A stretch of 64,000 nucleotides of DNA from a virus. Below the pieces are notes generated by a model. It was not told the origin of the DNA and ran no database searches. It saw nothing but the letters and a program-made list of their open reading frames with translations. Positions 1-64,000 of this stretch are shown piece after piece. The stretch's first letter is position 1, and every line of letters begins with the position of its first letter. The stretch is taken from positions 1 to 64,000 of the IMG/VR virus record IMGVR_UViG_3300028867_000005; one strand, given 5' to 3'. Both the position numbers and the translations under genes were made by a program.

Positions 1-411
1 GAAATACTCGGCATCGCCAACTGAACAGCACACAACGAGATCCGCCTCGCGGTAGGCTTTGCGCTCGCACCGGGCGGTGTACTCGGTCCAGGAATCGCTG
101 CAATAGTCCGGCTGGCGCCCCAGGCGCTCGAGCTGCACGCGTACTTCGATATGATGCGACGAGTACACCAACTTTGCCGCGTTGTTGTGCTGCTTGATCA
201 GCCACTGGGCAGTGTGTACTAGCCAGGGAAACTCAAACATGATGGCATCGAAGGGGTAATCGGTCGATTGCAGCACGTCGCCATTGTTCATCACCACGTC
301 ATGCACGTCATGGCCGGCGCGGCGCAGCTGGTCGCCAAGGTGGTAGCAGCGCTGCTGACCGCCGTTGGTGCGAGCCCCCATGCCAAAGGGGAGTAAGCGC
401 AGGATGTTCAT
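1..411 (-). CDS. Glycosyltransferase family 4 (GT-B) protein, N-terminal part; runs off the left edge
   Basis: Not in the ORF track. Manual translation from ATG at 411 (ATGA overlap with the upstream stop) gives MNILRLLPFGMGARTNGGQQRCYHLGDQLRRAGHDVH...ERKAYREADLVVCCSVGDAEYF, a typical GT4 N-terminal pattern. Confidence 0.7.
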   Translation of the reverse strand, partial: MNILRLLPFGMGARTNGGQQRCYHLGDQLRRAGHDVHDVVMNNGDVLQSTDYPFDAIMFEFPWLVHTAQWLIKQHNNAAKLVYSSHHIEVRVQLERLGRQPDYCSDSWTEYTARCERKAYREADLVVCCSVGDAEYF

Positions 412-614
412 TCGGCCTCAGCAGCTGATATCAGCAGGTTGTTGATTACGTCGGTATTGGTGGCGCCCCAGGCGGAGCCGCGCAGGCGCTCCAGGGCTGC
501 ACTTGCATTCGGGTGGACCCTGACATGCAGGGTGATGATGCCTACAGCACGCTGGCGCTGGCGACGTTCACGGTCACGCTCCGCGCGGGGCTTGTCGGAT
601 GCTTTACGGCCCAT
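408..614 (-). CDS. Small basic putative DNA-binding (ribbon-helix-helix-like) protein
   Basis: 68 aa, Arg-rich N-terminus followed by a strand-helix-helix pattern; translationally coupled to both neighbours. Confidence 0.5.
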   Translation of the reverse strand: MGRKASDKPRAERDRERRQRQRAVGIITLHVRVHPNASAALERLRGSAWGATNTDVINNLLISAAEAE

Positions 615-1731
615 TTATAAAGACTCCTTTTCCAGCTCGATCAAAAGCCGCTCGCCAATCCAGCGCATGACAGGTATAGCCATACTATTCCCGATTGCCT
701 TGTATCTGGCGGTATCTGGAACAATCGCTGGCTGCTGGCTGCTGGCTGCTGGCTGCTGGCTGCTGGTACATGGTCCAGTTATCAGGAAAACCCTGAATCC
801 TTTCCCCCTCGCGGGGTGTTATATAGCGCAGCCGACCATCCTGTATTACTGCCGGGAATCTGTTTTTTTCAGGAAGTGTCTGTTTTTTGAAAAGGACAGC
901 ATCCAGCGTTTGGCTTATTTGCCCTCCGTCCCACCAGCAAGAATCCATACTGCGCGGGTCTTCAGGCTGACTATATTCTTTGCCTCGAACCGGCGCCGTA
1001 TCCCTGCGAGAGCCCTCAAACTCAAAAATGACCCGGACTGGGCTGAAACCTTCTCGAGCACTGGCGATAACGAAGATACGGTTGCGCCGTTGTGGTACGC
1101 CGAAATGTTCGGCATTGAGCACCCTCCATGCGACTGCTCTTTGGGGTCCAAACACACAACCAGCGTCTGGCCAATTAGGAATGTGCTTGCTGGTGTCTTT
1201 GTTCCAGCGCCAGTATTTACTGGATTGGCCAGCAGCAGGCTGTGGCTCGGGTCCGAGCTCGGTGTCTTCTCCAGCAAGAGCTGCCAAAAAGCATCCGAAG
1301 GCATTATCTGTGCTGGTGAGGACGCCAGGGACGTTTTCCCAGCAGATGACACATTCTGGCTTTCCGTGTTTGCGCCGAACAGAGTCAATTGCATTCGCTA
1401 TCTCCACAAATGAAAGGGTAAGGCCGCCGCGGGCGTCACTAAGACCCTCCCGGAGCCCGCCAAGGCTGAATGCCTGGCAAGGCGTACCGCCAACAAGCAC
1501 AGGCGGGGCGGATATAGATTCGGCATGTATCATTGCCGAAAGCTTTGTCATGTCACCATGGTTTTTGGTGGCAGGAAAACGGTGCCTTAATATCCCAGCC
1601 GGGCCCGGCTCTATTTCAGCGAACCACGCTGCATGCCATCCCAACGGACCCCATGCCACACTGGCAGCTTCTATCCCGCTACATATACTGCCAAACTTGA
1701 TTTCTTCCACAGGATTCACCATATAACACAC
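615..1731 (-). CDS. DNA (cytosine-5) methyltransferase, frameshifted near the 3' end at a heptamer repeat (motif X out of frame)
   Basis: Motifs FGSICSGIEA (I), GGTPCQAFS (IV), WENVPG (VI), QRRNRIF (VIII) and TPREGERIQGFPD (IX). The ORF stops at 685, but the adjacent frame encodes IVPDTARYKAIGNSMAIPVMRWIGERL (motif X), ending at TAA 615-617 immediately before the next ATG. Confidence 0.9.
727..766. repeat. Simple sequence repeat (GCTGGCT)x5 plus GCTGG inside the C5 methyltransferase gene
   Basis: Perfect 7-nt tandem repeat read directly from the sequence. Confidence 0.97.
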
Positions 1732-1773
1732 CGTACATACAGTTATAGCACAAATAACGCACCGTACAGTGCG

Positions 1774-2337
1774 CTATTTGCCAGCCCACTGCTTAAAAAC
1801 GGTCGCTGCCTTGGCAAACTGCTCAGGAGTGAGCACGATGAATTCGCCGTCGGGCTTCTGGAATGCCACCTGCTGCACCCCGGTATAGACGATGCGCGGG
1901 GGCTGCCCGGTGGCGCCGGCCGTGGCGAACGGCTCCAGCGCCTCACGGAACTGGCGTACTGCCAGGGCAGCATCCCACAGCATCCCGGAATCCATACCAG
2001 GGTGGTTATTCTTTATGGCCGCGTGCACCAACTGGGCGATGATGGTCTGGTGCAGGCCGGACCCGGCGGCGCCGTCGGCGCGAACCATGATCTTGCCTTT
2101 GCCATTGCACTTGTTGCAGGTGGCCATCACCCCCATGCCTCCATGGTAGCGCTCACCTGCGCCATCGCAGCGGTTGCATGCCTTCTCTTCATAGACCGTG
2201 CCATCGTCTTTCAGGCTGGCCATGGACTTCAGGGTATTGCCGACCGTCTCCAGGTCACTGGCAATGGTGTGCAGGTGAGCCGCCCGGAGCTCGGCGGCGT
2301 GCTTCAGCAGGGTGTTTCCGGCTATTTCAAGGTCCAT
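1774..2337 (-). CDS. Hypothetical protein with DnaJ-type zinc finger
   Basis: CNRCDGAG...CNKCNGKG (CxxCxGxG twice). Confidence 0.6.
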   Translation of the reverse strand: MDLEIAGNTLLKHAAELRAAHLHTIASDLETVGNTLKSMASLKDDGTVYEEKACNRCDGAGERYHGGMGVMATCNKCNGKGKIMVRADGAAGSGLHQTIIAQLVHAAIKNNHPGMDSGMLWDAALAVRQFREALEPFATAGATGQPPRIVYTGVQQVAFQKPDGEFIVLTPEQFAKAATVFKQWAGK

Positions 2338-2524
2338 GGTTGCTATCCAAAAAGGTATGTACAGTCGTTTTATTCGTCAGCCGGGGCCCGGTGGCGGCTG
2401 GAGTAGAGCCGGTTGCGCCGGCAATGCTCGCAGCTGCCATTGTGCTGGCAGGCCGTGGAGTGGTACTGGTGCTGGCCATCACGGATGGTCTGGCTTGTTT
2501 TGCGCTTGCGGCGCAGTGTCCTGC

Positions 2525-2710
2525 TCATGGTGGTGGATCTCCTGTTGTCGGCAGCGCTTTGACGGCCAGCGCCAGCTGCACCTGGTCGCGCAGCCAGCGC
2601 GTGCCGCCCAGGGCGATGAAGGCCGCCCATTCGGCATCGGTGGCGCGGATACTGCGCTGGCGCCGGATTTCAGTGACCGGGGGCCGGCCGCGGTGGGGTT
2701 TATGTTCCAT
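2525..2710 (-). CDS. Small DNA-binding protein (AT-hook-like RGRP plus RHH-like region)
   Basis: MEHKPHRGRPPVTEIRRQRSIRATDAEWAAFIALGGTRWLR; overlaps the stop of the upstream gene. Confidence 0.45.
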   Translation of the reverse strand: MEHKPHRGRPPVTEIRRQRSIRATDAEWAAFIALGGTRWLRDQVQLALAVKALPTTGDPPP

Positions 2711-4055
2711 CGGGCAGATCCTCGTCGAAGGGAGCGCCCAACTCGGTGCCGGTGCGCAGGAAACTGTCCATGGCGAGGCGCTCGAGGTCATTCATGCCGC
2801 CCTGCATCAATTTGGCCTGCTCAATCGACAGAGCGGTTTTGGCTGATGGCTTCTTTTCATGGCCACCTTGCTGAAACCAGTCGGAGGGAAAGGGCGCGTT
2901 CCATTCCTCGTCGGCGGCGATGGTGCCGATACCAGATGCGGCTTCAATATCATCCACCATGGCAGCCTTCAGCCGACCGTACTCCATAACCGTATCACGA
3001 TCACCGGCCATGATGCTGCGAACCTGGTCAGCCGTGATTGGCTGCGCCGGCCGTGCAGCCTGCTGATTCCACTGCTCAGCGGTCAGTCCGCCGCAGGGCG
3101 CCTCGAGCGGAGCGCTGGTGCTGAGGTGACCCAACTCCTGCAAATCCTTGATGGTGAGCCCGTGGCGCGTGGCATCGAAAACCGAATCAAGTTCATGCGA
3201 TGGCACAGGGGCATGCTGGACGCTGAGACGCTTGGCGCGGCCACCGTACTCCTGCAATAAGACAGCATGTGACCTTGCCAGCCGACCGTACTCCCCCACT
3301 ATATCAAACTCACACGCCATGATATCGCGCACCTGCTCAGTCGTGAACGGCTGATCTAGTGGCGATGTATGCAAGAGGGCCTGCGTCAACAGCTTGCGCG
3401 CAATGCGGCTCCGCTCCGGGTCCGACCGATCGTCCTCGGCAATCATGGCCAGGGTGGCCTCGTCCAGCTCGATCAGGTCTTCTTCATGGTCCATGTGGAC
3501 CGGGGCCAACTGGCGGTTGGCGCTGTCATCATATGGCTTTCCGACAGGCCACTTCCAGTGATCAACATCACTCTGGAGGCTTGCAGCCAGAAACGGTTTA
3601 CCTGTCGAGAGGGAGTACCCCTTCACCACCTTTACCTCCAACTCGGGATTCTCGATCAGGTGACTGTTCATTTCGCGCAGGGCGGCATTCTCTTCGCGCA
3701 GCAGGCCGTTTTCGTGCAACAGGGTGTCGTACTTGAGCTCGGTCTGGTGGCGCTCCTGCTCCGCCCTGATGGCGCGCTCCAGCAGAGGATTCAGCAGGAG
3801 TTGGCGCCAGCGCGGGGCAATGTGGCTGATCGGCATACCCACGCAGGCGTTCCAGCAGGCCACCAGCCTCTCCGCCATATCAGCGTGCTCTGCCATCGCC
3901 AGGGTGCCCAGCCATGAATCAAACTCGTCGCCAATATCAGACGACTCCAGCACCAGCAGGTGGCGGACGGGAAAGGTGGTAGTGGCTTTGGCCAGGGTGT
4001 GGATTTTCAGGCGCTGATCGGTGGGTGGCGTTCCCAATGCGGTATTCTTTGTCAT
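2700..4055 (-). CDS. Phage hypothetical protein with coiled coil and an internally duplicated motif
   Basis: Long ORF; GGAGAG SD before ATG at 4055; T.EQVR.IMA...V.EYGRL occurs twice. Confidence 0.7.
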   Translation of the reverse strand: MTKNTALGTPPTDQRLKIHTLAKATTTFPVRHLLVLESSDIGDEFDSWLGTLAMAEHADMAERLVACWNACVGMPISHIAPRWRQLLLNPLLERAIRAEQERHQTELKYDTLLHENGLLREENAALREMNSHLIENPELEVKVVKGYSLSTGKPFLAASLQSDVDHWKWPVGKPYDDSANRQLAPVHMDHEEDLIELDEATLAMIAEDDRSDPERSRIARKLLTQALLHTSPLDQPFTTEQVRDIMACEFDIVGEYGRLARSHAVLLQEYGGRAKRLSVQHAPVPSHELDSVFDATRHGLTIKDLQELGHLSTSAPLEAPCGGLTAEQWNQQAARPAQPITADQVRSIMAGDRDTVMEYGRLKAAMVDDIEAASGIGTIAADEEWNAPFPSDWFQQGGHEKKPSAKTALSIEQAKLMQGGMNDLERLAMDSFLRTGTELGAPFDEDLPDGT

Positions 4056-4158
4056 GCTTTCTCTCCAGGCGCCCCATGCGCCAATCGGAGTTATTGTAAA
4101 CACATTAAATGCAATCGGCTATGGTATTTGCTCTTTTTTTAATATGCTTGCCGTATGG

Positions 4159-4347
4159 TCAGGGGATATCAATGGTGTCGTCGTTCAGTGCGGCATCTGC
4201 TAGCGCCTGACCAATCCCTTTTGCTGCATTGCCATTCCCGAGCTGTTTGGCTATCTCCCATTGATGATCGGACAAATACACACAGCGGGGCTTTCCTGCT
4301 CGCTCCCGGAGGGTGCGGCGGTCAATCTTTGGTGTGGCGTCTGGCAT
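4159..4347 (-). CDS. Small CopG/RHH-like regulator
   Basis: 62 aa; GGAGG SD; RCVYLSDHQWEIAKQLGNGNAAKGIGQAL pattern. Confidence 0.5.
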   Translation of the reverse strand: MPDATPKIDRRTLRERAGKPRCVYLSDHQWEIAKQLGNGNAAKGIGQALADAALNDDTIDIP

Positions 4348-4362
4348 GGCTGTTTTTCCTCC

Positions 4363-4890
4363 TGTGGATAACTTTTATTGGCACGCTACATGCTACGCGC
4401 GCGCATGTGACTGGTGTTTTTTGGGTTACCGCTAAAAAAAAGCACAATTCCATATATATCAATGCCTTATCGGTAACCTTGAGGTAACCTTAATACCCAC
4501 ATAGGTTACCTGTGTATTTTCTTGTCTGCATGACCCTGTTTTCAGGGGTAACTGAGGTAACCAAAATCGCTTTCTAGGTTACCTTTAAGGTTCCCGCGCA
4601 AGCTGATGAAATACATAAGGAAAGTGACGTTTTTTTGGTGAGGTAACCGGGTAACCCGGAAAACACTATATTATAGAGAAAATACACCCCATGTATAAGA
4701 TCATGTATATATATATTTCCCTGTATTTTTCTCTCTTATACTTATATATCTTGGTTACCTTGGTTACCTATATATAAAGGGATATGAATCAATGGTTTAG
4801 CGGTAACTTTTAAAGGTTACCTTTGGGTTACCAGGTTACCGCGTTGATTTCAAAGAATAAATCGAAGTTTTTGGTTCCACGGTTCCACGG
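4363..4890. promoter_or_regulatory. Origin-like locus: DnaA box, two IHF sites, 13 GGTWACC repeats, AT-rich core
   Basis: TGTGGATAA at 4363-4371; WATCAANNNNTTR matches at 4457-4469 and 4787-4799; GGTTACC/GGTAACC at 4424, 4472, 4483, 4504, 4556, 4577, 4642, 4650, 4753, 4762, 4815, 4826 and 4834; TA-rich tract at about 4660-4790; non-coding and between divergent gene blocks. Confidence 0.7.
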
Positions 4891-5046
4891 AGCGAAAAAT
4901 GAGCCGACGAACGGTATAAAATGCAGTTTTTATTACCAGATATTGCGCAAACGCTGGGTTTCAGGGATATTTGCATACATCGAGCAGGGCCACCGGCCAG
5001 GGCCTGCTCAAGAATAACGGCCGGGTGATCTTAAAAGAGCAAATCC

Positions 5047-5712
5047 ATGCAAGGTCCAGCGTCAGGGGTGGAGTATTTCTCCATGCCGGAGTTGCCAGGT
5101 AAGGTCTTTTTCCGGTGCGATAAGCACCGCGCCAGTTTGTCCCTCGATTCCTGTAAAACGATGTACCAGGCCGGGCGTAAGGCCACTGAGGTCGATGATC
5201 GGCTGCACCCCTGCAATCGGTGTGTGATCGGTGCGGCGCATTGTGGGGTTTCGATAGGCGCATCGAAGAATACGGCTGCAAGTAAGGCGTGCTCACGTTG
5301 CCATCGCACACCCCCGCGACTTTTGAACGGATCTATATGCGTGAGCTGTTATAACCGGGAGCTTGAACTTGCCCATGGTCATAACTCCCGAGGCAAACTG
5401 CCAGGGAAGATCCGCCCGCTGCATCCCGTCATCCTGCACCTGCTGGACCTGGATGGTGAGCCCAAGACCATAGAATTTACAGTGCCCCGTGCGGTTGACA
5501 CCATGGAGGCCATCCTGACCGCCATCAAGCGCCAGCCTGGGGCCGTGTTCGGGTGGTTGGGGCACAAACCCACCCCCTACCAAGCAAGGCAGCTCCAGCT
5601 AGATTATGGCCAGCCCAGCAACTCTCTCGCAAATATCGCACGCAAATTGCAAATACGTCGCAACTCTCGCAAATCGCAAATCGCACGCACGCAATTGGAG
5701 CTGGGGCTATGA
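5047..5712 (+). CDS. Cys-rich (zinc-finger) phage protein
   Basis: Several CxxC pairs (CNRC, CSRC, CVSC). Confidence 0.65.
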   Translation: MQGPASGVEYFSMPELPGKVFFRCDKHRASLSLDSCKTMYQAGRKATEVDDRLHPCNRCVIGAAHCGVSIGASKNTAASKACSRCHRTPPRLLNGSICVSCYNRELELAHGHNSRGKLPGKIRPLHPVILHLLDLDGEPKTIEFTVPRAVDTMEAILTAIKRQPGAVFGWLGHKPTPYQARQLQLDYGQPSNSLANIARKLQIRRNSRKSQIARTQLELGL

Positions 5713-6002
5713 GTTGGGAACTGCTCGACCATGTGTGCCGCCAGTGCTTCGGCCGTATCCTGTACAACACCACCACCACGGAGCACCGCTGCGCAGACTG
5801 CGGCGCCAGGGCTGGCAAGGGCTCCAGCGTGGACAGCCTGTGTGCCTGCGGGGCCCTGCTGACGCCACCCAAGCCCAAGAAGGAGAACCGCGCCGACGCC
5901 GATCTGCCGCGGCCGGCCCCCGTCCAGATTTTGCGCTGCGCTCGCAATTATGCAAAAAGTCCAGATTTCCCCGCTGAGGTCATTGCGGAGCAGGTGCGGT
6001 AG
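5709..6002 (+). CDS. Zinc-ribbon phage protein
   Basis: ATGA overlap; MSWELLDHVCRQCFGR...CADC...CACG. Confidence 0.6.
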   Translation: MSWELLDHVCRQCFGRILYNTTTTEHRCADCGARAGKGSSVDSLCACGALLTPPKPKKENRADADLPRPAPVQILRCARNYAKSPDFPAEVIAEQVR

Positions 6003-6016
6003 CTGGTAGTCTTTAC

Positions 6017-6026
6017 TCAAATTTGA
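6017..6026. promoter_or_regulatory. Palindromic operator-like site TCAAATTTGA (copy 1 of 3)
   Basis: Same palindrome at 18531-18540 and 29156-29165, each just upstream of a gene block. Confidence 0.55.
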
Positions 6027-6047
6027 TTATGTATTCAGGGGCACGAG

Positions 6048-6497
6048 ATGAGCGATACGAAGGGCCAGCAGGCGCCGGTATGGGACCATATTGATTCGCT
6101 GGCGTCGGTGTTGGGCATGGACCCAATCAGCAACACCGACGCCAGTATCTGTAAGGCGGCCATCCAGACCATTCAGGATTCGGACAGCGCTATCTGCAAG
6201 CTGGGCGACGAGTTGGCTGCTGTCGGCGAGCAGGCCCGCTACCTTGCCACCATCACCGGCGGCGAAGTGGTCTATGCCCGCGGTGGAGCGCCGGCTGTGA
6301 TGGCCTACGCGGGCACCTCCATCCGTATGCTTCAGGCTCAGGTGCGTGAGCTCAACGCCCATGTGGACCGTGATGCCGACCTGATGGATGCCCGCGCCCT
6401 GCTGCGCCGGGTGGACCACCATCTGTGGCTGTCGGTCATGATGATCATCACCGTTGCTGGCGCTGCCATGTGGGCAGCCGCACACCTGGGGCATTGA
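6048..6497 (+). CDS. Hypothetical protein with C-terminal transmembrane helix
   Basis: 149-aa ORF with hydrophobic C-terminus. Confidence 0.6.
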   Translation: MSDTKGQQAPVWDHIDSLASVLGMDPISNTDASICKAAIQTIQDSDSAICKLGDELAAVGEQARYLATITGGEVVYARGGAPAVMAYAGTSIRMLQAQVRELNAHVDRDADLMDARALLRRVDHHLWLSVMMIITVAGAAMWAAAHLGH

Positions 6498-6500
6498 GCC

Positions 6501-6908
6501 ATGGCCGTGATGGTGTTTTTGGAGCGCACCCCTAGAGCTGATCTGGAGCCGGTGACCGTGCTCGACATTATGCCGCCCTACTTCCCTTGCGATGGGCACC
6601 AGTTCGTGCTGAAGACACTGGCCGCCTTCTCGTCGTTTTCTGTGAACGTGCAAAACCCATGGGATTCGACCGCCGTGGTCGATGTGTTGGTGACGTGCAT
6701 CAAGGCGCCAATGCTCCGCCCCGACGGTCGCCACTTGATGGATTTGCAGTCGGTCATCATCAATCGTGAGTTATTGGCCAATGCCATGAAGCCCATGCGG
6801 GAAGATGGCCGCCCTATCGGCTACAACGATGCAATGCATAGAATCACAACAACAACACGCTTCTGCGCCGCACTGATGGCGCATTTTTCGAGGATGCAAC
6901 CAGCATGA
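6501..6908 (+). CDS. Hypothetical protein
   Basis: ORF tightly packed within the operon. Confidence 0.55.
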   Translation: MAVMVFLERTPRADLEPVTVLDIMPPYFPCDGHQFVLKTLAAFSSFSVNVQNPWDSTAVVDVLVTCIKAPMLRPDGRHLMDLQSVIINRELLANAMKPMREDGRPIGYNDAMHRITTTTRFCAALMAHFSRMQPA

Positions 6909-7058
6909 AAGCCACCCTTCCCGGTCTTACAGATCCAGAGTTTGAACAGCGCGTGCGCACCTACCATCGCCAGCGCATCGTCCGTGACGCCATGCGCTGG
7001 GCGCTGGTGGTGTTTATCATTGCGGCCGCCCTCCACCATTTTGCGGATGCCCTGAACC

Positions 7059-7346
7059 ATGTTTAAGGTGAAATTCAAATACGAGGGCAGTGTCTCGGTC
7101 AATGGCGTGCCATTCCAGCCTGTAAAGACCATGGAGGTTTGCTTCAGCCTGGAGGCGGGGGTGGGGGTGAACATCAATGGCGCCGGCTGGAAGTTCGGCA
7201 GCGTCCCTCGTCAGGCAAAGGGAGCCACCCCAGGGTTATCCATTGCCATGGTTGGCGAACTGGCCGACCTGGTATGCGATTGCGTCAAGGTGACGTTTTC
7301 GGGCGAGCTGATGTTGCTGGCGGATGTGAGGGTTCCCTTGGTATGA
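7059..7346 (+). CDS. Hypothetical protein
   Basis: ORF within the operon; ATGA overlap with the next gene. Confidence 0.55.
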   Translation: MFKVKFKYEGSVSVNGVPFQPVKTMEVCFSLEAGVGVNINGAGWKFGSVPRQAKGATPGLSIAMVGELADLVCDCVKVTFSGELMLLADVRVPLV

Positions 7347-7897
7347 AAAAGCGCAAACTGTGCCGGCCTGCGCCGGGCATGATCATATCCGTGCTTCGCC
7401 AAGAGGCGACAAACCGCAAGCTATGGGATGAGCTCCAGCGCTACCGCGCCAGCGACAAGGCAAACCGGGAGCTGGCATGCTACCTGCGCAGCAAGCTGTT
7501 TCACTTAGAGAGCCGGGTGGACCAGGCCCTCCATGTGTTTGGCCGCTTCAGCGCTCTGCAAGACCCTATTGACATGGCTCCGGTAGGCACCAAACCGCCT
7601 GAGCGCATACAAATCGGTGTACCTTTTGGCATTGAACAAAGGTTCACTTCCACGTCAGATCCGCTGCATGAGCCTGGCCTGACCGTTAAGGTCGAAATGC
7701 TGGAGCGGCTTTCGGTTAAATTTTTGCCGTCAAAAAATTGTTTAGGCAGAAACTTGCTCATGCGCTATGGCGAAGGGCAGGTATCTGCCTATTTCGATCA
7801 GGCCGCCTTCGACCTGAAACACCATGACGACATCGTGAAGGTCATCCTGCCCGATCTGCTGCGGCAGATGGTGGAAAAGCTGAGAGAGTACCGGTGA
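7343..7897 (+). CDS. Hypothetical protein
   Basis: ATG at 7343 overlaps the previous stop; its stop overlaps the next start. Confidence 0.6.
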   Translation: MKKRKLCRPAPGMIISVLRQEATNRKLWDELQRYRASDKANRELACYLRSKLFHLESRVDQALHVFGRFSALQDPIDMAPVGTKPPERIQIGVPFGIEQRFTSTSDPLHEPGLTVKVEMLERLSVKFLPSKNCLGRNLLMRYGEGQVSAYFDQAAFDLKHHDDIVKVILPDLLRQMVEKLREYR

Positions 7898-9060
7898 AAA
7901 TTACAACAGACACTGACAGCCAGTTTATCAGCGACCGCGCCACGCTGCTGCAGACCGATTGCCTGCTGGCGCTGCGCAACATGCCGGATAATCACGTCGA
8001 CAGCATCGTAGTGGACCCGCCCTACGGCCTGCGCTTCATGGGCCGCAAGTGGGATTACGCCGTCCCTGCGGTAGAGGTCTGGGCGGAGTGCCTGCGGGTA
8101 CTGAAGCCGGGCGGATACCTGTTGTGCTTCGCCGGCACGCGGACCCAGCACCGCATGACCTGCAACATCGAGGATGCTGGTTTCGAGATCCGCGACATGA
8201 TTGCCTGGGTATACGGGAGCGGCTTCCCGAAGTCCGTCAACCTGTCGGCCGCCTTGGGCGCCAAGGTGGACTATGCCGACCGCCAGCACCTGGAGGACTG
8301 GGGTACTGCGCTGAAGCCAGCCATGGAGCCGATTACCATGGCGCGCAAGCCCTTGATCGGGACCATTGCTGAAAACTGGATGGAGCATGGCACCGGCGCC
8401 CTGAATATCGGCGGATGCCGCATCGAAACCAATGGCGAGGCCCTGCGCGTGGGCGCCGAGGCTGGCCGCTGGCCGGCAAACCTGGTTCATGATGGCAGTG
8501 ACGAGGTGGTGGCGCACTTCCCGGACGAGGCTGGGCAGGCTGGGCAGTTGAATACTAGAAATTCAGATAAGCACCGCAATACCTATGGTGCTTTTGCTGG
8601 AGACGAAGACGCAAATTTCACTCCGCATGATGAGCGAGGTAATGCTGCACGCTTTTTCTACGCAGCCAAGGCCAGCGTGATGGACCGCGAGGAAGGGCTC
8701 GAGCTGTTCATGCGCCGGCCGCTGGCCTACGGTAATCAGGCCCAGGCGGAAGTGGCCCGCGGTAACATCGAGCACGCCGGCCTGTCGGGCATGAATACCG
8801 TGAAGATGCGCGCGAACATCCACCCCACTGTCAAGCCGACCAGTCTCATGCGCTGGCTGTGCCGGCTGGTAACGCCACCGGGCGGCCTGGTGCTGGACCC
8901 GTACGCAGGCAGCGGGAGTACCGGCAAAGCGGCCATGCTCGAGGGGTTTCGGTTCATCGGCATGGAATTGGAGAAAGAATACTTCCTGGTGGCTGTCGGT
9001 CGGGTGAAGTTCGGGTGGTATAACTGGCTGGCCGAGAATGCGCAGGGGAGTTTGTTTTGA
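7894..9060 (+). CDS. DNA N4-cytosine/N6-adenine methyltransferase (beta class)
   Basis: DPPY catalytic motif near the N-terminus; HPTVKP and LDPYAGSGSTG SAM-binding motif near the C-terminus. Confidence 0.92.
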   Translation: MKITTDTDSQFISDRATLLQTDCLLALRNMPDNHVDSIVVDPPYGLRFMGRKWDYAVPAVEVWAECLRVLKPGGYLLCFAGTRTQHRMTCNIEDAGFEIRDMIAWVYGSGFPKSVNLSAALGAKVDYADRQHLEDWGTALKPAMEPITMARKPLIGTIAENWMEHGTGALNIGGCRIETNGEALRVGAEAGRWPANLVHDGSDEVVAHFPDEAGQAGQLNTRNSDKHRNTYGAFAGDEDANFTPHDERGNAARFFYAAKASVMDREEGLELFMRRPLAYGNQAQAEVARGNIEHAGLSGMNTVKMRANIHPTVKPTSLMRWLCRLVTPPGGLVLDPYAGSGSTGKAAMLEGFRFIGMELEKEYFLVAVGRVKFGWYNWLAENAQGSLF

Positions 9061-9525
9061 TGGCTTTATTTGAGGATTTGAGTATGGACATTAAAAAAGA
9101 CCCGCCGCCTGTGGAGTTGGTTTCTCTCGTCGGAAGCCCTGCACCTGCCAATCCGATTCAGACCGTCATCACCACGCGCGGCTGGGAATACCTGCGCTGG
9201 GAAGTGGTGCGCCGCATCATGGGCAAGCTGGTAAACACTGACCGCGGCTTTAAAATCTGGAAACTCCACATTCGCATAGGATGGTACTGATCATGAATAT
9301 CAAAGAACTGATAGCGGCAGTTGCCACCTATCGTGATGGCACCAACGATTTGGCGCCAGAGGAAATCCATCTCATTACTGAAGGCATCAATGCTATCAGC
9401 CGTCGCATGATTGTGACGCAGTTGATAGCAGGGATGGCAGCAGCTGACGACTATACGCCTAGATTGATTGATAAAACTGATATAGATCATGCGGTGCGCA
9501 TTGCCGACCTGATTATCGAGGCAAC

Positions 9526-9699
9526 ATGACCCGCACTACTCACACCTACGCCGTGCTCGAGGTCAGCCCCGAGGCCTACGCTGAAATCAAGCGCGGGCTG
9601 CTGGCGGCCGGCTACGACCACGCCATTACCAAGGACGGCCGCGAGGCCGAAACCATCGACATGCACGGCATCGCATTGCAGGTGAAAGCTGATGACTGA
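9526..9699 (+). CDS. Small phage hypothetical protein (57 aa)
   Basis: Below the track cutoff; GAGG SD; MTRTTHTYAVLEVSPEAYAEIKRGLLAAGYDHA; overlaps both neighbours. Confidence 0.55.
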   Translation: MTRTTHTYAVLEVSPEAYAEIKRGLLAAGYDHAITKDGREAETIDMHGIALQVKADD

Positions 9700-10105
9700 C
9701 GCAGCCCTGATCACAATCAGCGAGCTCCCCATTACCAACCGAGCGCGCAATGCACTGGCGGTCGCCAATATCAGGACGGTGGCCGACCTGCTGCACTACA
9801 CGCCGACCCAGTTGCTGGCCGGTGTATCGGAATTCGGCAATACTTCCCTGAAGTCGGTGGAGGAAGCGATAGAGGCGCGCGGGTTCCAGCTCAAAACGGA
9901 AACCAGCCGCCCCATGCGCGTGAGCCGCGCTGACCACCTGATAAAGCACACGGCGGATCTCGCCGAAGACCTGCGGGCCCTGCGTGAGAAAAATGCAGAC
10001 CTGGAGGAAGACAACAAGCGCCTGCTGCGTGCGCTGGAAGTTTCCCGCCAGCAGATTGCTACCCTGACCACTACCATCAAAAACAACCAGAAAGAGAGGG
10101 CTTGA
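9692..10105 (+). CDS. RNA polymerase alpha C-terminal-domain homologue fused to a coiled coil
   Basis: ISELPITNRARNALAVANIRTVADLLHYTPTQLL...FGNTSLKSVEEAI resembles RpoA CTD (I.EL.LS.R..N.L....I.T..DL......L....FG..SL.E+). Confidence 0.8.
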   Translation: MTDAALITISELPITNRARNALAVANIRTVADLLHYTPTQLLAGVSEFGNTSLKSVEEAIEARGFQLKTETSRPMRVSRADHLIKHTADLAEDLRALREKNADLEEDNKRLLRALEVSRQQIATLTTTIKNNQKERA

Positions 10106-10106
10106 A

Positions 10107-10544
10107 ATGCTTACCATCCTGTTCCTGCTGCTGTTCGTGCACTACCTGGCCGACTACCCGCTTCAGGGTGATTTTCTGGCGAAGGCGAAAAACCATAATA
10201 CCCGGACGCTTCCTGATTATGCTGTCGGTGGTGGTGTGCCCGGTGTCCCCTGGTATCAGGCGCTGTTCGCTCACGCCTTCATTCAGGCAGGTTTCGTCTA
10301 CCTGGTGACCGGCTGCATGGGCTTTGCGCTGGCTGAGCTGGTGCTGCACTTTGCCATTGACTACTGCAAGTCGGCTGGAGGATTCCAGCTTTCAGGCATG
10401 GATGGCGCGTGCGCCCGGACACCGTGCCAGTGTGAAGCCTGCCTGCGCTTCGCCTACAACTTCGACCAGCTGGCGCACGTCGCATGCAAGGTGTGCTATG
10501 TGCTGATTGCCTATTATTCCGGCATCCATATGGGGCTTTTCTGA
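10107..10544 (+). CDS. DUF3307-like membrane protein
   Basis: HYLADYPLQ, HAFI, HFAIDYCK and DQLAH motifs in hydrophobic helices. Confidence 0.8.
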   Translation: MLTILFLLLFVHYLADYPLQGDFLAKAKNHNTRTLPDYAVGGGVPGVPWYQALFAHAFIQAGFVYLVTGCMGFALAELVLHFAIDYCKSAGGFQLSGMDGACARTPCQCEACLRFAYNFDQLAHVACKVCYVLIAYYSGIHMGLF

Positions 10545-10981
10545 TGATCTGCTATCTGCTGGAGAGCCCGCAAACGCAGCCCTTTTATGTCGCGCTGCTT
10601 GAAAGGACGCTTGGCCGCGGCATGCCGTACTGGACGGCCAGCCCGCAAAAAGCGATACGCTTTGTGCGCAAACAGGACGCGGAATTGTTTCAGGTTCTGG
10701 TGTCTAGCTATCTGCCGGCCATGATTTGCCATGTAGTGACCCATGAGTTCGACGACCCCGCTGTGTGATGCTATCTTGGCGAGGACCGCCAAGGGGGTGC
10801 ATCATGCGCATGGAAGTGCGGATAGATACCAAGCACGGTACGCTGTTTCTGATGCACCCAGCCGCGCGCAGGGTGTTTTTTCTACCAAGCGCTGAGCTGG
10901 TGCAAAGACTCCAGCCGGCGCTGGCGGTTCTGCGCTTCATTCGTGACCCGCTCGGCCAGATTGTGCCGGGCCCGGAGGACG

Positions 10982-11227
10982 ATGATGGGGTTCCGTGACC
11001 TGTATACCGAAAACGATGGCAAGACCTGGTGCCCTGTGCGCGTGGTCGGGATCTTGGGCTCCGCCCAGTTCCTGATCAATGAGCAGGTGCAGTTTATCAA
11101 GACCTGGACCATGGCCGCCGGCTATGGCACTGAACTGGCCCTGGTCATTGCCGCGGTTGGTACCGCCTTTGCGCTGAAGTCGATGCAGGAGAGCAAGGCA
11201 CCTTCGCCGACCGCTGACCCTGCCTGA
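10982..11227 (+). CDS. Small two-helix membrane protein (holin-like candidate)
   Basis: GGAGG SD; two hydrophobic segments and a charged C-terminus. Confidence 0.4.
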   Translation: MMGFRDLYTENDGKTWCPVRVVGILGSAQFLINEQVQFIKTWTMAAGYGTELALVIAAVGTAFALKSMQESKAPSPTADPA

Positions 11228-11264
11228 AAACAGCTGCCACGGATGGCGGCTTTGGAGAGAGAAA

Positions 11265-11468
11265 ATGACAGAGCCAATCGAGGTTCGCGTACCGATGATG
11301 CCGGGCATTATGTCCGACCATGAAATGCAGCAGACCATTGTTGACAAGCTGCTGGCCGCCGGTGTCCCAGTCGTAAGCACGATGCAGGGCGCCACCGTGA
11401 CCAAGGGCATCTTGCACAAAAGCACCAATCCGATGAATTTTGAAATGGTTTTCAGGTGGGAGCCATGA
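11265..11468 (+). CDS. Hypothetical protein
   Basis: GGAGAG SD; 67 aa. Confidence 0.55.
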   Translation: MTEPIEVRVPMMPGIMSDHEMQQTIVDKLLAAGVPVVSTMQGATVTKGILHKSTNPMNFEMVFRWEP

Positions 11469-11792
11469 GCGAGCGTCCAAACCCAAGGTTCAGCCCCGGC
11501 GAGCCGGCTATCGTTGATGTGAGCGGCCTACCGCCTGGTGAATGGTCGCGTATGCACGGCTGGCGCGTAATCGTTATTGGTTCAATTTACGCAGAGAATG
11601 ATAAGGTTTTCGCATACGAGACAATGCCTGATACGTCTATTTTCGATGAAGGATATGGCTCTGATTTACTGATTTCAGAGAATGAATTGCGCCCCCTGCC
11701 GCCCGAGGAATCAATTCTCAAGGTGGTCACGGAAACCCTGCCGGTACCGGCGCAAGTGGCTGAAGACTGCCCTTTCTTCTGAGCGAGGCGCT

Positions 11793-12131
11793 ATGACTGT
11801 TTACGTCGATGACATGCGCGCCCAGTACGGTCGGCTGATCATGTGCCACATGCTGGCCGATACCGACGATGAGCTCCACACCATGGCCGCCCGCATTGGT
11901 GTGGCCCGCCGCTGGTGGCAGTCCCCGGAGAAAACCAGCGGGAGCCACTACGACATTGCCCTAAGTAAGCGCGCGTTGGCCGTCGCCGCCGGTGCCATGG
12001 AAATCACCATGCGGCAGGCCGCGGCTATGAACTTCAGGCGCAGGGTGTCCGGCGAGCTCGGCGACCCGGCCGGCGCTGTTGAATGGATGCTTTCATACAA
12101 AAAGGATAAGAGTAATGCTGCTGAAAATTAA
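11793..12131 (+). CDS. DUF4031-like protein
   Basis: MTVYVDDM...MCHMLADTDDELH.MAARIG..RRW.Q....HYDI. Confidence 0.8.
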   Translation: MTVYVDDMRAQYGRLIMCHMLADTDDELHTMAARIGVARRWWQSPEKTSGSHYDIALSKRALAVAAGAMEITMRQAAAMNFRRRVSGELGDPAGAVEWMLSYKKDKSNAAEN

Positions 12132-12579
12132 AAACGGGGCCAGCCCCATGCTTCGCCTGATCGCTGAGCCGGTGGCCGAGGTCACGTCGGATATCCGCAC
12201 GCTGGCAGCGGACATGCGCAAGACGATGTTTCGCGCCCGCGGCATCGGCTTGGCAGCGCCCCAGGTGGGCCGGTCCATCCGCATGATCGTGGTATGCGAG
12301 ACGCCGACCAAGGCGCTGGTGCTGATCAACCCGGAATATACCCCGGTGGGCGAGCTGACTACGGCCATGCCCGGCGGTGAGGGCTGCCTGTCGTTCCCTG
12401 GCCAGTTCGTGCACATCAAGCGCCTGACCACCATCGACGTGAAGGCCATTGATGAGAACGGCCTGCCCGTAGCTTTCCGCGCCACAGGCAAGCTGGCCAT
12501 CTGCATCCAGCATGAGGTCGACCACCTGGACGGAAAACTGATCGTTGACCATGTGCAGAAGAGGAAGCTCAATGGATGA
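12115..12579 (+). CDS. def: Peptide deformylase
   Basis: All three PDF motifs present: GIGLAAPQVG, EGCLS and QHEVDHLDG. Confidence 0.96.
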   Translation: MLLKIKNGASPMLRLIAEPVAEVTSDIRTLAADMRKTMFRARGIGLAAPQVGRSIRMIVVCETPTKALVLINPEYTPVGELTTAMPGGEGCLSFPGQFVHIKRLTTIDVKAIDENGLPVAFRATGKLAICIQHEVDHLDGKLIVDHVQKRKLNG

Positions 12580-13114
12580 CTACGAAAAGTTCCTGATGCC
12601 GCCGGATGATGGAAGCGGCCTCGACCCGCTGGTGCATTACGCCAAGGTGGTCGCCATGCCCGAGCATAAGCACCTGGCCGAAGGCCGCCCCAGGGTGGCG
12701 TTCCTGCTGCGCGAAGACCCGAAAATCTGCCAGTGCAAGGTGGAGCTGGGGTCCGTGCACATGCCCAAAGTGCAGGGCTCGCTCAAGGACGTATTCACCT
12801 GGTCGCTGCGCCGCCTGCTGGGCTTCGCGCCTGATTACCTGATGATTCTGGACCGCGAATACTGGATGAGCTCGACTGACCGCCTGCGCGAGATCCTGAT
12901 TTTTCACGAAGCCAGCCACATGATCCAGAAGACCAACAAGGACGGCGACCCGAGCTATGACTCGGACGGCCTGCCGGTGTGGGGCCTGGTGGGGCACGAT
13001 ATCGAAGAGTTCGACTCTGTGGTCCGCCGGTATGGCGCCTACCATACGACGGTCAGCTCGTTTGTTGAGGCAGCGCTCGAGGGTGAGAGCAAGTTTCGGA
13101 GTGGTGGCGCGTGA
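12572..13114 (+). CDS. Putative phage metallopeptidase
   Basis: LIFHEASH (HExxH) and HDIEEF..VVRRYG motifs typical of terminase-adjacent phage metallopeptidases. Confidence 0.8.
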   Translation: MDDYEKFLMPPDDGSGLDPLVHYAKVVAMPEHKHLAEGRPRVAFLLREDPKICQCKVELGSVHMPKVQGSLKDVFTWSLRRLLGFAPDYLMILDREYWMSSTDRLREILIFHEASHMIQKTNKDGDPSYDSDGLPVWGLVGHDIEEFDSVVRRYGAYHTTVSSFVEAALEGESKFRSGGA

Positions 13115-13833
13115 GCATACCCAAGCTGCGGATAAGTGATGTTGCGGAGGAAATCAAGGTAGCGCTGAAGCGCGGCGACTCCGCCCATCTGGAGCTCTAC
13201 GAGCGGTATCTGATCAAAATCCGCGCCGGTGAATTCCAGCCGCTGCATAAAGCCACATGGTTCCGCTGGGTGGCATCCATCCGGGGTGACCGGCCGGAGC
13301 GTGCCGCAGTCACTGCGCGCAAGGCCGCCAAGCACCTGCCCGCCGCGCCCCCGCCGGCCTACATCAACCAGTACCCCGGCCGTTCCGTGCGCAGCCTGGA
13401 CATTCTCGGCCGGCTCGATGAGCTGTACGAGGATGCCAAAAAGCTCCGCGACTATGCGCTGACGGAAGAGGGCAAGGTGAAGTCGCCGAAGTTCCTTGGC
13501 GAGAGCATCAAGATTCGCCGGGATCTGCTGGAGTCGGCGCTCGAGGCGGTTAAAGAGGTTTACAACCTGGAGCGCATGGAGGACTTCTACCGGATTATCC
13601 TGGAGGAAATATCGGATGAGTCGTCAGAGCTGGGTGGCCGCATCATTGACCGCCTGCGCCGTGCCAACGAAAAGCACATGATGACGCCCGACTGTGACCC
13701 GCGCGCACGCGACCACAACAAGCCTGCTGAGGCGCACATGCCGGAAATGCGTGAGCCTGCGCCGCCGGCTGAGCCTGAGTCGCCACCCCGGCCGGCGCCG
13801 GACCCGCTCGATGACGACGAGGCTATGTTTTAA
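13111..13833 (+). CDS. Probable terminase small subunit
   Basis: Helical 240-aa protein directly upstream of and coupled to the large terminase. Confidence 0.5.
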   Translation: MSIPKLRISDVAEEIKVALKRGDSAHLELYERYLIKIRAGEFQPLHKATWFRWVASIRGDRPERAAVTARKAAKHLPAAPPPAYINQYPGRSVRSLDILGRLDELYEDAKKLRDYALTEEGKVKSPKFLGESIKIRRDLLESALEAVKEVYNLERMEDFYRIILEEISDESSELGGRIIDRLRRANEKHMMTPDCDPRARDHNKPAEAHMPEMREPAPPAEPESPPRPAPDPLDDDEAMF

Positions 13834-15908
13834 TGGCATTCCCCTCGCTGCTCCGCAAGAAAGCCACATTCGGCGACATGACCGCCAAGCTCAATGAGCT
13901 GTGTGACCAGTTCGAGGGTATTACTGGTGGCGAGCTGACGGAGGCTATGCGCATTATCGGGCCCGCGGAGACGTTCCGGGAGTGGTGCCTGCGCTTGGCC
14001 GAAGAGGGGCTTGAGGTCGATAACAAGCCGTTCCGGCTGGATAACCGCAAATCCATGTGGTTCATCTACGACCAGATCCCCACCACCATCGAGGAAGCCT
14101 ACGGCAAGACGGTGGCGCTGATGAAGTGCGCCCAGGTGGGTTTCACGGTCATGGAAATGCTGGCGGCCATCTACATGGCCATCAAGTTTATGCCGTTGTC
14201 GGCCGGTATGTTCCTGCCCGACATGAAGCTGGCCGGCATCAAGTCCAGCCTGCGCTTTCTGCCGATCATTCGCACAATCCCTGCCGTCTACAACATGATG
14301 ATGGGTGAGAGCTCAGCGCCACCGGACCCGCGCCAGCCCCGCCGCGCGAAGACAGAAGGCAATGTGCTGACGCGCACGCTCGGCAAGTCCAAGTTTTTCT
14401 TCCTGTGGACCACCGGCAAGAGCATGACGGAATCCAACCCCATGGATTTCCTGTCGTTTGACGAAGTACAGAACATGCTCATCGCCGACATGGAAAAGGC
14501 GCGCGAGCGCTTGTCGGCCAGCCTGGTCAAGTTCACGCTGATGGGCTCGACTGCAAAATGGGAGGACGCGGATATCCACTACTGGTACATCCGCGGCGAC
14601 CAGCACCAGTTCCATACCCGCTGCCCGGCCTGCAATGTGCTGCAGGTGATGACGGACCACTTCCCCGGCTGCATATCCTACAACGTGAAGGACGAGGCCA
14701 CCGGCGAGCTGAAATGGCCGACGGCGCCAGAAGACGACTACATTTACACTTGCTTCAGCTGCAATGCTTACCTGGCTGATACCCAGGACGGCGAGTGGAT
14801 TCCGAAAAATCCGAAGGCCCGTATTCGCAGTCTCCAGTACCACCAGATGCTGAGCCCGACCATATCCGCGCGTGAAATGATTGAGGCTTATCGTGATGCT
14901 GAGGACATGCAGAATTTTTATAACCGCAAGCTTGGGCTGCCGTATAACGACCCGAGCCTGATACCGGTCAATCTGGCCATGCTGAACGAGTGCGCCGCCC
15001 AGGGCATGGCAATGGGGCTGGAGTGGAAACAGCGCGCAAAGGATACCTTTATGGGTATCGACCAGATGGGCGCGTTCAACGTGGTGATCATCAAGGAGCG
15101 CCTGCCCGATGGCCGCCAGGCTGTTATCCACCTGGAGTACATTTACAGCGATGACCCCTTCGCGCGCTGCGACGTGCTGATGAAGCAATACGGGGTGGCC
15201 GTGTGCGTAGTGGAAACCCTGCCGAATTACAATGACGCGAAGCGCTTTGCCACGCGCCACCCCGGCCGGGTGTTTCTGGCCGACTACGGCGACATTGCCG
15301 ACGACATGCTGCGCTGGGGTGACAGCCCGCTGAACCGCACCGACCGCAAGACGAGTGAGGCTGAGCGCGACCGCTACACGGTCAAGCTCGATCAGTACAA
15401 GTGCATGCAGGTGTCGATGATCAGGTTTGTAAAAACGCTGTGCCTATTCCCTGACCCCAAGGCGCTGGTGCAGGAAGTACTCGACAAGGGCATCCGCACC
15501 CTGGTCCCGGTATGCAAGGATCTCGCGTTCCTGCACTTTACGAAAACCGCCCTGGTTACCGAGAAGGACGAGGAACAGAAGCTTTACCGCCGCAAAGTTA
15601 TCAAGGTCGGTATCGACCCGCATACCAGCTACGCCAACATGCTTTGCGATGCCGCATACGCGCGCGCGCACGGCAACGCGACATTCCTTGTCCCGCCGGA
15701 GTCCAAAAACGTGACGCAAAAGAAAATTGAAGAGGCCCTGCCAGGCCTTAATCAAGGTGTGGTCAACATGATACAAGACCTGCCGCCCGGTGAAATTTGC
15801 GGCAATTGCCGGAACTTCGACGAAGATGGCAACATGTGCAATGCACGCGGCATGACGGTGCGCCCGCGCGACCCAGGGTGTATTCTTTTTTCATCAAATA
15901 GTGATTGA
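13833..15908 (+). CDS. terL: Terminase large subunit (lambda GpA-like)
   Basis: MKCAQVGFT (GpA-type Walker A), LSFDEVQ (Walker B), CPAC/CFSC zinc finger, FYNRKLGLPY and MGIDQ nuclease motif. Confidence 0.9.
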   Translation: MAFPSLLRKKATFGDMTAKLNELCDQFEGITGGELTEAMRIIGPAETFREWCLRLAEEGLEVDNKPFRLDNRKSMWFIYDQIPTTIEEAYGKTVALMKCAQVGFTVMEMLAAIYMAIKFMPLSAGMFLPDMKLAGIKSSLRFLPIIRTIPAVYNMMMGESSAPPDPRQPRRAKTEGNVLTRTLGKSKFFFLWTTGKSMTESNPMDFLSFDEVQNMLIADMEKARERLSASLVKFTLMGSTAKWEDADIHYWYIRGDQHQFHTRCPACNVLQVMTDHFPGCISYNVKDEATGELKWPTAPEDDYIYTCFSCNAYLADTQDGEWIPKNPKARIRSLQYHQMLSPTISAREMIEAYRDAEDMQNFYNRKLGLPYNDPSLIPVNLAMLNECAAQGMAMGLEWKQRAKDTFMGIDQMGAFNVVIIKERLPDGRQAVIHLEYIYSDDPFARCDVLMKQYGVAVCVVETLPNYNDAKRFATRHPGRVFLADYGDIADDMLRWGDSPLNRTDRKTSEAERDRYTVKLDQYKCMQVSMIRFVKTLCLFPDPKALVQEVLDKGIRTLVPVCKDLAFLHFTKTALVTEKDEEQKLYRRKVIKVGIDPHTSYANMLCDAAYARAHGNATFLVPPESKNVTQKKIEEALPGLNQGVVNMIQDLPPGEICGNCRNFDEDGNMCNARGMTVRPRDPGCILFSSNSD

Positions 15909-15966
15909 CAGGCGATATCTGTTTAATCAAAAATGAGCACACCAAGCCGCCACAAGCGGCAAGAAT

Positions 15967-16042
15967 GTCGGGGTGGAGCAGTTGGTAGCTCGTCTGGCTC
16001 ATAACCAGAAGGTCGCAGGTTCAAGTCCTGTCCCCGCCACCA
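15967..16042 (+). tRNA. tRNA-Met (CAT), initiator-like body with atypical determinants
   Basis: 76-nt cloverleaf: D stem GAGC/GCTC, anticodon arm TCTGG-CTCATAA-CCAGA, T arm GCAGG-TTCAAGT-CCTGT, encoded CCA. Confidence 0.93.
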
Positions 16043-17003
16043 GTAAGGCTGGATGACGTTGGTGGTTTCAAGACGGCCTATAAATGTCCACGAAACCGCA
16101 CCGGTTGGCAGCTGGTAACTATGCCCCCTGAGCCTTGCAGGATTACAGAAAGGCGTGAACAACTTAAAGCAGCTGAGTCGCGGCCTCCAGCCTCGTAACT
16201 GGAGTGGACTTTCGGAATGTGATCCGCTAACCATTCCGCTGGACCGGCAGAAGGCGCACTGAAAGCCCTAGTGCAAAAGGCCCCGGATCGGTAGTTAGGC
16301 TTGACGCCTTGGAGAGACTGGGAGAATAAAACCCCGCCTGGGGGGAACCCCCCGTAATGTAAATCGGATATGAATAGGTCCGGGTGGGTAGAAGCAGACA
16401 CCATGCATGGGTGCGCACAGTAGCCATAACGTATGCGCGAAGACGCATCATGCTGGAAGATGCGGCGAGGACCGAAGCTACCGCGGTGACAGGCCGGAAA
16501 GACGGCCAACTTTTCTCCTGCTCGGTGTTGGGGAGCCACCCCCAGCGCAAAACACCGGGGCACAAATGCACTGTGCTACAAGTAGCCCGACTCCGGTAGG
16601 GTGTGCATACCGGATACCTTTTACAAGAACTTGCTCTTTGTTATCCGGCATTGACGGTCAGCCTTTGCCGGGTTGGCGCCCAGAGAGTAAGTCCTTGTGA
16701 GTGGTGAGTCGGGTCTTACCCGAGCTGTTGCAAGAGTAGATGGGTGCGGTGCCACGGTAATGCGTGGTTATCGTCCAGTATGGTAGCGGCAGGCTGGCAT
16801 TGAGGAAGCGCAACCGGGGTGCCAGACATATGGGCTGGACACCAAGGAAAGAAGCTTTGATCAGTGATGCCCACGTAAGTCCAGGTTCTGCCATAGGAGC
16901 CACCATTCACAACTCACAAGTGAGTGCTTTTCGTGGAATGCAGGGGCTGTCTACATTTGAGGCGACACCCCGTCCTTTGTCCACTAAGAGCATTCACTTG
17001 TGG

Positions 17004-17077
17004 GGAGTCAGTAGCTCAGCGGTAGAGTTTGGCATCTTCATTGCCAAGGTCACGGGTTCGAGTCCCGTCTGCTTCCT
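17004..17077 (+). tRNA. Degenerate tRNA / tRNA-like element (loop TCTTCAT; central triplet TTC, alternative register TCA)
   Basis: TAGCTCAGCGGTAGAG D arm, TGGCA/TGCCA anticodon stem, ACGGG-TTCGAGT-CCCGT T arm; imperfect acceptor stem, C at position 33, no CCA. Confidence 0.7.
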
Positions 17078-17163
17078 ACAGCTCACAAAACTGCGTTCTG
17101 CATCTGGTACAAACCGTTTTCCAACCCTGGGCGGAGCGGCCTGCTGATAGAGCGCAGTTTTGT

Positions 17164-17286
17164 GGGTAGTGAATGCGCAGGCTGATGCGCAGGTACAGCC
17201 TCCTTATTTATTCGTGAACTTGCGGCTAAAGGCACAAGATAGATCGGGCATTTAAGGAATGCCGGGTTCAGCGCCGGTGACTACCC
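17164..17286 (+). ncRNA. tRNA-like RNA with complementary loops
   Basis: Closing stem GGGTAGT/ACTACCC; hairpin GCGCA-GGCTGA-TGCGC; hairpin GCCGG-GTTCAGCG-CCGGT; loop sequences GCTGA and TCAGC are complementary. Confidence 0.6.
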
Positions 17287-17386
17287 GCTTCAAGTGGCAA
17301 AGTGTGTTAGCGTAGTCGGCATGGATGAGGCGGCGGCTTGAAACCGACGCCACCGGCCACAGCAATCAATCACCCAGGAGAAAAGC

Positions 17387-17836
17387 ATGAACGACAAAAT
17401 CCCTCTGATCACCCCCACTGTTGGGCGCGTAGTGTGGTTCCGCCCGAAAAACACGGAATTCCGTGGCGACAACGGCAATTGCCTGTGTCACGACGGCATT
17501 GCCCCGCTGGCCGCGCTGGTGGCCTATGTCCACAGCGATACCGTGGTAAATCTGTCCGTCATTGACCATGCCGGCCGGCAGTTCCCCGTCACGTCGGTAA
17601 CGCTGGTGCAGGATGGCGACCCGACCGAAAACCTTGCCTTCTACGCCGAGTGGATGCCCTATCAGAAGGGCCAGGCCGCGAAGACGGAAGCACTGGTGCA
17701 GGGTATCGCCAAACTGGAAACGGCTGCGGGGAAAACCTGCAAAGGCACCAATTGTGGCGCAACAGATGGCGTCTCGCACTCTCCTGAGTGCCTTGCTGAA
17801 CACGAAGTAGCCTGCGCTATCCGCGCTAGCACCTGA
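17387..17836 (+). CDS. Conserved phage hypothetical protein
   Basis: AGGAG SD; ITPTVGRVVWF...PLAALVAYVHSD..VNL.V.D..G...WMPYQ pattern. Confidence 0.75.
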   Translation: MNDKIPLITPTVGRVVWFRPKNTEFRGDNGNCLCHDGIAPLAALVAYVHSDTVVNLSVIDHAGRQFPVTSVTLVQDGDPTENLAFYAEWMPYQKGQAAKTEALVQGIAKLETAAGKTCKGTNCGATDGVSHSPECLAEHEVACAIRAST

Positions 17837-17855
17837 TACCAGACCTCGCTGCGCC

Positions 17856-17885
17856 TTGACATCAGGGCGCAACCGGGTGTAGTAT
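17856..17885 (+). promoter_or_regulatory. Sigma70-type promoter
   Basis: TTGACA-N18-TAGTAT in the intergenic gap before ATG 17930. Confidence 0.6.
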
Positions 17886-17929
17886 TTGCACTCCACGTTC
17901 TAACTTTTAGCAACCAAGGGTACAAAAAA

Positions 17930-18484
17930 ATGAAAGAACTCGTTTACTTCCGCCATGAACTGTCCGGACTGACAGTCCCTGCTGTCGTTGTTTTCAACCA
18001 TTCCGGGCCGTCCGACTTCCCGCAGCTGGTCGACCTGACCGTTGACCCCACCGGTGAAGCCGAATCCCTGACCAGCATCGCCTACTACGAATCCGATATT
18101 GGCGCGCACGGGATTGCCTTTGGTGCCAAGGATTTCAGCAATCCGGCGCCCCAGGAATTGACCCCCAGCGTGGCGGCCGGCTTTGACGCCCAGGCCACGG
18201 CTGCTGCTGCCGCTCCTGCTGCTGCCGTATTCAATGGCCTGCAGCAGGCTGCCTTTGCTGGCGAACCGGAGCCTGAGGTTAATCCCGAGGACACCGTTAT
18301 CGTGGAAAGCACAACCCCTTTGGTCGACGCCGAAGCCGCCCCGGCTGGTGCCAGCACTGGTGAAAATGCTCCGGCTGCTCCGGTCGACGCCACCTATGCT
18401 GCCGCTCCCGAGCAAGCTGAAGCTGCCGCCCCTATCGCTGAACCGGCCTCAGGCGACATCGCTGACGCTGCTCCTTCCGAATAA
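17930..18484 (+). CDS. Ala/Pro/acidic low-complexity protein in a moron-like unit
   Basis: 184 aa; own promoter upstream and terminator downstream. Confidence 0.7.
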   Translation: MKELVYFRHELSGLTVPAVVVFNHSGPSDFPQLVDLTVDPTGEAESLTSIAYYESDIGAHGIAFGAKDFSNPAPQELTPSVAAGFDAQATAAAAAPAAAVFNGLQQAAFAGEPEPEVNPEDTVIVESTTPLVDAEAAPAGASTGENAPAAPVDATYAAAPEQAEAAAPIAEPASGDIADAAPSE

Positions 18485-18496
18485 TCCAGGCCAGTG

Positions 18497-18525
18497 AAAA
18501 AACCCGCTGTAATGGCGGGTTTTTT
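18497..18525. terminator. Bidirectional intrinsic terminator
   Basis: AAAAAACCCGC-TGTAATG-GCGGGTTTTTT. Confidence 0.85.
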
Positions 18526-18536
18526 GTGTCTCAAAT

Positions 18537-19484
18537 TTGATGAAACAGGACTGCTATCTTGCTATATTGGACAGGCCATATTTTTGCAACCGGAGAGAGA
18601 AATTGAACGTCGAAGCCGTACAAGAAGAAGTAGAGCCCTGCACCCATACCGAGCGCCAGGTGCTGAATGCGCAGGAAACCATCGAGATTACCCTTGCCGG
18701 CCTGCGCGCCCGCTGTTTCACGGTGCAGCAGGGTGGCGTGATCGTGTTCCGCGTGCCCGAGAGCACGTTTGAGCAGGCCCGTGCTGTCTGGCCGATCATC
18801 CAGCAGACGCTGATGCCCCACAATGTCCGCGGCCTGCTGGTGTCCAATCTGATGACCGTCGATGCGCTGGACCGCGAGGATCTGCTGCAGGCCGGCCTTA
18901 CTCGCTTTGGGGTGCCCGACGCCAACAACCTGATTGTGGCGCTGGTGCAGGCCTCCATCGGGCTGGACAACGTGCCAGTGAACGTGAAGCTCCGCGATCT
19001 GCTGTGTGCTGCTGCCGAGGCCCTGGCCACCACGAAGCATGAACAGGACGTGCTCGAGGAAAAGCTGACCAGGGCCATGACCTATGAAGACGCCGTGCTG
19101 GATCCGTCCGAGCTGGTGACCCGCCGGGCCTGCCATAAGCAGTTGGCCAGCATCTACGAGCGCACGAAGGCCTACTTCATCGCCATCACGCAGCCCGGCA
19201 ACGAGGCGCAGGATATCGGTGACCGCTTCACTGCCATGCGCAAGCAGTCCCTCTTCGCGCGCCGGTTCCTGCTGGATACGCTGATTCAGGAAGTCAACGG
19301 CGAGGCCCTGGGCCAGCCTTACGGCCTGTTGCAGACCATGATGCTGTACATCGACCACATCCTGTCTGCCCTGAACAACAATGACCGCAACCAGATCAGC
19401 ATGGCCATGCAGGCGATGCGCGAAACCATGCTGAACGTGGAAAAGTACCTGAAGACCACGAAAGAAGAGGACATTCAGCATTGA
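18537..19484 (+). CDS. Hypothetical helical protein (true start probably TTG near 18603)
   Basis: Long ORF with phage-like codon usage; GGAGAG SD before TTG. Confidence 0.7.
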   Translation: MMKQDCYLAILDRPYFCNRREKLNVEAVQEEVEPCTHTERQVLNAQETIEITLAGLRARCFTVQQGGVIVFRVPESTFEQARAVWPIIQQTLMPHNVRGLLVSNLMTVDALDREDLLQAGLTRFGVPDANNLIVALVQASIGLDNVPVNVKLRDLLCAAAEALATTKHEQDVLEEKLTRAMTYEDAVLDPSELVTRRACHKQLASIYERTKAYFIAITQPGNEAQDIGDRFTAMRKQSLFARRFLLDTLIQEVNGEALGQPYGLLQTMMLYIDHILSALNNNDRNQISMAMQAMRETMLNVEKYLKTTKEEDIQH

Positions 19485-19694
19485 GTGGCCGCGACATGGA
19501 GGCAATGTCACTGGCCGGCCTGATCGGCGGCCGCGACCTGCGGGCAGCGATCCGCTCTGTGCGCTCCACTACCCCGCCGCGGAAGGAAGTACGCGAGGGT
19601 GCGTGGAGAAACGACATTTACCGGCTGGCCATGGCCGCCATAAAACCGATAGAGGTATCTCATCTGGAATAACCCTGATTCTACTGCCGCCTAC

Positions 19695-19707
19695 GTGACA
19701 CTACAGT
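19695..19707 (+). promoter_or_regulatory. Putative late promoter GKGAC-N2-YANNNT (portal)
   Basis: GTGAC-AC-TACAGT; the same motif precedes six other morphogenesis genes. Confidence 0.6.
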
Positions 19708-19726
19708 AGGCGGCAGGAGAGCATCT

Positions 19727-21652
19727 ATGTCCAAAACCCCCAATGATTCTGTTGAAGGAACTGCCTTTAATCAGGCAGCGCCCCTGGCTGAGCGCACGGA
19801 AGCGCTGGGCATCATGCAGAAGTCGTTTGCCCCGAAAGGTATCCGCGACCTGATCATGCCGCCGGATGAACTGGCACCCGTCATCGACTTCATCACTCAG
19901 CGGATGGAGGACGATGCGGTCAATAAGTCGCTGAACTACGGCAATATCATCCCTTTTCCCTCGCGCAACGCGGCTACCCATGCCCGCGGAATGCAGTCCG
20001 TGCAGTTGGACGAGTACCAGGTATCGGTGCAGGGCGACTTCTGGGAGCGGCCATCGCTGCTGAATTTTGAAAGCCTGCGCGCCATGGTCGACCAGACGCC
20101 GGTGCTGAATGCCGTCATCATGACCCGCCAGCGCCAGATAAGCCGGTTTTGCCGGGTGCAGGAATCCGGCGAGGGGCCGGGCTTCACTGTCCGCCACGTC
20201 GACAAAGAGCACCAGGTTACGGACACGGAGCAGGAGAGCATCAAGCTCCTGAATCGGTTCGTGACCAACTGCGGGTGGGAGTTCAATGCGCGCGAACGCA
20301 AGCGCCTGAAGCGTGATAATTTCAGTGCCTTCATGGCAAAGCTGACCCGCGACACGCTGACCTTCGATGCCATGGCCATCGAAACCGAAATGAAGCGGGA
20401 TAAGAAGCTGGGCATTGACGGCCTATATGCCGTCGACGGGGGCACCATTCGCCTCTGTGTGGAGGCCGGCTACCAGGGCCGCGACGAAATCACCAGTCTC
20501 CAGTTCGTGAACGGGAAGATCCGCGCGCTCTATACCTTTGATGACCTGATTTATGAGGTCCGCAACCCGCGTACCGACGTGCGCGCCTGCGGCTACGGCT
20601 ACAGCGAGACGGAGGTGCTGATTCGCGTGGTCACTGGCTTCCTGAACGCCATGACCTACAACATCAAGGGCTTCGACAGCAACGCCATCCCTCGCGGGAT
20701 GCTCCACCTGCGCGGCGAATACGCCAGCACGGACATTGATGCCTTCAAGCGCTACTGGAACAGCATGGTCAAGGGCATAAACAATGCCTGGACGCTGCCT
20801 GTCATGGTCAGCAGGGACGCGGACAGCGCCGCCTCCTTCGAGAGCTTTGGCGAGCAGTTCAACGAAATGTACTTTGCCAAGTGGATGTCGTTTCTCACCT
20901 CGATCATCTGCGCCATTTACGGCATGTCGCCGTCTGAAATCAATTTTGATAGCTTCTCGGGCGGCAATACCTCATCTCTGTCCGGTAGCGACACCGAGGC
21001 CAAGCTCGAGGACAGCAAGGACAAGGGTCTGCTCCCGCTGCTGTCTTTCTACGAAAACACTTTGACCGACTATGTGCTGTCGGCCTTCGGTGACAAGTTC
21101 GTGTTCCGCTTCACGGGTCTTGACGAGGAAGATCAGCAGGCCCGGCAGGAAATGCGCAAGCTGGTCCTGACCGTGAACGAGGCGCGCGCGCAGGAGGGAT
21201 TTGACGCCATGCCGGGCCCGGTGGGGGATGCCCCGCTGAATCCATCGTTGATCGCTCTGTATACGCAGACCATCACGCAGGACCAGGGCGATGAGCCGGG
21301 CGAGAAAGAGGACTTTGGAACGCCGCCACCGGATGGCGGTCAGGACGTGGCCGGAGGCCAATCAGCCCAGGATGGGCAGGGGGCTCCGCAGGGTAGCGGC
21401 GCACCGGGAAAAGGGACATCAGGCACGGATGCCTCTAATTTTTCTCAGCCAGGCCACGCGCCGGCCGCGCAGCAGCAGGGTGGCCGTCAGCCACCGGAGC
21501 AGCCCGATATCGCCACCGGCGCCGCCGGGTCTGAAGGCGATGAAAGCGGAAAGGCCGCAGCGCCCACGGAAGCTCTTGACTTCGGCAAGCAGGATGACGA
21601 AGAGGAAGACTTCGGCAAATCCTTCGGCCTGAACATTTACACGGTAGAGTGA
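19727..21652 (+). CDS. Portal protein
   Basis: Downstream of terminase; YGYSETE, F..NAIPRGML, ICAIYGMSPSEI and TVNEARA motifs; acidic disordered C-terminus. Confidence 0.88.
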   Translation: MSKTPNDSVEGTAFNQAAPLAERTEALGIMQKSFAPKGIRDLIMPPDELAPVIDFITQRMEDDAVNKSLNYGNIIPFPSRNAATHARGMQSVQLDEYQVSVQGDFWERPSLLNFESLRAMVDQTPVLNAVIMTRQRQISRFCRVQESGEGPGFTVRHVDKEHQVTDTEQESIKLLNRFVTNCGWEFNARERKRLKRDNFSAFMAKLTRDTLTFDAMAIETEMKRDKKLGIDGLYAVDGGTIRLCVEAGYQGRDEITSLQFVNGKIRALYTFDDLIYEVRNPRTDVRACGYGYSETEVLIRVVTGFLNAMTYNIKGFDSNAIPRGMLHLRGEYASTDIDAFKRYWNSMVKGINNAWTLPVMVSRDADSAASFESFGEQFNEMYFAKWMSFLTSIICAIYGMSPSEINFDSFSGGNTSSLSGSDTEAKLEDSKDKGLLPLLSFYENTLTDYVLSAFGDKFVFRFTGLDEEDQQARQEMRKLVLTVNEARAQEGFDAMPGPVGDAPLNPSLIALYTQTITQDQGDEPGEKEDFGTPPPDGGQDVAGGQSAQDGQGAPQGSGAPGKGTSGTDASNFSQPGHAPAAQQQGGRQPPEQPDIATGAAGSEGDESGKAAAPTEALDFGKQDDEEEDFGKSFGLNIYTVE

Positions 21653-23175
21653 CCATGCGGAAAGTGCTGAAGCCTGAGCCGGCAAAAAAGACGGCGCCAC
21701 CCAAGCCCGTTGAGCAGCCGCCTGATGTACAGCCGGGCGATAGCGTCTATTTCAGCCACCCTGAAAATGGCCCGATGTACGGCGCCGTCGTGTGCAAGGG
21801 CGTGCACGGCATGAAGGTGCGGGATGACGGCGGCACGCATCATGACGTGCACTGGGACCGTTTCCTGGGGCACCGTCAGCGGATGCAAAAGCGCTTCAAC
21901 ATTATTGATCACGGGGAAGACGGCGCCATCGCTCACGATGAGGACGGTAAAAAGGTTTTTGTCCGTGGGCAGATACCGGACCCATCGGGGGATGAAATGC
22001 CTACGTTTGAAAAGGCGCTTTTTTTCAAGGCCATGGACAAGAGCAAGCTCCAGCAGAAAACCATTACCGATAAAAACGGGGTGCAGTCAAAGCGCTGGGT
22101 CAGCAACGGACAGCCACCCCCTGTGCACCCTGTCGGTACGCATGTGAAGTTTCAAATGGGCTCGATGGCTGGCCAGGGCCACGTCACAGCTGCTGGCAAG
22201 CATGGCGGGCACGTCAAGGACGAAACAGGATTTGAGCACAAGGTAAAGTGGGGCCAGGTTACGCACCATGAGCAGGATGGGCCTGCCGATGGCGAGCAGG
22301 CGCCCGATAAGTTTGACGCTGCGGCATTTGCCAAGCTGCATGACCAGGCTGACGTATCGGTCGCATCGGTGCTGGCCGGATTCCCGGAAGACACCAAGGC
22401 CAAGATTGACAATGTGGAGGCCAAACTCAAAGGAGTGAAGCCGACTATCGAGTTATTCAAGAAGGACGGCAAATACACCCCGGAGCGTTTAGCGCTGCAC
22501 CAGACCATCATTGACAAGTTCCTAAGCCCTGAAAAGATTGCCGCCGCCCGCCCAGCCGATGGGACGCCTCCCTCGTTCACCATCCTGGGCGGTCGTGGTG
22601 GCAGTGGAAAAAGCAGCTTCAAGAACACGGTTTATGACCCAGGCAAGGCCGTGGTGCTGGACGCCGATGAAATCAAGCACATGCTGCCGGAGTACAAGGG
22701 GTGGAATGCCTTCGAGGTTCATGACGAGAGCGGGGATCTGTTCGATAAGATCACGGACCTGGCCAAGACCAATGGCCTGAACATCGTGCACGATGCCACC
22801 ATGAAGACGCCGGACAAGGCTGTATCGCTGGTGCACGGCTTCAAGTCGAGCGGGTACTCCGTGGCAGCCCACTACATGCATCTGCCCCGTCAGGAGGCCG
22901 CCAAGCGCGCCGTAGGGCGTTTCCTTGGGGGTGGCAATGAGGGCCGGTATGTCCCTGTCGACGTGGTACTGGGCAATACCAAGAACGAGCAGTCCTTTGA
23001 TGCCATCAAGCCACTGGTCGATGCCTGGTCTTTCCGCGACAACAACGTGCCCCGCGGCCAGCCGCCCAAGCTGATTGCGCAGTCCAAGGGCAAAACGACA
23101 GCTGCGCCGGCTGGCAAGCCCATGCACAAGGCGCTCGATGGTGCTATCATTGTGTTTCAGAGGAAAAATCCATGA
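21649..23175 (+). CDS. Multidomain protein with C-terminal zeta-toxin-like P-loop kinase
   Basis: ILGGRGGSGKS Walker A, LDADEIK, VHDES, NIVHDAT, RA..RF...GRYVP; two SH3-like N-terminal segments. Confidence 0.8.
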   Translation: MTMRKVLKPEPAKKTAPPKPVEQPPDVQPGDSVYFSHPENGPMYGAVVCKGVHGMKVRDDGGTHHDVHWDRFLGHRQRMQKRFNIIDHGEDGAIAHDEDGKKVFVRGQIPDPSGDEMPTFEKALFFKAMDKSKLQQKTITDKNGVQSKRWVSNGQPPPVHPVGTHVKFQMGSMAGQGHVTAAGKHGGHVKDETGFEHKVKWGQVTHHEQDGPADGEQAPDKFDAAAFAKLHDQADVSVASVLAGFPEDTKAKIDNVEAKLKGVKPTIELFKKDGKYTPERLALHQTIIDKFLSPEKIAAARPADGTPPSFTILGGRGGSGKSSFKNTVYDPGKAVVLDADEIKHMLPEYKGWNAFEVHDESGDLFDKITDLAKTNGLNIVHDATMKTPDKAVSLVHGFKSSGYSVAAHYMHLPRQEAAKRAVGRFLGGGNEGRYVPVDVVLGNTKNEQSFDAIKPLVDAWSFRDNNVPRGQPPKLIAQSKGKTTAAPAGKPMHKALDGAIIVFQRKNP

Positions 23176-23339
23176 GCAAAGAGCAGGGTGCAAAGCCCAA
23201 CAATGATGGGGTGACGGAAGATCCGGCAGAGCGCGAAAACCCTGACGCCTTCGACTACGAGGATTGCCGACCGCTCCAGTCGGGGGATAAGACGGGCATC
23301 ACGCTCTCTGACGAGTTCATGGCCCGCTTCAAGCGCTAA
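23172..23339 (+). CDS. Small acidic protein (55 aa), candidate partner/antitoxin of the zeta-like kinase
   Basis: Not in the track; ATGA overlap with the kinase stop, AGGA SD, ends at the terminator. Confidence 0.55.
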   Translation: MSKEQGAKPNNDGVTEDPAERENPDAFDYEDCRPLQSGDKTGITLSDEFMARFKR

Positions 23340-23366
23340 AAAAACCCCGGACATGCCGGGGTTTTT
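23338..23366. terminator. Bidirectional intrinsic terminator
   Basis: A7-CCCCGG-ACATG-CCGGGG-T5 between convergent gene blocks. Confidence 0.85.
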
Positions 23367-23415
23367 CTTGTGTTCCTGTCAGCCGCATGCGGCCATCATT
23401 AGGTCATCGACCAAA

Positions 23416-23444
23416 GGTTCCCCCGCGCTCGCGGGGATAGGCCC
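23416..23444 (+). CRISPR. Solitary type I-E-like CRISPR repeat (not an array)
   Basis: 29-nt GGTTCCCCCGCGCTCGCGGGGATAGGCCC has the length, CCCCGC-N4-GCGGGG hairpin and 8-nt AT-initiated handle of I-E repeats (cf. E. coli GTGTTCCCCGCGCCAGCGGGGATAAACCG). Confidence 0.7.
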
Positions 23445-23452
23445 AAGTGTGC

Positions 23453-23908
23453 TCATGGCTGCACCTCGCCGCACCATTTGTCCAGCAACTCATCAAAAGG
23501 TACGCCGCTGCTGATGTTGGCCCGGAATAGGTCGGCAAACTGCGGCACGTTCATTTTGCGCATCTTCTCGTACCTGGCATGGCTTATTGTCAGCCGCTCC
23601 ACTTCCCCGATCAGGGCCAGGATTGCGGCGGGGTTGGCGAGGGCGATGTATTCAGAGTCACATTCAGGCCAAGAAAGGCTGGTTTCGCTGAATCTGACAA
23701 AATCACCGTCTATGCTCGCGGCACAAACTGCGCTTACCAATCCGCCGGGGACGCGGTGGGATATTGACGCGATTGGGGTAACTGGACTGCCATCTGCGCA
23801 GCGTAATTTCCGCATTTCATTTTTCCCGGCAAAAATATAGGCCCAAGGCCCCGGCGTTGCTTTTTCCGCCGCCGCCTTCAGTGCTGAAATCTGGTCAGGG
23901 GTCATCAT
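23453..23908 (-). CDS. Ead/Ea22-like protein
   Basis: LKAAAEKATPGPW...YIALANPAAILALIGEVERL. Confidence 0.75.
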   Translation of the reverse strand: MMTPDQISALKAAAEKATPGPWAYIFAGKNEMRKLRCADGSPVTPIASISHRVPGGLVSAVCAASIDGDFVRFSETSLSWPECDSEYIALANPAAILALIGEVERLTISHARYEKMRKMNVPQFADLFRANISSGVPFDELLDKWCGEVQP

Positions 23909-24186
23909 GGCTTGCGTTCTCCTATCAATTTTGTCAGCACTGCGCCAGTCTGGTGGATGGCGTCAACGCGATTCTTGTACGGGCCTTTGTACGGCAGGCC
24001 GGCAGCAGTGTCCATGTCGGCGTGGGCTTCATGCCAAGCGCCAATGGCGCCCCAGATGGCGTTAACGTCACGGGCATCATGTGCTGCCAGCGCCTCGCGC
24101 AGCGTGTGTGCTTCTGCATTCATGCAGCCCTGCGGAAAGTATGCATTCAGCAAGGCCCGCGCCGCTTCGGCAAGCTGGTCAGTCAT
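23905..24186 (-). CDS. Hypothetical protein
   Basis: Overlapping start/stop chain in the inverted cassette. Confidence 0.55.
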   Translation of the reverse strand: MTDQLAEAARALLNAYFPQGCMNAEAHTLREALAAHDARDVNAIWGAIGAWHEAHADMDTAAGLPYKGPYKNRVDAIHQTGAVLTKLIGERKP

Positions 24187-24496
24187 GGCCTTGCTCCTTT
24201 CGAGAAATGCCTATCTCAGTTGCCGCCTCGTAAAGCGCTTTCCAGCGCTCGGCAGACATTCTTTCTTCGGGGAAGTGCCGGATTCCGCAGCAAGCACAAT
24301 TTATTGTGTGCTCGTAAAACACCACAAAAGGTAAAAGCGCATTTCGCAACATGGCAAGCTGGTACTCGTATTCCTTTTTCTGGTAGGCTGCGCCGGATAG
24401 ATAGTGCCTGGCAATGCCCCGCATGGATTCAGGGCTATATTCCACCTCAACGCTTGCATATTCATTCGCTCTAGCTTGTGCCTTAGTCGTCATCAC
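24179..24496 (-). CDS. Hypothetical protein
   Basis: Overlapping start/stop chain; GGAGG SD. Confidence 0.55.
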   Translation of the reverse strand: MMTTKAQARANEYASVEVEYSPESMRGIARHYLSGAAYQKKEYEYQLAMLRNALLPFVVFYEHTINCACCGIRHFPEERMSAERWKALYEAATEIGISRKEQGHD

Positions 24497-24846
24497 CCCA
24501 CCTCCTTCTTCATCGCATCCAGCACCGCGTCAAGCGGCGTGGGGCCGCTGCCTTGCGCGGACATGTCACCCTTAGTCGTCAAGTTAACAACATAGCATTT
24601 GTACGGCTCTAAATTAATCCGCTCAAAAATGACCCGCTTGGCTTTCGCATATCCGTTTTCCAGCAGCCACTCCAGCGCCCGCTCTTTTTCTTCGAGGGCG
24701 GCGATTTTATTGGCTATTTCAGCTTTGATAATATTCGCCCTTGCCGCCTCTTCGCCACACAGTCCGAAGTTGCAGCCTTCCAGCGCCACCCCGGAGCCTC
24801 TGCAGCGCGTACCGTACTGCTCAACCAACTCCGTAATCTTGCTCAC
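24493..24846 (-). CDS. Hypothetical protein
   Basis: GTG start at 24846 overlapping the upstream stop. Confidence 0.5.
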   Translation of the reverse strand: MSKITELVEQYGTRCRGSGVALEGCNFGLCGEEAARANIIKAEIANKIAALEEKERALEWLLENGYAKAKRVIFERINLEPYKCYVVNLTTKGDMSAQGSGPTPLDAVLDAMKKEVG

Positions 24847-25163
24847 GTCCCTACTCCTGCGCCATCTTCTACCCACGAAAACTCGGCGACCGGGAAATGG
24901 GCGCGGCAACCAACGCAAAAAGTGCCACTGTAGAAAAATGGGTCTCTTGCGTATGTTTCGCACAGCGCCAGTCCCATTTTTGTCTCGGTTCCACACTTTG
25001 AATGGATGTAGGCCCGACGAAGTGGGCGAATAAACCCCTTGGCGCGTTCTTCCGGTGTCAGCACTACATACGCCTTTTGCATCCCGGTGGCAGGGTCTAT
25101 CTCTCTGTGGTCTGGTGTCACTGGTCTGCCGTCAGTAAGACATGTTTTAGTCTCGTTTTGCAT
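24843..25163 (-). CDS. Conserved phage zinc-binding protein
   Basis: GMQKAYVVLTPEERAKGFIRPLR..Y.H.KCG...TYARDP.FY..TFC..C. Confidence 0.7.
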   Translation of the reverse strand: MQNETKTCLTDGRPVTPDHREIDPATGMQKAYVVLTPEERAKGFIRPLRRAYIHSKCGTETKMGLALCETYARDPFFYSGTFCVGCRAHFPVAEFSWVEDGAGVGT

Positions 25164-25352
25164 TTTCACACTCCGTATTAGCGGCTTCGATGATGGGCGA
25201 AAGATCAGACACCCATTCGTATTCGACTTTGAGCAAAACGTAATCCTTGGTAATGCCGGGATGTTGCGTGTAGACCCGCTTTGCTCGATCAAGATGCTTT
25301 ATGAAGATTCCCAGTTTCCACCCATCAATCATAACAGCGGCTTTTTTAGCCA

Positions 25353-26132
25353 TCACTCACCCCCTGCCGCATCTTGGCCGGCCATTGCGGCGTCGATTGC
25401 TGCTTCGACCATTTCGATGGTTTTGTTAACGCAGCCGTTGCCGAAAAAGTCGATTACCAAACTTACTTCATAGTGCTTGCGTAGCCACTGATACCGCCGC
25501 GCATCCTTCACATCTGCCGCCGTGATGGTGGTGCACAAGCTTTCATCGGTCATGGAGTGTCGAAGTGCCACTTGAAGCCACGGTGCGTAGTTCTGCGCCA
25601 GCAACGTATCCTTTACGGCTTTTGCATCCCATTCCAGCGGACTAGTTACAGTCATGAGCCATTCCTTCCCGTTGAACACGTCCCATAGGGCACATACCAT
25701 CTCGGGATATTCCGGCAGCACCACCACGCACCGGTTCGCCTCAAGATCAGCGATGCGCTTGCTAAGTCTGCCTATTTCGCCCTGTTTATCGTCGCACTTG
25801 TACGCCTCGATATACGCCACGTAACCGTGTGCCCGATGGCAGACAACGTGCATGGTTCCTGCCAGCGTTTTCTCGCCGCGCAGTAGCTGGGTGTCGGCAG
25901 GAAGTTTCAGTTTTTCTCTGATCCACCGGGCTTCGTATTCCAACTCAGCGATACGCGCCTGCAAGGCGTCGATCTCGGGCTGGCGCAATTTCCAAGCCTT
26001 CCACGCACCGCGCAGCCAGTGGTCGCAGTAGCCTTCCGGCCCTGCGTCGCGCTCGTTGTTGAAGAACGTAGTCGAGACGTACCCGACAGCCACAAGTGCC
26101 GCCTCAAACTCCGCCCGCATCTTCTCGCTCAT
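25353..26132 (-). CDS. Mosaic phage accessory protein
   Basis: MRAEFEA...W.AW N-terminus and KDARRYQWLR...IDAAM C-terminus, common in lambdoid accessory genes. Confidence 0.65.
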   Translation of the reverse strand: MSEKMRAEFEAALVAVGYVSTTFFNNERDAGPEGYCDHWLRGAWKAWKLRQPEIDALQARIAELEYEARWIREKLKLPADTQLLRGEKTLAGTMHVVCHRAHGYVAYIEAYKCDDKQGEIGRLSKRIADLEANRCVVVLPEYPEMVCALWDVFNGKEWLMTVTSPLEWDAKAVKDTLLAQNYAPWLQVALRHSMTDESLCTTITAADVKDARRYQWLRKHYEVSLVIDFFGNGCVNKTIEMVEAAIDAAMAGQDAAGGE

Positions 26133-26698
26133 GATTTCACCTGTTTCAGTGCTTCGATTGCTCTTTCGAGCGCGCGCGACAGCCAGCGGATACGGTCCTT
26201 GGCAGCTGTCAGGTAGACAATCGGCATTTTTGCCTTACCGGCAATCACGTCATCCATCTTCGGATACTCATTGCCATGCATGAAGACGGCATTGGCAAGC
26301 TCGTCATCCGTCATATTGCCCAGCGAAAGCTGCGAGCGCTCACCGTCATAATGGCCTGCGTGCGGGTCTTTCTCTCCGGTCACTTTCCAGTGAGAGGATG
26401 GGGTGCTACCGCTATCAGCTAGCGGCGCAGCTTCGAGCATGGCTCTGTAGATATTTTTGGTGTCGCCGTCGCCGGTCAGTGTATGTTTCGGCAAGATAAA
26501 TACCGCGCGCAGCATCGCCTCTGTCGGCTCGACCGGCACAATCCGATGTGTTGCCATGTTTATGGCAGAGTCCCGCAGCCGCTCCAACTCATCGATCAGA
26601 GCAAGCAGTTCTTCCGGGGTAATAATGACGATTTTTGGATTAGAACGAAGCCCACTGTTTGCAATGCGCCGCAGCGATTCAATCTTATCGTGGGTCAT
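26129..26698 (-). CDS. Mosaic Eaa/Ead-like accessory protein
   Basis: VPVEPTEAML...IYRAMLEAAP and AAKDRIRWLSR motifs. Confidence 0.65.
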   Translation of the reverse strand: MTHDKIESLRRIANSGLRSNPKIVIITPEELLALIDELERLRDSAINMATHRIVPVEPTEAMLRAVFILPKHTLTGDGDTKNIYRAMLEAAPLADSGSTPSSHWKVTGEKDPHAGHYDGERSQLSLGNMTDDELANAVFMHGNEYPKMDDVIAGKAKMPIVYLTAAKDRIRWLSRALERAIEALKQVKS

Positions 26699-27702
26699 GA
26701 CTTTACTCCTTCCATCTGCCGAACCCCTGCAAAAGCCACCATGCGCTTATAGATATCCTTGATCGTAGTCCAGGGGATATCCTTCTTGTTGGTCACCGTG
26801 CCTTCGTTGTCGCAGGTGGTGCAGGCCGTCTGCGAGAGGCCATCGTCAACGAAGCCGGAGCCGCCGCAGTCCTGACACTCTTCGTCAACATCGACATGAA
26901 ACTCGCCGATGCACTCCCGCTTCATTTTGTTGGTCACGTCGGCATCGCCGTTCGCGCGAATCAAAACGGCTTTGGCTTTCCATCCCTTGGGTATGGCAGC
27001 CTGCATCTTAATAAAGGCCTGCAGGAAGCGGGATGCGTAGGCCGTGGTCGATTCGACGGTGTTGTAGGCATCATCTTCATGGCCAACAGCGATGGTCTTC
27101 TCATAACCCAGCAAGGAATTCGCTGTATCTGCAATATCGCCGAGTTCAAAGCCTTCAGGAAGCACCATAAGCGCTTCTCTTTTTTCCGTTAACTGTTCGG
27201 TCAATATTTTCACGCTATCAGTGGCTTGCTTATCGCGCATAATCATCCAGTCACGAACAGCATTTACTGATTCAGCAGTTCCATAAACGTAAAGGCCGCT
27301 TTCGCTTTCACCAACCTCAAGACGATTGACCGTTGTTGTCCATCCATCAGGAACGACGATACCCATAGCCGTCATGGCCAGCGTGAAAAACCGGTCAAAA
27401 AACTTCGGAACCATGGTTTCATATTCAGGCCGGCCGCTGACAGGAAAACCCAATTCCGTATCAAGATGATCAGTCAGGGCCTGCGTGCCATCGTGTACCG
27501 CATGCCATGCCTCGTCGAAGTCAAGACGCACGCTGTCGGTATCTCCGCCATGGATGGCCGCCACCATGAAACGGCAGAGCTGATCGTGCATATGCGCCTT
27601 GAGCGCTCCATCCTCGCGGCCGTCAGCATTGGAAATCAGATACTGCGTACAATCGCGCTCGAGGGCGGCCCAGCAGGCATTTTTCAGGTAGGTGAGGCTC
27701 AT
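26695..27702 (-). CDS. Hypothetical protein with C-terminal CxxCxGxG zinc finger
   Basis: ECQDCGGSG...CTTCDNEG; WTTIKDIYK. Confidence 0.65.
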   Translation of the reverse strand: MSLTYLKNACWAALERDCTQYLISNADGREDGALKAHMHDQLCRFMVAAIHGGDTDSVRLDFDEAWHAVHDGTQALTDHLDTELGFPVSGRPEYETMVPKFFDRFFTLAMTAMGIVVPDGWTTTVNRLEVGESESGLYVYGTAESVNAVRDWMIMRDKQATDSVKILTEQLTEKREALMVLPEGFELGDIADTANSLLGYEKTIAVGHEDDAYNTVESTTAYASRFLQAFIKMQAAIPKGWKAKAVLIRANGDADVTNKMKRECIGEFHVDVDEECQDCGGSGFVDDGLSQTACTTCDNEGTVTNKKDIPWTTIKDIYKRMVAFAGVRQMEGVKS

Positions 27703-28103
27703 TTTGTGGTTTCCATCTTGTAGGCGCCTATCTTTCCTTCGCCACACGCGCATTTATAAAAACCGCGCTTTGAAAGCTGAATAGTGCTGAGTGATTCCTG
27801 CCGGATGGTCACGTTTTTTACGAACGTCCATTTATGGCGAGTACCATTGGTACATTTTTTCATTTCGTCACCTTTCTTGCCGCCTTGCGCTCCGCCTTCT
27901 CGCGCTCGGTATAAACCCGGTGGCACTCCGCGCTGCAAAAGCTTTTGTTATGCTGCGCGTGCACCTTTCCGCATTCGAGACAGGACTTTTTCCCGTCTCC
28001 CTTTTTATTGAACTGGGGCTGGCGCTCGGCTGGCATACCGCCAAACATGGCGCCAGTCATCCCAGCGATAAGCCTTAAAATGCTGATTCTTGCCATTGTT
28101 ACC

Positions 28104-29120
28104 TCAGAAGGGGATATCGCTTTCGCTGAGCACGGCATTGCTGCCGTACTGCTCAATGCGGTCCAACTCGTAGGTGGCGCGCGGGCCAAACGCCAGCTTC
28201 AGCCACAGGCGGCGGAAAACTTCGATGGAGTCGCGGCCACGCTCCAGAATCATCGTGGTGGCCGTGGTCACTTCACAGAAGCAAACCCCCATGATGTACT
28301 TGATGCAGATGGAGTAGTTGTCGGCTTCAACGAGAGTAGGCAGGATGCGCTGGAACATGCCCAGGTTATCCGGGTCACCATGGGCCGCATAAAGCTTCTC
28401 GAAAACATTACCGACCATCACGCCATCCATCTGGTCGACGGTGCGCCGCGTGGATGGGTCGGATTTGTCTAGCGAGTTGGCGTGATCGGCGATGATGGGG
28501 GCCAGCATCCGCAGCAGTGTGCGCGTCTGCTCGTCCAGCAGGTAGAGCACGTTATTCAGCTTCTTGGCCTCGTCATGGTCAAGCTCTGCCAGTCGGGCCT
28601 TCAGCGCGTTCAGCATGGACGAGTAGTACCAGCCGATTTCAAAGGCGCCAGCGCCGAAAGCCTTCAGCGATTCCTTGCCTGAAGCCTTGAGTCCGTCAAT
28701 GGTATCGCTGACGTTGTGCAGCTTGTCGGCCGCGATAACCAGCAGCGCATTGTCCTGCACATACACAGGATTGTGCATACACAGCAAATAGGACTGCTTG
28801 CGGTCCATCCAACTGCGCTTTTTTCCAAAGCTATCGAACTTCTTTTCAGAGCACGAAATGACAATGTTTTTTACGGCGATGTCGAGTTCACCAACCAATT
28901 TCCAGTAGTGCGGCTCACAATCCTCCTTCACATCATGAAGGAGCGCAGCAGCTATCTGGGCTTCTGACCCGCCAGCCATTGCCACGATGCTGGCGACCGC
29001 GACAGGGTGCCCGATGTAGGGCACGCCGCTGACTTTGCGGACCTGGCCAGCATGGGCGGCCTCGGCCACTTGCATTGCCGCCACTGTGAGCGGTGTCGTA
29101 CAGAAGGAAGGGGTTATCAT
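28104..29120 (-). CDS. HD-domain hydrolase, RelA/SpoT (small alarmone hydrolase/Mesh1)-like, with C-terminal extension
   Basis: AHAGQVRK.SG.PYIGHP..VA, AALLHDVKED and ADKLHN motifs. Confidence 0.85.
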   Translation of the reverse strand: MITPSFCTTPLTVAAMQVAEAAHAGQVRKVSGVPYIGHPVAVASIVAMAGGSEAQIAAALLHDVKEDCEPHYWKLVGELDIAVKNIVISCSEKKFDSFGKKRSWMDRKQSYLLCMHNPVYVQDNALLVIAADKLHNVSDTIDGLKASGKESLKAFGAGAFEIGWYYSSMLNALKARLAELDHDEAKKLNNVLYLLDEQTRTLLRMLAPIIADHANSLDKSDPSTRRTVDQMDGVMVGNVFEKLYAAHGDPDNLGMFQRILPTLVEADNYSICIKYIMGVCFCEVTTATTMILERGRDSIEVFRRLWLKLAFGPRATYELDRIEQYGSNAVLSESDIPF

Positions 29121-29149
29121 GTGATTGCTCTCCGGTTATCCATTGCTCG

Positions 29150-29179
29150 ACTTTATCAAATTTGAGTAAACACAAGCAA
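29150..29179 (-). promoter_or_regulatory. Sigma70 promoter for the inverted cassette, with the operator palindrome in its spacer
   Basis: Minus strand TTGCTT-N18-TAAAGT with TGn extension; TCAAATTTGA at 29156-29165. Confidence 0.6.
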
Positions 29180-29226
29180 GCGGTAATGTATAAAAAAAGA
29201 TGAAACGCGCTGCCTTCCGTTCGGTT

Positions 29227-29239
29227 GGGACGGTATTCT
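29227..29239 (+). promoter_or_regulatory. Putative late promoter (leaderless, MuF-like gene)
   Basis: GGGAC-GG-TATTCT, ending 7 nt before ATG 29247; no SD. Confidence 0.55.
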
Positions 29240-29246
29240 TGATGCC

Positions 29247-30440
29247 ATGAAGATAGCCAAGCCACTGCTCATAGATATAGGTTCGCTCGCTCCCGGCCGG
29301 ACAGACCAGGTGCTGGACGTGATGTATAAGGCCATCGGCGACCCGCCCGGCGAGGATGCCGATATCTGGCATGAGCACCCGTCTGCCTTCGTGCGCCTGC
29401 TGGTGGAACTCTTTACTAAGCGCGGCCTGACGCGGATAGCTGGCATTCACGCGGAGTTGTCCGCATGGCTGGCCGGCGAGAAGCACAATCCGTCCCTGCG
29501 CCGGGAGCCCCGGCCCGGCGAGGTGGCGCGCTGGACCCCGGCTGAGTTGAAGCTGGCGCGGCTGTACCTGGAAAGCCTGCCCCGCGACCAGTGGACGCTG
29601 GACGATTGGAGCCTGTTGATAGATTGCACGGTCGAGCGCTACATGCCGACCGTGGTGGTGCGCGAGGAAGCACAGTGGCTGGCGGCCAAGGCCTTCATGA
29701 TGGGCGCCGTGCAGGCTGCCATGGGCACTGTAACGGACCCGCAGGCAGCGGTTGTCGTCAAACATCTCCCGTCCTCTGTGGATAAAGCAGTGGATGAATT
29801 CGGGCTGAGCAAGCTTCAGTCTTCTGTTTTGCGGTATGGAGCCGCCCGGTGCGCGGAGAATGTCCGTAACATGGGCGATGCTGTCCGCCACCGGCTCCGT
29901 ACAGTCATCATGGCGCACCAGGAAGGGGTCATGCTGGGTGACAAGCTGGCGACTGCTCATAGTCTCCAGACTCAGCTTTTTGACGCTTTTGGTAGCCTGA
30001 ACCGGGACTGGCGCCGCATTGCGGTAACAGAAGCCGGCGAGAATGCGAACCAGGGCCTGATAGCCAGCCTGGCGCCCGGCGCGCGCGTGCAGCGAGTGGA
30101 GCGGTATGCTGGGGCCTGCCCCTTCTGCCGCAAGATAAACGGTGTCATCATGCGCGTGGCCAGCGCCAGCGATGAGACACTGGACGGTGACACTCAGGTA
30201 TGGCCCGGCAAGACCAACATCGGCCGGTCAGCGGCGCCGCGCAAGCGCGTGGGTGATGTGCTGATTGAGCGCTCCGCGGCTGAGCGCTGGTGGGTGGCGG
30301 CCGGCGTGCAGCATCCGCATTGCCGGGGAACTTGGCTGTCGCTGCCAGGCATGACGGACGTGATGACGGATGCTGACGCAGCGCGCCAGTCCAGAATGGA
30401 TAAGTGGCTGTCTGAACTTAATTTGCAGGATTTGAAATGA
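29247..30440 (+). CDS. Head morphogenesis protein (MuF/gp7-like)
   Basis: RRIAVTE, ACPFC and HPHCRG motifs. Confidence 0.75.
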   Translation: MKIAKPLLIDIGSLAPGRTDQVLDVMYKAIGDPPGEDADIWHEHPSAFVRLLVELFTKRGLTRIAGIHAELSAWLAGEKHNPSLRREPRPGEVARWTPAELKLARLYLESLPRDQWTLDDWSLLIDCTVERYMPTVVVREEAQWLAAKAFMMGAVQAAMGTVTDPQAAVVVKHLPSSVDKAVDEFGLSKLQSSVLRYGAARCAENVRNMGDAVRHRLRTVIMAHQEGVMLGDKLATAHSLQTQLFDAFGSLNRDWRRIAVTEAGENANQGLIASLAPGARVQRVERYAGACPFCRKINGVIMRVASASDETLDGDTQVWPGKTNIGRSAAPRKRVGDVLIERSAAERWWVAAGVQHPHCRGTWLSLPGMTDVMTDADAARQSRMDKWLSELNLQDLK

Positions 30441-31732
30441 TAATTTTCCTGAAGGGCCATGTTGATGAACACCAGCGCCACTTGAAAAACGGAAAGGTTG
30501 TGCTTGTCCGCGCGCATGATCGGCTGACTAATCCACAGAGCCATGAAGATATCCGTGAGGCGATTGGTCGCCATGCTGAGGCTATGGGATTGGAAACGGA
30601 TCGCCATAGCAGCGGTATTTCATCGTCACAATACCTGACGGTAACGCATCGTCTTAATGAAGACGATTCTGGTAAAGACTACAAAATCCGTATATCCGAC
30701 CATGTTTTGCCACCAACCTATAAAATGATGAATGGTGAGGCAGACTACGAAGTTTCGGTGCCAGGTAAAGAGCATCAGGATACCCACGGAGAATGGTCAG
30801 ATGCTATAGACTTTCTCTCTCGCCGTACCGGCAAGCCAGTACCAAAGACAGTACAGGCCCGCATTGATCGTCTCAAGCAGGAAGAGGCCGACAAACAAGC
30901 TATGCTGCGAAGATACCAAGAGGAAGCAGTTGCCAGGCTCAATGCAGGGCAGGCTGAAAAGGCAAATATGCTTGCTGCTGCCGAAAAGTCATCCAATCCA
31001 GAAGTGGTCGATGCTCTGCATGAATTGAATATCATTCTTGAGGAACTTAAAGACAAGAATGTTACGGGGAACCGTAGGAACAAACTGAATCTGCGCCGTG
31101 ATAAGAGACTTCTTGTAATAAAAGAATTACTGAGTGCACAACCAATGGCAAAGGCAATTGTATTCATGAAGGCCACAGCCGCAGAAGCTGCCGCCGTCAT
31201 CCGCGACATTCCCAAGCAGAAGAAAATCCCCATGGTGCTGGCGCCGGACGCCTTTACCCCCACCACTCTCCCTGCCCAGCCGGTCTACATGCTGACGTTT
31301 CAGGGCATCGACGTGGCTATTGAAAACCGCGAAGGTAGCGTGCGCTCCGGGGTAGATCCAGACGGCAAACCCTGGCAGACGCGGATGCTTTACCCCTACG
31401 GCTATGTCAGCCGCTCCGAAGGCGCCGATGGTGACGAGGTAGATTGCTATGTAGGGCCCAGCCAGCAGGCCGAGAATGTCTACGTCATCCACCAGCGCAA
31501 AGCCGGGAAGTGGACGGAGTATGACGAAGACAAGTGCATGCTGGGCTTCGATAGCATCGAGGACGCCAAGCTGGCCTACATGAAGCACTACAATGACCCG
31601 CGCTTTCTCGGTGAGGTAACGACAATCCCTGTCGCTGAGTTCAAGCGCAAGGTGGCGGCTACAAAGAAAGCACCCGGCATGATCAAGGCGCTTGTCGTGT
31701 TCCCAGCCGCGCAGACTGCTACAAAAAAATAA
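30437..31732 (+). CDS. Polyvalent-type protein with C-terminal inorganic pyrophosphatase-like domain
   Basis: IENREGSVRSG...YGYV...GADGDEVDCYVG...DEDKCMLGF. Confidence 0.8.
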   Translation: MIIFLKGHVDEHQRHLKNGKVVLVRAHDRLTNPQSHEDIREAIGRHAEAMGLETDRHSSGISSSQYLTVTHRLNEDDSGKDYKIRISDHVLPPTYKMMNGEADYEVSVPGKEHQDTHGEWSDAIDFLSRRTGKPVPKTVQARIDRLKQEEADKQAMLRRYQEEAVARLNAGQAEKANMLAAAEKSSNPEVVDALHELNIILEELKDKNVTGNRRNKLNLRRDKRLLVIKELLSAQPMAKAIVFMKATAAEAAAVIRDIPKQKKIPMVLAPDAFTPTTLPAQPVYMLTFQGIDVAIENREGSVRSGVDPDGKPWQTRMLYPYGYVSRSEGADGDEVDCYVGPSQQAENVYVIHQRKAGKWTEYDEDKCMLGFDSIEDAKLAYMKHYNDPRFLGEVTTIPVAEFKRKVAATKKAPGMIKALVVFPAAQTATKK

Positions 31733-31741
31733 GGGTGAGCC

Positions 31742-34700
31742 ATGATTGTCTTTCTCAAGGCTGAACAGTTTGGCCTGTTTGATGTTCCCACACTGGTCCA
31801 TGGCTCCGTGAGCAAGACCGGTGTGGTGACCGCTCCGCATGTGCGCATGCAGAAAAAGCGGCTGGACGTGCATGCGCACAAGCCTGCGCACGCTGCCATT
31901 GCAGAGCCTGACCTGTTTGCTGAGCCGCAGCCTATCGAGCCGGCACCAGCGCAACTGGCGGCAAAGCAGCCTGAGCCGGCCCCGGCCCCGGCCCCGCTGA
32001 CGCTGGAGGATATGGTGGCAAAGCTCGGCAAGGACCGTATTGCCCAGGTCATGGAGCGCGGCACCCCGGATGAGAAGGAGACATTGATTGGCCTGATCGC
32101 CAATGCTGTTGGTAAGCCCCACAAGGAAGCGCGCGCGGCGCTGGAGAGCATGTTTCCTATCGCTCTGGTGCCGGTGCCGAGCGAGTCAACCCTCGTCGAG
32201 CACGTCACCGGGCGAGGCAAGACCTTGCGTGGAGTGATCGCCTCCGACTGGTCGAAAGATGAGGCCATGCTGGTTGACCCCTATACCTTCAAAAAGGACG
32301 GCGGCTGGTTTGTCCGTGAAAAGCATCTTATCGATGGCCAGCTACCACCTCTGCCGTTGCCGTCTCCGGTCAACCCTACATCTCCCGCCTCCTTTGCTGC
32401 CCCGCGCGAACCTGAGCCTGAGCCGGCGCCGGCCGCGCGCTCCGTCGACCTGGAGCAGCCATTTGATGCTGCCGCAGCTCCAGCCTGGGGCGTGAGTGCC
32501 GGCGTCACCCAGTCCCAGCGCAAAGAGTACAACCGGCAGGCCCAGGCTATTGTCGCCAATGGTGGCCCCCAGGATGCGGCCGAGCGCCAGCTGCTGACCA
32601 TGTATTCCGGGAATGGCGGCATTGGTGACAGCCTCAACGAGTATTACACAGACCCCAAGGTCGCCGCGGCCATGTGGCGCGTGCTGCGCCAACTCGGCCT
32701 GAAGGAAAACGCCACGGTGCTCGAGCCGTCCTGCGCCACCGGGGTATTCCTGGAGACGGCGCCGGCTGCAGCTACCGTCACCGGCGTCGAGTTGGACCCG
32801 GTTAGCGCCAAGATTGGTCAGGCCCTGCACGGTGCCAAGCATGAGGTGCTGAATTCGAGCCTGGAGCGCTTCGCCACTCAGGATGGCCGCCAGTTTGATG
32901 CGGTGATTGGGAATGCGCCGTTCGGGCTGCGCGGCTCCATGCTGGCCGACGACAAGCGCCACCTGAAGACCGCTGAGGCCTATTTCCTGGATACCTCGCT
33001 GGACAAGTGCAAGTCTGGCGGTATCGTGGCCATGATCGTGCCCACCGGCGTCATGGACGGCAAGAATAACCGCGGTCTGCGTGAGCGCCTGCTGCGCAAG
33101 GGTGAGTTCCTGGGCGCCCAGCGTATGCCCAATACTGCCTTCGAGCACGGACATACCGAAGTTACTACCGATATCGTCTACCTGCGCAAGCGCCCGGAGG
33201 ATGTGGCGGCCGCCCTTGAGCGGGTAGAGCAGGCTGACCTGCAGCGCATTGGTGTATGGGATGCCGATTTTCTGGCCGGCAAATATTTCACCACCAGGGG
33301 TGCGCCCAATATCTTTGGCAAGCAGGAGGCCGGCTGGCGTGCAAAGGCCGGCATCGGCTCAGACATTACTGTCAATGGCAGCATGGAGGGGGTGCCTGAT
33401 GCGATTGCCGAGTTTGAGCCGGACAGCCGCGCGCAGGGCCCTGCCGACATGCCCAAGCTGCTAGAGCTGTTCCAGGAAAGCGACCATCCCCAGCTGATGG
33501 CCAACAGTCGGCGCCGCGCGTACACCGCGGCCAAGCCCGGCGACGTGCGCACTATTGATGGTGTGGCGTATGTCCTGCAGGGCGATCCGCCTCGCTGGCA
33601 CCGCGTTGAAGACGTAGCCGCCACCAGCGGCATGGCTGATGCCGCCCGGCTCGCCACGCAGATAGGCCAGTTGATTCAGGCGCACGAAGAGGGCGAGGAA
33701 ACCGACCATAAGCCCGTCATGCAGGCTCTGGAGGACTGGGTAAAGGCCCATGGTATCCCGTCGAAAAACCCTGAACTGCTGCTGGCCGCCAAGAGCGACA
33801 AGAGCCTGTATCGGCTGATTGGTTCGGTCGACCCCACCGGCAAGTTCTCCGATATCGTTTCCGGCAGAGCCCCGCGCAAGCTGGCCGGCGACTTTGATAC
33901 GGTGGCACAGGGTCTGGCGCTGCAAAAGGGATCGTTTACGGCTGGCGACCTGGCTGCCAAGCTCGGCCGCAAGGATGCTGATACCGTGCTGGATGAGCTG
34001 TACGCCTCGGCAGACTATGCCCTGCTGCCGGACTCCAGCTGGACCACCATGAACCAGTTCGCATCCGGTGACCTGTGGTTGCGCTATGACGCGATGAAAA
34101 AGGTTCTGGATAACGACAAGCTTCCGCCCGAGCAGCAGCGCAAGTTCTCCAGCCAGTTGGAAGCCATCGAGCAGGCTATCGACCCCAAGTCCCTTGAGGA
34201 TGTTGAAGTCGAGCTGAACAGCGCATTCCTGCCGCTGTATGTGCTGGAGGCCTTCCAGAACCACAAGCGCGATGAGTACCTGGAAAAATCCCCAGGCGCG
34301 ATATCCTGGCTGACCCCGACGGAAATCACGCTGGACCATGCCATGTACAAGGTGCATGGCGGCCTGAATGTCGATCTTCTGGAACGCTACCTGAACCGTA
34401 ACCGCGTGCAGAAAAAAGAGCTCCCCACCATCGAGGAATGGAATCAGGAGTTCAAAGAGTGGCTGTGCACGTCGGAGTATCGTGATTCGGTGGAGGCCCT
34501 GTATAACCGCAAGTTCCGCGGCTACCGGCCGGAAGTCTTCAGCGATGAGACGATGGATATTCCCGGCATGGTCACAGCCGGCCTGAAGCAATACCAGTAC
34601 GGCGGCCTGCGCTGGGCATTGCAGCGCGGCAAGGGCATTGTTGCTGCTGACGTTGGCCTGGGCAAGACCGTGCGCGGGCTGATGCTGGCGCGCATGGCGA

Positions 34701-37700
34701 AGATTACCGGACAGGCTAAGTGCCCAGCCCTGACGGTGCCGAAGTCGGTACTTGCCAACTGGGTATCCGAGGCAAACCGGTGGTTCCCCGGCTCCCGTAT
34801 TATGGTGATAGGCGAGACATACAGCACTGACAAGGATGGTGAGCTGAAGGGCGTCACCGATAGTCCCGACGTGCGCAATCGCAAGCTGCATGAGCTGACG
34901 CAGAACGATTACGACTTTGTGCTGTTTTCTGCCCCTGCGTTTGAAGATATCGATATCAATCCGATCATGAAGGAAGAATACGCGCAGCGGGACTTCTTTG
35001 ACCAGCGGGCAGCCGCACTGAAAAATGCCGGAGACAAAAAGCGCAATAAAATCCGCGAGGCATACAATCAGGCGCTGGCAAACCGCGATATCGGCAAGCG
35101 TACTGACGCCATTTACTTCGATGATCTGCCTATCGACATGCTGATCATCGACGAAGGCCATGCCTACAAGAACCTGTTTAAAGCCAAAAACCGTTACGGC
35201 GAGAGCCCGAAGTTCCTTGGCGGCCAGGGTGAGAGCCAGCGCGCCATGGATATGCACTTCAAATCCATGCATATTCTGGAAAAGTCTGGCGGCAAAAACA
35301 TGTACATGCTGACGGCCACCCCGACGAAAAACAGCCCGCTCGAGGTGTACTCGATGCTGAGCTATATTGCCCCTGAGGCCTTCGAGCGCATTGGTATTCG
35401 CAACTCCGAAGAATTCCTTGACCGCTTCTGCGTGTTCGATACCGATACCATCTACACTCTCAGTGGTGGCTTTGAGCCGGATACGCTGGTGACGACGGGC
35501 TTCAAGAACCTCGATGAACTGCGTGAAATCATGAGCCGGTACATTGACCGGAAGACGGCTGAGGATGTTGGCCTGGTGCTGCCGACCCGCGACGACAAGA
35601 TGCACTTCCTGGAAATGAGCGACATGCAGCGGTCGGTATACAACGGCCTGCGCGCGGAGCTGGCGGAATCACAGAAGGATGGCGATGCCACCGGCGATGC
35701 TCATATCTTCAGCATCATGAACCGGATGCGTCTGGCTGCGCTCGATCTGGAGTTGCTGGACCCGCATCTGTACAAAGGCCAGAAAAGCCCCAAGTACGAA
35801 GAGTTGGCGAAAAACGTCAAAGCCATGTGGGAGGGTGAGAAGGGCAGCCAGGTTATCTTTGCTGATGCCGTTGACGCACACGAAAAAATCCGTGATTCAC
35901 TGATTGCGCTGGGCATCCCAAAGCACAAGATTGCCATCGTCAATGCGGAAGTCGCCAAAACATCGATGCAGCGCCAGAATATTGCCGAAGGCTTCAACAA
36001 CGGCAAATATGACTTCGTGATCGGCAATACCGACGTGATGGGCGAGGGCATGAACCTCCAGAAGCGCACCACGGATATCCACCACCTGGATATTCCATGG
36101 AACGCGGCCATCATGCAGCAGCGCAATGGCCGCGGGCTGCGCCAGGGCAACATCAATGAGTCGATGCGTATCCACACCTACCTGAGTCGCGGCACGTTCG
36201 ACGGCTACCGCTGGCAGTCCATGAACGCGAAAAAGGACTGGCAGGATCTACTGTGGCACGGCGGCGACAAGGTGGAGAACCTGAACAAGGAAGGCGGCCC
36301 GGTCAGCAAAGATGAAATGATGATCATGCTGGCGGAAGACCCGGAAGCCGCGCGCGTGGCGATGAGCGAGAACAAGGCAGCTGTCACGGAGCGGTATGAC
36401 GCGCAGCAGCGTGCCAGCCTGGTCCATGAATTCAGCCGCTTTGCCACCCTGCGCTCCAGCTATGCCAAGGTGAAGGACAAGAGCTCCCCGTCGGCACTGC
36501 GCCTCAAGACCGCGATGGACCGGACCAAGAGCGCCTTGCAGGCCAATAAATACCTGGTCGACAAGGACGTGCTCGAGCACGCTGGCGCCGCCATCATCAA
36601 CCCGAATACCGGCAAGGCCTTGATGGTCGGCCGCGGGGTGGAGCGCATGGACGAGGCTAGCCAGCCTGAAAAGCTGGTAATTACCGGCGTCGATACATCC
36701 ACCGGTACCCTGAAGTGCCGCGCTTATGGCGTGCCTGATGCGCCTTCCATTTATGTGTCGCGTGATGAGCACCAGGGCCTGACTGACTTTGCTTATGACC
36801 CGGTGGAAGAGGGCCATATCATCGCGCGCAAGGTAGACGAGCAGATCAAGGATGGCAGCCTGAACGCCAGTAGCCCGTCTGAGCTGCGCAAGGTTCCGCA
36901 TCATGTCCTGACGGAGCTTTACCCCACGCTCCAGCAGCACCTGAAAGAGCGCGCCAAGAGCTGGAATTACGCCACCCGCGCGTCAGGGTTCGCCATGGTG
37001 AAGGACGGCAAGCCCTACATCGCAAAGACTGGTGAAGCTCGCAAGGTTCTGGATTCTGCCGATATCATGCTGCCTACCCCTGAGCATCGTGCGCTGGCTA
37101 TTCAGGGTTACATCGACCGGCAGAATGACCGCGAGTTAAAACAGGATTACACTGCCTCCAACTCGAGTCGTTCTGGTCATGGCTACAACATTCCCAGCCC
37201 GGTGAAAATAACAACATCGTATGGCATGAATGGCGGCGGCTATCGTGATGAGCACAAAAACCCATGGATTGATGCTGGCAAAGAGCTGTTTGGCTCTGAG
37301 TTCGAGGAAGAGGCGCACCAGGCATACATGCAGCACGCACTGGCCGCTGCCAACAAGGCAACTGACCTGAAGGGCGTGATATCTGCGCTGGCGCCGACCA
37401 TGAAGGTGGAGTACGGCAAGTACACATGGCCGAAAGAATCGCTGGCCTATATGTACCGCCGCGCGCAAGAGCATGGTGCCCTGCACCCGGATGCATTGCG
37501 GTCTGATCATATCCCGATGCTGACGAAGTATCAGAGCGAGGAAGCTCCGCTGCTGGGTAACTCAAAGTCGTCGCTGAGCACTCTTCTGCGCCTCGCCTTC
37601 ATGTCCGGCCATCATGACCTGGCCGCAGCGATGGTAGTGGCGGCAAAGGATATCCCGGCCAAAACCAAAGCCGATGCCCTGGACCAGTTGCTTGTCGGTA

Positions 37701-37930
37701 TCGACAGTGGCACCCGTAACCCGCTGGTGGGCGCCGTCAAGGCCGGCCATCGCCAGGCCATGGCCGTGCTCGAGGGCATGCGCCACCTACTAAAAAATGA
37801 CGATGGTAGTCTCGACGTACACGATATACTCGAAACTTCGATCAGCCATCAGTTTCCGAACCTGAAGGGGACACTGGGAGAGCGCATTGATTCCGCCATC
37901 AAAAAGTACAACGCAGGGGGTGAGGCATAA
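31742..37930 (+). CDS. DarB-like protein: N6-adenine methyltransferase plus SNF2/SF2 helicase (2062 aa)
   Basis: EYYTD, VLEPSCATGVF and GNAPF (MTase); DVGLGKT, DEGH, TATP, GEGMNLQ and QRNGRGLRQG (helicase); the same architecture as P1 DarB. Confidence 0.88.
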   Translation: MIVFLKAEQFGLFDVPTLVHGSVSKTGVVTAPHVRMQKKRLDVHAHKPAHAAIAEPDLFAEPQPIEPAPAQLAAKQPEPAPAPAPLTLEDMVAKLGKDRIAQVMERGTPDEKETLIGLIANAVGKPHKEARAALESMFPIALVPVPSESTLVEHVTGRGKTLRGVIASDWSKDEAMLVDPYTFKKDGGWFVREKHLIDGQLPPLPLPSPVNPTSPASFAAPREPEPEPAPAARSVDLEQPFDAAAAPAWGVSAGVTQSQRKEYNRQAQAIVANGGPQDAAERQLLTMYSGNGGIGDSLNEYYTDPKVAAAMWRVLRQLGLKENATVLEPSCATGVFLETAPAAATVTGVELDPVSAKIGQALHGAKHEVLNSSLERFATQDGRQFDAVIGNAPFGLRGSMLADDKRHLKTAEAYFLDTSLDKCKSGGIVAMIVPTGVMDGKNNRGLRERLLRKGEFLGAQRMPNTAFEHGHTEVTTDIVYLRKRPEDVAAALERVEQADLQRIGVWDADFLAGKYFTTRGAPNIFGKQEAGWRAKAGIGSDITVNGSMEGVPDAIAEFEPDSRAQGPADMPKLLELFQESDHPQLMANSRRRAYTAAKPGDVRTIDGVAYVLQGDPPRWHRVEDVAATSGMADAARLATQIGQLIQAHEEGEETDHKPVMQALEDWVKAHGIPSKNPELLLAAKSDKSLYRLIGSVDPTGKFSDIVSGRAPRKLAGDFDTVAQGLALQKGSFTAGDLAAKLGRKDADTVLDELYASADYALLPDSSWTTMNQFASGDLWLRYDAMKKVLDNDKLPPEQQRKFSSQLEAIEQAIDPKSLEDVEVELNSAFLPLYVLEAFQNHKRDEYLEKSPGAISWLTPTEITLDHAMYKVHGGLNVDLLERYLNRNRVQKKELPTIEEWNQEFKEWLCTSEYRDSVEALYNRKFRGYRPEVFSDETMDIPGMVTAGLKQYQYGGLRWALQRGKGIVAADVGLGKTVRGLMLARMAKITGQAKCPALTVPKSVLANWVSEANRWFPGSRIMVIGETYSTDKDGELKGVTDSPDVRNRKLHELTQNDYDFVLFSAPAFEDIDINPIMKEEYAQRDFFDQRAAALKNAGDKKRNKIREAYNQALANRDIGKRTDAIYFDDLPIDMLIIDEGHAYKNLFKAKNRYGESPKFLGGQGESQRAMDMHFKSMHILEKSGGKNMYMLTATPTKNSPLEVYSMLSYIAPEAFERIGIRNSEEFLDRFCVFDTDTIYTLSGGFEPDTLVTTGFKNLDELREIMSRYIDRKTAEDVGLVLPTRDDKMHFLEMSDMQRSVYNGLRAELAESQKDGDATGDAHIFSIMNRMRLAALDLELLDPHLYKGQKSPKYEELAKNVKAMWEGEKGSQVIFADAVDAHEKIRDSLIALGIPKHKIAIVNAEVAKTSMQRQNIAEGFNNGKYDFVIGNTDVMGEGMNLQKRTTDIHHLDIPWNAAIMQQRNGRGLRQGNINESMRIHTYLSRGTFDGYRWQSMNAKKDWQDLLWHGGDKVENLNKEGGPVSKDEMMIMLAEDPEAARVAMSENKAAVTERYDAQQRASLVHEFSRFATLRSSYAKVKDKSSPSALRLKTAMDRTKSALQANKYLVDKDVLEHAGAAIINPNTGKALMVGRGVERMDEASQPEKLVITGVDTSTGTLKCRAYGVPDAPSIYVSRDEHQGLTDFAYDPVEEGHIIARKVDEQIKDGSLNASSPSELRKVPHHVLTELYPTLQQHLKERAKSWNYATRASGFAMVKDGKPYIAKTGEARKVLDSADIMLPTPEHRALAIQGYIDRQNDRELKQDYTASNSSRSGHGYNIPSPVKITTSYGMNGGGYRDEHKNPWIDAGKELFGSEFEEEAHQAYMQHALAAANKATDLKGVISALAPTMKVEYGKYTWPKESLAYMYRRAQEHGALHPDALRSDHIPMLTKYQSEEAPLLGNSKSSLSTLLRLAFMSGHHDLAAAMVVAAKDIPAKTKADALDQLLVGIDSGTRNPLVGAVKAGHRQAMAVLEGMRHLLKNDDGSLDVHDILETSISHQFPNLKGTLGERIDSAIKKYNAGGEA

Positions 37931-38271
37931 TGGCTACTGAAGAGGAATTTATCCCGCCATCGAAGTTTGCCTTCTCCACGTTGCAGCTGCTGATGGAGCA
38001 GCCGGCCCGGTACCGGAATTACGGCGTGTACTGGTTCTTTGTGAAAGCGCTGCTCAAGGAGTTCTACACGAAAGAAAATCTGTACCTGCTGGGCGATTAC
38101 ATGAATCCGGCGGTGATCGCCATGATGCCGGAGCACAAAAACCTGCAGGAGGCCCTGCGCGCCACCATGGAAACCTATAACAATAACGCCACATGGAACA
38201 TGAACAGCCCATCAGTGACGGCACCCGATGGCGAGCAAATCACGCTCTATGACGAGGATGTTGGGCTGTAG
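37930..38271 (+). CDS. Small protein coupled to the DarB-like gene
   Basis: 113 aa; TAATG overlap; GAGG SD. Confidence 0.7.
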   Translation: MATEEEFIPPSKFAFSTLQLLMEQPARYRNYGVYWFFVKALLKEFYTKENLYLLGDYMNPAVIAMMPEHKNLQEALRATMETYNNNATWNMNSPSVTAPDGEQITLYDEDVGL

Positions 38272-38278
38272 CTGCGTA

Positions 38279-38291
38279 GTGACAGCACAAT
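38279..38291 (+). promoter_or_regulatory. Putative late promoter
   Basis: GTGAC-AG-CACAAT in the intergenic gap. Confidence 0.55.
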
Positions 38292-38331
38292 AAGCTGGCC
38301 GGCCCCTGGGGCTACCTCTCTCCAGCCCATC

Positions 38332-41300
38332 ATGGATGAAGCAGGGGCCGGACTGATTCCATACAGCGGACCGCGCATGATTATTGCCCTTTTTAAATAC
38401 GCTATTCTCCCGGAGGCGATGGCTAAGGCCATGTCGCTGCCGGCTGGTGCCCGCTGGATAACCGTTCATCCAAACGGCAAGGAAGAAAAGGGCGTCCCGG
38501 TCATGATCCAGGAAACCGCCAGCGGTTCCGGCGTCTACCATGTGATCGGTGGCGCTGGGGGCAAGCTGAACTATCTGAAACTGCGCGGCGTTAAGTCCGA
38601 AAAGGACTATCAGCAGGACGTAGCACAGAAACAGCGTGATCGTCGTGAGGCTCAGCGCGAGCAGACCAAAAAGGACCGCGAGCAAGGTATCGCTCCAGCC
38701 AAGCAGGCCGCCAAGGAAGCTATCGACTTCCAGCATAAGCAGCAGCAGCAGAAGTTCATCAATACGGTGGCTGAGGCTGTTGGCTGGAAGCCCGAAGAGT
38801 TGACATTCAAAGAGGATGAGCACCCTGGGCTGTCTGACGCAGCGCTGGCGAAGGCCCGCGACATGCACCACCGTGCGCTGGTGGAAAAAGCCAATTCTAT
38901 TGTGGATAGCCAGCGCCAGGCCCTGCTGGCAGATGCTGAGACACGCGAGGAAGCTGGCCTTGGTGGTGTGCCGCTCGAGTCAACCTCTCCTGACAAAATA
39001 TCGGTTGCCGACCTGGACCCCGTGCGCACTGAGGATAAAGGGTTTGGTTTTGCCACGAACTACGGCGAGCGCGCAGAGGCGCAAGGCCTGTCCCCAGAAC
39101 ACCTGAAGGCAGAGGCGCAGCAGTTGCGCGAGGATAAGCTCGCCACCATGACTGCGCCCCAGCGCAAGGCCGCCATCCAGCGGGGCGAAACCGCCAAAAT
39201 GGTCAAGGAAGAGTTGCAGGGCCTGCGCCCGGATATCCCTGATGTAAAGGAACCCCTGGTGGACGCCAAAAAGGCCGTGGAGTTGCTGAAGGCACAGAAA
39301 GCGCTCCAGCAGGTGGCGCGCAAGGCTCAGCAGGCCAAAAAGGAGCTCAAGACGGCCACTGAGGTAAAGGCCTACGTGCTGGAGGTTGGCGCTGAGCCGG
39401 ATGAGGCGGCACTCAATGAAGACCTGATGAATGACTTGCGCACAATCAAGACCAGGGCGTTTTTATCTGAAATAGGCCGCACCGGCGCAGACCCGGAGGC
39501 GGTGCTCGGGAAGCATCTGGGTATTGGTGCCTTCAACTCCGTGAATGCGCTGGCGCTGGCCGCCGGTGGCGATGCACTGGTCGACCGGAGCGTGGTCGAC
39601 GTGCTTGGTGTGGCGGGCGCCGCCCAGGTACTGGCGCGTCGGCTGAAAACCGATCTTTCCCCGGATGAATACGAAAAGGTCACGGATGGTATGCAGGCCT
39701 TCCACCTGCACCATTACCTGTCGGCCACGGACGATGCCCTGAAAGAAGCGCGCGATCTCCAGGACGAGGCCAAGGATATCGTGCTTGGCGCAGCCGCCAC
39801 CGGCGACGACTTTGCCGCAGCGCAGGAACTGAACCGGCGCAAGGGGGAGGCACTGCGCACAGCGAATGCCATTCTTGGCCGTACCTTGGGTGAAATGGAG
39901 GCGAATGCTGCGCTGGTCGTTGCGCTCAAGCAGGGCGCCAAGAATCAGGTGCAGGTGCCGCTCGGCACCCTATCCCCGGAGGCTGCCATCAAGCAGGTGC
40001 GGGCTATCGGGCTCCAGCGGGGAGACTACACTCTGACAGCCGTTGGCAATGAGCGCTTCCTGACCGTCAATGGCGAGGGCATGGACCGGCTGGCAAAGCC
40101 AGTTGACCGTGCCAGCTTGCAGCAGGTGCGCAGGAACCTGAGCATCATGAAAGGGGCGCTGGATGAGGATGACTGGTTACCCAAAGGCTTTGCCTCTCGG
40201 CCTGACCTGGCGATGAGCGTCAAACCAGGTACTGCGCCAACGCTGGCCAAGCCGTTCGATGCCGCCGGGCCCGACCTGGAGCAGTCCCTGCAGGACTATA
40301 TTGGTGGCCGGGCAGCTGATGGCGACCTGCCATCGGCCATTCTCGCCGATGTGCAGTCAGCTGACTTCTTCCAGCGGGTGGGGCCGGAGCGGGCTGAGCA
40401 GTACCGTCAGGCGCTGGACGCCATCGCTCCGCTCAAGGATGCCGAGGGAAAACAGCAGACGGCCGAGTCGCTGGCTCCAGCTTTCGATAAGATGGCAGAC
40501 GCCTTTGTCGATAAGCATTACGGCAGCGCGCGCTCCCCGCTCAACAAGCAGCGCATCAACGTCGACCAGACATCGGTGGAAGCCCTGCACCGGGCGCTGG
40601 CGGCTGAGCCTGCCGGCGTTCCAGCCTATAAAGAGGTTGGCGAACTCACTCCGCAGGACCAGGGTGCGCTGCGTGACTTCTTCTATTCCCATGTCGCCAA
40701 AGAGGAACCGGGCGCCGCCGCCGCGCGCAAAGAGCTGGAGACACATGCTGCGGATGAGCCCGAAAAGGAAACCGTCGACATGTTTGGCGACAGCGCCATA
40801 AACCCTGACTGGCAAACCTGGAGCCAGCGCGGCGACGAGCTCAAGGCGCAGGCTGATGCCGGCCTGAACTGGTCGAAGTATGTGCAGGGTATGCGCAGTC
40901 CTGAGCACGCCTATTCCGCCATTCAAGACCTGGTGCGCTCCAAGATTGGCAAGGGCTTTGCTGATGCGCACAACCGCCTGCGCCCTGAGTCGCCTATAAA
41001 ACTGGGCAAGACCACGGTGCGGAATAACCGGGCCCACCTTGATACGGTAGATCCGGCCGCGCTTGAGGCGCGTATGCAGAAAGAGCGGGAGCTCGTTGAT
41101 ACCCTGCGTGAGCGTAACCAGGAACGGTATGCCGCCGGCTCCGTCGCCGACAAGCTGGACGCGGCCCGCGAGGAACAGGCTGCCTTCGAGCAGAGCCAGA
41201 TGGGTTTCTTCTCCAGTGAACCGCTGGCCGCGCAGGATGGCGGCTCCCCGGCAGATACCCCGCTGGGTGCCGATGAGCGCCACACACTAGGGCATGAGGC

Positions 41301-42939
41301 TGAGCGCCAGATTGCCGGCATGATGAGTGTGGTGGGCAAGAACTTCAAGCCAGGCCAGCCGGTCAAGCTGTGGCAGCCCACCATGAGCGGCGAGGGCGCC
41401 CCGCGCCAGCGCGCCATCAAGCTGCTGGCCGAGAATAAGCGGCTGGCTCTGGCCTTCGGGGTAGGTAGTGGTAAGACGGCAATCGGACTGGGGGCTTTCT
41501 CGCACCTGCACGAAACAGGGAAAGTGAAGCGAGGTATGTACCTTGTGCCAGCCATCGTGCAGGGGCAGTTCAGTTCTGAGGCCCTGCGTTTCCTGGAGCC
41601 TGGAAAGTTCAACTGGCACGCGCAGCCAGGCGCCAGCCGCTCCGAGCGCATTGCTGCCTACAAAAACCCGGAACACCATTTTACGGTGATGACACACCAG
41701 TCCTTCCGTGACGACATGCTGCACCTGGGCGCAAAGCATGCTGGCGTCACTGAGGGCGACATGCGCGACAAGCTGGCCGGCATGAGCAAGGCCGAGCGCA
41801 AGGACTGGATGCATGGAGTCATGGCCAAGGAAGGCATCAACTACGACTACCTGATGGTGGACGAAGGGCACGACCTACTGAACCGGGCCGGCAAGGAAAA
41901 CTCCGGCATGGCCAATGTGGTCGATTCACTGTCCGACAACACGCCTTACTACGTGAACGCATCCGGCGACCCGGTAAAAAATGACCCCAGCGAGGCCTTT
42001 GATGTGCTGGCCAAGATGGACCCGGCCAGGTATACCGACCGTGAGGCATTCATGCGCCGGTATGGCGCCGACACACTGGCGTCAAAGGATGAACTGCGCC
42101 GTGAAATGGCCCGGTACGTCTACCCCCAAAAGATTGATTCCGGCGTTCAGTCCCATGCCAGCGAGGTAAAAGTGGCGCTGACCGATGCCCAGCACCAGGC
42201 TCTGGCTGAAATGGATAGCAACATCGGCAAGGCCCGGCTGGCGCGCATGGCCGGCAAAGTGGATGTTGACGCCATGAAGGCGATATCGCCAAAGGCATTT
42301 GGGGGTGTACCGGATGACCAGCACGAAGCGCTGGCCCGCGACCTGCAAGCATCTATCGGTATCGTCAAGGACATGGCCATCCGCCGCATCATCAATGACC
42401 ACCCGCAGGGCGCCAAGCTGGAGGCCGTAAGCCAGTACGCCACCCAGCGCAAGGGCAAGCCCGGTGTCGTGTTCGCGCACTCGCGCGCGGCCGTCGAGCA
42501 GATCAAGCAGCGCCTGGAGGCCGATGGCCACCGGGTAGTGTCGATCACCGGCAGCGACACGGCGGCCGAGAAAGAGCGCAAGCGCTTGATGTTCAACCCG
42601 GAGAGCGGCGAAGCCCAGGCTGATATCCTGGTTGCCAGCGATGCTGCCGCCACAGGCATGAATGTGCAGCGTGGGCAGTGGCTGTGGCAGCACGATACTC
42701 CGCAGACCGCCAAAACCCACGCGCAGCGCCGCGGCCGTATCGACCGTGTTGGCCAGAAAAACGAGGTGGAGCTCGCTGACGCCATTGCCGACCATCCGCT
42801 CGAGCAGAAGGACCGCACCCGGCTCTCCACGAAGTACGGCCTGCGCGACATGATGACTTCGCCGCTCGATGGTATCGACGATACCGGGCTGGCATATTTC
42901 CTTCAGCAGCAGCACCAGCAGCAGGGAGCATTACTATGA
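38332..42939 (+). CDS. Large SNF2/SF2 helicase-domain protein (start may be ATG 38377, MIIALFK)
   Basis: GVGSGKT, DEGH and QRRGRIDRVGQ; long helical N-terminus beginning ARWITVHPNG. Confidence 0.85.
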   Translation: MDEAGAGLIPYSGPRMIIALFKYAILPEAMAKAMSLPAGARWITVHPNGKEEKGVPVMIQETASGSGVYHVIGGAGGKLNYLKLRGVKSEKDYQQDVAQKQRDRREAQREQTKKDREQGIAPAKQAAKEAIDFQHKQQQQKFINTVAEAVGWKPEELTFKEDEHPGLSDAALAKARDMHHRALVEKANSIVDSQRQALLADAETREEAGLGGVPLESTSPDKISVADLDPVRTEDKGFGFATNYGERAEAQGLSPEHLKAEAQQLREDKLATMTAPQRKAAIQRGETAKMVKEELQGLRPDIPDVKEPLVDAKKAVELLKAQKALQQVARKAQQAKKELKTATEVKAYVLEVGAEPDEAALNEDLMNDLRTIKTRAFLSEIGRTGADPEAVLGKHLGIGAFNSVNALALAAGGDALVDRSVVDVLGVAGAAQVLARRLKTDLSPDEYEKVTDGMQAFHLHHYLSATDDALKEARDLQDEAKDIVLGAAATGDDFAAAQELNRRKGEALRTANAILGRTLGEMEANAALVVALKQGAKNQVQVPLGTLSPEAAIKQVRAIGLQRGDYTLTAVGNERFLTVNGEGMDRLAKPVDRASLQQVRRNLSIMKGALDEDDWLPKGFASRPDLAMSVKPGTAPTLAKPFDAAGPDLEQSLQDYIGGRAADGDLPSAILADVQSADFFQRVGPERAEQYRQALDAIAPLKDAEGKQQTAESLAPAFDKMADAFVDKHYGSARSPLNKQRINVDQTSVEALHRALAAEPAGVPAYKEVGELTPQDQGALRDFFYSHVAKEEPGAAAARKELETHAADEPEKETVDMFGDSAINPDWQTWSQRGDELKAQADAGLNWSKYVQGMRSPEHAYSAIQDLVRSKIGKGFADAHNRLRPESPIKLGKTTVRNNRAHLDTVDPAALEARMQKERELVDTLRERNQERYAAGSVADKLDAAREEQAAFEQSQMGFFSSEPLAAQDGGSPADTPLGADERHTLGHEAERQIAGMMSVVGKNFKPGQPVKLWQPTMSGEGAPRQRAIKLLAENKRLALAFGVGSGKTAIGLGAFSHLHETGKVKRGMYLVPAIVQGQFSSEALRFLEPGKFNWHAQPGASRSERIAAYKNPEHHFTVMTHQSFRDDMLHLGAKHAGVTEGDMRDKLAGMSKAERKDWMHGVMAKEGINYDYLMVDEGHDLLNRAGKENSGMANVVDSLSDNTPYYVNASGDPVKNDPSEAFDVLAKMDPARYTDREAFMRRYGADTLASKDELRREMARYVYPQKIDSGVQSHASEVKVALTDAQHQALAEMDSNIGKARLARMAGKVDVDAMKAISPKAFGGVPDDQHEALARDLQASIGIVKDMAIRRIINDHPQGAKLEAVSQYATQRKGKPGVVFAHSRAAVEQIKQRLEADGHRVVSITGSDTAAEKERKRLMFNPESGEAQADILVASDAAATGMNVQRGQWLWQHDTPQTAKTHAQRRGRIDRVGQKNEVELADAIADHPLEQKDRTRLSTKYGLRDMMTSPLDGIDDTGLAYFLQQQHQQQGALL

Positions 42940-43211
42940 ATCACGAAAACATGACCGCAGGCATCCGCGAGCAGATAGGCGCCGTCACCGGGCAGCAGAG
43001 CATGACCCGCAGGACAGGCCAAGCCATCCTGGATGGCGCTACCCAGCGCCTGGCGCAGGTACAAGAGCTGCTGGTGGGGCTGGCGCCTACATCGATCACA
43101 AATGCGGAGCATGGGCTCCAGTACAAGGCGTTGACGCTGGAGAAGGCCCGGCTTCAGTCGGTGATTCAGTCAGCCAAGGCTGATTTGGGGGTAACCGCGC
43201 AGGCTTCGTGA
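42936..43211 (+). CDS. Small helical protein coupled to the helicase gene
   Basis: 91 aa; ATGA overlap; GGAG SD. Confidence 0.65.
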   Translation: MNHENMTAGIREQIGAVTGQQSMTRRTGQAILDGATQRLAQVQELLVGLAPTSITNAEHGLQYKALTLEKARLQSVIQSAKADLGVTAQAS

Positions 43212-43220
43212 CTGCAAAAT
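43208..43220 (+). promoter_or_regulatory. Putative late promoter
   Basis: GTGAC-TG-CAAAAT. Confidence 0.55.
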
Positions 43221-43281
43221 GATGGGATTGGGATAATCATGCCTGCCAGTTTCACGGTAGCCGCCCCGCGACCATCTGGAG

Positions 43282-43614
43282 ATGCCTGTGGATCCGCAAA
43301 TCATCTGCCATAAACGGGGTAGCGCCTTCGTCTTCCAGGCTACCTATTCAGTCAGTAATGTGCCCGTCAACCTGGATGGGTATGTCATTACGTCGCAAAT
43401 CCGTGACTCCGAAGGCAACTTGGTTGCTGATCTGGTAGTCACGATGGCTGATCAGGGGACGGCGCCCGGCCAGTATTCGATCAACTGCGACGACACCACA
43501 GAATGGACTCTGGGGGATCTCCGCTGGGATATCCGCTATTTGTCCGATTCGCGCCCGGTTATCACTGAAACCCTGATAATCCGCCTGGTGCGGCAGGTTA
43601 CTGAAGCGACATGA
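43282..43614 (+). CDS. Ig-like virion protein (BppU-N-like)
   Basis: KRG..F......PVNLDGY.I.SQIR...WDI pattern of small phage beta-sandwich proteins. Confidence 0.6.
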   Translation: MPVDPQIICHKRGSAFVFQATYSVSNVPVNLDGYVITSQIRDSEGNLVADLVVTMADQGTAPGQYSINCDDTTEWTLGDLRWDIRYLSDSRPVITETLIIRLVRQVTEAT

Positions 43615-44171
43615 CCACCACCCTGAAGTCGATTGTTGGAAAGACGACGCTGGCGCCGGCCGATGGTGGGCCAAAGCTTGTGCTTCAGTCCGCAGTGTTC
43701 GGGCCTCGCGGCCTTCCTGGTGTCAGCATTACCAATGTGGTCGTACGCGATGACGAACACCTGATTGTTTCCCTGAGCAATGGCAATCAGATTGACGCAG
43801 GTGTCACCTACACAAACCCCATGCTGCCCAAGCAGCCGTGGAGCATCGGCCCCGATCTTCCCGGCGGCTACGTCAACGGCAACCGCTTTATTCCTGATGG
43901 CGATTTCGACTGGACGCAGCCCGATGCCACTGTGCAGCACGTTTATGCCGGCGACACCTGCGAGGTGCGCATTGATGGCGCCAATGTGTGGCTGGACGTA
44001 ACGTATCCGCCGGCCAGCGTGGATAAGCGCGTAGCCATTGAGGCCGCGCGTGCTGAAGCGGCTGAAGCCGCGCTTGCCGAACAATTAGCCACTGAGGCCG
44101 CGCGTGCTGAAGCGGCTGAAGCCGCGCTTGCCGAACAATCCATTATTAACGCATTGATTTTTGGAGGCTAA
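43611..44171 (+). CDS. Virion-associated protein with C-terminal coiled-coil repeat
   Basis: GPRGLPG segment; EAARAEAAEAALAEQ occurs twice. Confidence 0.6.
   Translation: MTTTLKSIVGKTTLAPADGGPKLVLQSAVFGPRGLPGVSITNVVVRDDEHLIVSLSNGNQIDAGVTYTNPMLPKQPWSIGPDLPGGYVNGNRFIPDGDFDWTQPDATVQHVYAGDTCEVRIDGANVWLDVTYPPASVDKRVAIEAARAEAAEAALAEQLATEAARAEAAEAALAEQSIINALIFGG
44032..44139 (+). repeat. 54-bp tandem duplication (two copies, one mismatch)
   Basis: tagcca(t/c)tgaggccgcgcgtgctgaagcggctgaagccgcgcttgccgaacaat twice. Confidence 0.9.
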
Positions 44172-44176
44172 TCCTG

Positions 44177-47100
44177 ATGAGCAAGACCATGTTGGGGACG
44201 TACCCTTTCAACGCATCTGCCAAGACTGTAGACCTGTCGAGCATCCCGGACTATACCTTTCAACAGTTGCGGCTCATCTACAACCTGACGGTACGGCTCC
44301 CCATTTACGTCAATACCAGCAGCACTTTCACGGGGTCGATGGATGGCGGCTCGCTGGTTTTCGACGCCAGCAATGCTGGAATGCAAAACACAGACGAACT
44401 GGAAATTATCTATGATGACCAGTCGGCACAGCCCGTATCTGTCACGAATCCCCCCGCTGACTATCCCTCGACCGAGACTGTTGCCGCAATTGCAGAGACG
44501 AACACCGCAATTGCCAATTTGCAGACAGTGCTCAGCGAATTTTCTGCTAATCTTGCTGAGGTCACGAAGAATGTTGCCGTCACGTTAAACGGGCGTGCAA
44601 CTACGGGTACTGGCGCCGTGGTATCAACTGACGGGAGTACGGTAACGTGGCCGCTTACCGGCGCATTGCTTAATGCGGTGCAGATGAGTAACACGCTCAT
44701 CACTCCTGACCAGGGGCCAGTATTCATTGCTGTGAGTTGGCCGGCTGGCACGGAGCCGGAGTATGGCGAGTTTCAGTCCGTTCTCGCAGGATTCGTCGCT
44801 GCATATTATGATCCTGATCAAGTTGTCTCTAACGGGCTGTCAGGAGGCGCGCTGCCTTTAGCTACCGCGCAGGGTACTGTTGCTATTAGCCTGCCCCATT
44901 CTGTTGAATTCAATAATGGGTCTGGTAGCACCTACGCAGCTGACTATGACTTCGGTCCCGAGTGGGTCGTATTCATCGGCTACAATCCTGTCAATGGTCA
45001 AGTATTTATCCGTTCAGTGAAAGGCAGCCACATCACGAATGCCGGGCCGTTTAATACTGGTCTAACGGGCCTGCCTGTGCAGGCGTTTATCGGCGTGAGC
45101 ATGTCCAGTTCGACGCCGGCCAATGCCGGGCTACAACTGCTGTCAAATGCCGGGCTTGCCGCTATTGCCGCATCATGGGGCGATTATTACTATGCGTGGC
45201 CAGGTTATACAAATGTAGCTGACCCTGACTTTCAGTTGCTGACCTATGACTATGAAACGCACGATGCGCTTGAGAGCATTGAAACAGCGCTGACAACAGC
45301 AGTATCAAAGCTTTCGACCATCGCCACTAATTTGCCCGCCAAAGGGAGCGCTAATTCGGCCGCATCAATGCCCGTCACTATCGCCACAGATGATGCGCAA
45401 TGGGGTACTGACGGCACCGGCATTACGCAGCCAACCGGCGGCAGTGGGGCACGTGGCTGGTGGAGTGGGATCTACTCACAGGCTCTGGCCATAGTCGCCA
45501 GCCTCGGCGGCGATGGGGCTGGCGAGTCTCCGGCGAACGGTACCGGCGTGCGCGGCTGGTTGCGATCCATTTATGATCGCTTGACGGCTGGCATCGGCCT
45601 CAATGCGGGCACCAATATTATCGGCAAGGTCGGCATTGACCAGACGACTCCGGGCACGACCAATGGCGTTGTCGTCAATAATTCCGCCCTGCCTGCCGGC
45701 GCAGCTACCGATACTTCCGTGCAGGCCATCACAACCAGCCTCGGCACAAAGGCGGACTCGGCTGCATCGACTGACACTGGTACATTCAGCCTGATAGCCC
45801 TCACAAAGCGGCTGCTGACAAAAATTCCCGTGCTTGGCGCAGCAGCCACAGCCAGCAGTATGCCGACTACAGTCGCTACTGACGATGCGCAATGGGGTAC
45901 TGACGGCACCGGCATTACGCAGCCTGCCGGCGGCAGTGGGGCACGTGGCTGGTGGAGTGGGATCTACTCACAGGCTCTGGCCATAGTCGCCAGCCTCGGC
46001 GGCGATGGGGCTGGCGAGTCTCCGGCGAACGGTACCGGCGTGCGCGGCTGGTTGCGATCCATTTATGATCGCTTGACGGCTGGCATCGGCCTCAATGCGG
46101 GCACCAATATTATCGGCAAGGTCGGCATTGACCAGACGACTCCGGGCACGACCAATGGCGTTGTCGTCAATAATTCCGCCCTGCCTGCCGGCGCAGCTAC
46201 CGATACTTCCGTGCAGGCCATCACAACCAGCCTCGGCACAAAGGCGGACTCGGCTGCATCGACTGACACTGGTACATTCAGCCTGATAGCCCTCACAAAG
46301 CGGCTGCTGACAAAAATTCCCGTGCTTGGCGCAGCAGCCACAGCCAGCAGTATGCCGACTACAGTCGCTACTGACGATGCGCAATGGGGTACTGACGGCA
46401 CCGGCATTACGCAGCCTGCCGGCGGCACCGGCATCCGGGGGTGGCTGAGCGGGATTTTTAACCTGCAAAACAGCACTGTCAGCGGCGGCCGAGTGCAGAC
46501 ACGCGCACTCACAGCGGCTACCGACACCGTGACTATTGTGGCTTCAGACACGACGCCCAGCACCCAGACCATTACAGCGGCCGATGCTGCAACAACATCC
46601 GCCACAGGACAGGGCAGCCAAATCATCTACACCGGCACACCGACAGCAAACAGCGTCGCGCAGTTCACGCTGGCTGGCCAGCAGACGGTCGGCCTTCAGC
46701 TTACAGGGGTCGTCGCAGGTAATCTGTACCAGGTCGAAGTCAGTATTGATGGCACCAACTGGTATCTACGCACGCTAACCCTAAGCGCCATAACCTGGGC
46801 CAACATTTCCGCGAATTGCCTGGGATCGGTCAATGTCGCCGGTATGAAATATCTGCGCGTCCGGTGCACGACGTATGTCAGCGGGACGGCAACCGTGGCA
46901 CTGACAGAAAGCCTGAATGAAAGCAATATTACGGTCAGCGCACCGGCAGACATCGTCTATCCGACAGCATCAATCACCGCTACCGGGTTTTATTTGTTTC
47001 CTGTTCCGCAGGGCTATCAGTCCGCGCAGTTTTCTATCTATGGCACTTTCTCTGCCACGATGACATTCGTCGGGACTGTAGATAGTGCTGGCGTCACTGC

Positions 47101-47827
47101 GTTTTCAGCGGGGGCCATCCTCACCAATGCGGTGTCCTCGACGGGGGGAACGAGCAGCACGACCGGCGCCGGCAACTTTGAGCTTGCTATTCCAGTTGGG
47201 TCGAAGTATGTCGGCGTGCTCGTTACTGCATACGCCTCTGGCACTGTCAGTCTCAGTGTTTCTTTGAGCACGAGAGCCGCTCGCGTGTATTCCACAGGCA
47301 GTTCTGTCAGCGTGACTTCCGCTACTGGCGGCATCCTCGGCCTGACAGGCACCGCCTCGGACGGCATGTCCATCAGCACGTCCGCCCTGAATGTTGCGCA
47401 GCAGATGAGCTACAACGGGTCGAATTATGACCGCCTGCGCAACAACACCAGCGGCACGATTACCGCGAGTGGTGCGATCACGTCGTCGGCCGGCTCAACC
47501 GCGCAGACCAATTACAATGCCAAGGGCGTCATTGTCACTCTGAACATCACCGCGTATTCCGGCACGTCGCCCACGATTACCCTGCAGTTGCAGACGCAAG
47601 ACGCGGCCGGCAACTGGGTCAACATCCCTGGCGCGGCTACCGCGACTATCTCAGCAGCCAATGGCAGCTACGTGCTGGTCCTTTATCCAGGCATCGCCGC
47701 CTATTCCACCTCGCCGGGGTGGGCTGTAAGCGGGGCCTTGCCGCGCAACTGGCGTGTGTACAGCACGATTGGAGGCAGCGGTTCTCCGTCGATAACCTGC
47801 TCGCTTGGTTACAACTACATTCTGTGA
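44177..47827 (+). CDS. Fibre/adhesin-like virion protein (1216 aa, Thr/Gly/Ala/Ser-rich)
   Basis: Beta-rich composition, internal 164-aa duplication, C-terminal jelly-roll-like modules. Confidence 0.65.
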   Translation: MSKTMLGTYPFNASAKTVDLSSIPDYTFQQLRLIYNLTVRLPIYVNTSSTFTGSMDGGSLVFDASNAGMQNTDELEIIYDDQSAQPVSVTNPPADYPSTETVAAIAETNTAIANLQTVLSEFSANLAEVTKNVAVTLNGRATTGTGAVVSTDGSTVTWPLTGALLNAVQMSNTLITPDQGPVFIAVSWPAGTEPEYGEFQSVLAGFVAAYYDPDQVVSNGLSGGALPLATAQGTVAISLPHSVEFNNGSGSTYAADYDFGPEWVVFIGYNPVNGQVFIRSVKGSHITNAGPFNTGLTGLPVQAFIGVSMSSSTPANAGLQLLSNAGLAAIAASWGDYYYAWPGYTNVADPDFQLLTYDYETHDALESIETALTTAVSKLSTIATNLPAKGSANSAASMPVTIATDDAQWGTDGTGITQPTGGSGARGWWSGIYSQALAIVASLGGDGAGESPANGTGVRGWLRSIYDRLTAGIGLNAGTNIIGKVGIDQTTPGTTNGVVVNNSALPAGAATDTSVQAITTSLGTKADSAASTDTGTFSLIALTKRLLTKIPVLGAAATASSMPTTVATDDAQWGTDGTGITQPAGGSGARGWWSGIYSQALAIVASLGGDGAGESPANGTGVRGWLRSIYDRLTAGIGLNAGTNIIGKVGIDQTTPGTTNGVVVNNSALPAGAATDTSVQAITTSLGTKADSAASTDTGTFSLIALTKRLLTKIPVLGAAATASSMPTTVATDDAQWGTDGTGITQPAGGTGIRGWLSGIFNLQNSTVSGGRVQTRALTAATDTVTIVASDTTPSTQTITAADAATTSATGQGSQIIYTGTPTANSVAQFTLAGQQTVGLQLTGVVAGNLYQVEVSIDGTNWYLRTLTLSAITWANISANCLGSVNVAGMKYLRVRCTTYVSGTATVALTESLNESNITVSAPADIVYPTASITATGFYLFPVPQGYQSAQFSIYGTFSATMTFVGTVDSAGVTAFSAGAILTNAVSSTGGTSSTTGAGNFELAIPVGSKYVGVLVTAYASGTVSLSVSLSTRAARVYSTGSSVSVTSATGGILGLTGTASDGMSISTSALNVAQQMSYNGSNYDRLRNNTSGTITASGAITSSAGSTAQTNYNAKGVIVTLNITAYSGTSPTITLQLQTQDAAGNWVNIPGAATATISAANGSYVLVLYPGIAAYSTSPGWAVSGALPRNWRVYSTIGGSGSPSITCSLGYNYIL
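45392..46427 (+). repeat. 492-bp near-perfect tandem duplication (about 2.1 copies) within the fibre gene
   Basis: Unit starts at 45392, 45884 and 46376; in frame (164 codons). Confidence 0.95.
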
Positions 47828-47834
47828 GGCCTAC

Positions 47835-48041
47835 ATGATCCTGACCGCCGTTTGTCAGTTTACGTACACCGACCCTGTGTCCGGCGACACCCAGCAAATC
47901 GCGCAGGGGCAGCAAATTGCGGACGACACAATGACCACGAATATCGTCGCGAATTACGTCAATGTGGCAGACCCGAATAATCCCGGATCGACAATCCAGA
48001 TCGACAACGTGATGCGCACCTACGTCGTTGTCAGCGGTTAA
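47835..48041 (+). CDS. Small protein following the fibre gene
   Basis: GAGG SD; MILTAVCQFTYTDP. Confidence 0.55.
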   Translation: MILTAVCQFTYTDPVSGDTQQIAQGQQIADDTMTTNIVANYVNVADPNNPGSTIQIDNVMRTYVVVSG

Positions 48042-48101
48042 ATTTTTGGCGTAGCGTGGGCAGCCTGAACGAGATGTCCACCTGATTCCTTTAAACCTTT
48101 C

Positions 48102-48114
48102 GGGACTCCAGAAT
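48102..48114 (+). promoter_or_regulatory. Putative late promoter (protease-scaffold-capsid operon)
   Basis: GGGAC-TC-CAGAAT. Confidence 0.55.
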
Positions 48115-48140
48115 AGGCCTATCACGGATGTAGGCCTCCT

Positions 48141-49040
48141 ATGCAAGACCACGGTGCAGATAGCGGCTTTCTCAGCGTAACCGACATGCTCAAATCCACC
48201 CCCGTTATGGAGGGTGGTATCCGCTACGTCTACATCGAGGCCAGCAATGAGCACCTGGACTACCAGAACGAGGTCATTCTCGCTGAGGCCCTGGGCAACA
48301 GCGCTGACTACTATCTCAAATTTGGCAATCTGGACATCGACCACTTCACTCAGATTGGAGCCAAGCTCGGCATTCCAAACTACTCCTACTATGAAATTGG
48401 CCGGCCAGAAGAGGTCAAGGTAAAGGACGGCAAAACCTTCGTGAAGGGCCGTATCTTCACCGGCGAAGGCCCTGCAGCCGAACAGGCAAATGCCTTTTGG
48501 GCGTCCATCACCACTCTGAATCCTCCCCAGCGCTGGTATCCATCCGTTGGCGGCGTCGTCGAGGAACGGGAAGAAGGTATAGACCCTTCGACCAAAGCCA
48601 AGAGAGTGATCGTGCGCAAGGTGCGCTGGACAAACATAGGCTTCAGCAAGACCCCGGTGAACCTGAATGTCCCGTGCGTGGCCACAGTCCCGTTCGGTGT
48701 GCTGGCCAAATCGCTGATGGCCGGCTCCGCAAAACACTTCGGTATCGACCTGACCAAAGCGCTCGAGGCTGGCTACGGCACTGATTCAGCATCCCTTTCC
48801 GGCGGCGCAGCTCTGCGCAAACAGTCCCTGTATGGCAAGACAATCAACTACTGGGACTTCCGCGAGGGGTTAGCAAAAAATTTACGGGACAATAAAGTCG
48901 GACCTAATCCGGGCGCCGAAGACCTGTGTGGCCATGCGATGGCTACCTATGGTTTGTCCAAGGCAGATGCCGCGGAATATATCGAGCGGTTTATGGGCGA
49001 CCTGAAAACCGGAATGAAAAGCACACGGAGCAAGAAATGA
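48141..49040 (+). CDS. Prohead protease
   Basis: AS.E..D.QNE, G.LD.DH, PSVGG and TPVN motifs of herpes-fold phage maturation proteases; upstream of scaffold and capsid. Confidence 0.8.
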   Translation: MQDHGADSGFLSVTDMLKSTPVMEGGIRYVYIEASNEHLDYQNEVILAEALGNSADYYLKFGNLDIDHFTQIGAKLGIPNYSYYEIGRPEEVKVKDGKTFVKGRIFTGEGPAAEQANAFWASITTLNPPQRWYPSVGGVVEEREEGIDPSTKAKRVIVRKVRWTNIGFSKTPVNLNVPCVATVPFGVLAKSLMAGSAKHFGIDLTKALEAGYGTDSASLSGGAALRKQSLYGKTINYWDFREGLAKNLRDNKVGPNPGAEDLCGHAMATYGLSKADAAEYIERFMGDLKTGMKSTRSKK

Positions 49041-49756
49041 GCGAATTTACCAAGCTGCTGGGCGAGTTGAAGGCTGAAACTGAAGCCCTGACCAAGGCGC
49101 TCCCCTCCGGCGAAAGCAATGCCGAAGACAAGACCGTCGCCGCTGCTGCTGCCGATGGCGCCGCTACCAGTGCTGCCGCCGCCAAGCCTGGCGAGAAGCC
49201 CGGTGCCGAAGGCGATGAAAACCCTCCCTCTGCCACCGCCGATGGCGATGACGATGACCTCACCATGGGCAAGTCCATGCAGGCCATTATCGACGGCAAG
49301 ACCGTTGATGTGGTCGATGGTACTGAAATGGTCAAGGCTCTCAACTCCAAGGTGCTGGCTGCCCAGGCTGACCTGGTGGCTGTAATGCCTGTCCTTCAGG
49401 CCCAGGCCAATCTGCTCAAGGCGCAGAACGCCACCATCGCTACCCTGACCGGCCGCGTCGGCGATATGCAGAAGGCGCTGAATGCATACGCCAACGGCGG
49501 TGCTGGCCGTCGCACTGCGCTGACTTCCGCCGCTCCTGCTGCTGACGGTGGTGCTGCCGCTGCTGCCTCCAGTGGTGGCGTCGATATGACCAAGGCCCTG
49601 GGCGGCCTGTCGGGCAAGGATTTTCTGGCCAAGTCGCTGGATGCCATGAAGGCCGGCAAGATTTCCGGGGACCAGCTGCGTATGGCTGAAACCACCCTCA
49701 ATCATGGCCAGCCCATGAATCCCGAGTTCGTCAAGCTGGTGCTTGGCGCGAAGTAA
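49037..49756 (+). CDS. Scaffold-like protein
   Basis: Between protease and capsid; Ala/acidic-rich with a coiled coil; six K[AS][LM] motifs. Confidence 0.7.
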   Translation: MSEFTKLLGELKAETEALTKALPSGESNAEDKTVAAAAADGAATSAAAAKPGEKPGAEGDENPPSATADGDDDDLTMGKSMQAIIDGKTVDVVDGTEMVKALNSKVLAAQADLVAVMPVLQAQANLLKAQNATIATLTGRVGDMQKALNAYANGGAGRRTALTSAAPAADGGAAAAASSGGVDMTKALGGLSGKDFLAKSLDAMKAGKISGDQLRMAETTLNHGQPMNPEFVKLVLGAK

Positions 49757-49797
49757 GCGGTACTGGCAAACATTGCAATAACAGGAGTTTAAATAGC

Positions 49798-51279
49798 ATG
49801 AATCTGAATCCGGGCATCCTGCCCAACATTGCAGCCGGTACTTCCACTTCCGGCTCCATGGGCGCTTCCGATTTCGACGGTATCGCCTCGCTGTACAAGG
49901 CCCTGGAAGCAGGCTATGGCACGGACGTTTCCACCCTGACCGGCGGCGCAGCTCTGCGTATCCAGTCCCTGGAAATGACCATGCTGTCGACGATCCAGGA
50001 AAACAAGCATTTTGCCCTCTTCAATGAGCTGGCGAAGACCAACGCAACGGCGACCGTGGATGAATGGACTGAGCAGTCCAGCGTCGGCGGCTTCCTCGGT
50101 GGCTCGACCAACACTGAAACCGGCAACATCAACAACGCGCAGGGCGTGTACAACCGTCGTGTTGGCCTGGTCAAGTACCTGATGACTCGCCGTGAAGTGT
50201 CTTTCGTGACCACCCTGGGTAACAACCTGGTTGGCTCGGAAGCCGTGGAACAGCAGAATGGTGCTCTCCAGCTCCTGACCGATGCCGAGTTCCTGTCTTT
50301 TGAGGGTGACAGCAACACGGTCCCGACCGAGTATGACGGCATCCGTTCGCAGATTGTGAACGCTGTCAATGCTGGCACCATCGACGGTACCCACGTCGTG
50401 GATGCGCAGGCCACCAGCCTGAACAGCGTCACACTGATCAGCAAGGCGGCTGCCGAAATCGCCGCTTACGGCAACTTCGGTACCCCGACCCACCTGTTCA
50501 TGTCCCAGCTCTGCCAGTCCGATTTTGACACCGGCCTGGACCCGGCTTTCCGCGTCCCGCTGACCGACATGCCCAATGGCGGTATCTCCATCGGCTCCCC
50601 GGTGGTCGGTATCCGCACTTCCTGGGGTAACATCAAGACCGTCCCGGACGTTTTCGTCCGTGACGGTGAGCAGATGCTGCCGTTTGAGCTGTCCTTCCCG
50701 ACGATTGCTGCTGCCAACACCTTTGTGCCGGCTGGCGTGACTGTCGATGCCTCGGCCACCGATGCCTCCAGCATGTTTGCCGGCGTCAGTGTTGGCCTGT
50801 ACTACTGGTATGTTGTCGGCGTGAACAATGCCGGTCAGTCCACCGGTGTGATGACTGCGCAGACTGCTGTTGCTGCCGGCAAGAAAGTGACGCTGACCAT
50901 TTCCAAGTCGGTCGCCGGCACTGAAACCGGTTACGTTATCTACCGCAGCCGTGTCGGTGGCACGAATGCTCTGGCTGACCTGCGCCAGATCCCGGTGCGC
51001 ATCCCTGCCACTGGCGCCACCACGGTCTATACCGATTACAACCGTGATATCCCCGGCACCACCACGGCTTATGTGCTGAACATGAGCCCCGGTGCCAAGG
51101 CGATCACCTGGCGCCAGCTGCTGCCCATGCTGAAGTTCCCCCTGTATCCTACTCAGGCGGCTACCGTGCCATGGGCTCAGCTGCTGTTCGGGTACCTGCG
51201 TATCGGCAAGCTGAAGCATCATGTGGTGATCAAGAACGTGCTGCCGAATGGCGCACCGTGGCGTCCGTTCAACGTCTAA
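49798..51279 (+). CDS. Major capsid protein (SPO1/A511-like N-terminus)
   Basis: KALEAGYGTD..TLTGGAALR.QSL N-arm; F.GD......EYDGI; strong codon bias; AGGAG SD; terminator downstream. Confidence 0.9.
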   Translation: MNLNPGILPNIAAGTSTSGSMGASDFDGIASLYKALEAGYGTDVSTLTGGAALRIQSLEMTMLSTIQENKHFALFNELAKTNATATVDEWTEQSSVGGFLGGSTNTETGNINNAQGVYNRRVGLVKYLMTRREVSFVTTLGNNLVGSEAVEQQNGALQLLTDAEFLSFEGDSNTVPTEYDGIRSQIVNAVNAGTIDGTHVVDAQATSLNSVTLISKAAAEIAAYGNFGTPTHLFMSQLCQSDFDTGLDPAFRVPLTDMPNGGISIGSPVVGIRTSWGNIKTVPDVFVRDGEQMLPFELSFPTIAAANTFVPAGVTVDASATDASSMFAGVSVGLYYWYVVGVNNAGQSTGVMTAQTAVAAGKKVTLTISKSVAGTETGYVIYRSRVGGTNALADLRQIPVRIPATGATTVYTDYNRDIPGTTTAYVLNMSPGAKAITWRQLLPMLKFPLYPTQAATVPWAQLLFGYLRIGKLKHHVVIKNVLPNGAPWRPFNV

Positions 51280-51305
51280 ACCAAGGCGTTGTGATGTAGC
51301 CCGAC

Positions 51306-51329
51306 AAGAGGCCCTTCGGGGCCTCTTTT
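51306..51329 (+). terminator. Intrinsic terminator after the capsid gene
   Basis: AAGAGGCCC-TTCG-GGGCCTCTTTT. Confidence 0.9.
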
Positions 51330-51356
51330 CATAAATGATGATAATGGAGAGAGAAA

Positions 51357-51707
51357 ATGGCACAGGTCCGCCTGCGTTGCACCACACCGAATGCATCCCT
51401 GCTGATCAGCGGAATTGCGTTCACGGCTGCTACTGACGCCCTCGGTGGCGTCGTTTCCGGTCCCATCGAAGACACGGATGCCGCTTACTTCAAGGACATC
51501 CCAGGTTTTATCATCGAGCCGCCCAACGGCCCGGTAAAGAAAAAGCTTGTGCCGCCGGCTACCCCGGTCGCTCCGCCGGCTATTACGCCTCCGGCTGAGG
51601 GCGGTGAACAGCAGACCCTGCAGGTCGATGGTGGCGATGGCGCCGCCATTGATCAGGGTAACGCTGCTGATACCGGCGCCCCGGTCGCTGGAGCCGAAGG
51701 CCAGTAA
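51357..51707 (+). CDS. Hypothetical head-associated protein
   Basis: GGAGAG SD; follows the capsid gene. Confidence 0.6.
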   Translation: MAQVRLRCTTPNASLLISGIAFTAATDALGGVVSGPIEDTDAAYFKDIPGFIIEPPNGPVKKKLVPPATPVAPPAITPPAEGGEQQTLQVDGGDGAAIDQGNAADTGAPVAGAEGQ

Positions 51708-51773
51708 GATTTTGTTGGGTAGCCGTCCCCATCGCGGCTGCTCAACTCTGAATGATGGGTCTACAAGAAGGAA

Positions 51774-52025
51774 ATGATCATGCCTCTGATTACTATTGCA
51801 AACCCGCCCGGTCGTGACGTGATCCATGAGCTTGATCACAGCATGCCGGCCGCATTCCATGCTCAGCTCGGTCTGTTGCTCAAGACTATCGTGGCGCAGG
51901 TAAACGCCAACACCACAGCCATCAATGCTCTGGTGGCCAGTGTGAATGGCATCTGCGTGGCGCTGGATGCAGTGCCCGTCGCCGGCAGCTTCGTAGCTAC
52001 CTATGGCGACCTGACTGGCGTGTAA
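51774..52025 (+). CDS. Small virion protein (head fibre-like)
   Basis: AAGGA SD; amphipathic helix INALVASVN. Confidence 0.5.
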   Translation: MIMPLITIANPPGRDVIHELDHSMPAAFHAQLGLLLKTIVAQVNANTTAINALVASVNGICVALDAVPVAGSFVATYGDLTGV

Positions 52026-52078
52026 AAACAGCCGGCCTGAAAGTGGCCGGCCCCAATTCCATTCTCTTGGCGGCCATT

Positions 52079-52837
52079 ATGACGATTTTTACCAATATGG
52101 AAGTCGACGTAGCCAAGGTGAAGTCGCGCATCAATGGTGTGATTCTGGGGTATCTCGGCTGTATGCCGGCCGACGAGATTATCGAAGACGCACTTCTGGC
52201 TGCCGAAGGTGATGTAAAGCGCAAGCTTCGCGTCTTCCTCGAGCCCACATGGCTTATCCCTCCGTCTGATTTGGATAGCGTCCCCGCGCTTGATGAGGCC
52301 GGCACGGCTTATGAGCTGGAGCCAGGGTATGACTATGACCCGTCTTTCTTTGAAGGGGAGAAGTGGGGACTACTGGTGACCCGTCAGAACCGGATCATCC
52401 AGGTAACTGAGCTAAAATTTGTCTACCCACTGCCACTGACCACAGTTTGGTCGATCCCCATGGAGTGGCTGCGCATCGACAATAAGTATGGGCGCATCAA
52501 TCTAGTGCCTTCCACGGCAGCGTTCTCCGCGCCACTATCGGTCTACATAATGAATGTGCTGGGGGGTGGGCGCACCATTCCCCAGATGCTGCATTGCAAA
52601 TATCAGGCAGGCCTGAAAGATGTACGCAAGGACTGGCCCGACATTATATCGACCCTGTACCGCATGGCCATTCTGCGTATCCTGAATGACAATTTTGTGC
52701 CTCAGTCAGCATCTATCAGTGCCGACGGCCTCTCGCAGTCGCGTAGCCTGGACCTGAAGTCCTATGCAGATAGTATTGATACGACATTGGAGCGTATCCG
52801 ACAGGAACTCCACGGCGTGGTCATGGGGTTTGTATGA
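52079..52837 (+). CDS. Head-tail adaptor/neck protein
   Basis: Gene position; Y.AG and S.S.DGLSQS motifs. Confidence 0.65.
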   Translation: MTIFTNMEVDVAKVKSRINGVILGYLGCMPADEIIEDALLAAEGDVKRKLRVFLEPTWLIPPSDLDSVPALDEAGTAYELEPGYDYDPSFFEGEKWGLLVTRQNRIIQVTELKFVYPLPLTTVWSIPMEWLRIDNKYGRINLVPSTAAFSAPLSVYIMNVLGGGRTIPQMLHCKYQAGLKDVRKDWPDIISTLYRMAILRILNDNFVPQSASISADGLSQSRSLDLKSYADSIDTTLERIRQELHGVVMGFV

Positions 52838-53469
52838 ACCTGAGCCCGCAGGATTTCAATAATTTCCTGGACGGCATTGGGCAGGATTTTCAATGGCGCA
52901 AGTCCTATGCCTGTCCCTGCATCAACCAAGCTACCGGATCGCCTCGCGGTGACTGCCTTCAGTGCGACGGGAAGGGGCGCCTATGGGTGGCACCGGTGCC
53001 AGGTACGGCTGGCGTGGCAGGCCAGTCTGTGCAGCGCAAATGGGCAAACTTTGGGCAGTATGAGTTGGGTGATTGCGTGGTAGCAGTAGGGAGCAATTCC
53101 CCGCTTTACGGCATAGGCCAGTTTGACCGGGCGCTGATGCTGGATAGTAACGAAGAGTTTTCGCTCTCTTTAATCCGCGGTGCCCGCAATGAGCGCCTGC
53201 GCTTCCCGGTTATCTGCATTGACCGAGTATTCTGGCTGAATGATAGCCAGGACATTGTCGAGGGGGGTCTGCCTGAACTTGATGCTGACGGCAACCCTAC
53301 TTGGCCCGAAGGGGGCGCTCCACCGGATAAAACCCAGTATTCTATTTCTGGGCGCCGCCAGGTCGAGTATTACTGCTGGGGCCAGCTCCCCAGCACGCGC
53401 AATGAGCACCACGGCCTACGTCTGCCGATAAAGTGTGTACTCCGGCGTTTTGACCTGTTCGGCCGCTGA
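52834..53469 (+). CDS. Neck/head-closure protein
   Basis: CPC...C..C.G.G motif as in SPO1/Twort-type neck proteins; gene position. Confidence 0.6.
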   Translation: MNLSPQDFNNFLDGIGQDFQWRKSYACPCINQATGSPRGDCLQCDGKGRLWVAPVPGTAGVAGQSVQRKWANFGQYELGDCVVAVGSNSPLYGIGQFDRALMLDSNEEFSLSLIRGARNERLRFPVICIDRVFWLNDSQDIVEGGLPELDADGNPTWPEGGAPPDKTQYSISGRRQVEYYCWGQLPSTRNEHHGLRLPIKCVLRRFDLFGR

Positions 53470-54300
53470 GGTTATATCAATCTGCATAGCGGCTGAGAAT
53501 TCAGCTTCTGCCATCGGCCGTAAACTGTCTGTGAGCTTCTTGGCCAGGTGCAGTCCAGGCCGGGCCTTCACAATCCATCCCTTTGAGCCTTCCATCATAA
53601 TCCTGAACGTCAGGTAACTGCTGCTGGGCACCTTGCCGCCGGCTGTCGTGTCGAAGCGCACCATGCCCGCATATAGCCGCTTCGTAGCCTTTGACATGCG
53701 CTTGTCGGTCAGATGCAGGCGATCCCCCCAGTTGTAGACCTTTGATGCCACCATGAGCGTTTTTTTGGTGCCCGTATCGCTCATGAAGCGGGGCTGGCGC
53801 CGGGCAGGAGTCATGCCTGTGGTCGGTGACAGGTTCACGACCTGGCCGGCCGGGCGAAACGTATCACGTACCACTGTGGACGCATCCAGTCCCTTGGCAG
53901 CCGAATATACCGCAGAGGGCATGCTGTCGACGTTATGCCTCATTGGGATAACCAGGAACCGGCGCCCGTCTTTTGTCCTGCGGACCTTGGTGCTGGTGTT
54001 CAGCATCTTTTTCAAATCGTATGGCGGTCGGCCATTATCAATCTCGTAGGCATGCCTGTAGTCGCTCCAGATTTCGGCGCTGTAGTCGCCTGTCATCTTC
54101 CATTGCAGCGACTGCAGGTAGGCCGCTTTCTCTCCCTGCCATAGTGGGGCCTGCTGGACCAACTTGCTCCAGCCGGCATGCCCATATCTGGCTACATCAG
54201 CTACCGACTCGGAAAGATTGGCAAAAATAATCTTGCCGCTCGATGCCGGAAGCTCGAGCAGTTTTCCCATGTCAACGGTGATCTGGAAGTCAGTGGTCAT
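53416..54300 (-). CDS. Tail-completion/neck-type protein encoded on the opposite strand
   Basis: 294-aa basic ORF (G..PYDLK, G.RFL.IP.RH, YLTFR......GW) within the neck cluster; own promoter motif. Confidence 0.6.
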   Translation of the reverse strand: MTTDFQITVDMGKLLELPASSGKIIFANLSESVADVARYGHAGWSKLVQQAPLWQGEKAAYLQSLQWKMTGDYSAEIWSDYRHAYEIDNGRPPYDLKKMLNTSTKVRRTKDGRRFLVIPMRHNVDSMPSAVYSAAKGLDASTVVRDTFRPAGQVVNLSPTTGMTPARRQPRFMSDTGTKKTLMVASKVYNWGDRLHLTDKRMSKATKRLYAGMVRFDTTAGGKVPSSSYLTFRIMMEGSKGWIVKARPGLHLAKKLTDSLRPMAEAEFSAAMQIDITSAAEQVKTPEYTLYRQT

Positions 54301-54306
54301 GCCCTG

Positions 54307-54343
54307 ATGATAATGTCCCGGCCCCCTTTCGGGACACTAAGAT
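54307..54343. promoter_or_regulatory. Back-to-back pair of putative leaderless late promoters
   Basis: Minus strand: GGGAC-AT-TATCAT, 6 nt before ATG 54300. Plus strand: GGGAC-AC-TAAGAT, 7 nt before ATG 54351. Confidence 0.65.
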
Positions 54344-54350
54344 TGCCAAC

Positions 54351-55184
54351 ATGATAACGATGATTTTCGCGCTGGCCGTCGGTAATGCCCTGCGCATCAT
54401 GATGATGGTTCCTGCTGGCTCGCTCCGCTGGGTGGTTTTGCGTAGCACAACATCTGCATTTAGCGGCTGGAATGACCCATCAGCAGTGACCGTGTATGAC
54501 GGGGATGACTCATCGACGGTCTTGGATGTGACAGGCCTTGTAAATGGGACCGTCTATTACTACGGCATGTTTTATACCCTGGATGGTACCAGTTGGACGG
54601 CAAGCGCAATTGTGGCAGCCACACCAAACGCCATCTATACCGAGGCCTCATCGGATGTCCAGGAAGTCGTCAGGGAGCGGCTTCTGATCGGGCTTGCCAA
54701 TGAACTGCTGGCAGGCCGCGTCAAGAAAAAAGACGGTGAAATACAGGTGCTGAATGCGCCGCCGGTCTATGAAAATACCACTTTCCCTGTGGTTTCAGTG
54801 CACATGGACAGTGAAAGCCCCGTCAATCGCGCGATTGGTGAAGCCATTGGCGGTGAGTATGTGGATGCCGCAGGTAATGTTTTCGATGGTGAAGGCTGGT
54901 GGGTACGGGTCACACTGACCATTACCGCGTGGCTGTTGAATGGCGATGACCGCATTGATTTCCGTAAAGCCCTGCGGCGCTTGATCATCGCAAACCTGCC
55001 CGTATTCGATGATGCCGGCATGGTGGAAATTGAATTTTCGGCGCAAGACACAGAAGATTTTGAGTCTTTCGATTCGCCAATTTACATGAACAACTGCACG
55101 CTGACCTGCCTGGCTCCAGTCAACATCGTGCATGAAGTGCCCGCCATTACCGCGGTAAACGTAAACGTAATTTTTGAGGACTGA
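54351..55184 (+). CDS. Tail terminator-like protein with N-terminal FN3-like domain
   Basis: D.TGL.NGT.YYY FN3 signature; upstream of the sheath gene. Confidence 0.6.
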   Translation: MITMIFALAVGNALRIMMMVPAGSLRWVVLRSTTSAFSGWNDPSAVTVYDGDDSSTVLDVTGLVNGTVYYYGMFYTLDGTSWTASAIVAATPNAIYTEASSDVQEVVRERLLIGLANELLAGRVKKKDGEIQVLNAPPVYENTTFPVVSVHMDSESPVNRAIGEAIGGEYVDAAGNVFDGEGWWVRVTLTITAWLLNGDDRIDFRKALRRLIIANLPVFDDAGMVEIEFSAQDTEDFESFDSPIYMNNCTLTCLAPVNIVHEVPAITAVNVNVIFED

Positions 55185-55188
55185 GATC

Positions 55189-55581
55189 ATGCCTGAAGAT
55201 ACGAACAGCACCGGCGCCTCCGGCGCAGCTCCTGCACCGGCTCCTGCTGCCCAGGCTGCCCCGGCCCCTTCGGCGGCACCGGTAGCCACTGCTCCGGCAG
55301 CAAGCCCGGCTCAGGCGCCAGTGGCGCCAGCGGCACAGGTAGCGGTCGCGCCAGCGGTCAGCGTTGCCCCGCCTGCCATCACCTCGCCTACGCCTGTGGT
55401 TGATGCGCCTTCCCGCTTCCCGCTGTCGCTGGATCACTTCTGCACCAATCTGTCGAAGCGTGATCGCCGGGTGGAGCTGATCAGTGCCTTTCACTCGGAA
55501 GAAAAGCTGGCCGGCAAGGTCATGGATACCGATGCGGCTTTTCTTGAGCGCTTTGCAGCGTTCACGACCCGCAAGGTGTAA
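55189..55581 (+). CDS. Ala/Pro-rich small protein before the sheath gene
   Basis: GAGGA SD; low-complexity N-terminus with a folded C-terminal domain. Confidence 0.6.
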   Translation: MPEDTNSTGASGAAPAPAPAAQAAPAPSAAPVATAPAASPAQAPVAPAAQVAVAPAVSVAPPAITSPTPVVDAPSRFPLSLDHFCTNLSKRDRRVELISAFHSEEKLAGKVMDTDAAFLERFAAFTTRKV

Positions 55582-55617
55582 TGCGGCGCCCATATTGATT
55601 TTCAGGAGAATGCAGAC

Positions 55618-57327
55618 ATGCCAACCGGCGTATTTTTTAACGGTCGCCAGCTGACCACCCCGACCACGGCGAGTGCGGTAAATGACTCGGCCATGGCCAA
55701 CAAGAATTTGACCGTTGGCAATGTGGTCTGCCTCATCGGGCACTGCACCAGTGGTCAGCCGAAGGTCGCACTGAATTTTGGCGACCCCTCCACGGTAGCA
55801 GCCATTCTCGGCACCGGCGAGCTGGCGCAGGCTGTTATCAAGGCTTTCAACCCTTCCGATGAGTTGGAATCTCCGTCCTCGGTGATCGCTGTCCGTGTCG
55901 ACCCCGCCACGCAGGCAACGCTCAATCTTGGCCCGATCATTGTCAACTCGATTGATTATGGTCTGCGCGCCAATCAGGTGAAAATCAAGGTTGAGGCAGG
56001 CACGGACCTCGGTTTCCGCGTCACGACCCAGCTTGGCAATTCGTATACCGTTGGCGACGACATCAACTCCAAGGCGTTCAATATCCAGTTCGTCAATGGT
56101 GGCGACAGCGCCACCATGACGGTGAATGGAACCCATGTGATTTTGGCGACCAATGATGGATATACCACCACTACCACCACCATCGACCTGACCATTTATT
56201 CCACTGTGCAGGAGTTGGCGGATTATATTGGCACCATCACGGGTTGGACTTGCTCTGCCGTGGCAGGCGCTGAAAACAATCCAACCCTGGGCAGCCTGGA
56301 CCCGGTTACTAGCGAAAATGTCCTGGTGGCCTACACGGCGACCGCCAATGTCTGGGCCGTCCTCCAGTGGCTCAACTCGAGCGCCAGCCCGTTCGTTACC
56401 GGCGCCGTTGGCACTTATGGAACCCTCAGCTACAGCCCCTTCACTTACCTGACCGGTGGTACGCTGCCTTCGACTGATAACGGCGACTGGAGCGATTGCT
56501 TTGCCATGCTCCAGACCAAGGATGTGCAGTGGATTACCCCTCTGTCTTCGTCCCCCAGCATCTGGGCAATGACCGATGCGCATGTGCAGTACATGTCCTC
56601 TGTCGGGAAGCGTGAGCGCCGCGCGATTGTCGGTGACGCCATCGGTACCACGGATGCGGCGGCGGCTGCCGTTCCGGTCACCATTGGCAGCGACCGTACT
56701 TCGTATTGCCACCTGGGCTACTACGATTATGACTCCACCGGCAAGCTGGTCCTGCTGCCGCCCTATATGGCTGCTGCTGTTTACTCTGCTGCCTTTGCTG
56801 CTGCCGCCCCCGGCGTGGCGCTTACCAATGTCAGCATGACCTTCCGTGGCGTTGAGCGCGATCTGGTCGACCCGCTGGATACCGACCCGCTGATCAAAGC
56901 GGGCGTCTTCTGTATCCTGAACACTGATACCGGTTTCCGTGTGGCGCAGTCGATCAGTACCTGGCTGACCAACAACAACTACAACCGCGTGGAGCAGTCC
57001 ACCGGTGCTGCGGTTGACTTCGTGCAGCGCAACGTGCGCAACGCAGTGGAGCCCTATCGCGGCAAGGGCGGCTCCCCCGCCATCCTGGGCGCCATTGAAG
57101 CGGCTACTGAATCCGTCCTTCGCGCCTGCGCGGTGGCGGCCCCGAACGGCCCCGGCGTACTGGTTGGCGATGCTACCAATCCTGCCTACAAGAACATCAC
57201 TGTCGGTGTTGATGGTGATGTTTTCTCGATTCAGTACCAGGCCAGCCCGGTAATTCCGGGTAATTTCATCCTCTGCACGATGAATGCGGTGCCCTATGCT
57301 GGCAGCGTATCCCAGGCTGCGGGTTAA
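55618..57327 (+). CDS. Tail sheath protein
   Basis: 569 aa; N-terminal IG....G.P...F.......GEL pattern, LTGG, L..AGV and P.IP.NFI; precedes the tube gene. Confidence 0.88.
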   Translation: MPTGVFFNGRQLTTPTTASAVNDSAMANKNLTVGNVVCLIGHCTSGQPKVALNFGDPSTVAAILGTGELAQAVIKAFNPSDELESPSSVIAVRVDPATQATLNLGPIIVNSIDYGLRANQVKIKVEAGTDLGFRVTTQLGNSYTVGDDINSKAFNIQFVNGGDSATMTVNGTHVILATNDGYTTTTTTIDLTIYSTVQELADYIGTITGWTCSAVAGAENNPTLGSLDPVTSENVLVAYTATANVWAVLQWLNSSASPFVTGAVGTYGTLSYSPFTYLTGGTLPSTDNGDWSDCFAMLQTKDVQWITPLSSSPSIWAMTDAHVQYMSSVGKRERRAIVGDAIGTTDAAAAAVPVTIGSDRTSYCHLGYYDYDSTGKLVLLPPYMAAAVYSAAFAAAAPGVALTNVSMTFRGVERDLVDPLDTDPLIKAGVFCILNTDTGFRVAQSISTWLTNNNYNRVEQSTGAAVDFVQRNVRNAVEPYRGKGGSPAILGAIEAATESVLRACAVAAPNGPGVLVGDATNPAYKNITVGVDGDVFSIQYQASPVIPGNFILCTMNAVPYAGSVSQAAG

Positions 57328-57343
57328 TCAGGAGTAATAGGAC

Positions 57344-57772
57344 ATGCCAGTAGCAACCAATGTGAAAACTCAGACCGGTAACCGCATTATCGTGCAGCTG
57401 AACGGTATTGCGGTTGGCCTGGCCCGCGGCGTCGATATGAACGATGACTACGGACTGGAGCCGGCAACCGGTATTGGTGATATCCATGTGCAGGAGCATG
57501 TGCCGACGGTCGCGCGGCATAGCGTTGCGGTCAGCACAATGGTTCTGATCACAGGCAATTTGCGCCAGTTGGGTATTGCTGTTGAAAACGGCGACGGGGC
57601 GCTCAAAGGGCTCATTTTTGATATCGTGACGCTCTCGAAAGACACCGGCGCAGTACTGCGCAAATACATCGGCTGTTCGTATGGCAGCGGCTCCGTGAAC
57701 GTGCAGGCCAATGCTATCGTGGTCAGCAACAGCAACTTCATGGCTCTGGATGTGCAGGGTACTGGCCTGTAA
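57344..57772 (+). CDS. Tail tube protein
   Basis: 142 aa after the sheath; G......GIG.....EHVP motif. Confidence 0.8.
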   Translation: MPVATNVKTQTGNRIIVQLNGIAVGLARGVDMNDDYGLEPATGIGDIHVQEHVPTVARHSVAVSTMVLITGNLRQLGIAVENGDGALKGLIFDIVTLSKDTGAVLRKYIGCSYGSGSVNVQANAIVVSNSNFMALDVQGTGL

Positions 57773-57775
57773 TAG

Positions 57776-57816
57776 ATGGCGCAGACGGTTATATTTTGCC
57801 GCTGCGCCATTTTTTT
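57776..57816 (+). terminator. Intrinsic terminator after the tail tube gene
   Basis: ATGGCGCAG(A)CGG...CCGCTGCGCCAT followed by a T run. Confidence 0.7.
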
Positions 57817-57857
57817 AATTATCTGCTGTTGAAAACGATTAAAACTGGTGAAAAACC

Positions 57858-58304
57858 ATGAACATGACTTACAGCAAGACAGGTGAGGCGCTGACTGAGG
57901 GTTTTGAAGGCTGCCGCCTGACGGCCTACCAGGATGTTGCCGGTGTCTGGACTATTGGCTATGGCACCACCGGCCCCGATGTTGTTGAGGGGTTGGTGAT
58001 TACCCAGGATGAGGCTGTCGTTCGCCTCGAGAAGGGGATCGCCTGGGCGGAAAGCGCCGTCAATCGCCTCGTCACTGTCGCTCTGACGCAGCCTGAATTT
58101 GATGCACTGGTTGATTTTGTCTACAACCTGGGCGTTGGCGCATTCGAGGGATCTACCCTGCTCAGCCTGCTCAACTCCGGCGATTTCCACGGCGCTGCAG
58201 ATCAGTTCGAGCGCTGGGACCATGCCGGGGGTGTGGTCGTGGCCGGTCTGCTCCGCCGTCGTGTAGCCGAAGAGACTGAATTCAATCAGGGCATTACGCC
58301 CTAA
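57858..58304 (+). CDS. Lysozyme (GH24 endolysin)
   Basis: FEGCRLTAYQDVAGVWTIGYGTT (E-x8-D-x5-T triad), FDALVDFVYNLG and GLLRRR..E. Confidence 0.95.
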   Translation: MNMTYSKTGEALTEGFEGCRLTAYQDVAGVWTIGYGTTGPDVVEGLVITQDEAVVRLEKGIAWAESAVNRLVTVALTQPEFDALVDFVYNLGVGAFEGSTLLSLLNSGDFHGAADQFERWDHAGGVVVAGLLRRRVAEETEFNQGITP

Positions 58305-58347
58305 TCCGGTGGCGCACGGACGCGCCGCCCATAACAGGAGAGATAGC

Positions 58348-58710
58348 ATGAAAATTTCACGCAGAGTCGCAGCAACAGATTTTGATGTTGCGGTAGATGG
58401 CATAGGCACATTCCGTTTTGGTCGCCGGACCTTCCGTGACCGCTTCTCGATTGCAGCCAAGTATTCTGAATTCACCGAGGGCGTCCAGACGCCGACTCCC
58501 TGGCTTGATTTCATGGCGTCGGCAGTCGCTGCAATTACCGTTTTGGCTGTCGCTGTTCCGCCCGATTTCGACATCAACATGGTTGATGCGTATGACGGTG
58601 AGTCCGACAAGGATATCCTCCGCATTTATACGGCGCTCGTCGCCAAGGAGGATGATTTTCGCAAAAACCCAGGAAAAGGAAGCGCGGAAACTGGGGAGAG
58701 CGTGGTCTGA
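58348..58710 (+). CDS. Tail assembly chaperone
   Basis: AGGAG SD; between the tube and tape measure genes. Confidence 0.65.
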   Translation: MKISRRVAATDFDVAVDGIGTFRFGRRTFRDRFSIAAKYSEFTEGVQTPTPWLDFMASAVAAITVLAVAVPPDFDINMVDAYDGESDKDILRIYTALVAKEDDFRKNPGKGSAETGESVV

Positions 58711-58957
58711 AACCATCGCCTTTTGGTTCCGGCGACAATACAATCTAGCCCCAAACGATGATCGCTTCCTGAACATCACCCCGTATGAAATGGAAGCCGA
58801 TTACTGGGCGCATCAATATGCGGACAAAAAGGTAACCGAAACCTTCGAGGATGATGACTTTGACGAGGCTCAAATCCTGGAAGACATCAATAATGGTGAT
58901 TTGGACCTTTCCCAGTTTGACGACGTAATCCCTGATCAGGCTGGAGGTGCGCAATGA
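58657..58957 (+). CDS. Chaperone extension (G-T type), probably reached by a +1 frameshift
   Basis: Open +1 frame (...WFRRQYNLAPNDDRFL...) overlapping the chaperone 3' end with no good start of its own; TTT CGC at 58657-58662. Confidence 0.55.
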
Positions 58958-61629
58958 CAGATGTACGGGTAGGCGTGACCGCCAACACCTCCGGCGCTGA
59001 AGCGGCCCTGACCGGCATGGGGAAGGCTTCCGATAAGGTAGCTGTTTCTGTTGAAAAAATCGGTGTAGCCTCCGACAAAACGGCGCAGGGCATAAAGAAA
59101 GTCACGATGAGCATGAAGGAATTGTTCAATGTGCAGAAAATGCTATCGACTGCCTTTGGCAAGCCCGTCTCCCGTACCAATGCTCTGCGCTTCGTCAATG
59201 GCTTCTCCGATATGCAGTCTGGCAGCGCCGGGCGCGGCATCATTGGGCTGTTCCCCTCTGCGGCGGAATGGGCAAATCAAAATGATTTGATGCACGGCTC
59301 TAAAAGTGCCGCTGACGCCTATTTCCGCCGTACCGTCAACCAGGCTGCCGCCCGCGGCGGAATGGGCATGCGCATTTCCCCTATCATGCCTGCCGCTCCA
59401 GCAGGTGGTCCTGCAGAACCCACCCCTGAGCCTGGCCCGGAACCCGAAGAAAAACAGCCTTACGACTATGGTGGCAAAGCCAAGAGCATGGCGCTGGACA
59501 TGTCCAAGGCTATGCTGGCGCTCGCTGGCATCCAGGGCATCATGGCGCTGGCTGGCCAGGCCATCAACCTCGGCACCACGGAGGCCATGCAGACGGATAC
59601 CCTGAAGCGCATGATGGGCGATACCGGCGTCGACTACACCTCGCTCCGTGATAGCTTCCGCAACAACCGTGACGGCCTCGGCCTCACCTCTGGTGATCTG
59701 GGGCGCCTCGGCCTCAACTATGCGCGCACGGCCGGCATAGACGGGTCTTCAGACATTGCCGGCGAGACGCGCACAGCTGCCGGCTTTGGCCGGTCCTACG
59801 GCATTGAGCCTGACGCCACTGTCGGGTTTTTCGGCAACATGCGCAAAGAGGGCATTACCTCAAACGACAGCAGCAACCGGCGCCTGGCGCTGATGATTGC
59901 TGAGGCCATGGACAAGGGCAAGGTCGGGAGCCGCACCGAGGAATTCCTGAGCGTGGTCAGCGGCTTCGTCCAGCGGGCCGCGCAGAGTTCGTTCCAGCAG
60001 GGCAATGTCGAGCAGTTCATGTCCTACCTGAGCACGCTGACGGGCATGGGCATCAAGGGTGTCGATATCGAGGGCGCAGCGGGCCTGATCAATCAGGCTG
60101 ATAGCAGCTATCGGCAGGGCGGGGGCAAGGGGGAGGCAAGCCTTAATGCAATCATGGCCTCTCTCCACCAGGCGCATCCTGGCCTCGATCCATTCCAGTT
60201 AAAATTCCTGATGGAGGGCGGCCTCGGTGGCACCATGCAGGGGGCATTTGGTAAGACTACCCTTGGTGCTGACTGGATTGGCAAAGGAAAACTGCCTCCT
60301 GGGATGGACAGCAATGAAACTAATGCTCAGGCTTTGTCGAATATGCTGCGGTCGAAAGGCATGCCTGAATGGCAAATTGCTGACTCGCTGGCAGGCATGT
60401 TTTTTGGAGGGAATGAGCATAAAGGCATGGCTCTTGATCTGTTAATGAAGGGTGCTGGTAATAAGTTTGGAGGCATGGCCGACTCACTAACAGCATCTGG
60501 CATTGATATCAACAATATGAGCGTCACCGGCTTCCAGACGATGGGCAAAGTCATGGGGGCTGATGCCGGTGGCCTAGAGCAGTTAAGGCAAGATTTTCTT
60601 CACCGCCAGGATATGCAGGGAGAGACTGGAAAACTTAATGACTTGGCAGGGAAAAGTCCTGATGAAATGAGGCGGGTTCTGTTGTCCTTAGCGGCTGCTC
60701 ATGGACAAGAATCGGACCCCGGAAAAGACTTGCTCAACGCAACAAAGGACATGGAGCAGTCGCTCACTGATCTTGGCAGTAAAAGTCTTGTCGTAATGAC
60801 GGATTTAAAGGAAATCGTATCTCGTATTGCAACAGTGCTTGGCGCTGATAGTACTTACAAAGATTCTGGAGCTTTGCCGCAATCCAAAATACTGAATGAT
60901 GCTCTTGGTACAGGAAAGCTGGGTCTTAGTGGTTGGGATACCAACCCAGAAAACCCTGACTATGCTGCTAATATTGCCGGCCTTGCTGATCTGAATGCGC
61001 GCCATGCAAAACTGCGAGGAACAGGCCGTAAGCTTCAGTTTAGCGCCAGTGAAGAAGCCGCTATTTCCGCAGCTGCTGGTGGCGATCCAGCCATTATAGA
61101 TATGATGAAAGCAAATCTTGGCGTCGAAGGCTGGGGTCATGGAAATCTAGATTATTCTGACACAAAAAATGGTGCATATAGCCCGGCGCAGATCCGGGAG
61201 AGTGCTATTCGTCAATATGGCGGAATGTATGGAATTACTGACCCTAAACAACTTTTAGGCAAGGGCGGCTTTAATGCTGCCATGCAAATTATGGCAGAAA
61301 TTGAGCGGCACAATCTTAAAGCCTTTGGTGGTGACAAGTTATCTGGAATGCTTGCCTATAATATGGGTGTCACTGGGCTTAGGGATTATCAAACTGGAGG
61401 GTCAGCCGGCACTGACGCCATGAAAGAGCATGGTATTGACTACATGCTTAAATTGGCTGCAACAGAGCGCAATAATGGTAATGCTGGGACAAAAATAAAT
61501 ATAGTCATCCAGAATACCGACGGCTCCAAGAAAAAGAGCGTATTTTCCTCGCCTCCCAAAGCCGCAGGTGTACCAGGGTCTGCGCAGATTGGCAGTAAGG
61601 ATCATGACACTTTCTGGGTGGGAAACTAA
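58954..61629 (+). CDS. Tape measure protein with C-terminal lytic-transglycosylase-like domain
   Basis: Ala/Gly/Met-rich helical protein after the chaperone; AYNMG motif near the C-terminus. Confidence 0.75.
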   Translation: MTDVRVGVTANTSGAEAALTGMGKASDKVAVSVEKIGVASDKTAQGIKKVTMSMKELFNVQKMLSTAFGKPVSRTNALRFVNGFSDMQSGSAGRGIIGLFPSAAEWANQNDLMHGSKSAADAYFRRTVNQAAARGGMGMRISPIMPAAPAGGPAEPTPEPGPEPEEKQPYDYGGKAKSMALDMSKAMLALAGIQGIMALAGQAINLGTTEAMQTDTLKRMMGDTGVDYTSLRDSFRNNRDGLGLTSGDLGRLGLNYARTAGIDGSSDIAGETRTAAGFGRSYGIEPDATVGFFGNMRKEGITSNDSSNRRLALMIAEAMDKGKVGSRTEEFLSVVSGFVQRAAQSSFQQGNVEQFMSYLSTLTGMGIKGVDIEGAAGLINQADSSYRQGGGKGEASLNAIMASLHQAHPGLDPFQLKFLMEGGLGGTMQGAFGKTTLGADWIGKGKLPPGMDSNETNAQALSNMLRSKGMPEWQIADSLAGMFFGGNEHKGMALDLLMKGAGNKFGGMADSLTASGIDINNMSVTGFQTMGKVMGADAGGLEQLRQDFLHRQDMQGETGKLNDLAGKSPDEMRRVLLSLAAAHGQESDPGKDLLNATKDMEQSLTDLGSKSLVVMTDLKEIVSRIATVLGADSTYKDSGALPQSKILNDALGTGKLGLSGWDTNPENPDYAANIAGLADLNARHAKLRGTGRKLQFSASEEAAISAAAGGDPAIIDMMKANLGVEGWGHGNLDYSDTKNGAYSPAQIRESAIRQYGGMYGITDPKQLLGKGGFNAAMQIMAEIERHNLKAFGGDKLSGMLAYNMGVTGLRDYQTGGSAGTDAMKEHGIDYMLKLAATERNNGNAGTKINIVIQNTDGSKKKSVFSSPPKAAGVPGSAQIGSKDHDTFWVGN

Positions 61630-63260
61630 TGAACGTTGATCGTCCTGCTCTGTCAGTAAGGCTCTACAAAAATGTGGTGCGCACGACTATAGGCGGCAAC
61701 CTGGCCGCTTCTGACCGGGCACGCGCTGGTGCCTTCAATGTAGACCTGACTCCCTACATTACCGAAAACGGCCATGTGAAAACCAATAAAAGCCGGCAGA
61801 GCATCAGCGGTACGTTTGATATCATGCTGGCCGATATTATGCGGCCCGACACCATGGATTCGATTTATGCCAGCATCGAGCCCATGGACCTGATTGAAAT
61901 AAGGTTTTGTCGTAATCAGTCAGACCCAGCCTATAAATCCATTCCCGGCAATATCCCTGTCGTCATGCGCGGCTTTGTGAGCAAGATTACCCGCTCGCGC
62001 GCCATGTCAGCCGATGGGAAACCGTTTATGGGCGTGAGCATTAGCGGGCATGACTACGGGAAATTGTTTGAAATATTCCGCATTTTCTATGCCAACAATT
62101 ACATCATTGGTGACAATATAACCAGTGCGTTCCCTCTTTTTGAGAAGTTCGGGGCCTTCTTTAAAGTTGCTGTGTCAGCCGCTGAATTTGTCGATACGGT
62201 CAGGGATAAAATAATCAACAACCTCATCGACAAGATGCGGCAGGAGTCGCTAGTTATTGCGTCTGCAACCTCCACGTCTTCATTCATATCAGGGCTGAAT
62301 ACTACTGTGAATGGGCTGACGGCTGGCCAGCAAATCGCACTCCTGGGGGCTTCTCCGATACCGCCCTCCCCGATCATGCATATTCAGCCGTACACCCCAT
62401 ATTCTCCTGATCTTGTGAGCGCCAGCCAGAATCCTCTTAATCGGCCCAATGTAAGCTGCTTGGGCTTTCAGGGGTTCAATAATGGCTCCCTCTTCGACTT
62501 CATGTCGATCTATGGTGACGTGGGCGCCTTCAATGAGCTGTTTGTGCAGGACGAGGAAGCAGGCGTATTTCTGATGTACCGGCCGCTGCCTTACCGGGAT
62601 GTGTACGGGAATTTTATCAATGCGCTGCATACCACGCAGGTTCCGCAGCAGGTAAAAATAACGGCTGCCGACATTACCGATATCACGCTCAGCCGGTCTG
62701 ACGCCAGTGTCGCTAATTTTTACTGGGTGGATAACCCTGACTGGTACCCTGGCGATGCCAGCCTTCTCAAGATGCAGTCCGCTGTCGGTGGGCAGAATGA
62801 CTACACCTTGGACGGCTATAAAAACGCCACAAACCTGCTCTACGGCGTACGCAAGATGGAGGTACAAACGCACCAGCAGGGCAGTGCCACCAGCCGCGGC
62901 GGCCAGATGCAGGATGAAAGCGGGAGGCAGCAAGACCTGAGTTTCTTTTCAGGATGGCTTGGTGATAAGCTGGCCCAGTTGATCGCTCAGAACAAAGACA
63001 ACGTGGTCTTTGAAGAGGGCTCGCTGTCCCTGAAGGGCAATGAGAAGATAAAAATCGGCAATGAGCTCCTGGTGACAGAGGGGGCCATGAACTGGCAGGG
63101 TTACGTCGAGTCAGTTTCTCACGAATACATGCCGTTTCGGAGCTTCACTACTCACGTCTCTCTCGAGCGCGCCACCTCATTCATTGCCAGGTTGCAGGTG
63201 AAGGCCGGCGGCAAATCCCCGTACCTCTCTGAGCTGGGCGGAGCTTCGGCATATGACTAA
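61629..63260 (+). CDS. Baseplate hub-like tail protein
   Basis: Follows the tape measure; GTF.I.L, MRGFVS.I.R, G.DYGK, YG.R and G...IKIG...YVE.V.H. Confidence 0.65.
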   Translation: MNVDRPALSVRLYKNVVRTTIGGNLAASDRARAGAFNVDLTPYITENGHVKTNKSRQSISGTFDIMLADIMRPDTMDSIYASIEPMDLIEIRFCRNQSDPAYKSIPGNIPVVMRGFVSKITRSRAMSADGKPFMGVSISGHDYGKLFEIFRIFYANNYIIGDNITSAFPLFEKFGAFFKVAVSAAEFVDTVRDKIINNLIDKMRQESLVIASATSTSSFISGLNTTVNGLTAGQQIALLGASPIPPSPIMHIQPYTPYSPDLVSASQNPLNRPNVSCLGFQGFNNGSLFDFMSIYGDVGAFNELFVQDEEAGVFLMYRPLPYRDVYGNFINALHTTQVPQQVKITAADITDITLSRSDASVANFYWVDNPDWYPGDASLLKMQSAVGGQNDYTLDGYKNATNLLYGVRKMEVQTHQQGSATSRGGQMQDESGRQQDLSFFSGWLGDKLAQLIAQNKDNVVFEEGSLSLKGNEKIKIGNELLVTEGAMNWQGYVESVSHEYMPFRSFTTHVSLERATSFIARLQVKAGGKSPYLSELGGASAYD

Positions 63261-64000
63261 TTTGCGCCTCGCCAAGGTCACAAACATGCACCCGGAAGGG
63301 ATATGCGCTGACCTGATCTGCTTGGACAATGGCGACCGCTATCCGGCTGTCATGATCATGGGCGAGCAGAGCCTCAGCGACTGCACAGGCACCGTTGACC
63401 TGACTGAGCCTGGGCTCCCGCCATCTGGATCTGCCGGGCAGTCTACGGACATAAACGACAGCACTACAGGACCAAACCTGATCGCCGTGTGCGGCACGCT
63501 TCGCCATGGTGGACTGATAATCCTGGGCTTCCTGTCTCCCCAGAAAAGCCAGATGTTCGTGGAGGCCGGGCGCCGGGTCCAGCGCCATGCTTCCGACGTT
63601 TACACCACAACGGATATTTTCGGGAATTTTGAGCTTTACCATCCTAGCGGCACCTATTTAAGGATAGGCGAATCGACAGCTCATGACGATCTGACTGGCC
63701 GCGATTTTAAAAAGCTGTGGGCTATCACCAAGAACACCGGGCGCCAGCCTCACATCCATATGAGTGTGGCGGTGGGAGGGGTATCACAGGCCAGCCTTGA
63801 TATGGCCCCCACTGGCCAGGTAACAGTTACGTCAGGCGCTGACACAGTTGTAAATGCCACTTCAAACGTCTATGTGACAGCCGCAAACGGAAATATCAAC
63901 GCAACTGCTACAACCGGCAATATCACAGTGTCTGCTCCGCTCGGGAACCTGAACATCCATGCAGCTACCGGGGCCGTGAACGTGCAGGCGGTAGACGTGA
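63253..64000 (+). CDS. Baseplate spike (gpV/gp45-like); runs off the right edge
   Basis: Not in the track; open frame from ATG 63253: OB-fold-like N-terminus, HPSG..L.I, then GNI.V.A beta-helix repeats. Confidence 0.7.
   Translation, partial: MTNLRLAKVTNMHPEGICADLICLDNGDRYPAVMIMGEQSLSDCTGTVDLTEPGLPPSGSAGQSTDINDSTTGPNLIAVCGTLRHGGLIILGFLSPQKSQMFVEAGRRVQRHASDVYTTTDIFGNFELYHPSGTYLRIGESTAHDDLTGRDFKKLWAITKNTGRQPHIHMSVAVGGVSQASLDMAPTGQVTVTSGADTVVNATSNVYVTAANGNINATATTGNITVSAPLGNLNIHAATGAVNVQAVDV

Follow-up and report, generated by a model that had tools for sequence, protein, structure and literature searches.

Genes and phage at the locus

The window, i.e., the whole 64,000-nt stretch of viral DNA that was analysed, begins with a same-strand block of three genes, all on the minus strand: a C5 DNA methyltransferase ORF (685..1731), a gene for a 68-aa arginine-rich protein of unknown function (408..614) and, third, the start of a GT4-type glycosyltransferase gene (1..411), seen as a 137-aa open-ended ORF that is cut by the window's first base. 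Within the methyltransferase gene lies a heptanucleotide repeat (727..766, minus strand), which sets the frame of the gene's 3' end. In the following, n denotes the number of its full units. The window carries n=5, i.e., the out-of-frame state.

The methyltransferase ORF starts with GTG at 1731 or ATG at 1722 and stops with TAG at 685-687, which is where the initial annotation had placed the end of the n=5 protein. From the ATG at 1722 on, it is identical to a database protein of 345 aa (P0122). Beside the ORF list and the translation, its assignment is based on two profile matches. PF00145 is matched with an E-value of 2.6e-31 (109.7 bits vs. a cut-off of 22) while TIGR00675 (cut-off 100.65) scores 103.1 bits with the window ORF, rising to 119.7 bits with the n=4 allele. 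Both profiles score above their cut-offs, in agreement with the annotated phage C5 DNA methyltransferase. The ORF keeps the N-terminal catalytic motifs, the whole target-recognition region and the TPRE...QGFPD segment. Its translation contains GGTPCQAFS, WENVPG and QRRNR, which we take to be the catalytic Pro-Cys motif, the ENV motif and the QxRxR motif of the large domain, respectively. In an alignment of 125 sequences, C82, E129, N130, V131, R213 and R215 are invariant or nearly so, such that the motifs outside the C-terminal part are intact, as had been annotated.

The conserved C-terminal part of the enzyme (615..725, minus strand; 36 codons, RYKAIGNS..., two helices) is given by the +1 frame translation (P0001). 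It is fully open, holds YKAIGNSM and is shifted by one base relative to the ORF. The tail ends at TAA 615-617 and directly abuts the ATG of the next gene (612-614), again as annotated. Motif X is missing from the n=5 polypeptide of the window but present in the natural n=4 (P0123) and n=1 (P0125) polypeptides. Judged by its translation, the window gene is a member of the C5 methyltransferase family, but its n=5 copy encodes an incomplete enzyme, which is in accordance with the initial reading that this allele lacks the conserved C-terminal part.

With regard to the neighbours, the 68-aa protein matches phrog_5439 (E-value 2.1e-5), while no Pfam, NCBIfam or PADLOC match was obtained for it. Its gene has an AAGGAG of its own 9 bases upstream (624-629). 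Counts of promoter- and terminator-like sites within 1-4300 stay within the background (3 vs. 1.7 +/- 1.5 and 5 vs. 3.8 +/- 2.1, respectively). Given these sites and the gene's own AAGGAG, we found no basis for a polar effect on the downstream genes. Among the neighbouring genes (408-614, 1774-2337, 2370-2630, 2700-4103 and the glycosyltransferase) a restriction partner was searched for and neither a PADLOC match nor a Pfam/NCBIfam nuclease match was found, which leaves room for an unrecognised nuclease. Since a type II restriction-modification system calls for an adjacent endonuclease, the methyltransferase appears from its gene context to be an orphan. A second DNA methyltransferase of the phage (PF01555) is encoded at 7894-9060.

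The record is an approximately 86.5-kb tailed phage from peat metagenomes and 97%-complete. In each of the 24 listed runs, a fraction of at least 0.93 of the sampled sequence words is present, and all of these runs are labelled as peat metagenome from 2019-2020. The 24 coded studies behind these runs, 16 of which are flagged as a possible source of the record, may be one campaign. No RNA run is among those listed, which is evidence neither for nor against expression. The record is a metagenome assembly, the last 1.7 kb of which stem from a different strain. At the record's other end, the counterpart of the glycosyltransferase is found in full length (354 aa, PF13579 and PF13439 matches). We considered the far-end methyltransferase as a paralogue and rejected this, since it is the diverged strain's version of the same locus. 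The co-occurring strain thus carries a different, intact C5 allele at this locus; the full-length form of its C5 methyltransferase is confined to contigs no longer than 4,116 bases.

None of five lysogeny-associated families (tyrosine integrase PF00589, serine recombinase PF00239, rve transposase PF00665, S24 repressor PF00717 and ParB PF02195) was matched in the whole record. Accordingly, the phage is probably virulent, where missing family matches are no proof of a lifestyle. The initial annotation had considered a phasevarion, with host methylation being changed during lysogeny. A phasevarion resides in a chromosome or prophage, and the 0/5 matches within a 97%-complete record do not support this part of the annotation.

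A hypermodification cassette consists of a C5 methyltransferase, a TET/JBP dioxygenase and a glycosyltransferase. We tested for such a 5mC-to-5hmC-to-glycosyl cassette and rejected it, given that no TET/JBP dioxygenase (PF12851) is matched in the whole record at E <= 0.1.

Repeat tract and natural alleles

Tandem Repeats Finder reports 727-766 as a perfect period-7 repeat with 5.7 copies and 100% matches. On the coding (minus) strand, direct reading gives five full CCAGCAG units followed by CCAGC. The unit is the AGCCAGC of the initial annotation in a different phase, and the five perfect units listed there are therefore found by both approaches. In a sequence of the record's size and composition, 33 positions that match themselves at lag 7 are expected by chance with a probability of about 2.6e-15. 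We also scanned the whole 88,278-base record for tracts of at least three units with unit lengths 4, 5, 7, 8 and 10. Besides one (CGCA)3, the tract is the only one found. The tract is perfect, intragenic, has at least three units and a unit length not divisible by 3, i.e., it shows the features expected of a contingency locus under a survey threshold of at least three units with a length not divisible by 3 (as given in PMC7383803).

We varied the unit count alone by a script and assessed the frame of the 36-codon tail. The tail is read for n = 1, 4, 7 and 10 but missed for n = 0, 2, 3, 5, 6, 8 and 9, which reproduces the annotated restoring counts of 1, 4 and 7. The out-of-frame tail of the window is identical to the tails of the in-frame alleles, i.e., its 36 codons show no decay.

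To survey natural alleles, a collection of 15 billion proteins was used, such that alleles are compared at the protein level. The window protein is found within a single 90%-identity cluster of 5 sequences from 56 contig records. The n=5 form (P0122) is found on 41 contigs from JGI/IMG and ENA, the longest with 88,278 bases; these may stem from a single lineage that one peat campaign sampled repeatedly, and the two archives may in part contain identical assemblies. The n=4 form (P0123) is found on 12 contigs (longest 87,341) and, with one substitution, on another one (P0002), where n=4 forms come from ENA only. The n=1 form (P0125) is encoded on one contig of 86,170 bases. Finally, one contig holds a protein in the n=5 frame with a 32-aa deletion (P0124). 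OFF-frame forms thus make up 42/56 contig records, while in-frame forms occur on genome-length contigs. No form with n=2, 3 or 6 is among the cluster's 56 contig records.

Changing the unit count alone in the window gene reproduces P0125, P0123 and P0122 exactly. That is, the n=1, 4 and 5 alleles show zero further amino-acid changes over 300-plus residues. The length variation among relatives, by which the initial annotation had proposed to check the repeat, is thus present in an otherwise identical protein. At the protein level, tract lengths differ and both in-frame and out-of-frame forms occur, where n=4 is conceivably a small-k collapse of the assembler. From three tract lengths without any other amino-acid change we conclude that the tract changes far more rapidly than the remaining gene. 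Varying counts among homologues speak for phase variation, while an absence of such variation is considered a contrary sign (according to PMC7383803).

There is no second near-identical cluster in the collection, i.e., the next match is 59% identical. With regard to DNA, a megablast of 400-2400 against a phage collection and E. coli genomes gave no match, where the sets may omit near-identical records. No DNA relative was confirmed when viral contigs were scanned with the protein as a guide, and an exact 29-nt pattern that is part of any allele with n>=1 was found in 0 stretches of viral, metagenome and genome contigs; for both searches, near-identical records are possibly outside of the sets, such that these negative results carry little weight.

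Predicted consequences of the frame for the enzyme

To assess what the truncation removes, we compared the part past the tract with homologues and predicted structures. In the alignment of 125 sequences, the nine positions D334, R337, Y338, K339, G342, N343, S344, G354 and R356 are nearly invariant, and all of them are located past the tract. So are two helices (334-342 and 347-363) of the structure model of the n=4 allele. This AlphaFold2 model (pLDDT 84, pTM 0.85) has M.HhaI chains as its best Foldseek matches (E-value 4.9e-16, TM 0.57/0.64), i.e., the n=4 allele is predicted to adopt an M.HhaI-like two-domain fold.

The position of the repeat within the fold was studied via a phmmer alignment to M.HhaI. 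Here, the repeat-coded residues fall into a gap between the segments matching ...TPREGERIQGFPD... and YKAIGNS. This agrees with the annotated location of the tract between motifs IX and X, for which we assume the motif numbering of the M.HhaI literature. The tract-coded residues are within the model block 321-330 that shows a mean pLDDT of 72, compared to 92 and 88 for the flanking blocks. The resulting linker has 18 aa for n=1 and 25 aa for n=4. Among the homologues with both anchor residues (110/119), linkers range from 14 to 129 aa with a median of 21. Taken together, the M.HhaI gap, the low-pLDDT block and the ordinary linker size suggest that an in-frame insertion of the repeat is tolerable. 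On the other hand, the n=5 product loses all nine nearly invariant positions. We thus expect from the sequences that the n=5 product is inactive, while that of n=4 should be active.

A probable repeat switch and its alternatives

The tract would be, in the reading we favour and consider rather likely, a slippage-driven ON/OFF switch on an orphan phage C5 methyltransferase that is OFF at n=5. It probably belongs to the repeat switches that are familiar from bacteria and have lately been reported for phages as well. In this mechanism, slipped-strand mispairing in phage DNA replication would gain or lose 7-nt units, and each single-unit step would shift the frame since 7 is not divisible by 3. 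For 1, 4 or 7 units, the ribosome would continue into the RYKAIGNS... helices of the catalytic, AdoMet-binding domain, such that the full enzyme of 359 or 366 aa is produced (ON). For 5 units, translation would stop 13 codons past the tract and the product is expected to be inactive (OFF). The ON state would protect phage DNA from host enzymes that cut unmethylated sites, while the OFF state would evade type IV restriction, which depends on methylation, or save the cost of the modification. The switch is probably tied to restriction evasion. Switching would have to be frequent and reversible, and its pay-off would be a bet-hedging of phage DNA methylation. The hedging between classical and modification-dependent restriction proposed initially is plausible, and T2 agt provides a direct experimental precedent for it (10.1101/2025.10.21.683753).

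Some observations count against a switch. Switch repeats are usually found near the 5' end of a gene, while the tract is located 3'-proximal in the methyltransferase gene. Furthermore, only the lengths 1, 4 and 5 are seen, for which at least two mutational events suffice. Five units are also short compared to classical contingency loci, such that the switching rate may be low.

We have to consider that the tract is an incidental indel hotspot, with the repeat produced by a chance duplication, and n=5 a fixed frameshift in a setting where the methyltransferase is dispensable, i.e., an early pseudogene and not a selected switch. We regard this as unlikely, albeit worth careful weighing. A loss of function would agree with a single OFF length that dominates (42/56 contig records) and with P0124, where the OFF frame is combined with the further 32-aa deletion as expected of a decaying lineage. 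The gene might be dispensable given the second DNA methyltransferase (PF01555) of the phage, and the different intact C5 allele of the co-occurring strain implies a turnover of this gene class at the locus. The short and 3'-proximal tract fits as well. But a decaying gene does not readily explain three tract lengths with zero other amino-acid changes, nor 36 out-of-frame codons without decay. In addition, a perfect period-7 coding repeat is not expected from protein-level selection or chance, and in-frame forms persist on genome-length contigs.

The length differences might also be an artefact, with n=5 resulting from an assembly or sequencing error or n=4 from a small-k assembler collapse. 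The record is indeed a metagenome assembly with its last 1.7 kb from another strain, and n=4 forms are ENA-only. One can reason that the 33-nt tract of n=4 is the shortest path of a 40-nt tract for a de Bruijn k of about 31-33. We nevertheless consider an artefact improbable. With 40 nt, the tract is below the length of ordinary reads and below the large k values that current metagenome assemblers use, and n=5 is observed on 41 contigs from two archives. The 12-nt tract of n=1 is impossible to obtain by k-mer collapse and is part of an 86,170-base contig, while P0002 combines n=4 with a protein that differs slightly elsewhere.

That the n=5 gene keeps a function, be it through a role of the truncated protein (e.g., in DNA binding) or because ribosome or polymerase frameshifting on the repeat yields the full enzyme, would fit the retained N-terminal motifs, the entire target-recognition region and the intact downstream frame, but is very improbable, because the catalytic domain loses two helices and nine positions that are nearly invariant, the first start codon of the restoring frame is past the GNS motif, direct reading of the tract reveals neither a homopolymer nor an X XXY YYZ site (the slippery-site rule for frameshifting), and the listed relatives of 191-609 aa include no split methyltransferase form.

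Returning to the slippage switch, we tentatively extend it to a population-level picture that we deem possible, if somewhat doubtful. Here, a virulent environmental phage would bet-hedge its DNA methylation, such that genomes in the ON (n=4, n=1) and OFF (n=5) states circulate side by side in peat samples as hosts with classical or methylation-dependent restriction rise and fall. In parallel, co-occurring strains would swap the target-recognition region of this gene. There is little support for a switch that controls, in addition, whether the downstream GT4 enzyme glycosylates DNA in a methyl-dependent manner.

The peat locus is a concrete environmental case in which the same gene is found in ON and OFF form on genome-length contigs, and its tract is long enough for amplicon genotyping. 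If the mixed lengths are true, the locus offers a way to track the arms race between phage and restriction in situ, and repeat-switched methylation would extend from bacterial pathogens to free-living phages. Otherwise, we are dealing with no more than an accessory gene that carries a frameshift. If the bet-hedging reading holds, a phage contingency locus would be seen in a natural population for the first time, and it would also be the first one to combine a multi-base unit with a phage methyltransferase.

Comparison with known systems

A phase-variable C5 cytosine methyltransferase is known from the chromosome of Helicobacter pylori, i.e., hpyAVIBM, where an intragenic dinucleotide repeat shifts the frame. 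Bacterial phasevarions are described for the methyltransferase genes mod, hsdM and hsdS of type III and type I systems (PMC7383803, PMC11868660). Shared with the peat phage is a methyltransferase gene with an intragenic repeat, the unit of which is not divisible by 3 and the length of which would decide on expression in the peat phage; here, too, counts vary between homologues. In contrast, mod, hsdM and hsdS, as described there, are N6-adenine methyltransferases of cellular restriction-modification and are defined by their regulon, while the peat-phage gene is an orphan C5 methyltransferase without a restriction partner or a sign of lysogeny.

With regard to phages, contingency loci were shown only recently, namely for short homopolymer runs in cultured coliphages (10.1101/2025.10.21.683753), and the spread of phase-variation loci over phage phylogenies is still to be mapped according to a 2025 review (PMC11868660). 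We found no description of a phage-encoded phase-variable methyltransferase in the literature searched, including a 2026 methyltransferase review, where the supplementary SSR gene lists of 10.1101/2025.10.21.683753 may hold some; its main text mentions polyG tracts in one phage's methylase gene in passing.

For Campylobacter phages (Fletchervirus), polyG tracts in receptor-binding protein genes are reported (Sorensen et al. 2021, via PMC11868660 and 10.1101/2025.10.21.683753). These show, as we propose for the peat locus, a repeat-based ON/OFF variation within a virulent phage genome, and Fletchervirus progeny are mixed. Unlike the peat-phage tract, the Fletchervirus tract is a homopolymer and acts on host recognition and not on DNA modification.

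A repeat of the same unit length is known from neuO of prophage CUS-3 in E. coli K1, which holds a heptanucleotide coding repeat of 3-53 units, with 20 units being most common (PMC13001214). The gene encodes an O-acetyltransferase that modifies the host capsule from the prophage, and its tract is located at the 5' end (PMC13001214). There, switching was measured directly by fragment analysis, and both ON and OFF genotypes are common among genomes, with 42/64 being OFF (PMC13001214). Both loci are phage-borne with a heptanucleotide in the coding sequence that is in frame for every third count, and the OFF fractions are 42/64 for neuO vs. 42/56 here. They differ in that the peat-phage tract is 3'-proximal with 1-5 units, its gene acts on DNA and none of the lysogeny-associated families was matched.

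With regard to function, the peat locus resembles agt of phage T2, i.e., the gene of an alpha-glucosyltransferase that was described as a phage contingency locus with reversible slippage frameshifts (10.1101/2025.10.21.683753). The simple sequence repeats of T-even phages studied by Gomez, Barrick and Waters have at least 6 bases, the agt tract is an adenine run and the phages are cultured coliphages (10.1101/2025.10.21.683753). Reversion was measured there and exceeded that of a point mutant about 1000-fold; of two type IV restriction systems, TgvAB and McrA/BC, one favours the ON form and the other the OFF form (10.1101/2025.10.21.683753). Compared to the published account of T2 agt, the peat phage differs by its 7-nt unit, by the C5 methyltransferase concerned and by being uncultured. 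What both have in common is a coding simple repeat within a DNA-modification gene of a phage, and the hedging logic described for T2 is the same as the one we propose for the peat phage.

Repeat tract and natural alleles of the methyltransferase gene

The ORF at 685-1731 (minus strand; 348 codons from GTG, 345 from the ATG at 1722) encodes a C5 cytosine DNA methyltransferase, i.e., profile searches match it to PF00145 (E 2.6e-31) and its TIGR00675 score exceeds that model's cut-off. Within this gene, Tandem Repeats Finder reports a minus-strand tract at 727-766 (period 7, 5.7 copies, 100% matches), which reads on the coding strand as five CCAGCAG units followed by CCAGC. Its computed chance expectation is about 2.6e-15. 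For unit lengths of 4, 5, 7, 8 and 10, the whole 88,278-base record contains no other tract of at least 3 units except one (CGCA)3. Given the n=5 full units of the window, the frame continues for 13 codons past the tract and stops at a TAG (685-687). One base over, an open frame (725-615, minus strand) codes for a C-terminal tail of 36 residues including RYKAIGNSM, which ends at a TAA (615-617) directly abutting the ATG of the next gene. When a script varies the unit count alone, this tail is in frame (ON) if n is 1, 4, 7 or 10 and otherwise out of frame (OFF). Together with the tract and frame readings, this confirms in every particular what the initial annotation had observed, i.e., the tract, the stop at 685, the frames by n and the end against the next ATG.

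Among the 5.8 billion protein clusters searched, a single one, with five member proteins, is near-identical; the query shares 98% identity with its representative P0002 and 59% with the next match. The window's n=5 form (P0122, 345 aa) is found on 41 contigs (longest 88,278) from JGI/IMG and ENA, which may be one lineage and one sampling campaign, as contig counts are not event counts. The n=4 form (366 aa, ENA) occurs as P0123 on 12 contigs (longest 87,341) and, with one Trp-to-Leu change, as P0002 on a single contig of 13,323. An n=1 form (P0125, 359 aa) is present on one ENA contig of 86,170. All 24 listed sequencing runs are peat metagenomes. The fifth protein, P0124 (313 aa; one JGI/IMG contig of 3,350), differs from the n=5 allele, whose frame it shares, by lacking 32 residues (TPRE...QGFPD region) immediately ahead of the tract; this deletion may be further decay of the OFF lineage or an assembly fault.

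Our main new result follows from translating the window gene with 1, 4 and 5 units, which gives exactly P0125, P0123 and P0122. That is, when compared as protein sequences, three tract lengths occur in otherwise identical proteins. The length variation across relatives that the initial annotation had taken as a check on its reading is thus present within the near-identical cluster, which comprises these three lengths alone and no n=2, n=3 or n=6 form. At the DNA level, pattern scans gave no match to the contigs of these alleles, which may be due to the withholding of near-identical records. From the sequences, we consider it probable that the phage methyltransferase gene carries a genuine ON/OFF tract that is hypermutable. 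An incidental frameshift or early pseudogene is possible but rather unlikely. We regard an artefact as quite improbable: in theory, a graph with k of about 31-33 would collapse a 40-nt tract to 33 nt, which corresponds to n=4, and the n=4 forms come from ENA only, but such a collapse cannot explain the n=1 allele.

Position of the tract in the protein

When phmmer aligns the protein to M.HhaI, the residues encoded by the tract fall into a gap, flanked by segments aligned to TPREGERIQGFPD and YKAIGNS. An alignment of 125 sequences shows nine nearly invariant columns after the tract (D334, R337, Y338, K339, G342, N343, S344, G354 and R356, numbered by the n=4 allele). The natural n=4 allele, modelled with AlphaFold2 (pLDDT 84, pTM 0.85), has M.HhaI chains as its top structural matches (E 4.9e-16). 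Here, block 321-330, which includes the tract-coded residues, has a mean pLDDT of 72, compared to 92 and 88 for the adjoining blocks, and is followed by helices 334-342 and 347-363. The linker from the conserved G of QGF to the R of RYK comprises 18 aa at n=1 and 25 aa at n=4; in homologues it spans 14-129 aa (median 21; 110 of 119 having both anchor residues). Given the conserved columns, the linker range and the model, an in-frame tract should be tolerable to the enzyme, and we infer that the n=5 product would be missing a part of the catalytic domain that is conserved. That this truncated or recoded product is functional seems barely credible to us.

Genome context and record ends

The record spans 88,278 bases, the window covering its first 64 kb, and is rated 97% complete. 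It encodes large terminase, portal, baseplate and tail-fibre proteins as well as a RecE-like exonuclease, helicase, primase, SSB and two tRNAs just after the large terminase gene, i.e., tRNA-Met (CAT, 15967-16042) and tRNA-Glu (TTC, 17004-17077). In or near a 1,216-codon ORF of the tail/fibre region (44177-47827), we also observe 2.1 copies of a 492-base unit (45381-46427, 99% identity) and two copies of a 54-base unit (44032-44139, 98% identity).

Profiles of tyrosine integrase, serine recombinase, rve transposase, S24 repressor and ParB have no match in the whole record; the same five matched 7 to 14 of 14 control genomes. Thus, lysogeny is without support and the phage is apparently virulent. 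The initial annotation had interpreted the locus as a candidate phasevarion that might change host methylation during lysogeny. With none of the five families matched, this part is left unsupported, while the switch-like architecture and the natural ON/OFF alleles (n=1, 4 and 5) are supported.

Upstream of the methyltransferase lies a DnaJ-type CxxCxGxG zinc-finger protein (187 aa, 1774-2337, minus strand), whose Pfam/NCBIfam matches are weak and below cut-offs. The other neighbours are two unknown proteins, a 68-aa basic protein and, two genes downstream on the same strand (minus), a GT4-family glycosyltransferase (window 1-411 and L006 9896-10960). Since profile searches give no nuclease or defence-system match among these neighbours, the methyltransferase looks orphan. 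A methylase-glycosyltransferase hypermodification operon (5hmC glycosylation) was not adopted because the record has no TET/JBP dioxygenase. Including an N6/N4-type enzyme at 7894-9060 (plus strand; PF01555, E 6.3e-30; phrog_67), the phage carries at least two DNA methylases.

The record's positions 86,550-87,256 align to window 1-707 at 91.7%. Beyond 87,256, the C5 methyltransferase of the far end (1501-2613 of the far-end piece L004, minus strand) differs from that of the window: it is intact, lacks the repeat and has a larger target-recognition region. Its full-length form (P0246, 488 aa) is found on 11 contigs, all of at most 4,116 bases. A second gene copy is ruled out by L012, a metagenome contig of 2,322 bases. 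This contig matches the final 1,728 bases of the record (86,550-88,278) without any difference and then runs into a stretch that corresponds to window 1284-1952 at 77% identity. As L012 joins these two, the far-end gene represents this same locus in another strain: over its last 1,728 bases, the record repeats its first 1.7 kb in a diverged version (about 92%, then 77%) from a co-occurring strain. The genome size is about 86.55 kb, consistent with the lengths of two contigs of other alleles (86,170 and 87,341 bases), and the genome is probably circularly permuted or terminally redundant, though the record is labelled 'linear'. Both versions are alike in the N-terminal domain and the C-terminal coding part, while the recognition region of the far-end gene is unrelated. 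Similarity restarts at a distance of 20 bases from the tract, so the phage strains appear to have exchanged recognition domains.

Candidate switch mechanism and known systems

For a hypermutable ON/OFF tract, slipped-strand mispairing during phage replication would change the unit count, with one count in three in frame and an OFF product that would lack the conserved C-terminal helices. Phage methyltransferases shield phage DNA against host restriction, yet type IV enzymes target methylated DNA. Since methylation has both effects, mixed progeny would hedge between them.

The same trade-off was shown by experiment for the T2 glucosyltransferase gene agt: compared with a point mutant, its adenine run shows about 1000-fold faster reversion, and it allows T2 to alternate between hosts with TgvAB and McrA/BC (10.1101/2025.10.21.683753). 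In the literature covered, which includes a 2026 review, we found no description of a phage-encoded phase-variable methyltransferase, although this preprint briefly refers to polyG tracts in a methylase gene of a phage. A phage-borne heptanucleotide coding repeat is known from neuO of prophage CUS-3 (3-53 units, out of frame in 42 of 64 genomes; PMC13001214). A survey used a threshold of at least 3 units with a unit length not divisible by 3 and took unvarying repeat numbers among homologues as a sign against phase variation (PMC7383803); the tract at 727-766 lies within this threshold, and its unit numbers vary among homologues.

The proposed mechanism is shared with the contingency loci of bacteria and with those recently described in phages, and the bacterial mod and hsd switches are of the same gene class. 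As for differences, the unit is 7 nt long and not a homopolymer. Compared with known switches, the gene is a C5 methyltransferase of an apparently virulent uncultured phage, its tract is 3'-proximal with only 1-5 units, and the evidence comes from natural alleles, not from the bench. The mechanism is already known from contingency loci, to which the window methyltransferase would add a further case.
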